NCBI RefSeq assembly: GCF_001194135.2 | Contig: NC_068988.1 | Coordinates: 53,614,398-53,678,263, forward strand | Source: Octopus bimaculoides | Lineage: Eukaryota | Direction: 5' to 3' | DNA: 63,866 bases | Part shown: positions 1-63,866 of the stretch, piece by piece | Layout of the letters: each line of letters begins with the position of its first letter | Position numbering within the stretch: position 1 is the stretch's first letter | Notes under the pieces: generated by a model | Seen by the model: only the letters and a program-made list of their open reading frames with translations | The model's database searches: none | What the model was told of the DNA's origin: nothing | Position numbers and translations under genes: made by a program

Positions 1-12651: not shown

Positions 12652-13638
12652 TTACAGATTGGTTAATAAAATAATGACAAAAAGATTGAAGATATTTGCA
12701 ATATATCTGTAGCTGTTAACATTCCCGATTGAATTGGCCCCTGGATCACTAGGATTCCAAGAGAAGGACATTAGTTTGTGTTCAACAAGCATACCTAATT
12801 CTGGATTTGTTGTTACGCAATCGGAATAAATTTTTACCAATTTCACAATATCTTCTGTTTTCTCGTTGAAAATTACTTTATCACAATATGTTTCATTTCC
12901 ATTCATCTTCCTGTCAATTTTTTTTAGTTTCTGGCAGAAGATGCCACTACTGCTCGCAAACTCTTTAGCTTTTGAAATATAGATTGTCTTATTTTCTGTT
13001 AGATCATATGATGTGAATTTCTTCAAAAGCGCGTCAATACATTTAATCGTGTGTGTATAGTTGTACTTAGAACAAAATTTGTTGTAGAATTTTAAGGGAT
13101 TTCTTTCATGATCCACTTTAGGATAGCACTTCAGTTCCTGACCATAATTTGGTATCAAATGAAACAGAGGGTCTATTATTTTACATTTGATATTTAAAAT
13201 GGAATCCAAATAACGAAACCAAATCATACGCACTCTTAATGGACAGCGATTGAGTTTTAGAAACATGCCTCTTTCCATTTTTTTTTTACAGAATGCTCTA
13301 GAGTGACTATTATCATCAGGAATAGAGTTCATATCACAATCGCGCGAATCAAATTTGATTTTTTTATATCTTTTACAAAATACTCTTGTTTTCTTAATAA
13401 TTTTGGTAAAATTTATACTTTGTTTGTATTGCAGATCAATTTTGTGATTCGAAGAGCTTATATTTTGCAGTAAACATTGCATATACTTTGGGTAAGATGG
13501 CGAACATACAGAGCCGACTAACTCATCACTATCAAAGCTTAAATGTCGGGTACAATTTACTTGAACATTGCCGTGACTTAATGGAATATTGCAACTAAAA
13601 AGAACGAAGATTGACAGAATAAATACGTAAAAATCCAT
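12652..13638 (-). CDS. Intronless 328-aa secreted, Cys-rich, probably GPI-anchored protein (orphan)
   Basis: 987-nt ORF from ATG 13638 (the track start at 13659 is not an ATG). Hydrophobic signal peptide MDFYVFILSIFVLFSCNIPLSHG, 14 mature Cys in two similar modules, 6 N-glycosylation sequons, C-terminal hydrophobic tail IANIFNLFVIILLTNL with no cytosolic segment. Confidence 0.85.
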   Translation of the reverse strand: MDFYVFILSIFVLFSCNIPLSHGNVQVNCTRHLSFDSDELVGSVCSPSYPKYMQCLLQNISSSNHKIDLQYKQSINFTKIIKKTRVFCKRYKKIKFDSRDCDMNSIPDDNSHSRAFCKKKMERGMFLKLNRCPLRVRMIWFRYLDSILNIKCKIIDPLFHLIPNYGQELKCYPKVDHERNPLKFYNKFCSKYNYTHTIKCIDALLKKFTSYDLTENKTIYISKAKEFASSSGIFCQKLKKIDRKMNGNETYCDKVIFNEKTEDIVKLVKIYSDCVTTNPELGMLVEHKLMSFSWNPSDPGANSIGNVNSYRYIANIFNLFVIILLTNL

Positions 13639-13777
13639 AACGGCTTCTAATATTTGCAAGCGGTAACTTTCACAAGAATTATGATCATGTGGTAACTACG
13701 GACGTAAAAGAAATGAATAACCGAAAAGTTCAGATTACTAATATTTCAAGCGGGAGGGAAAGCTGTCTGGTTGGAGC

Positions 13778-13784
13778 ATTTATA
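13778..13784 (-). promoter_or_regulatory. Putative TATA box of the orphan gene
   Basis: TATAAAT on the minus strand, about 140 nt upstream of ATG 13638, in GC-richer flanks. Confidence 0.4.
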
Positions 13785-14159
13785 AGTGGCTTCACCGGAA
13801 AAAAACAGCGATAATACTTCACCAAACACTAAACCAGACCGATCCTTAACACGTCATCTTTGATAAATAAGATTCTATTGTAACTGAAAAGAAAATACTG
13901 TTCGTCATAGAGTTGACAAATTTCCGCATGTAATCCTCGGATTTGTTTTCCATTTTTAAAATAATAAATATTAAAAAAATCTAATTCTATACAATTTGGA
14001 TGAAAACTCGGTTAATTGTGCTACTTACTTGGTTAATTAGCTAACGTTAATATGTCGTAGCTTAGGTTAGTTACCAAATGTCAACTAATTCAATTGTGAA
14101 TAATCATGCCCTTGTTAACATCACACTAAAATACAGGTTAATTCTAAATATGTTGTTAT

Positions 14160-14520
14160 TGGTACTCCGTCACTTACGACGTCGAGAGTTCCAGTCGATC
14201 CGATCAACGGAACAGCCTGCTCGTGAAATTAACGTGCAAGTGGCTGAGCACTCCACAGACACGTGTACCCTTAACGTAGTTCTCGGGGATATTCAGCGTG
14301 ACACAGTGTGACAAGGCTGACCTTTTGAATTACAGGTACAACAGAAACAGGAAGTAAGAGTGAGAGAAAGTTGTGGCGAAAGAGTACAGCAGGGTTCGCC
14401 ACCATCTTGGAGCTTTAGGTGTTTTCGCTCAATAAACACTCACAACGCCCGGTCTGGGAATCGAAACCGCGATCCTATGACCGCGAGTCTGCTGCCCTAA
14501 CCAATAGGCCATTGCGCCTC
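14160..14520 (-). mobile_element. tRNA-derived SINE family D (young copy)
   Basis: Minus-strand head GAGGCGCAATGGCCTATTGGTTAGGGCAG...GGTTTCGATTCCCAG (A and B boxes); CpGs retained. Confidence 0.75.
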
Positions 14521-17265
14521 AACAATCCTAAATAAGGGAAATAATAAACCTTGAATAGACCACACTGGTATGGGTTGGACGGTTTGGTAGGAGCTGGTCA
14601 GCCGGAGAGCTACATCAGGCTGCAATTGTCTTCTTTGGCCAGATGTTTATGGCTGGATGCCTTCTTAACGTCAACAACTTCACAGAGTGTACTGGGTGCT
14701 TTTTACGTGGCACTAGCACCAGTGCTCTTTTTGTGGTACCGGCTTTATATGTGGCACCGATACTGGTGCTTTTATGTGGAACCAGCACTGGTGCTTTTCT
14801 ATGGCACTAACTTAAGTAATATCTGTAGTAACAATAAATAAGTTTCCAATGTTAAAAATAAAGTTGGAAATTTTGAGGTAGCGGGACAATTTAAATCTCC
14901 TCAGTTCTTCACTGGTGTCCTTATTTATCGACCTCATTCTGACTCAACACCACCACCACCACCACCAGATACCCTTCCAATCACTTAGCTGTTTCCAAGC
15001 ACCCATGGCCAGATATTTTCGCAGAATATTGGAAATGAATGACATTCATTTACAAGTCACATGATGTCAAGACAAGCGAACACAAACATACTCTCTCACA
15101 TTCACTTGTGTGTGTGTGTGTACCAAATCCACTCACTTGGCTCTGGTTAGTCTGGGACTATATTAGAAGACACTTGCTCAAAGTGCTATATAGTGGGTCT
15201 GAATCCAAAACAATGTTGAGAAACAAACTTCTTAACCACACCTGAACCTCTTTTTTGTTTGTTTGTTTTTCAGCATAAAACAATAATAAAGACTCATCTC
15301 GCTGCTAAATTACTTTCTGTTATTTGTTAATATTATTGTAAAGCTAAACATTGGTTTCAAATTTTGACACTAGGCTAGGACTTTTGCAGGTAGAGGGAAG
15401 ATTACATTGACCTTGGTGCTCTACTGGTACTTATTTTATCAACCCTCAAAGGATGAAGGGCAAAGTCAACCACTCAGAATGTAAAGACAGATGAAATGCC
15501 GCTAAACATTTTGCCCAGCATACTTAACAGTTCTACCAACTTGACGCCTTATGTAAAACTAAATACTGATTTCAAATTTTGGCATTAGGCTAGCAATTTT
15601 AGGGGAGGAGGTATTCAATTGGGACTTTTGCTTATCAACCCTGAAACGATGAAAGGCAAAGTCAACCTCAGCGGACTTCGAACTCAAACCATAAAGATGG
15701 ACAAAATGCTGCTAAGCATTTTACTCATCAGGCTAACCATTCTGCCAGCTTGCTGCCATATATAAAATTAAATATTGATTTCTCATTCTACTAAATGTTG
15801 GTTTCTGCTGAGAAGTCTAACCTGACACTTGCAGTTTTGGAACAATGTTTTTTTTGTTTCGTTTTTTTTTCCATCAATCCCTACCTTTCTAATGCACCTA
15901 GTTTCATTTTATTGGCTACATTTAAGAAAAACAACTTTAATGTCTCGGTAGGTCACACACGAATCAGCAAATCAAGACTTAAGCTGCGAATCTGGGATGG
16001 GGCTACTTCTCTTGAGGAAATTGCTACTTACATATTGTCTTTAAAGTTAACTTCTGAGATTTTTTAGTGACATGTCAACAATAGAACCATGTCTGGGATT
16101 TATTTTTCTTGTCTCTTTCCGTCAGCTGTTTGTTTGCTTCATTTTCATAACAAATATCTTCTATTTTTTTTACTTGTTTCAATCATTATACTGCTATGCT
16201 GGGGCACCACCTTCAAGAAATTTTAGCTGAATGAATCGACCCTCAAAACCTTCTTTTTAAAGTATGCTATCAGTCGTAAACAGCAGATGCAAACACACCA
16301 ACACCAATTGTCAAGTGCTGGTGAGAAACATACACAGACACAAATAAATGCACACACACACACACACTCATATGAAAGGGATTAATAAACCCAGGCAAAT
16401 ATCTATAAAGCATTCAGTGTTAAATGAATTTCGTTAACTATATCCAACAATCAAATACCAATAAATTCAAGTAGAATTAACATCCAACGTAATATATATG
16501 ACAGGTTTTTTTTTTCAGTTTCCATCTATTGAATCTACTTACATGGCTTTGTTCGACCTGAAACTGTAGTAGAAGACACTTGCCCAAGGTGCCATGTAGT
16601 GGGACTGAACCCAGAACCATGTGGTTGGGAAGCAAGCTTCTCACTACACAGCCATGCAGAAATGTTTTTTTCTTTTTATGTAGAGGAAAATAGTTTTCTG
16701 AGCTTCTGGCATCAGACAATGTTTCTTTATTATTGTTGCTTAAAGAGATAATGACTGATTATCTTATTTCTTTCGATTCATGATATATTAGATTATCTTT
16801 TCATAGGCAGAACAAAATAATCAAGTCCTAAACACAATTAGTCAATCAAGATATCAATCATTATCTCCAAAGGTGGCAAACTGGTAAAATCATTAGAGCA
16901 TCAGAAAACATGCTTACTGATTTTTCTTTTGAACCTTTAAGATCTAAGTTCAAATCCCACTTGGATCGATTTTACTTGTCATCCTTCTGAGGTCAATGAA
17001 CAAGGTACTGGTCAAAATACTGATTCATGTATCAACTTGTGCCCCATGACCACTAAATTCCTACCATTCATTGGTAAAAATTCCAAGATTAGTAGGGGAA
17101 AAGAAAAGCGAGGTGTATGGCATACATAGATTCTTCATTTCTCAGAACATTACCATTTAGACAGCACAAGCGATTAGAAAAAATAAATAAAAAATTTTTT
17201 TCTGAATTTTATTTTAGTTTATTTTCTCATGCCTGTTTTTTTCTGCTGTTCTTCTGTACCAGTCT

Positions 17266-17291
17266 TCATGGTTCTTTTCTCTTGCTTTCCA
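17266..17291 (-). CDS. ARMH1: ARMH1 putative terminal coding exon 12 (..M-ESKRKEP*)
   Basis: Long polypyrimidine tract plus TAG acceptor; phase 1 matches exon 11; TGA at 17268-17266; two AATAAA signals at 17218-17223 and 17208-17213. No strong homology support. Confidence 0.6.
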
Positions 17292-18451
17292 CTAGAGAAA
17301 AAAAAAAAAGAAAGAAAGAAAATTTTTTTTAAATAATACAAATAATGATTCTTTCTAATTTTGGCAGAAGGCCAACAAATTTGAGGGGAAGCAGAAAGTC
17401 AATTACATTAACCCCAGTGTACAACTGGTACTTATTTTGTCAATGCTATGGGGAAGAAAGGCAATGTTCACATCTACAGGATTTGAACTCAAAACATAAA
17501 ATACCAGAAGAAAGCATTTCATCTGACATGCTAATGATTCTGCCAGCTTGCTACCTTAATAATTATAATAATAATAATCCTTTCTACTAAAGGCACAAGG
17601 CCTGAAATTTTGGTGGAGAGGAGACTAGTTGATTACATTGATGCCAGTGATTTACTTAATTTATTGACCCCGGAAGGATGAAAAGCAAAGCTGACCTCGG
17701 CGGAATTTGCACTCAAAACATAAGGGCAGATGAGATGCCGCTAAGCATATTGCCCAGTGTGCTAATGNNNNNNNNNNNNNNNNNNNNNNNNNNNNNNNNN
17801 NNNNNNNNNNNNNNNNNNNNNNNNNNNNNNNNNNNNNNNNNNNNNNNNNNNNNNNNNNNNNNNNNNNNNNNNNNNNNNNNNNNNNNNNNNNNNNNNNNNN
17901 NNNNNNNNNNNNNNNNNNNNNNNNNNNNNNNNNNNNNNNNNNNNNNNNNNNNNNNNNNNNNNNNNNNNNNNNNNNNNNNNNNNNNNNNNNNNNNNNNNNN
18001 NNNNNNNNNNNNNNNNNNNNNNNNNNNNNNNNNNNNNNNNNNNNNNNNNNNNNNNNNNNNNNNNNNNNNNNNNNNNNNNNNNNNNNNNNNNNNNNNNNNN
18101 NNNNNNNNNNNNNNNNNNNNNNNNNNNNNNNNNNNNNNNNNNNNNNNNNNNNNNNNNNNNNNNNNNNNNNNNNNNNNNNNNNNNNNNNNNNNNNNNNNNN
18201 NNNNNNNNNNNNNNNNNNNNNNNNNNNNNNNNNNNNNNNNNNNNNNNNNNNNNNNNNNNNNNNNNNNNNNNNNNNNNNNNNNNNNNNNNNNNNNNNNNNN
18301 NNNNNNNNNNNNNNNNNNNNNNNNNNNNNNNNNNNNNNNNNNNNNNNNNNNNNNNNNNNNNNNNNNNNNNNNNNNNNNNNNNNNNNNNNNNNNNNNNNNN
18401 NNNNNNNNNNNNNNNNNNNNNNNNNNNNNNNNNNNNNNNNNNNNNNNNNNN

Positions 18452-19015
18452 TGTGATGCATGTGCCTGGTGTACCCTTATCAGACGGGTAGTCATGATGG
18501 GTATAATGGGCTTCGTATATTTTACCCCTGGTTCTCATGGCTTCTGATCTTAACTGATTGAAAGTGTTATCATGTACATGTTTTGTCTTGGTGTAAAAGA
18601 TGGGTTACAGCAAATATTCTGCTCAATACCACAGATTTGCTTGTCAGTTGCTTGACCTTAACCAGTTGAGCATGTCCATTAGAGGCTGACAATATGTGCA
18701 TCTCTGATCATGAACAGGAGCATCATAGCCATGTGTTGAGAGGAATTCTTTGGGGTTTGAATAATTCACCTCTGGAAACATGGGTGTGTTTTTTCATCAT
18801 CCTTAAACAACCCTTGTTCAGGGACCTGTTGAGTGGGCTGGGCTACTCAACCTGAAGAAAATTCTAACTGGGCCCCACCTGCAAGGTCATGCACTGTGTA
18901 TCTTGATATGATATCATGTTGCACACATGTAGCTGTGATGCATGTGCCTGGTGTACCCTTATCAGACAGGTAGTCATGATGGGTATATTGGGCTTTGTAT
19001 ATTTATACCCCAGTG
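18452..19015 (-). mobile_element. Dispersed repeat family E with an about 80-bp direct repeat at its ends
   Basis: TGTGATGCATGTGCCTGGTGTACCCTTATCAGAC... at both 18452 and 18934. The internal part recurs inverted at about 31445-31690. Confidence 0.7.
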
Positions 19016-19194
19016 TGACAAAGAGTTTTCATTCTTGGAGAGTTTTCTATTTCTTACTTCATTGCAGAAGACAAAGTGTAAAGGGACGTAACTAAATACC
19101 ACAAAACATTTAGTCCAGCACTGGCTTTTTCTGCCTTTCTAAGGGTTTTGCCTTCACTAAATATATCAAATTAACTATTGTAAGATATACTCAC

Positions 19195-19276
19195 TTAAAT
19201 GTGTATTGCCTCTGATATTCTCTAATGTATCCACTTGACTAACACAGAGATTCTGGTAGAGAATGTTAGGGGATGA
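19195..19276 (-). CDS. ARMH1: ARMH1 exon 11 (SSPNILYQNLCVSQVDTL...)
   Basis: ttcag| acceptor, |gtgagt donor, 82 nt; matches human SNAEDLYMKIDSIQADIL as recalled. Confidence 0.85.
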
Positions 19277-19492
19277 CTGAAAGTTACAAAAAGATGAAAA
19301 AATTTTACATAGTAAGTACATTGTAGCTGTTACTATAAAAACTGGTTAATACATATGTAACTATAGTAACTAATATGATATAGTTTGGAATATATAGAAT
19401 TAACTAGTTGCTTTGACAAAACCCAAAAGGGCAGAAATCTACCTGTATGATCCCCATCACGATTGCTACTGATGTAGTTTTATGTTATTTAA

Positions 19493-19712
19493 CCTTTTAG
19501 AATTTAATCCGGCCGTATCCAGCCAAAATATTCTACATGTTTTATGTTAAATCTGGCCAGATCCAACCTTTCACACCTACCCCACAATGTCATTCTATAA
19601 ATATACAAACACACCAATGAAATCTTGAAACTACAAGATAATGCATGATTAATTCAAATTGATGTGAACAAACAAGCAATATACTGGACAAAGAAACCTG
19701 AATGCTAAAGGG
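19493..19712. mobile_element. piggyBac-like MITE (TTAA-flanked, TIR CCCTTTAGCATT)
   Basis: TTAA on both sides with CC(T)TTTAG...AATGCTAAAGGG ends. Other copies at 23354-23572, about 58720-58895 and about 62390-62595, plus a fragment at about 33290-33360. Confidence 0.75.
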
Positions 19713-20146
19713 TTAATTCAGTATGTCCATAAGAGATATTATCTCTGGACAAATACCGTAGTTAATTTGGCTTTCTATGATGTGTCTGAATTAAATATGA
19801 TATTCAGTTTGCTATTTTAATATAATACTGCTTCAGCTGCACATCATGAAAAATTTATTAGTTTTGTGTACACCTTTCTATGTTCGATTGGACAGAATGG
19901 CTTTTGATGACATTCATTTGAGTCCAACAATGCAATACTGATCCAACATCTGAGACAGAGTAGCCGTTACACACATAATTATCTTAAACCACATGGTAAA
20001 GGCCAACCATCTGTAATCTAAGTAATTTTTCAAAAAAATGGGGTCCATTAAAGTCACAGAAGAAAGTCATTTGTTCTTGTGAAACGAAATAAAAATTTCA
20101 AATTAACTCACGGTAAAAAAAACCCAAAAAAACTAGAGCAACATAC

Positions 20147-20224
20147 CATTAGAACATTGTAAAGTTCATCTCCAAGGACATCTTTGATCTTTACTGCTTG
20201 TTCTGGAAATGTCTTGGCAAAGTG
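20147..20224 (-). CDS. ARMH1: ARMH1 exon 10 (HFAKTFPEQAVKIKDVLGDELYNVLM)
   Basis: tctag| acceptor, |gtatgt donor, 78 nt, phase 0/0; matches human [26 protein letters not shown]. Confidence 0.92.
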
Positions 20225-20367
20225 CTAGAAATAGAAATAAATATTTCCCTAATCTGAAGACGAATGAACATTTAATAGACATGGGCATGCATGACTCTAA
20301 ACTGAAATACCTGGGATTGTAGATGATAATTTTTTTTTACTAAAGTCACAAGGCCTAAAATGATGAC

Positions 20368-20442
<75 letters not shown>

Positions 20443-20449
20443 CTTCTCT

Positions 20450-20885
20450 ACTAAAAGCACAAGACCTGAAATTTTGTGGGAGAGGAGACTAGTCAATTAC
20501 ATAGACCCCAGTGTTTTACTGGTACTTAATTTATCAGCCCTGAAAGGATGAAAGGCAAAGTCCAACCTCAGCGGAATTTGAATTGAGAATGTAAAAACAG
20601 ATGAAATGCCGCTAGGCATTTTGCTCAGCTTGCTAATGATTCTACCAGCTTGCTGCCTTAAATGATAATAATCCTTTCTATTAAAGGTACAAAGCCTGAA
20701 ATTTTGGGGAAGGTGGGGGGGGGGGGCTAGTCGATTACATCAGCCCCAGTGTTTTACTGGTACTTAATTTATCAACCCCAAAAGGATGAAAGGCAAACTC
20801 CAACCTCGGTGGAATTTGAACCCAGAATGCAAAGATGGACAAAATGCCACAAAACATTCTGCCTGGTATGCTAACGATTCTGCCT
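20450..20885 (-). mobile_element. Two tandem copies of tRNA-derived SINE family B (Meta-domain-like core)
   Basis: Head AAGGCGGCGAGCTGGCAGAATCGTTAG, B-box GAGTTCAAATTCC, core CTTTGCCTTTCATCCTTTCGGGGTCGATAAAATAAGTACCAG, (TAA)n tails. About 20 copies in the window, e.g. 8330-8570, 15345-15760, 17345-17767, 24595-24810, 25215-25390, 28015-28620, 42077-42520, 45600-45800. Confidence 0.85.
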
Positions 20886-21231
20886 ACACCAACTGCTGCT
20901 GCAAAGAAAAGAAAATTAATTGCAAAGACAAAAGCACATGAAAAATTAGCTAGCAGATGGGAACAGAAACCTCTGCATGGCAAGTATGTGGCTCGTAGCA
21001 AACAAGCTGATGTCGACCAGAAACACATGCATCAATAGTTATGAAGCTCAGGGCTAAAAGCAGAGAGTGAAGATAGCTGCTCAAGACCAAAGCTTATTAA
21101 CCCAGAACTACCAAGCCAATGTGATAAAAAATGGAGCTGACCTAAAATGTCGATTCTGTAACAATGAGATTGAAACTATAGACCACCTAATCTCAGGGTG
21201 TCGACTCTTAGCACCTGTAGAATATAAAGCA
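20886..21231 (+). mobile_element. R4/Dong-like (RLE-type) non-LTR retrotransposon fragment, zinc-knuckle region
   Basis: WEQKPLHGKY...IAAQDQSLLTQNY...CRFCNNEIETIDHLISGCRLLAPVEYK, diagnostic of the R4/Dong/NeSL C-terminus. Confidence 0.85.
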
Positions 21232-21823
21232 TGCCTTCACAGATGTACCAGTACTTCAGGAGATAAGTATCATTGTCTGACAATGCAGCAGGTAATACTG
21301 ATTCTAGTATACAGATGACTATGATTCAAAACAAGATTCCATGAGCTGAAGACAGAAGTATTTATAATTCAAAGCTAAGCTATCAGAGACTTAAAACATT
21401 TTAAAAGAGAAGACTAATCACCTGTATTTGACTGGTACTTATTTTATCAACCCTGAAAGGATGAAGGGCAAAGTTGACCTTGGCAGAATTTAAACTTAGG
21501 ATGTGAAAAGCTGCAAGGAATACTTACTGCTAAGCATTTTGTCTGGCATGCTAACAATTCTGCCTGCTTGCTGCAGAAATCTTAAAACTTATAATGCTAA
21601 CATTCATGGTATCATGACACATTTCTCAAGAAAGTGTAACTAAATATAATTAATTTATTAGTAGTAAATTACTAAATTACTGTATATGTGTTTAGAGTGT
21701 ATAGGAGAGTTAGAGTCTGAGAAGGAGCTTAAGTTCAGTTGCTGCGAAGGATGTAGAATATAATGTTTCTGTCACTTTCCTTACTATTCGACTGAGAGTG
21801 AAGAAGAGAGAGCTAGAAAGGAG

Positions 21824-22025
<202 letters not shown>

Positions 22026-22289
22026 GAAAGTGTCTGATGCTTTGACTCCAATCAAGCAAATGACAAAATGATCAAAATGAAAGAGGTGGTGTCAACAATA
22101 AAGAGAAGGGGCAATAGGAGAAACCGTCTAAGAAGATCAGAAGCTTAGGGATATGGGGAGGCAAAGGGGAAGGGAGTTGGAATTAGGAAAAAGTGAAAAG
22201 AACCAATGGGTGATGCAGAGTACAGGCATAGATATGTGGTTCAAAATCCACCATATACTTTGGATGAGTATTTTCAACCATAGTCTTTG

Positions 22290-22740
22290 GTTAGGGGTGA
22301 TGTGGTCACAGAAATTGTCTGACAGCCATAACTGGGTTCTCCTGCTTGTGTGGCATGGTGCCGAATCCTGTGTTCAGACATAGGGTCTTCCAACAGCCAC
22401 CCTATTGACCCAGGACAACACTATCTCCTCCAGACAATTGAAATAGGCCTCTGTGTTGAGTCTGAGGCCATGTGAGAAGATGAATCATTCCAAAACTAGT
22501 GATCACTTCAGACACCATAATGTTGGTTGGATGTTTGATTTTTATCACTCTCAGTACATGTCCTCAAATTGCACCATCTTCAGATTGACATCCAAACACT
22601 TTGAAATAGTTACATTGGAGCTTCCAGCATGAATGCCAAGCAGTACAGCATGTTGTTTCCAAATTTCTGGCAGATTGAATTGTGTCATGATGCTGTTTTT
22701 TTCACAGACAGTGCCCAACTGACCCTACTATACCGCATAG
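22290..22740 (-). mobile_element. Internally deleted Tc1/mariner (maT/DD37D-like) transposase remnant
   Basis: Frameshifted translation WKQHAVLLGIHAGSS...KHPTNIMV...GLRLNTEAY..CLEEIVLSWV.RVA.GRPYV..QDSAPCHTSRRTQLWLSDNFCDHITPN. Confidence 0.8.
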
Positions 22741-22829
22741 CTGACAAAATCGAAAACAGACAACGTGCATGCACAAAATTAAAACTATAAAATGGCAACA
22801 ATTTACCCATTGCACCCTGTATATATGTA

Positions 22830-22876
<47 letters not shown>

Positions 22877-23596
22877 TCATCATCATCATCATCATCATCC
22901 TCATCATCATCATTAATGTCTTCTTTCGGATTTGTCTTTTACAAACGATATGTATGTTTGTATGTATGTTTGTATGTATGTATGTGTGTGTGCATATATA
23001 TGTATGTACATGCTTATGCATAAGTATGTATGCATTTAGTGTTTGTATTTGTGTCCACCACCACTTGACAGCCAGTAGCACTGTTGGTTTGTTTACATTC
23101 ATGTAACTTAGCAGTTCAGAAAACTCAGATAATAGAATAAGTACCAAATAAATACTGGGATTGATTTGTTTAGCTAAGCCCTTCAAGGCAGTGCCCCAGC
23201 ATGGCTGCAGTCCAATGACTGAAACAAGTAAAAGATAAAAGATGGTCTTGGTGCCTTTCACTAAAGATACAGTATGGTTATGTGGCAAAGTTGGTGCTTA
23301 GTAGACCAGGCAAATGTTTTGTTAATTTGATTAAATTGCAAACTTAGAATTAACCCTATACCATTTAAACTGACCCTACCCGGCCAAAATAATCAATCTT
23401 TTTTTATGTTCAAACTGGCCAGATTCAGCCTCTCACACCTACCCTTAATGTCATACTAAAAATAAACAATCATATCATTGAAATCTTGATGGTACAAGAT
23501 AACGCATGATAACACATAACAATGTGAATAAATAAGTATTACATTTGACAGCTTAATATGAATGGTAAGAGGTTAAAGGTGAAAGACTTATCATAC

Positions 23597-23680
23597 CTGA
23601 AGTGCTAATGAGCAATGTCTTTGACATTCTGCACTGCCTGGGTTACTAATTCCGTTCAGTAGCTTTGGTATTACTTCTAA
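23597..23680 (-). CDS. ARMH1: ARMH1 exon 9 (LEVIPKLLNGISNPGSAECQRHCSLALQ)
   Basis: Pyrimidine tract plus aag| acceptor, |gtatga donor, 84 nt; matches human [28 protein letters not shown]. Confidence 0.88.
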
Positions 23681-25008
23681 CTTAGAAGAAGAAAGAGGAA
23701 CATCAATCAGGTGTTTGGCTGTTAAATTTTTAATTATTTCAAATACAATAATTAACATTCAAACATGTTTCCATGAAATAATTCTTTTTCTATAACTATT
23801 TTAAAGTGCTGATCTCTAAGTGTGGAGAAAGACATGAAAGGCATGGCCATTGAGTCTCACAGAGGTGATGACAAGTTATCAGGACCTTTGGTGATTTGCT
23901 GTGCTTGTGAAGACATGTCAAGCCAAGTGAGATCATAGTCGTGGCCAGTGTTGCTAACATGTAAAAGGCACCCATGCTAGCGTGCTAGTGACACATAAAA
24001 GGTATCTCTGCCTTTGACACATAAAAGGCACTTGTGCCGGAGACATGTAAATGGCACCTGTGTCGGTGACATGTTAAAGGCACCCGTGCTAGTGATATGT
24101 AAAAGATACCCTCTACACTCTTGGAGTGGTTGGTGCTAGGAGGGTTATCCAGCTGTAGAAACCAAGCCAAACCAGACTGGAGATTGGAACAGCTCTTTGG
24201 CTTACCAGTTCCAGCCAAACTGTCTAACCCATGCTTGCATGGAGTACAAATGCTAAATGACGACGATGATGACAGCGATGCTGACTTAAGTCAAAGTAAC
24301 TTGTCTCTAGGCTAGGCTTGGCTGAATTTACTTGTCTCTAGGCTAAACCAATAATAACCATTCCCAGTTCTGTACGTCCAGCATTATAGCATGATGCTTA
24401 ACACTTTTACTATGAATTCTCTGAGGAGCCATGAGGGCAAAAAATAAAGTCACAAATGAATGAGAATGAGAAAGTAGCCGATAAACAGACATAAATAAAT
24501 TTGAATTCAAAACAATCGCGGGAATCACGACTGATAATGCCTGATGGTATAGATATTGGAACTACAGTGCAATATGAGCTCTGACGCAGCAGCAGCAGCG
24601 AGCTGGCAGAATAGTTATCACTCCAGGAAGAAATGCTACTAAACATTTCATCTGTTTTCATGTTCTGGGTTAAAATCCCACCAAGGTTAATTAGTCTTTC
24701 ATCTTTTCAGGGTTGATAAAGTAAGTCCCGGTCAAACATTGGGGGTTGATATAACTGGTTTCTCCCTCCTCTTCAAAACTGCTGGACCTGTGCTAAAATT
24801 TGATACCATTATTGTATGTATATATGGTGCAGGAATGGCTGTATGATTAAGAAGTTCACTTCAAGCTATGCATTTTAAGGTTTGGTGCTACTGTAGTGGA
24901 CCTTGGGTAAGAGTGTTCTACTATAACTTAGAGTCAACCAATAACCTTGTAAGGGAATAATGTAGACAAAAATTACAGAAAGCCATATGTCTGCTTGTAT
25001 GTTTATGC

Positions 25009-25074
<66 letters not shown>

Positions 25075-38305: not shown

Positions 38306-38565
38306 ATGCTCCTCCTGTCATCATCCCTTACCTGTTTAATTCTTTTTTATTTCACTAGTTTCCACAAGTGCAGAGCCATGGGACATATCATCTACATTAT
38401 AAATATAACATTGCTGTCTGGCTTGGATGCCATCATACAAGGCCATGTGGAATGTAAACATTTATGTGATCACACAGACACACACCCACACATTCGCTGA
38501 TCTCGAAAAAGGAGAAATAAGCTATATCAAATCTCTGAGTGAGATGTAAACAGTAGCAATATGGA

Positions 38566-38782
38566 ATCGCAACGTATAATTGCTAACCAAGTGTGGCGTC
38601 CTATACGGGACAGTGTTACTAGCGTTTATAGCCTCAGGAAGATATCTCTTCCAGCTAATACTAATCGGACACAGAATGTGTGTTGTTAGCCAGCTGGAAG
38701 AGATGTCTTCCTGGGGCTATAAATGCCAGTAACACTGTCCTGTATAGGACACAACACTTGGTTGGCAATTATATGTTACGAT
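38566..38782. mobile_element. Foldback MITE / long inverted repeat (91-bp arms, 35-nt spacer)
   Basis: Arm 38566-38656 matches the reverse complement of 38692-38782 at 81 of 91 positions with no gaps. Confidence 0.9.
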
Positions 38783-38947
38783 ATATATATATAATGACAT
38801 GTGATCAGTTTGAAAAATTGCTAAGACACTAGGATATTTTCCTACTATTAACATGAAACCAATGGTAGCCTTAATTCACAAATGAATAAATCGTATCCAT
38901 CAATGCAATGTTGAGTGCTCGTATTCATCATTCGACATTTGCGTGTG

Positions 38948-38979
<32 letters not shown>

Positions 38980-39593
38980 ACTTTTTAAGTGATAAACTAT
39001 AGATTTTCTATAGAATTCAGAGCCAACATTCTAAGTTTTGATGCTTTGTGTACAAATACATTTATGTAAATAATGCAATTGAAGATAATAAAAACAGGTA
39101 ATGGGTGTATATACATATTTCAAGAGTTATTGCTCTTTGATCAGCACCAAATCCAACCCATGAATTATCTACAAATGTATTGCCTAAATATCCACAAAGT
39201 TTAGCGGTGTAATGCTATTAGATAGACAAATTTACATACCAAATATATTCCTGGCAACTGGAACATGAATATTACTTACTAGCAAGGGCACAATATTTCA
39301 ATTGCAACCAAAATATTCTACCAAGTCAGTATTGTGTCTTACTTTTTGTTTGTGTGTGTGAGTATTTATATACAGTGGTGCCATTTAATTTAAGAACACT
39401 AGTATACTAATGTTAAAACGGCATTTTTTATACATTCAAGTTGTAAATTGTGAACTAAGATGTATATCAAAATGAGGAAAATTTCACAGGCTTTAATATG
39501 GGTATACAATTTCATAGTCTAACATCAACATATTAATTTCAAATTAAAAATAAACTTTATTTTGTGTAATTTAGGAACGATTTGCAAAATTTC

Positions 39594-39594
<1 letters not shown>

Positions 39595-39633
<39 letters not shown>

Positions 39634-39746
39634 GGAGGAGGAGGAGGAGGAGGAGGAGGAAGAGGGGGAGGAGGGGGAAGTGATGATAGTGATGATGATG
39701 ATGATGACAATGATGATCATGAAGAAGACAGTGATGATAATGATGT

Positions 39747-39800
<54 letters not shown>

Positions 39801-40250
39801 CAATGATGATGATGGCATGGTGATAGTGGTGGTGGTGGTGGCGGTGTTGGTCATTGTTGTTGTCATTGTACTTGGTGGTTGCAGTTATTGATGACGCCAA
39901 TCACTTAAGAACATTCCATCGTTTGAAAGTTGTTCTAAAAACTACAGCAATCCAAGAAGGTGTGCTAGGAAGGATCTGCTGTTGGACAATCAGGAAATGG
40001 TAAACATCACCATCATCATCACCAGCATCATCATCACACCACAACAATCACTACCAATGTTCACTACCATCACCACCAATACCACCACTACCATCACTTC
40101 CGATATTCTTATTACATCATCACTGCCACCACCACCACCACCACCATAATCATTATCACCATCGCCACAACATTCACATTACATCACCACCACCACCACC
40201 ACCATCACTACTCTCTTTATCCTCACTATCACTATGACTACTATTGACTA
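39595..40250. repeat. Trinucleotide low-complexity tract (GAT/GAG/CAC)
   Basis: Directly visible in the sequence. Confidence 0.9.
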
Positions 40251-40359
40251 CCACTCCCGTTACTGTTACAACCATGGTCTTGCAGTTCAGAAGTTATCTT
40301 CCTAACCATATGTTCAGTTATCCTGCATGGCACCTTGAGCATGATAGATAGATAGGTAG

Positions 40360-40408
<49 letters not shown>

Positions 40409-40512
40409 NNNNNNNNNNNNNNNNNNNNNNNNNNNNNNNNNNNNNNNNNNNNNNNNNNNNNNNNNNNNNNNNNNNNNNNNNNNNNNNNNNNNNNNNNNNN
40501 NNNNNNNNNNNN

Positions 40513-40562
<50 letters not shown>

Positions 40563-40743
40563 ATGATGGGATTCTTTCAGTCTCCTTCTACGAAATTCAA
40601 TCACAGAGCTTTTGTTGGCCAGGAGCTATACTAGAAGAAACTTGCCCAAGATGATGCACAGTGGAGCTGAACCGGAAACCATGAGGTTTGGAAGCAAATT
40701 TCTTAGCCACACAGCCATATATATATTTGGACTATGAACTCAC

Positions 40744-40910
40744 CGTAACTTTCACAAATTAATTCTTTGTATTTGCGACCAGCATTGGAGATACTCTGTA
40801 AGCAGATCATAGCCTTGGTTTTGTGATTATTTGACAGTTGGAATAAACGAAGGACTGCAATCAAAGTGAAAATTCCACCAATTTCAATGAATTCAGTCAT
40901 ATACTGATGC
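40744..40910 (-). CDS. ARMH1: ARMH1 exon 3 (HQYMTEFIEIGGIFTL...GRKYKELICESYG)
   Basis: ttgcag| acceptor, G|gtgagt donor, 167 nt; GRKYKELICESYG identical to the human sequence as recalled. Confidence 0.97.
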
Positions 40911-41560
40911 CTGCAACAATAATCACAGTAATAATGATAATCCTTAATATGGCCACAAGGCCTGAAATGTGAAACAAACAGGTTAACGGGGTAAATTGAT
41001 CCTGGAAGAATGGTAGTTGGTACTTGAACTCAGAACATAAGATGTGATACCACAAAGCATTTTGATCTCAGCTGAAATCATCATCATCATCAACAACATC
41101 ATCATCACCATCAAGTGAGTCTCTACATGGTCACCCAACTCAAAAAATACATCTGCATTGGAAAAGAGGTAACCGTTGCACCAATGTCTGAATCAACTCG
41201 TGACATTATGTGTATATATAAACATACATAAAGACACAAACATACAACAGCACACACATAAATGCATTCACTCAACTTCACATACAAATGCACACTCACA
41301 CACACACACATTCACACATACATATGCACAAACATGCTTTACTGATTCCGCCAATCCCTGCCATAACACACAATAATGATAAGTTCTAATTTATGCATAA
41401 AGCCAGCAATTAAGCAGGAAGGGGCTTGATCTCAGAACGGATTGGCATAGAGAGGAAGGAGATAACTGAAGACACTACTTCTCTCCCTTCTTTCTTTCAA
41501 GAATGTTCTTATACTTGCATACACACAAACATGATAGTAAATAACAAACATGCTTCTTAC

Positions 41561-41629
41561 CCACAGGAGGCTGATAAAAATATATTGATACTGTCCAGCT
41601 GTTCTGAGAGTGCTGTCCCAAACATGTAT
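41561..41629 (-). CDS. ARMH1: ARMH1 exon 2 (YMFGTALSEQLDSINIFLSASCG)
   Basis: cctcag| acceptor, |gtaag donor, 69 nt, phase 2/2; matches human [23 protein letters not shown]. Confidence 0.92.
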
Positions 41630-44600
41630 CTGAGGTGAACTAAGGAAATTCAATGTCATACATATGATGGATATAAATGATATATGAGCATAAGCAACAA
41701 GACATATCTGAGTATATTGTGTGAGTGGATATGTGTGTGTGTGTGCGCGCGCGCGCATGCATGTGTTTTGTTTACTTGTTTCAGTCACTGGACTGTAGCC
41801 GTACTGGGGCACTGCCTTGAAGGATTTTGATTGAATGAAACAACTCCAGTACGTACGTACGTACGTACGTACGTACGTACGTACGCATGCATGTATGTGT
41901 GTGTGTGTGTATGCATGCACACACACACACACATACATACATATTTAGAAAAAGAGAACTTAAGATAACGGAATATGTGCTTTCCATTGACGAAAATCAA
42001 CAGTGAACAGATATTCACGATCGAGTCCGCCAGAATGAATTAAGAATGAATAGTTACGTTAATATTTAGATTCAAGAAGGCGGTGCGCTGGCAGAAACAT
42101 TAGCACGCTGGGCGAAATGCTTATTTCGTCTGCCGCTACCTTCTGAGTTCAAACCTCGACCGCCGAGGTCGACTTTGCCTTTCATCCTTTAGCAGTCGAT
42201 TAAATAAGTACTAGTTACGCACTGGGGTTGATGTAATCGACTTAATCTCTTTGTCTGGCCTTTTTTGTCCCCTCTATGGGTATTAAAGAAATAAATATTT
42301 AGATTCAGGAAGGTGGCGAGGTGGCAGAAACGTTAGCACGCCGGGCGAAATTCTTAGCGGTATTTCGTCTGTCTTTACGTTCTGAGTTCAAATTCCGCCG
42401 ACATCGACTTCGTCTTTCATGTTTTCAGGGTTGATAAATTAAGTACCAGTTGCGTACTGGTCTATCTAATCGACTGCCCTCCTCCCAAATTTCGGGCCTT
42501 GTGCCTAGAATAGAAAAGAATGTTTAGATTCAGGCTATTCTCCTTGAATCCATGAAGCAAGGGAAATAACTTCTAACAAGTTAATCCTCTTCTAATAGAA
42601 GTTATTCCCCTTGATAAAGTCTTTGTTTTCTATATGAGTACTATTACGTAAATGATCAGAGCAGATCTTTATCATATGACCTTACCTTATTTTTTTTCTT
42701 CCCCCAATGAGATGACAGTAAGTACACGAGGACTTTTAACCTTTAAGAGTACAGTCTTCACGCATCGGTGGAAACCATTCACCAAATGCATTGAGTTTTG
42801 TTAAACAAAAGTTCAACGTATTTACTAAACTAAGAACCGCAAGCTTTACTTATAAGCTTCCATCAAATGGTATTTCTTAGGTAAAATACGAGTTATTGGA
42901 CAACCTGTTCATGGATCATTAGGAGAAATCTCTTGATGGCTTTTTACTATGTTTGTAGAAACACTCTGGTTTGCCTCAATTTCCTCTAGCTGAAGCGCCA
43001 GCTCACCTTCTAAAATTCAACTTCAGGGCGGAGTCTGACCAAAATCGGGCGTGATTGCGTGCGTGTATGCGTGCGTGTGTGTGTATGTATGTATGTATGT
43101 CATTATTCATTCCCTTTCGAAATTATCCCTAATTGTGGTATAGAGTTTTTGGCTGCTCTTTCTAGCTGGTTAGATGTCCTATTATAGGCATCTCTGTATT
43201 TTAAATGAATAAAATACATAGTCTATTTACTAATTCTTTCCTTTCGCTAGACCACTGGTAGTAGATAAAATTTCTTAAATTTTTTTTGCTATCCTATGAT
43301 TTATTAATAATGATAAAATATATATATGTGTGTGAGTGTGTGTGTGTGCGCACGTCATTACTTTGCCTTTCTCTCTCCTTTTGTTCTTTTTTCCAGCACG
43401 CCCAATTGCAAATCCTTCCTCCTCCACCTTACCTCTCCTGTCAAACCTTTTTATCCCAACCAGTCGCCATGCTTGATCGCTAAATCCACAAGTTTTTGGG
43501 GTTTTTTTAAATTCTCTCTCTGTATATTTTCTCTTATTCCTTTCTGTTGAAGAGCATAGGCTCGAAACGTAAAAGAATTCCTCACTTTCCCTAGCATCAA
43601 ACTAATACACTTGTTTGTTGATGTGTGCCTGCATATGTTTGGGTGTATATCTGTGTGTGTGTACGTGTGTTAGTGTGTGTGCGTGCGTGCGTGCGTATAC
43701 GTACCATATACACAATACACACTCGATTGTGTACACACATCATACACAGTTTATTCGGGATAAAATGTTTGGAATGTTTTACAAAGGTTTACTGGACATA
43801 CCTGCACGAGTGTGTCCCCACATCGTCTCGATTTTGTTTCCTCATCACTTTCCAAAACATGGATAGTTTTTAATGAAATTTTCTACAGATACCCTTCACA
43901 TGGCGTAGATTCGGACTATGTCGGAATTTGTTGTGATTTTTTTTTCGGAAGTTGGGAGAGAAGTTTTGGATAATTCACACGAATCGATTTTCAAAAACTA
44001 TGAGAGGCGTGCGTGCGTACGTGCGTGCGTGTGTCTGCTTGATATATGTACACGCGATTATGTACATATAGTATACAGATTTTACTCTGGGGAAATTCAA
44101 ACGAAGGATTTGGGGAATGTTTATAGGCGTAGGAGTGGCTGTGTGGTAAGTAGATTGCTTACGAACCACATGGTTCCAGGTCCAGTCCCACTGCGTGGCA
44201 CCTTGGGCAAGTGTCTTCTACTATAGCCTCGGGCCGTCCAAAGCCTTGTGAGTGGATTTGGTAGACGGAAACTGAAAGAAGCTCGTCGTATATATATATA
44301 TATATATNNNNNNNNNNNNNNNNNNNNNNNNNNNNNNNNNNNNNNNNNNNNNNNNNNNNNNNNNNNNNNNNNNNNNNNNNNNNNNNNNNNNNNNNNNNNN
44401 NNNNNNNNNNNNNNNNNNNNNNNNNNNNNNNNNNNNNNNNNNNNNNNNNNNNNNNNNNNNNNNNNNNNNNNNNNNNNNNNNNNNNNNNNNNNNNNNNNNN
44501 NNNNNNNNNNNNNNNNNNNNNNNNNNNNNNNNNNNNNNNNNNNNNNNNNNNNTGTATATATTCGTGTGTCTCCAATGCTGGTGTGTTTATGTTTCTGTAA

Positions 44601-44966
44601 CATAGCGGTTCGGCAAAAGAGACCGATAGAATAAGTACTAGGCTTACAAAGAATAAGTCCTGGGGTCGATTTGCTCGACTAAAAGCGGTGCTGCAGCATG
44701 GCCACGGTCAAATGACTGAAACAAGTAAAAGAGTAAGCAATCTTCCGAAAGATTGCCGTTTTACAAATATTTACTGTGACATTAGTCCATTGGATTTGGA
44801 AAATGTGGGTTTGCGTTTGCTTTGCCCTTTCTACGATGTCAAGGCGTGTGTGTCTGTGTGCTTAACGTATGAGTATAGGTATGTGCATTGCGCGCGTATG
44901 TTTGAACTGGTGCTGTGCATGTGTGAGACATATCGTTGGAAAAAGCTATCAATCATTAAAGGATAC
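41630..44966 (-). other. ARMH1: U12-type (minor spliceosome) GT-AG intron, ARMH1 intron 1
   Basis: 5' splice site GTATCCTTT (44966-44958) is the full U12 consensus. Branch-like TTTCCTTAG (41648-41640) has its A 11 nt from the 3' splice site, and there is no long pyrimidine tract. Confidence 0.85.
44126..44735 (+). mobile_element. SINE family A, full-length young copy (gap in microsatellite)
   Basis: Head GGCGTAGGAGTGGCTGTGTGGTAAG through tail GAAACAAGTAAAAGAG. Confidence 0.9.
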
Positions 44967-45172
44967 GAAAGACGGAGCCATGCACTGATACGAGCCAACA
45001 TCAAACTGGCCCCTTCAGCGAACTGCATTTCCAGTTCAGGTCCAGTTTTGTTTTTGTTTTGCTGGATAAAACAATTAAGGATTTTCTTTCGTGTGGCTTC
45101 ATCTCCCTTATCCCACTCTTTGAACAAATCAAACACTCTGTTGATCTGGGCTTCTTGATTAGCTGGTCTCAT
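44967..45172 (-). CDS. ARMH1: ARMH1 coding exon 1 (armadillo-like helical domain-containing protein 1, C1orf228)
   Basis: MRPANQEAQINRVFDLFKEWDKG...KTGPELEMQFAEGASLMLARISAWLRL aligns with human [23 protein letters not shown]...[27 protein letters not shown]. The 12 exons sum to 1236 nt (411 aa plus stop) with all phases consistent. Confidence 0.95.
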
Positions 45173-45256
45173 AGCGTGTGACTGTGTCTGTTTGTTAGTA
45201 GTCTTCCATGTTAGCTTTTGCTCGAGAGAGTTGCACTGCTACAGTTACTTTGAACA

Positions 45257-45269
45257 GTTGCTAGGCAAC
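45257..45269. promoter_or_regulatory. RFX X-box upstream of ARMH1
   Basis: GTTGCTAGGCAAC inside the near-palindrome ACAGTTGCTAGGCAACTGT, 85 nt upstream of the ATG. Confidence 0.7.
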
Positions 45270-45939
45270 TGTTGTCAATATACAAATATTCGTGCGACCG
45301 ATTAGGGCTAGCTTGAAACGTCTCTATTTGTTTCCTGATTTCCCCTGACTTAAACACAGTGAGTTGATGTAATAACCAGATAATTAATGCGTCGCCACTC
45401 TTCAATATGCAGAATATGAATTTTAGTATCAAAGTTATTACGATCATACCTTGGTAATCCTAACCCTATTTGTCTTTCATACATAAGTAAAACAAGGAAG
45501 AATTTCAGTTTACATAAAACTCTCTCTCTCTCTCACACACACACACACATGTAAGTGAGTTCTGATTCTTCGAATCCCCATTACTGTTATATAGATACGT
45601 AAGGCGGCGAGCTGGCAGAATCGTTAGTGCACCGGACAAAATGCTTAGAGGCATTTCGTCCGTCTCTACATTCTGCATTCAAATTCCGCCGGAGTTGACT
45701 TTGCCTTTCCGGGTCGATGAATTAAGTACTGGGGTCGATGTAATCGACTTACCCACTTCCCCGAAAGTGCTGGCCTTGTGCCAAAATTTGAAACCGTTTT
45801 ATAAATACGTGTTTGTATTTTTTTGCCTTTTTATGTAGAAGAATAAGAATTATAGACTGTTCTTTGAGGGGAAAATTAATAAAACATTAAATGGTTAAAA
45901 TTACAATGTATAAAAACATTTTTAAAAAAGCGACTTAAG

Positions 45940-46774
45940 CTCTAGAGCTTTCCAAAGTGGGTAGTAGTGCCCCACTGGGGGCGGTGAAAAGATCCAGTGG
46001 GGCTTTGAAGAAAAATGTGTTAATGTTGACATTATTACCCGGAAACGAAATCGAAAAACAAAAATAGTCCAACGGGTGTTAAAAAAAAAAAAAAGGTATA
46101 GAAAACGAATCTGAAAAAAATTTGCGGAGACCAATGGGGATGGAGAGAGGCCTTCGGAAAATTCACAAGATCCGATGTTTTTTTCCCTCATAACTTTTAG
46201 GAAAANNNNNNNNNNNNNNNNNNNNNNNNNNNNNNNNNNNNNNNNNNNNNNNNNNNNNNNNNNNNNNNNNNNNNNNNNNNNNNNNNNNNNNNNNNNNNNN
46301 NNNNNNNNNNNNNNNNNNNNNNNNNNNNNNNNNNNNNNNNNNNNNNNNNNNNNNNNNNNNNNNNNNNNNNNNNNNNNNNNNNNNNNNNNNNNNNNNNNNN
46401 NNNNNNNNNNNNNNNNNNNNNNNNNNNNNNNNNNNNNNNNNNNNNNNNNNNNNGTCTCTGCACCTTTTTGTTTTCAGATTCGTTTTCTACACCATTTTTT
46501 TTTACACCCATTTCACTTTTTTTTTTTTCGTTTCAAGCTAATAATGTCAACATTAACCAAAAAATGGGGTGATAATGGGTGACCAAAACGGGGCAATGGA
46601 TGTAAAAATAAATAAATAAATAAATAAAGGGTTAATTAGGTTAAGTTTTATTTGTGAAATACTGTTGTTTTGAAGTTACTGCAGAAAATGGTCTATGTCT
46701 GTGATGGTGGTGGTTGTGGGGCATTAGAAATGAGGCCTCAGAACTGAAAAAGTTTGGGAACCACTACTCTAGAA
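45940..46774. mobile_element. hAT (Charlie-like) MITE with a nested repeat
   Basis: Right TIR TTTGGGAACCACTA followed by CTCTAGAA; left end CTCTAGAG followed by an eroded TIR (CTTTCCAAAGTGGG); NTCTAGAN target consensus. Confidence 0.6.
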
Positions 46775-48164
46775 TTATAATTGCTATAATTTTACTGTTG
46801 TACCGGTCTCACTTCACAGATGTGGTTTACAGAGGAAACAAGTGATTTCTCATGGTTTTCATGATCAGATTCATTCAAAACCTATCAAAAAAACCAATAT
46901 GAATTGAATAAACAAGTTTTATATCGAAGTAAAGATTTTAGAAACATAAAACCAAACTGAATAATATTTACAAAATCTCATTTTTGAAATTGAAATATAA
47001 TCAAAAAAATAAAAAAAGATAACGGTTCAGATCACTCTGCTTTCTTTGTAATCTTTCCTGTCGTGAAAATGTCACAAAATTAAACTGCAGTCAAAGGGCA
47101 GCATTCCTGGTCAAGAAGCAATTCAGAATACAAAAGCAGATTTTGGCATTGAAAAGATTCTCAACACTAAAACTATTTATGAACTTTGTGGGTTGGGAAA
47201 ATGTATTGTGTGGCTGTGTGGTAAGAAGTTTGCTTCCCAACTACATGGTTCTGAGTTCAGTCCCACTGTGTGGCACTTTGAAGGCGTGTCTTTCTACTAC
47301 AGCCTCGGGCTGACCAAAGCCTTATGAGTGGACATGGTTGCTGAAAACTGATAAAAGCCTGTCATATGTATGTAAGCATGTATGTACATATGTGTGTGTA
47401 TGTTAGTGTGTGTGTGCATATCTGTTTCTGTCTTTGTCCTCCACCACCTCTTGACAACCAATGTTGGTGTGTTTACATCAATAGAGACCAATAGAATAAA
47501 TACCAGGCTTTAAAAAATAGAAGTTGAAAATGCACTGAGAATAGTTAAAATAATTTTTATTAATATATTTAGAGCTTTAACCAGTTTCACAATTTACACT
47601 GATTTTCAAAAAGTTCAAATAGAAAGATGTGGCTTATGTTACATCTGCCTTGCTTCTGACTAGTGTTTGAAGCTTGCTCTATTTTTATAGGGAATTCATA
47701 GCTCAAATTAATATATGCTTTCAATAGGATTTGATCGGTAGAGGATAGTCACATGAACGGTCTTAGAAATTTTTGTGGGTTCCCTGCTACATCCGTGTGT
47801 TAGTATCAAATGACAATGTTTGGCCTTGTAAATTAAGGCTGACACGGTTGGCTGAACATGTCCAAACAATCAATGCTCTGAATGCTTTCTGCCAAGTGTT
47901 TGAAGAGAACGAATACATGATTAAGTTTGCAACCTTTTGTATATTTCCTGTATTAGTGTCATGTGACAGAATATTTTGTGCCTAAAAAGAAGGTTGACAC
48001 AGTTGAGTGAACATGTTTACTTATTATCAAGGCACTCCAACTTTAATCTGTCTGGAAGGAGAGTGGCTAAAGTTTAAGTTGTTAGCTGTGTAGCTTCCTC
48101 ATGGTAAGTGGCAGAATGAATTTTGCGTGTGAATAGTTATTTGTGTATGTACCGTTAAAGTTTG

Positions 48165-48900
48165 TTAAGTCTTGGTTTGTATGAAAGTATTTCATTGTTC
48201 ATTTGCACTTCATCTGTGATATTCACTGAACATAGTTAGAGTAGAGTGGGAAGACCTGGAATATGTGTCCACTCAGTGGAATCTGTCTAGTATTGGGGTC
48301 TCGTAATTGTTGCTGGTGAATAGTCAGTCTGTTTCTTGGAGTAAGCTTTGTTTGACCTATGTAATCTTCATTACATCCTTGACATTTGATAGCGTATATT
48401 AAATTTCTTGAAGAACATGTAAAGTGATTTTTAACAGTAAAAGTCTGTCTTGATTTGAATTTGTATGCTGTGTCTTCAATAAGGTTAATGCAAGTCCTGC
48501 AGCTGGGGTGGCCACACTTTCTCATTGTTGGTGTAGGAATTGTGGAAGGTAATTTAGCACTTGGGAGGAATTTTTTGAAGGACTTTGATTGTCTTTTATT
48601 TTTGATTATTTTGTGTATTTCGAATGCTTGTTTCATTCTTGGGTCTTGTTGTAGTGGGATGTTCTGGTGGATAATATTGTAAACCTCTGTGTTTCTTGGG
48701 TCGTGTGTTGTAATAAAGGGTAGAGTATTGGATGTATTTGAAACTCTTTTCAATTCTGTCTGGAATTTCATGGGGGAATTTCTCAAGCCAGAAATTTATT
48801 GCCTCTAGGCCATATTGGTGTTGGATTGTGGTATAGAGGTTTACCACATCAAAAGATACATTAGTAATATCATTGTTTATGAATTTTTGTATATTAGCAA
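48165..48900 (-). mobile_element. Penelope-like element: RT fragment fused by deletion to the GIY-YIG endonuclease
   Basis: SFDVVNLYTTIQHQYGLEAINFWL (RT motif), then LPFITTHDP...KCGHPSCRTC...FTCSSRNLIYAIKCQGCNEDYIGQT..RNRLTIH (GIY-YIG). Confidence 0.9.
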
Positions 48901-49694
48901 CAGGTTTACATATTTAAAAAAAACCATGAACCTTAATACCATCTGAATGTTACAACTGCAGCAGGAGGTATTAAAAAATTAATTGCATGCAAAAATTTCC
49001 TCCTATGGCTCATATTCTCCATTCATTCACTATCCTTTGCCAATATCCCATTTTATTCTCATTTCAACAAATTAAAAGATTGCTCTACTTTCTATATTAT
49101 TCCTTTCATACAAGAACAATGCAGACTACAACCATAAACAAGAGAAGTTATTATTTCTGTACACATCGTCATTACAACCATCTGCCACCATACAATAAAT
49201 ATACTTCTTTCCTTTATCATTTATTTTCACTTTTCTGTTGCAAAAATTACCATTTCTTTTAAAGCTCCATAAAAATTAACTATTAACAACTTATAAACAC
49301 AAATTATAAGACACATTATTCAACAATATATTATGAAAAACTGAAAGAATTACAGAATCATGAACCACAAATTTCATATTTTTGGAATGTCTTTGATAAG
49401 TGTCATAATAACCATGACCACTCCATTTTTTTTTTTTTTAGATCATACCAAGAGTCACATTTTTCCACAACTTAAATTCTTCATGCAGAATACGTGCTCT
49501 TTCAAAGGTGTCAACCCCCACCTTAACCAGCTTCCTCCATCTGTGGTGATGACAGGCATTGCTCTCCCAGTCAGTCTCCTGCATATCACAGACTTTTAAT
49601 GAGGACTTGACACAGTTCTTAAATTGCAGTGAGCTGCGCTAAACTGACCAGATATAGAAAGACAGGCAAATTTTGGTTCACCTTTTCTAGAAAC

Positions 49695-50405
49695 TCCCCC
49701 AGCCTCTGGGTGAGCAATGCCCTCTCCAAATGGAGCTGCTCAAACACCCATGCAGCAACCAAATCCTATCGCTGTCTTGGGCCACAAGGAGATGACTTTA
49801 TATCTAGCATGGGCTGCTTACGTGCACAAACCAAAGATCCCCAAAATGTCCAACGCCATTCCCTGCACATCTGGTTTTATATCAGAGTGACCTTCTCCAA
49901 GATACATGCTTCAACAGAAGCTGAGGAGTGCCTCATTCCCAGTGGTCTTCTAGCATGCTGGACACTATCCTAGAATTTCTGTGTACCTGTGCTATTGCTA
50001 GATAGCTGTTGAGCTTGCACTAGGTTCATCCAACCTTTCAACAGGTCTTGTTTTTAAATCCTGCTGAGTTTCTAGCAACTCTCCTCAACAGGTTGCACTG
50101 GATTCCATGTTACCAGTAGTAATTATGCTTTTCTCTGATTCTCGACATTCTCAGAATCCAGCCAGCCAGTAGTCTGCACTTTGTCATCATCCTGGTAATG
50201 TGCACTTGGAAAGAGGTATCATGTCAATGCCCAGGTCCTTCACTGATTTAGGCTCTGGGATTGTAATCCCCTGTGGACCAGTGTACCTTGTAAGTTTTGT
50301 ATTCAGTTTTGAATGCTGGTAGTACAGGGCTTAGAAATTTTCAGCATTAAACTGCATATTATTATCTTCAGCCCATCTGTAAACTGAGTCCAACTCCTGC
50401 TGCAG
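49695..50405 (-). mobile_element. Degraded CR1-like LINE 3' part
   Basis: QQELDSVYRWAEDNNMQFNAE...PKSVKDLGI... with many stops and frameshifts. Confidence 0.75.
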
Positions 50406-50559
50406 ATGTGCATATATACATATATGTATATATATATACATATGGTAGTTGTCTACTCCTTATACAGAGTTTGATCACCTCCTGTACCTACACCTTAGTA
50501 CCATCATGGCGTCTGATGTGGTTTTTTAAACCAGACAATGTTCTGAAAAGACACCTACA

Positions 50560-51535
50560 TAGATTGCACCTCTGATTTGGACCACTAGTACCTACAGATT
50601 AAGTTCTGCTGTTTGTGGATCTCAGCATGTCTTTTGAGGCCTCCGTTGGATTTGCAAACCTTCTGGCATACACTGCATTCAGAGGTGTGCACAGACATAT
50701 AGTCAGAATAGTTGGTGGAGGTTTGTTTTCCATGGGTTCCCAAATGAGATTTGAGGCCAGCCAAAGACAGGCATTGTCTGTCACAGACTGTGCACTCAAA
50801 TAGGTCATTGTCATTCACCTTCTCAATTGTTACATTCTTCCTTAGATCTCTTTTGAGTCTTGCGTTATCCTGGCCTCTTCAAATGCTTTTACTCCACTCC
50901 ACACCTTTGTTCACTATCCAACTCAATCCAAAGCAAGGATGTCTATATCTTCTGGAACCATTCCAAGTGACTTCATAGTAGTCATTATGCTGCCCTTAAA
51001 CCTTTTTTTAGGATTACACCGATTAGTATTTCTTCTCTGCAAGCTCACCATAAAACATGTGTCAACCCCCTCCTTAACCTGCTTCCTCCATCTGTGGCAA
51101 TGACAGGCATTGCTCTCCCAGTCAGTCTCCTGCATATCACAGGCCTTTAATGAGGATTTGACACAGTTCTTAAATTGCAGTGAGCTGCTCTAAACTGACC
51201 AGGTATAGAAAGACAGGCAATTTTTGGTTCACCTTCTTTAGAAAGCTCACCATAAACGGCATGGGTTCATCTCTGCAAGCTCACCATAGACAGCATGGGT
51301 TCATCTGTCATTCGAACAATATGGCCACACCATCTCAATTGATTCCTCAAAATTATAGCTTTAATTGAGGTGATGCTTGCAGATGCATGAACATCTGTAT
51401 TTGGAGTAAAAGAACTCCATTTAATTTTTGAAATGCAATGAAGGCATTTTTGGTGGAATTGTTCTAACAGTTTAAAATGCTTTTCATAACAAGTCCAAGT
51501 TTCACAGGAATACAACAGGGATGGTAAGACAAATG
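50560..51535 (-). mobile_element. RTE/BovB-like LINE 3' ends (stacked), with terminal C2H2 fingers
   Basis: PSLLYSCETWT...FHQKCL...QLRWCGHIVRM, three YGEL motifs, PKKRFKG...LKSLG, then CTVCDRQCLSLAGLKSH and CSVCQKVCKSNGGLKRH. 51059-51244 is duplicated at 49508-49692. Confidence 0.85.
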
Positions 51536-51743
51536 ATTTGTACATATATATATATATATATTATATATATATATATATATATNNNNNNNNNNNNNNNNNN
51601 NNNNNNNNNNNNNNNNNNNNNNNNNNNNNNNNNNNNNNNNNNNNNNNNNNNNNNNNNNNNNNNNNNNNNNNNNNNNNNNNNNNNNNNNNNNNNNNNNNNN
51701 NNNNNNNNNNNNNNTATATATACATACACACATATATATACAT

Positions 51744-51863
51744 GCTTACGGCTATATCATGTTGAAAGCATTGGTTCTCATACGATCACTGAAGTTAAGC
51801 AACATCGAGCCTAGTTAGTACTTAGATGGGTGACTGCTTGGGAAACCTAGGTGCTGTAAGCAT
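51744..51863 (+). pseudogene. Full-length dispersed 5S rRNA copy, probably a pseudogene
   Basis: GCTTACGGCTATATCATGTTGAAAGC...GAAGTTAAGCAAC...TTAGTACTTAGATGGGTGAC...GGTGCTGTAAGC; terminal stem GCTTAC/GTAAGC intact. Several CpG-to-TpG/CpA changes relative to metazoan 5S, and no run of 4 or more T as terminator. Confidence 0.9.
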
Positions 51864-51875
51864 TCCATTTCTTCT

Positions 51876-52290
51876 ACGTGCAAGAGTGGCTGTGTGGTAA
51901 GTAGCTTGCTTACCAACCACGTGGTTCTGGGTTCAGTCCCACTGCGTGGCACCTTGAGCAAGTGTCTTCTACTATAGCCTTGGGCTGACCAAAGCCTTGT
52001 GAGTGGATTTGGTAGACAGAAACTGAAAGAAGCCCGTCGTATATATGTATATATGTATATGCATATATATGTATGTATGTGTATATGTTTGTGCATCTGT
52101 GTTTGTCCCTCCATCATCGCTTGACAACTGATGCTGGTGTGTTTACATTCCTGTAACTTAGTGGTTTGGCAAAAGAGACTGATAGAATAAGTACTAGACT
52201 TACAGAGAACAAGTCCTGGGGTCCATTTGCTTGACTAAAGGCAGTGCTCCAGCATGGCCGCAGTCAAATGACCGAAACAAGTAAAAGAGT
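51876..52290 (+). mobile_element. SINE family A, full-length copy abutting the 5S copy
   Basis: Complete head-core-tail structure. Confidence 0.9.
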
Positions 52291-53035
52291 ATATATATAT
52301 ATATATATATATATATATNNNNNNNNNNNNNNNNNNNNNNNNNNNNNNNNNNNNNNNNNNNNNNNNNNNNNNNNNNNNNNNNNNNNNNNNNNNNNNNNNN
52401 NNNNNNNNNNNNNNNNNNNNNNNNNNNNNNNNNNNNNNNNNNNNNNNNNNNNNNNNNNNNNNNNNNNNNNNNNNNNNNNNNNNNNNNNNNNNNNNNNNNN
52501 NNNNNNNNNNNNNNNNNNNNNNNNNNNNNNNNNNNNNNNNNNNNNNNNNNNNNNNNNNNNNNNNNNNNNNNNNNNNNNNNNNNNNNNNNNNNNNNNNNNN
52601 NNNNNNNNNNNNNNNNNNNNNNNNNNNNNNNNNNNNNNNNNNNNNNNNNNNNNNNNNNNNCATTGTCAATGCCGCTGGACTGGCTCCTGTGCAAGTGGCA
52701 CGTAAAATACACCATTTTGAGTGTGGCAGTTGCCAGTACCGCCTGACTGGCCTTCGTGCCGGTGGCACGTAAAATCACCCACTACACTCTCTGAGTGGTT
52801 GGCGTGAGGAAGGGCATCCAGCTGTAGAGACTCTACCAAATCAGATTGGAGCCTGGTGTAGCCACCTGGTTCACCAGTCCTCAGTCAAATCATCCAACCC
52901 ATGCTAGCATGGAAAGCGGATGTTAAATGATGATGATGATAATGATGATTTAGATTTGTCACTAATAATAATATCTTAACTAGTATTCATTTGAACTCAT
53001 TTATACACACACACACATACACATATATTTATATA

Positions 53036-53550
53036 TACTAGCTTTGAAGCTGCCCTTCAGTCGGCATTCAGGCTAACTTCAGCCCCACTATCAGGCTGCT
53101 TTGCAGCTCTCTACCTTTGTGTAATGTAATGCACAAACTTATTTCTGCAAATGTGCAAAGCACTCATGCTGATCACAATTTAATCAATAAGTGTAGGAGC
53201 GAGGTAAATGCAGTAAAAATAGTGGGAGTGGGGGGCAGTGAGACCCCATTTAAACGGCCCTTCAGAAATTGGACCACCTTACGATACTCCCTGGGAGTTC
53301 ATGATATGAAATTTATTGTCATTACTCCAATTTGGTTACCAATGCGATGTATTTAGTTTAAAATGCAGTAAAAATGGGGGTGGGACAATTTAGCGGCCCT
53401 TAGAAAATAGGCCCCCTTAGGACATTCCCTGGAATCAAGGGAGTTGCAGATATGAGCTTCGTTTTCCTTGCACCAACGGGCTAAGAGGAGTTAACGAACA
53501 TAAAAACTTAATGGACAGAGAAACATCACTCAAATTTATAATAGAATAGG
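53036..53550 (+). mobile_element. Possible non-autonomous Helitron/Helentron-type element
   Basis: Starts ATACTAGC, contains two internal about 170-bp related units (AAATGCAGTAAAAAT...GGCCCTT), ends AAATTTATAATAGAATAG. Confidence 0.45.
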
Positions 53551-53999
53551 TGCATGTGTGATTGTGTAGCTAAGAAGCTTGTTTCCCAAGCATATCGTCT
53601 TGGATTCAGTTTCATTGCACAGTACTTTGGGTAAGTGTTATCTACCATAGCCCTGGACTGACCAAAGACTTGTGAGTGGATTTGCTAGGCGGAAACTGAA
53701 AGAAGCCCTTCGTATACTTGCGTGTGTGTGTGTGTGTGTGCGTGTGTGCGTATCTTGAGCTTGCCTCACCACCACTTGAAAACCAGTGTTGGTTTCTTTA
53801 CGCNNNNNNNNNNGTGGATCGGCAAAAGTGATCGATAGAATAAGTACTCGGTTTAAAAAAAAAAGAAAAACGTAGGTACTGGGGACGATTAGTTTGACTA
53901 AAAACCTTCCAAGGTAGTGTCCCACCATGGCCGCAGTCTAATGACTAAAACAAATAATCGATAATATATATATATATACTCAATGCCATGGTAACACAG

Positions 54000-54557
54000 A
54001 TACTCAAAAGAAGTTGAGAGAAGATCTGTTATTGGTTGAACAAGAGATAGTTCGGTCGAATAACAGATACTGTTTTACAAGTCTCTTGTCTAATATGCCT
54101 GTCGGTGTCGATGACCCACTCACAAAGGCTGACAGACAGTCTCGCCTTTGTTTAATCTATCGTTATGTTGTAACAGAACAGAACCGGCAACAACAACACA
54201 GGGCGCTTCGTTGCTTAGCTGATTAATAATACACTACTGTTTAATTATCCCAGCATTGTAGTTGGCAGCAGGGGTATTTATGTAACTTTAATTCTTCTCG
54301 TGAGAAAATAATCTTCATACATTATTTCTACGTATGTCGATAAATTTTACTTATTAATTAATACTATTTACGAAGTTCTCTGCTTTTGTTATCACATATT
54401 TGTACATCCATGTAGTGTTTGAGCTCGCACAGGAGACAAAAGAGTCACCAGTGTACGGATCTCGCCGAAGGATTTATAAGGGTTATATACACTCGTTCAT
54501 TTTCTGCGCGGTGGAGCTATTTAGAAATTATTCAGTTAACACAAAAACAGCAATAAT
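54000..54557 (+). promoter_or_regulatory. CpG-enriched TMEM53 promoter / 5' UTR
   Basis: Elevated CpG from about 54040 to 54780; X-box-like AATGCCATGGTAAC just upstream at 53982-53995. Confidence 0.5.
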
Positions 54558-54748
54558 ATGGATGACGACTTTGAATACCATCTGAAGCTGCCATCGTCAC
54601 CATACAGTGATGCGAGTAAACACAGCAAAGCGGATCTAAATACCACACCGACAGACTGCATTAAGGAACCCGTCGTCATCCTTCTTGGTTGGATGGGTTG
54701 TAACTACAAGCATCTCTCGAAATACAGTGAATTTTACGAGGCGAAAGG
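54558..54748 (+). CDS. TMEM53: TMEM53 exon 1
   Basis: MDDDFEYHL...[28 protein letters not shown] matches human [29 protein letters not shown]; GG|gtatgt donor, phase 2. Confidence 0.95.
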
Positions 54749-57700
54749 GTATGTATGACACGCAACATCTCCGCAAAAGTACAAACGTGAAAGTACAAAA
54801 CACGATTGAAGGGTGGGTGGATACGTATATAGTATATGTGTAAATGTAGGTGGATACGTATGTGATGTCTGTAGTGGATGTACTTTATTGATATACTACT
54901 AAGGACTCAACACGTAAATTTAAAATTAAATATATTTGTGTGTGTGTATATACATACTGGCAAACCTTAGGCTTTGGTTATAAAATGTTAAAAACTGACA
55001 CTTTATGTTCGTGTATGATGGGTTTTGTTTTTCTTTCCTAATTAAATTAACTATTTGCTCTAATTCACCTCCTCATTTCGATGATGTTCTTACCAGACAA
55101 ATGATTTGATCTTCTGAGACCGTATATAGAAACAAAAATGATTGCAGTATGGTAGACACATATTATCCATTCCAAAATAACTAAATACTTCACTTAAACA
55201 TTTATCATTTGCTGTCAAAATTTTCTTCGCAAGAAGTGCGACTTGGTCGCTAATGCGATTCCCTTCTACTTTTTATTACGAATCGACTGCCCGTAATTTT
55301 GGTAATCAAAACTTAAAATGTCCACAATACATGCTTAGAATTTTTATGCCGAATTTCTCTACCACCAAATAAGTTATTTATTAATAATGGTTTTGGTAAA
55401 GTTTCTACATTTTAAATTAACAACTTCGCTCCTGTTGTTGCTTATGAGCCTCACCATCACCACTTTTTTCTATAATCCTCACTCTAAATTCTGAATACAA
55501 CTTGAATTTATTCCTCAGACCTTATTTCCATCACTTCTTAGAATGAATCAATGAAAATTGGGTCCCAATTTACCTAATTGTACCAAGTTTTGGTATTGTC
55601 TAGGACCGTCCTGGTTGGGGTACAAGTTTCGTGTTCGTAATTATTAAATCAACATTTTTTTTGTTATAAATGTTCTTTGTATCAAAATGTTACGTTTTAT
55701 TTTGGTAATTCATGTTTTAATTGAGAAAGCGATGCTAAAGATAACCCCCAAATTAAGTTTTATTCTAATATTGGTATCATTTTTCATTATTATTTGTTTT
55801 TAATGACTATAAATTGTGCTATAACGGTTTTGCAACTAATTCTGCACAGATGGGTCCCGTATCGGTCGAAGAAGGTAAATAATCACGACCAGATTTAAGG
55901 ATCTAGTTAAGATAATTCACATTTTCTGAAAAAAAGTGTGCGCCTCTCAGTTTCTTTTTTGTTCCTCCCAACAATAATAGGACTTTAATGAGTACAACGA
56001 ACCCATTTAGATTTTAATCTACTGTTGCACATTTCCTCGCTTCACCAGTTTGTTCCTATATGCCTATAGGTGGTGATGACCTGTATGAAAACGGGTCAGG
56101 CTGACTTAGTTGGAGCACAATAGTTACAGGTTTCGATTCCAGTTGGAAACCTCTTCACATAACTGGCATCGTTAATAGCCTTGAGTAAGGCAGGAACATT
56201 AGAAATATCAGTTCCTCTCCCAAAGGAAACCCTTTATTAGCAAACCTGAACTTTAATGTTTCGGAGATCAGCTGTATTTTTCATCGACTGTTTACTTATG
56301 TATCTCGTGGACAAAAGAGGACTCCTGGTTGCTATCCTACTGCGAACATTACATTATGTTGTAAGGTCCCAATCAGCTTAGTTCAAATAAACCTATAAGC
56401 ATAGCTTAGAGGTTTGTAGGTTGAACGATTGAGTGCGTTTTATTGATCCACGTGCTTCAGATGATATATCCTGCATCCATCGACTACTGGACGACAACTG
56501 CACACTCCGACATGCAGTGGTTAATCCTATGGTGTGCAATGTAGCAGTCTGGGCATGTTGAATCTTCTACATTGTCCAGTCTGTTCCTGTATGTCTGCTG
56601 CTTTAGTCCCAAGACAGCTCTCACTGATCAAAACTATAATCAAAGATGCTCCGTCCATAATTGCCCTGGTTTTCCTTTCTTTTCTTTTCTTTTTGTCACA
56701 GCATATAAATTAAAAAGCCTTCTTGCATAACATAATGATTAAATATTTGAACTGTTAAACCTATACCCAGATGACTTACTTCACTTCAAGCAAAATATTT
56801 ACCCTATTTCTGTTATTTACTGTGATCCTATTTGTAACCCTTTTCAACTATAAAGCACTTGATGTGTCATCTACTTACATCACATTTGAGCTATGCAACC
56901 AATTCTTTCAAAACTTATGGGAGGGGTGGTCTGAGCTAGTTAACATCAATAATATTTATGATATTATATGGGCCATCTTTATTTTGTGGCTGTTCACTTT
57001 GATATTTTGTGATATTGAGTAGTGTATTTTCACATCATATATTTATGTAATGTTAGTAATTTTGTTTATGTTTCATCTTTCATCTTTCATTCTTCTTCCT
57101 ACGTTGACTGTTTTCCATTAAGGTTTGCATGGGGACTGGTGCCACGTAAAAAGCACCCAGTCCACTCTGTAAAGTGGTTGGCATTAGAAAGGGCATCCAG
57201 CCATAGAAACCATGCCAAAACAGACCATGGAGCTTGGTGCACTGGCTTGCCAGCATGGAAGATGAATGTTACATAATGAAACTGTTGTACAAGGAGAGAA
57301 ATTCATCAACATCTGGCTAAGTAATGGGATTTGTAATGTCTTGTAGCTACAAGAATCTCTAGCTCTCCAATAAATAGCTTTTCAATAAATTAGCTCTTCA
57401 CCCCAGTTGTTTTGTGTCCCACCACCACCACCAGTCATAGTATATATAGAACCATGGGAGATTTGGCTGCTATTTTTATTAGTTTGGATGATGTTAGAGG
57501 AGTATTGAACCTCATCAAGATTTGAACATGAACATAGTTACTATATTTCAAAGAAGATATCTCTGCTGACCACATCATTGCAGTATTACTTGGTCAAACT
57601 CTTGAACCTGATCTATTGACCCATCTTTACTGTTCTGCTAAGAAGCCTCTATAACCCATCACTCAGCCTGATAAAAAAATAGTAGCCAAATTTCAGTGGT

Positions 57701-58154
57701 TCTAAATACACTGTTACTAAATGGTGGGAAAGAACTAGATAATCATATCTTGGATGCCTTTGATTAAAGATCTATTTTATCAGGGCTGACTTGAGACTCA
57801 GCAAAAACAGTGAACCATTGATACTTAAAACTATATCACAGCATGTGTTCCCATCTCTTGTTCATCTACCATTACTGTAAGATAGTGTTTGTCATGTACC
57901 CTCTTCTCCCTTTCTTCAAATTGACTCTAGTACCACAATGGTATACATTACCCAATGTAATAGTATTTCTTGCTATAATGTTATAAATTCATTCCTATGT
58001 TGGTTTACATAATCCTGTTTTAATTTCCCAGTCTGACATAGATCTAAAAATCAAGGTTTATTGGATTATTGGAGTAGGCCTGAATGTTACAGCTGGATGA
58101 CTGCTATTTCTATGTCTAACGCAATGGTTTATAGAGGTTTTTTTCCTTTCTTTG

Positions 58155-58259
<105 letters not shown>

Positions 58260-59260
58260 AGAGAAAATAAGTTTTTTATTGCAATTTGTACATAACATCA
58301 AAACTGGATTAAAAAAAAAAAAAAACTAAATTTTAACCTGTATATAATTTAAACTACAGAAAATTATGTTCTTAATTCTTACTTCAATAAATGATATATC
58401 TAATTATCCTGGCTTTATAGACAGAATATCAGTTTTTATTTTTTACATTTAAAAAAATATATAATTTTATTTTTGCATTGTTCCTGTTTATTATGGTACA
58501 TCATTTGTGAACCTCACCTTTAGCCACTCAGCTGTGATGTGATACCAATGATGGCTTAGGTGCATGCAATATCTCTTTATGTCACAATACATTGCCTTTA
58601 GCATCCTTTGAACTCTTTTATCTTCTGGTCAGTAGACTTTTTATCTTCTGTTATGTAGTGTTTCTGTCTTACCGTTTCCTTTGTATGATCATGATCATAT
58701 CCAGCCCAAATATTCTTCCTGCCTTATTATCAACCCAGTCAGGTCTGGCCTCTCACACCCAATAATGTCTTTATGAAAATAAAGAAGCACATCATTAAAA
58801 TACCAAAACTACAATATAATGCATGATTAATTCAAAACAGCATGAATAAATAAGCATTACCTTTGACAGAATAATATGAATGTTAAAGGGGCTAAGAACT
58901 AAACTTCTTAACTATTTGACTTTGTATCCATATAGCATATGTAATGTGTAGTGTTATAAAGTTTAAACGCCAAATATATATTAAAACCCAAATTTATAAA
59001 TAAATTAGATACATTTCATATCTGAAATTCATTTTTAATTCACTGTAAGTAATATGAGGTTATGATTAGTATGACTGATATTTCTGATGATGATGTATTT
59101 TTCTTTACTAGTTTTACTGTATTTTACTGTCTCACCTGTATTTAGCTATGAAATACGGCAAGATGATGTAAACAAAATACTAAATTAGATATTTTTTAAC
59201 ATATTGTTTCTTGCTTACCTATATGGCTTTTTATTAACTTTGAATTTTCACTAATTGCAG

Positions 59261-59924
59261 GTGTGTCACCATTTCTTACATTGCTGCCACCTCAACTATT
59301 TTGTTCAGTCCGGCAAAAGCTAAAGAACATGCCCAGAAAATCCTTCAACTTCTTATAGATTTCAGTTATGAAGATAACCCTATTTTTTTCCACATCTTCA
59401 GTAACGGAGGTTCCATCATTTATCAACATGTTTGTTCACTCTTAGGCAATGCTGCAGAGTTTAAACACCTTAAAGTTTGTGGATCTGTTTTTGACAGTGC
59501 TCCAGGGAAACCTCGGCCAATCAATGCTATAAAATCCATTCTGATTGTTTTCCAACATTGGAATATTATCTTTCGGTTGTTTGCTGCTCTCTTTTTGTTC
59601 ATCTATCTACATTTCACTGTCATTAAACACAAGATTTATACTTATTTTATGGGACCAGACCATGGTGATGTCTATTCATTCCTGAAAAATGACTCCAAAC
59701 ATTTGATGCCTCAGCTCTATCTATATTCCTCTGTTGATAAAATAATACCATCTGACGACATTGAACAATTGATAAAGTTTCGTGAAGAGAGTCTTGGGGT
59801 TAAAATCTTTAAACATAAATGGACAGATTCTTCACATGTCAAACACTTTGTCTCTCATAGGGAAACCTATATTAACACTTGTTACAGCTTCTTGGATACA
59901 TGTCTGAAAAAACTTATTCAATAG
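59261..59924 (+). CDS. TMEM53: TMEM53 exon 2 (DUF829 alpha/beta-hydrolase-like)
   Basis: ttgcag| acceptor in phase 2; FHIFSNGG, IFDSAPG-like, PQLYLYSSVD and SSHVKH motifs with a central hydrophobic segment; TAG at 59922-59924. Total 855 nt = 284 aa. Confidence 0.96.
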
Positions 59925-61905
59925 TCTGAAAGTTCAAAGTTTTAAGCCAAGGTTTGGAAATGTATTTTCTATTTTTTTTATATATTTTTTTAATTAGATT
60001 AATTATTGTTGCTTCATACAACCTAAAGGCAAGTATATGTTATAGTCACTTTTTTGCCTAATTATTGGATTTAATAGCAGTGGTGGGCTAATTGTTTCAA
60101 TAATATATCTGCAATTATACACATTTTCTATCTAATTTTATCCATGCATTAAACAGTTAAAAGAAGTGATGAAAATAATAACCCAGAGCATGACCATTCC
60201 ATCTGCTGAAACTAGTGCTTGTGTTTGTATCTCGGAAAAAAAATATATTTTCTTTATTATGTTACCAGCATGGCTTACTGTGAAGAATTGAATACCTTAC
60301 AAGACATATTGTGATTGAAAATAAATAATATAGAATTAAAGGATGGCTTAAAAGTAGTCCTAAAAGGTATAGGGTTTCAGTAGCTTTAAGGGTTTTTGAT
60401 TTTGTTTTCCTTCACTAAGCCTCCCTAAGTTCAGGTAAAGTGACAGTCATGAGTGGATTTGAATTCTGCAGGCAGTAAACAATTTGGAAGAATGTCTAGG
60501 CATGTTTTATATTTATAAAATTGTAAAGTGTGGTTAGTGAGGATGTCTAAAGATATAGGAGAGAATTTAAAGCCAGGAAGAGAATTTATTCTTGGACATT
60601 TGAGGGAATGTAGAGATCAAAGGGGTATTGTCAACAGAAGTGAACACCTCAAATAACAAAGAAGTTTTAAATGTATTACAATAGAAAAAAATTTGACTCT
60701 ATTGTCTGCATATCCTAAATAGCTTTTAATATGAACTGTTTGAACCTTGGATTAAGTTTAAATTACTGTAGACATAGCTTTTCAGTTCCTTTATATATAT
60801 GGGTATGAAGGAGAGAAAAATCAATGTTTCCATTATCTTTGAAATGTTAGCAGTAAGATGATTCTAGTGAGGTTGGAAGTTCTTTTTATTGTATGCTTAC
60901 GCTAAGGGAGGTTGAATTAATTTTTCAGTATAGAGTAGTGTTTTTTGGAAAATAAGAGACCAGATGAAAATTTGATTGAGGGTATGGTTTGTGTTAAGAT
61001 TAGAATTGATGGTGAAAGTACATGGCCTAGTGGTTGAGGTGTTGCACTCATGATCATGAGACCGTGGTTTCAATTCCCAGACTGAGCAGTGCATTGTGCT
61101 CTTGAGCAATACATTTCAGTTCAGGTTACTCTTCAATCACTTCAACATCTGACATGTGGCACACCATGCACCTGTACAGGTAATATCCATTTGTGGAGAG
61201 AGTGGGATCAGGTACAGCACAAACATTTGATCACTATAAACAAATCATCTGTGTAGGGTGCTCAGCAAGAAGTTACAGAATCATTTTCCTTGGACTACAA
61301 GAAACTACCATAAAGGAGTTGGTAATGAAGTGAATGAATGGTGTTGGTTGCAGGGGCATGGGTGTTGCTGACAGTCAAATCTGGGTTGAGCAGAAAAGAA
61401 AATATAATAGAAAGTTGACGAAAATTCTTTGTCTAAGACCCAGCTGTTTTGTTTCAGTGAGCTAATGGATAAATCATTCCTTTTTGTAGTGATTCATGGA
61501 GGAGGGTTGTGCAAGGATAAGGGACTAGGGGACAAATTACAGTGGGATTATTTTAACATCCACTTTTCCATGCTTGAACCTGAAATCATGTGGTTGGGAA
61601 GCAAACTTTTCAACCATACAATCATGTCTATGCCTATTACTTATTTTAGAATGGAGCATAGAGGACAGGTTGGTAAAAATAGTGGACTTCGTTTTGTTGG
61701 GGACTAAATGTGATCAGTACTAACATAATGTGACTACAATAGGTGAAGATTGTTTCTCAGAAAACAGTGTAGTAAATTCAATGAATTTTGTTTTTTGTAT
61801 TGGAAAATTGATAATCTTCACTGTTTTTTAATGCTGTTTTTCTCATTACAAATTTATTTCTTTTTCAGAATCTGTGTGCTATGACAATGAGATGAGATAT
61901 ATATA

Positions 61906-61949
<44 letters not shown>

Positions 61950-63866
61950 GTAATACTCTGCTTGTCACAACATTCATGTGTTCGAGTGTTATGTATGAAA
62001 TGGTCTTAACCATGGAACAAAATTGAAGACATAGTTGAAATTTTTAACAAAATGAAACAATCTTTTGAAGAGCAATCAATTTAAGCATCAAATAAATATT
62101 TTTTTAAATGTATAAAATGTAAAATTTCCACAGGTCCTGCTAATTATCATATGGCTGATTAACTCATTTGTCAGTGCTCACAAAGATGTTGTGCAAGTTT
62201 TTTTTTTAATCTCCCAAAGGCACACAACTAGCAAGATCATATTTGTATGAAGGCTTATATAGTGTATTTTTTAAATTTTAATTTTATATGCTTAAGTTTT
62301 GTTAAATAATGGCTTTCAAATTTTGGAATTTATTTATTTCAACAGTTAAGCTTGGTGAAACCTAGGTTTGGAATATTGACTAGTTCAACTCATTAGCATT
62401 TAAACCAACCATATCTGGCCCAAATATTCTACCTGTCTTTTGTTCAAACCAGATAGATATGACCTTGCACACCTATCTTACAATATCATTCTAAAAGTAA
62501 CCAATCATTGAAATCTTGAACTTACAAGATATGCATGCTTAATTCAGAACAATAAATAAACATATTTGACAGAGTAATCTGAATGCTAAGGTTATCGTGT
62601 GGTTTGTGACAATAACAATGGTAATAGGTGGGGTAAACAGTTCCTTCAAATTCATTAATGTTTCTGGTCTTTATCTTCTAACCTAAAAGAAAAACTTTTT
62701 AAAAAAATCCTGTGAGTTGTGAATGTATACATTTGTAAGTCTGTATTTGAAATTTTGATTACTTGGTTTGAATAGATTATAATCTCCTCGGAGTGCATAA
62801 CAATATTTTCTGGAACATCAGCTAATTCTTGAGGTAGCAGACTGTTAAATATTGCAATGGGGATTTCATTTGAATGTAGTACAAGTCGTATTATAGTGTC
62901 AAAATCAGGTCCTGATAAAGTAAAACCAAGTGAAAGTTTGTGCTCAGCACACCCAAATTACCTAGAACTGTCAAATCTAATTCAATAGACAAAAAATTGA
63001 AATTTGTTCCCCAGTGTTATCTTTTAGTAAGCCAATCTCTCTTTGCTGTGCCATCTAATGTGATTTGACCCTTTACCTGTCCTGTGAATTACATCAGATA
63101 CACAGGACATATTTTTCTGGTGTCTAAGCATCATAGAGTAACTTGGGACTTATGAAAGGAAAGCTTTATACTAGTCAGAATGTATGAAATAAGGGCTAAC
63201 TAGAAGTCTGAAAAAAAGTGTGGCGGTTTATAACAAACTTATGAAAATGCTTTGAACAAGCAAAGGGTTAAGTGACCATTATCATAACCTAGTGATTCAG
63301 TGACATTCATTTGTCTACATTCTTAATTCATATCTCAGCAAAATCCCATTATCTTTCAATTTTCTTGGAGTCAAAACCAAAATATGTGGTCTAGTGAGTG
63401 TCACAATTGGTTACTGTCTTTTTATATTAATCTGTGACAACCCATGATCAAAGGCGACCCAATTGTGACCATCCTTTACTTTTAGGAGTATGTCTGAGAT
63501 TACATTATCCAATGTGTCTTTTTCTTATTTAAGATAGTAGTGTGATTTGAAGGAGACATAACTGCTACTTCTAGGAAAATGAGTGTTCACATACAGGATG
63601 CATTCTTTTTCCCTGTATCAGGCATACACAACCTTTGAGGAGGGACCACATGTAACATGGTTCATTATCAAACAGGACAATTATTTAAAAAATTGAAGGT
63701 GGTTTTATAATAGGCACACCATTCAGATGTGGCCCACAGGCTGCAGTTTCCCTGTGACTGTCGTAGATGGTGAACTGACTCGTTTTAAGTCATTTTAACT
63801 GAAACTTGTCTCAAAGATTCTAGGTCCTTGCAGGCAGACCAGTTATATATATATATATATATATAT

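What the first reader, a model, noticed from the sequence alone, without database searches (positions are those of the whole stretch)
12652..13638. Orphan intronless gene for a Cys-rich, probably GPI-anchored surface protein
Seen: a 987-nt uninterrupted ORF in about 30% GC DNA with a signal peptide (cleavage near SHG|NV), 14 mature Cys, six N-X-S/T sequons (NCT, NIS, NFT, NYT, NKT, NET) and high Lys content. It ends in a small-residue segment (GANSIGNVNS) plus a terminal hydrophobic tail, and has a TATA-like motif upstream. Established: this architecture defines GPI-anchored ectoproteins. I recognise no family. Inference: a cephalopod-lineage receptor or ligand; GPI-anchored Cys-rich proteins elsewhere act in gamete recognition, immunity or neurotrophic co-reception. 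This is the best candidate for undescribed biology here.
Basis: partly seen in the sequence, partly recalled or inferred. Interest (0 to 1): 0.78.

Follow-up and report, generated by a model that had tools for sequence, protein, structure and literature searches.

The report
Octopod Cys-rich, probably GPI-anchored surface protein gene
This is a real single-exon octopus gene for a secreted, disulfide-rich, probably lipid-anchored surface protein; it is not an orphan but belongs to a small, undescribed protein family found so far only in cephalopods, and its function is unknown.

Summary
The ORF is real. It lies on the minus strand at 12652-13638 and encodes 328 aa. The open stretch is 347 codons, against at most 208 in composition-matched simulations.

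It is not an orphan. A related species has a colinear orthologue with the same start and stop, 79% aa identity and all 15 Cys kept. A full HMMER scan found seven more clusters of 327-367 aa at 18-32% identity. One is an Argonauta hians hypothetical protein and one is a polyadenylated mRNA. Twelve Cys and a D-x4-L-x-P-x-YG-x4-CY motif are invariant or nearly so. Most members have an N-terminal signal peptide and a GPI-type C-terminus.

Pfam, a PDB sequence profile and Foldseek found no known relative. The Foldseek query was an all-alpha AF2 model (pLDDT 73, pTM 0.69).

The window copy evolves fast and close to neutrally (dN/dS about 0.5-0.7). ORF, Cys and reading-frame retention still reject neutrality (p about 0.001-0.009). 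Its sister clade is clearly constrained (dN/dS 0.13-0.19).

Best reading: a GPI-anchored, basic, glycosylated binding protein of an undescribed cephalopod family. The GPI anchor, expression and ligand are untested.

The parts
12652..13638 (-). Complete single-exon CDS, 328 aa plus TAA stop
   Evidence: The orthologous contig L001 has the same start and stop with one in-frame 3-nt indel.
13570..13638 (-). Predicted signal peptide, residues 1-23 (MDFYVFILSIFVLFSCNIPLSHG | NV)
   Evidence: The best 10-aa Kyte-Doolittle score is 3.26 at residues 5-14, and small residues sit at -3/-1 (S, G). All family members have an N-terminal hydrophobic segment. No SignalP run was possible.
12736..13569 (-). 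Mature ectodomain, residues 24 to about 301: 14 Cys, 6 sequons, pI 9.3, net charge about +19, predicted all-alpha
   Evidence: It retains the 12 family-invariant Cys.
13141..13263 (-). Most conserved core, residues 126-166 (FLKLNRCPLRVRMIWFRYLDSILNIKCKIIDPLFHLIPNYG). Its C-terminal end carries the first five residues (D156, L161, P163, Y165, G166) of the family-wide motif D156-x4-L161-x-P163-x-Y165-G166-x4-C171-Y172; C171 and Y172 lie just downstream, outside these coordinates
   Evidence: 41 consecutive residues are identical to the orthologue, with only 2 synonymous nt differences (permutation p=0.003). P163, G166, C171 and Y172 are invariant and D156, L161 and Y165 are conserved in at least 90% of the 12 family sequences.
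13264..13350 (-). Variable segment, residues 97-125. About half the positions differ from the orthologue. Other subfamilies carry an extra Cys pair here
   Evidence: Alignments. AF2 pLDDT is below 50 at residues 107-120.
12652..12735 (-). Predicted GPI-attachment signal, residues 302-328 plus stop. Candidate omega sites are A301/S303, followed by the spacer IGNVNSYR and the hydrophobic tail YIANIFNLFVIILLTNL
   Evidence: A similar small-residue cluster plus terminal hydrophobic tail is present in 7 of the 9 other clusters examined (orthologue included) and absent from P0003 and P0006. This is a heuristic only.
13639..13800 (-). Conserved proximal upstream region, the putative 5'UTR or core promoter. 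It includes TATAAA at 13779-13784
   Evidence: It is 87.6% identical to the orthologue with 1 gap column. The distal flank is 83.1% identical with 7 gap events. The TATAAA itself is not conserved. No transcript evidence exists.

Best explanation
Window 12652-13638 (minus strand) is a functional single-exon gene of an octopod.

Its product enters the secretory pathway through a cleaved N-terminal signal peptide. It folds into an all-alpha ectodomain of about 275 residues, held by up to seven disulfides and carrying up to six N-glycans. It is most likely transferred to a GPI anchor near A301/S303 with loss of the C-terminal hydrophobic propeptide. That would leave a strongly basic glycoprotein (pI about 9.3) on the outer face of the plasma membrane.

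It belongs to an undescribed family seen so far only in cephalopods. The family has at least four old paralogue lineages. Most are GPI-tailed and some are tail-less, hence soluble. The window gene is in a subfamily that lost two Cys pairs.

Inferred function: a cell-surface binding or co-receptor module. The invariant D-x4-L-x-P-x-YG-x4-CY loop and the conserved core are the candidate structural or binding centre. The fast-evolving remainder is the candidate specificity surface.

Shown here: the ORF, conservation, family membership, predicted all-alpha fold, and absence of known relatives. Inferred only: GPI anchoring, disulfides, glycosylation, surface binding role, and expression of this copy.
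For: ORF significance: 347 open codons against at most 208 in simulations.

Orthologue:
- Contig L001 is colinear with window 14131-12598, with the same ATG and stop and 79% aa identity.
- Neutral simulations with the observed substitution spectrum give P(no stop)=0.006-0.009 and P(all 15 Cys kept)=0.003-0.006.
- Amino-acid changes are 68 against 80.7±4.2 expected (p=0.002).
- The CDS has 1 in-frame indel in 990 columns. The 5' flank has 8 indel events in 496 columns (p=0.0009).
- There is a 41-aa identical core (p=0.003).

Family:
- HMMER against 1.84 billion representatives found P0002-P0008, with E from 8e-33 to 6e-4.
- P0004 is Argonauta hians GAB1600335.1, a single contiguous ORF in a 63-Mb contig.
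- The P0014 contigs look like polyadenylated mRNA, ending in an A-run after ATTAAA, and the protein was recorded in 110 blocks of the collection.
- Twelve Cys are invariant, plus the motif.
- The sister clade P0002/P0027/P0028 shows third-position-biased divergence (95/69/141). Its dN/dS is 0.13-0.19, with off-frame controls near 1.

Topology: only N- and C-terminal hydrophobic segments exist, and the tail ends the protein. Omega-like small-residue clusters occur in most members.

Fold: AF2 with the 12-sequence alignment gave pLDDT 72.8 and pTM 0.69, all helices.

Charge: tailed members have pI 8.7-9.5 and tail-less ones 6.4-7.9.
Against: There is no transcript evidence for this copy. The three orthologue contigs share identical ends and include 500 nt of upstream flank, so they may come from genomic reads.

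Divergence from the orthologue is almost even across codon positions (37/37/41). NG86 dN/dS of 0.54 is no better than the off-frame controls (0.48-0.75). A spectrum-corrected estimate is about 0.7. Constraint on this copy is therefore weak on average.

No canonical AATAAA lies within 1 kb downstream, and the TATA motif is not conserved.

The GPI and signal-peptide calls are heuristic. Two family members lack the tail.

The function is inferred from architecture alone. No ligand, tissue or phenotype is known for any member.
Confidence: 0.6

Rival explanations
1. The copy in this window is a decaying or functionless paralogue. The family is real, but this Octopus-lineage copy is drifting close to neutrally and is not expressed or not needed.
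For: Codon-position differences are 37/37/41. dN/dS of 0.54 is indistinguishable from the off-frame controls of 0.48-0.75. The CDS is only slightly more conserved than the flank, at 88.3% against 84.6% (Fisher p=0.054). No transcript evidence exists, and no polyadenylation signal lies nearby. The sister clade is far more constrained, with dN/dS 0.13-0.19.
Against: Both species keep a full ORF with the same start and stop (P=0.006-0.009 under neutrality). Both keep all 15 Cys (P=0.003-0.006). The CDS has a single in-frame indel against 8 indel events in half as much flank (p=0.0009). There is a 41-aa identical core. All 12 family-invariant Cys and the motif are intact.
Confidence: 0.12
2. The protein is secreted or membrane-bound without a GPI anchor. 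Either the C-terminal hydrophobic stretch works as a transmembrane anchor, or it is simply retained or cleaved, making the protein a soluble carrier or ligand such as a lipid-binding all-alpha Cys-rich protein.
For: No GPI predictor was run. Two paralogue clusters (P0003, P0006) end without a hydrophobic tail and would be soluble. All-alpha disulfide-rich folds are common among small-ligand carriers; that point is general knowledge and was not tested here.
Against: The tail is only 17 residues and ends the protein, with no cytoplasmic residues or stop-transfer charges. It is preceded by a G-A-N-S cluster at the canonical distance of about 8-10 residues. The same layout recurs in divergent paralogues whose tail sequences are otherwise unrelated.
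Confidence: 0.15
3. It is an unrecognisably diverged member of a known all-alpha Cys-rich GPI-anchored family. The best candidate is the GFRalpha/GAS1 (GDNF-receptor) superfamily: two tandem Cys-rich helical domains, GPI anchor, and a single-exon gene as in vertebrate GAS1.
For: Size, the GPI-type tail, the all-alpha prediction and 14-18 Cys all fit. There is a weak hint of an internal duplication, residues 46-98 against 191-245 (hhalign P=5e-4, probability 31%). The resemblance to GAS1 is recalled from memory and was not tested by alignment.
Against: No Pfam hit, including PF02351 GDNF, at E<=1 for any of the 12 members. There was no PDB sequence-profile hit. No Foldseek hit to any GFRalpha, GFRAL or other chain was found; all E>1 and TM about 0.1. 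The Cys spacing lacks the CxC motif typical of GFRalpha domains; that comparison is with a pattern recalled from memory.
Confidence: 0.07
4. The ORF derives from a transposable element or a virus (an env-like or accessory ORF) rather than being a host gene.
For: It is intronless and lies in a repeat-rich region with Penelope-like and other retroelement fragments.
Against: It is single-copy in the window. The flanks are orthologous and colinear between species. There are only a few old paralogues per species, each with unique flanks. There is no BFVD structural match, and no Pfam domain at all, including RT, integrase and env domains.
Confidence: 0.03

Closest known systems
Argonauta hians hypothetical protein Ahia01_000311300 (GAB1600335.1; P0004) and the unnamed Logan-contig proteins P0002-P0008, P0027, P0028
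   Same: These are homologous over nearly the full length (E from 8e-33 to 6e-4; 18-32% identity). They share the 12 invariant Cys and the LIPxYGxxLxCY motif. All have a signal peptide and most have a GPI-type tail. Where genomic DNA is available (L004, L024) the ORF is a single exon.
   Different: The window protein and its nearest clade (P0002/27/28) lack four Cys (two presumed disulfides) present in the other lineages. None of these proteins has a name, a domain assignment or a known function.
GFRalpha / GAS1 family (Pfam PF02351 GDNF domain): GPI-anchored, all-alpha, Cys-rich co-receptors
   Same: The architecture agrees: signal peptide, helical disulfide-rich ectodomain of similar size, GPI-type C-terminus, and soluble as well as anchored relatives. 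There is possibly a tandem duplicated module.
   Different: There is no sequence or structural similarity by Pfam, PDB profile or Foldseek. The Cys spacing is different. This is a working analogy, not membership.
Folate receptor / JUNO, IZUMO, Ly6/uPAR and DUF19/CPG4
   Same: They are Cys-rich, secreted or GPI-anchored ectoproteins. Some evolve fast and act in recognition.
   Different: No Pfam hit was found for any of them. The best Foldseek PDB E-value is 1.4, and none of these proteins is among the 33 listed matches. The predicted fold is all-alpha, unlike the beta-rich three-finger Ly6 fold.

Membership tests
GPI-anchored ectoprotein (architectural class) | Cleavable N-terminal signal peptide | tested here: met
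   Hydrophobic h-region at residues 5-14 (Kyte-Doolittle 3.26) followed by S-H-G | N. Heuristic only; SignalP was not available.
GPI-anchored ectoprotein (architectural class) | C-terminal signal: small omega/omega+2 residues, a polar spacer of about 6-10 aa, and a hydrophobic tail ending the protein with no cytoplasmic residues | tested here: met
   A301-N-S or S303-I-G, then the spacer IGNVNSYR, then the 17-aa tail ...LLTNL-stop. The layout is conserved in the orthologue and recurs in most paralogues. Heuristic only; NetGPI was not available.
GPI-anchored ectoprotein (architectural class) | No internal transmembrane segment | tested here: met
   The best internal 19-aa Kyte-Doolittle mean is 1.0.
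GPI-anchored ectoprotein (architectural class) | Biochemical proof: PI-PLC release and lipid-anchor labelling | not testable with these tools
   Requires experiment.
Undescribed cephalopod Cys-rich all-alpha family (P0002-P0008, P0027, P0028) | Significant full-length sequence homology | tested here: met
   hmmsearch E from 8e-33 to 6e-4 against a 1.84-billion-protein library. tblastn of members against the window gave E from 1e-11 to 3e-35, only at 12655-13641.
Undescribed cephalopod Cys-rich all-alpha family (P0002-P0008, P0027, P0028) | Twelve invariant Cys plus the D-x4-L-x-P-x-YG-x4-CY motif | tested here: met
   C45, C55, C88, C117, C132, C152, C171, C189, C200, C235, C252 and C274 are all present, as are D156, L161, P163, Y165, G166, C171 and Y172.
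GFRalpha/GAS1 (PF02351) | Match to the GDNF-domain HMM | tested here: not met
   No hit at E<=10 for the window protein and none at E<=1 for the 12 family members.
GFRalpha/GAS1 (PF02351) | Structural similarity to solved GFRalpha-type domains | tested here: not met
   Foldseek against PDB gave no match below E=1 and no GFRalpha or GFRAL chain among the 33 listed. The model has moderate confidence (pLDDT 73).
Folate receptor/JUNO, IZUMO, Ly6/uPAR, DUF19/CPG4, glypican | Pfam HMM match or fold match | tested here: not met
   Pfam negative, PDB profile negative, Foldseek against PDB negative.
Any family represented only in AlphaFold DB or ESM Atlas | Fold match to predicted structures of cellular proteins | not testable with these tools

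The most novel reading that the evidence does not exclude
The gene represents a cephalopod-restricted protein family with a new disulfide-stapled all-alpha fold, possibly a tandem duplication of a C-x9/10-C-x32/35-C helical module. The family diversified into GPI-anchored basic members and soluble near-neutral members. The Octopus copy would be under diversifying selection outside a frozen 41-residue core. On this reading it is a lineage-specific cell-surface recognition system, for example in gamete, chemotactile or immune recognition, with no counterpart in other animals.
Probability: 0.3. Interest if true: 0.6.

Novelty: new variant of a known kind. Interest (0 to 1): 0.42.

Why it matters
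Cephalopod genomes hold many taxonomically restricted genes whose roles in their unusual biology are unknown. This locus defines one such family concretely. The family is single-exon and therefore easily missed by annotation pipelines. It is secreted or GPI-anchored and disulfide-rich. It has no Pfam domain and no structural neighbour in the PDB. It also combines a strongly constrained clade with a fast-evolving Octopus copy.

If the fold is new and the proteins sit on the cell surface, they are candidates for lineage-specific recognition functions and a tractable target for expression mapping and binding screens. If an AFDB or HHsearch comparison links them to a known family, the finding becomes a routine annotation.

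Tried and rejected
1. AF2 with only the window protein and its orthologue failed (pLDDT 32), so that model was not used.
2. The search for homologous proteins is limited by its word index. It found only the orthologue, and with the family alignment only P0001 and P0008. The family was found only by the exhaustive HMMER scan.
3. An exact-sequence look-up of the window protein found no contig. No expression or species information was obtained for this copy.
4. NG86 dN/dS for the window-orthologue pair was rejected as evidence on its own, because off-frame controls gave similar values. It was replaced by substitution-spectrum simulations.
5. No paralogue exists elsewhere in the window or within 10 kb either side of the Argonauta gene. 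Only P0027's own gene matched among the family sequences compared with its locus, namely the window (with its gene) and the Argonauta locus (tblastx).
6. No conserved synteny was detectable between the window and the L004 or L024 flanks. Only shared repeats were found.
7. Literature searches by run accession, by record or locus identifiers and by descriptive terms found no description of the family. One search did trace the Argonauta assembly to PMC12682272.
Whether the gene is nested in that gene's intron is unresolved.
9. TE or viral origin was rejected: single copy, orthologous flanks and no BFVD match.

Full report
OBSERVATION

The ORF exists as described but lies on the minus strand. The ATG is at 13638 and the TAA stop at 12654-12652. 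That gives 987 nt, 328 codons and 31.5% GC. With its upstream in-frame extension it is a 347-codon open stretch, the longest in the window. The next longest is 239 codons. One hundred first-order Markov simulations of the window gave a mean longest open stretch of 144 codons and a maximum of 208.

The protein has 15 Cys, 14 of them after the predicted signal-peptide cleavage at SHG|NV. It has six N-X-S/T sequons and 11% Lys. It has exactly two hydrophobic segments, at residues 1-21 and 311-328. The C-terminus reads G300-A-N-S, then an 8-residue polar spacer, then a 17-residue hydrophobic tail that ends the protein. This is the textbook layout of a GPI-attachment signal. I could only assess it heuristically, because no SignalP or NetGPI was available.

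The upstream TATAAA (13784-13779, 146 nt before the ATG) is real. It is weak evidence, because the hexamer is frequent in this AT-rich DNA and is not conserved in the orthologue.

IS IT A GENE?

A word-indexed search of 5.8 billion proteins returned one relative, P0001. It is carried on three nearly identical 1.55-kb Logan contigs from runs SRR11869384, SRR11869385 and SRR11869391.

The contig is colinear with window 14131-12598 at 85.6% identity. The match includes about 470 nt of upstream flank and the downstream (CA)n repeat. The gene caller had started P0001 at an internal Met. The contig in fact carries a complete 329-codon ORF with the same ATG and stop as the window gene, differing by one in-frame 3-nt indel inside the signal peptide.

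Amino-acid identity is 79%. All 15 Cys are conserved, and so are five of the six sequon positions.

The classical dN/dS signal is weak. Differences are spread 37/37/41 over codon positions. NG86 gives 0.54, while off-frame controls give 0.48 and 0.75. I therefore simulated neutral divergence, placing the observed 115 substitutions with their observed spectrum at random:
- The chance of no stop codon is 0.006-0.009.
- The chance of keeping all Cys is 0.003-0.006.
- The expected number of amino-acid changes is 80.7±4.2, against 68 observed (p=0.002).

Indels tell the same story. There is one in-frame event in 990 CDS columns, against eight events in 496 flank columns (p=0.0009). A run of 41 identical residues (126-166), carrying only two synonymous differences, is longer than permutation allows (p=0.003).

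So the ORF has been maintained as coding sequence, but on average under relaxed or mixed selection. My spectrum-corrected dN/dS estimate is about 0.7.

NOT AN ORPHAN

An exhaustive HMMER scan of 1.84 billion cluster representatives found seven further clusters, P0002-P0008 (E from 8e-33 to 6e-4). They are 327-367 aa long and 21-29% identical to the window protein.
- P0004 is Argonauta hians GAB1600335.1, annotated 'hypothetical protein'. It is encoded by one contiguous 1104-nt range in a 63-Mb contig. That assembly was traced to PMC12682272.
- The others are known only from Logan or ENA assemblies.
- P0014, in the P0005 cluster, was recorded in 110 blocks of the collection. Its 1.3-kb contigs have 46-89-nt leaders, and most of them (and the longer 2.0-2.5-kb contigs) end in an A-run just after an ATTAAA. 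They are colinear with the longer 2.4-kb contigs. These look like unspliced, polyadenylated mRNA.
- P0007 likewise appears as roughly 1.5-kb contigs with short leaders, from several projects.
- P0002 and P0006 come from the same runs, so one species carries at least two paralogues.
- P0008 comes from SRR11869391, the same run as the window gene's orthologue.
- A further search from P0002 added P0027 (63% identical to P0002, a single ORF in a 276-kb ENA contig) and P0028 (55%).

In the family alignment, 12 Cys are invariant, as are P163, G166, C171 and Y172. D156, L161 and Y165 are conserved in at least 90% of sequences. Together these form the motif D-x4-L-x-P-x-YG-x4-CY.

A neighbour-joining tree and the Cys pattern place the window gene and its orthologue with P0002/P0027/P0028. 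These sequences share the absence of four Cys that the other lineages have, presumably two disulfides. Within that sister clade, divergence is concentrated at third codon positions (95/69/141). dN/dS is 0.13-0.19, with off-frame controls near 1.0. That is unambiguous purifying selection on the family.

Most clusters have a small-residue cluster followed by a terminal hydrophobic tail. P0003 and P0006 end without one, and the P0006 stop codon was verified in the DNA. Tailed members are basic (pI 8.7-9.5) and the tail-less ones are near neutral (pI 6.4-7.9). The sample is small.

WHAT KIND OF PROTEIN

Pfam gives nothing for the window protein at E<=10 or for the 12 family members at E<=1. A family profile against all PDB sequences gives only a spurious hit at E=0.09.

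AF2 with the 12-sequence alignment gives a moderately confident all-alpha model, with mean pLDDT 72.8 and pTM 0.69. pLDDT reaches about 90-97 in the blocks covering residues 161-170 and 191-240. It is low in the signal peptide, in the variable loop at 107-120 and in the C-terminal tail.

Foldseek finds no neighbour below E=1 in the PDB (350,542 chains) or in BFVD. These are GFRalpha, folate receptor/JUNO, IZUMO and DUF19/CPG4.

A profile-profile comparison of residues 46-98 with residues 191-245 gives a weak hit (P=5e-4, probability 31%). It aligns C55...FC88 with C200...FC235, and C45 and C189 precede at a similar distance. This hints at an internal duplication.

CONTEXT

The window is a draft eukaryotic scaffold with N gaps, microsatellites and retroelement debris.

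A SINE-like repeat is present in at least 12 copies. It is 80-87% identical to copies in the Argonauta locus, which argues the source is an incirrate octopod.

The gene is single-copy in the window. The nearest recognisable host exons are a DUF5578 exon on the same strand at 37465-37833 and a DUF829/TMEM53-like exon at 59301-59924. Whether the gene is nested in an intron was not resolved.

MECHANISM (inferred)

The protein enters the ER via the signal peptide. It forms up to seven disulfides and is N-glycosylated. It is then most likely transferred to a GPI anchor near residues 301-303, which would display a basic all-alpha ectodomain on the cell surface.

The family has anchored and soluble paralogues, an invariant loop and core, and a rapidly changing remainder in the Octopus copy. 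That combination is the pattern seen in binding or co-receptor families, such as GFRalpha/GAS1 or Ly6/uPAR. This is an analogy and not a claim of homology.

I put about 0.9 on 'real coding gene and family member'. I put about 0.65 on GPI anchoring and about 0.3 on a surface-binding or co-receptor role.

RIVALS
- A decaying copy. The near-neutral codon pattern supports it. ORF, Cys and indel retention argue against it.
- A non-GPI secreted or TM-anchored protein.
- An unrecognisably diverged GFRalpha/GAS1-type protein.
- TE or viral origin.

VERDICT

It is wrong on 'orphan'.

This is a new, uncharacterised family of a familiar architectural kind. It is moderately interesting. An AFDB or HHsearch comparison and expression mapping are the decisive missing steps.

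Noticed in passing
window 51744-51862 (+): A full-length 5S rRNA match (Rfam RF00001, 101.9 bits, model positions 1-120). It is a single copy in the window and lies about 20 nt upstream of a SINE-like repeat copy. The 5S sequence itself is not part of the repeat.
   Followed up: partly
window 3637-3799, 27471-27703, 44133-44307, 47210-47478, 51882-52150 and at least 7 further copies; L004 18608-18704 and 2633-2727: An interspersed SINE-like repeat of about 100-270 nt, often next to (TA)n/(CA)n runs and assembly gaps. Copies in the Argonauta hians locus are 80-87% identical, so the element is shared among incirrate octopods.
   Followed up: partly
window 37465-37833 (-): An ORF matching Pfam DUF5578 (E=6e-26, profile positions 148-226 of 268). 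It is probably an internal exon of a host gene on the same strand as the finding. The finding could lie downstream of that gene or inside one of its introns.
   Followed up: no
window 59301-59924 (+): An ORF matching Pfam DUF829 (TMEM53-like; E=3e-33, profile positions 46-242 of 242). It is probably the large terminal exon of a host gene.
   Followed up: no
window 48223-48786 (-) and 29425-29976 (-): Retroelement debris. The first is a GIY-YIG-domain ORF, probably Penelope-like. The second is an ORF interrupted by an N gap, and it is similar to a stretch in the unrelated cephalopod contig L024 at 17729-17969.
   Followed up: no
window 31913-32629 (-): A 238-codon ORF made of a degenerate tandem repeat (LTYFPFKLYFCDLD...). 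This is a minisatellite and not a gene. The marginal Pfam LRRNT hit is spurious.
   Followed up: no
family members P0003 and P0006 versus the rest: The two clusters that lack the C-terminal hydrophobic tail have near-neutral ectodomains (pI 6.4 and 7.9). All tailed members are basic (pI 8.7-9.5). This suggests charge is linked to membrane display, but n is small.
   Followed up: partly
L041 544-1527 (run SRR11869391): Paralogue P0008 (327 aa, a different subfamily) comes from the same sequencing run as the window gene's orthologue. The related species therefore has at least two family members, and the source genome probably does too, outside this window.
   Followed up: partly
window 13676-13715 (-): A block of about 40 nt, 40-80 nt upstream of the ATG (TTCATTTCTTTTACGTC[C/T]GTAGTTACCACATGATCATA), is almost identical between the two species. 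It could be a core promoter or 5'UTR element.
   Followed up: no
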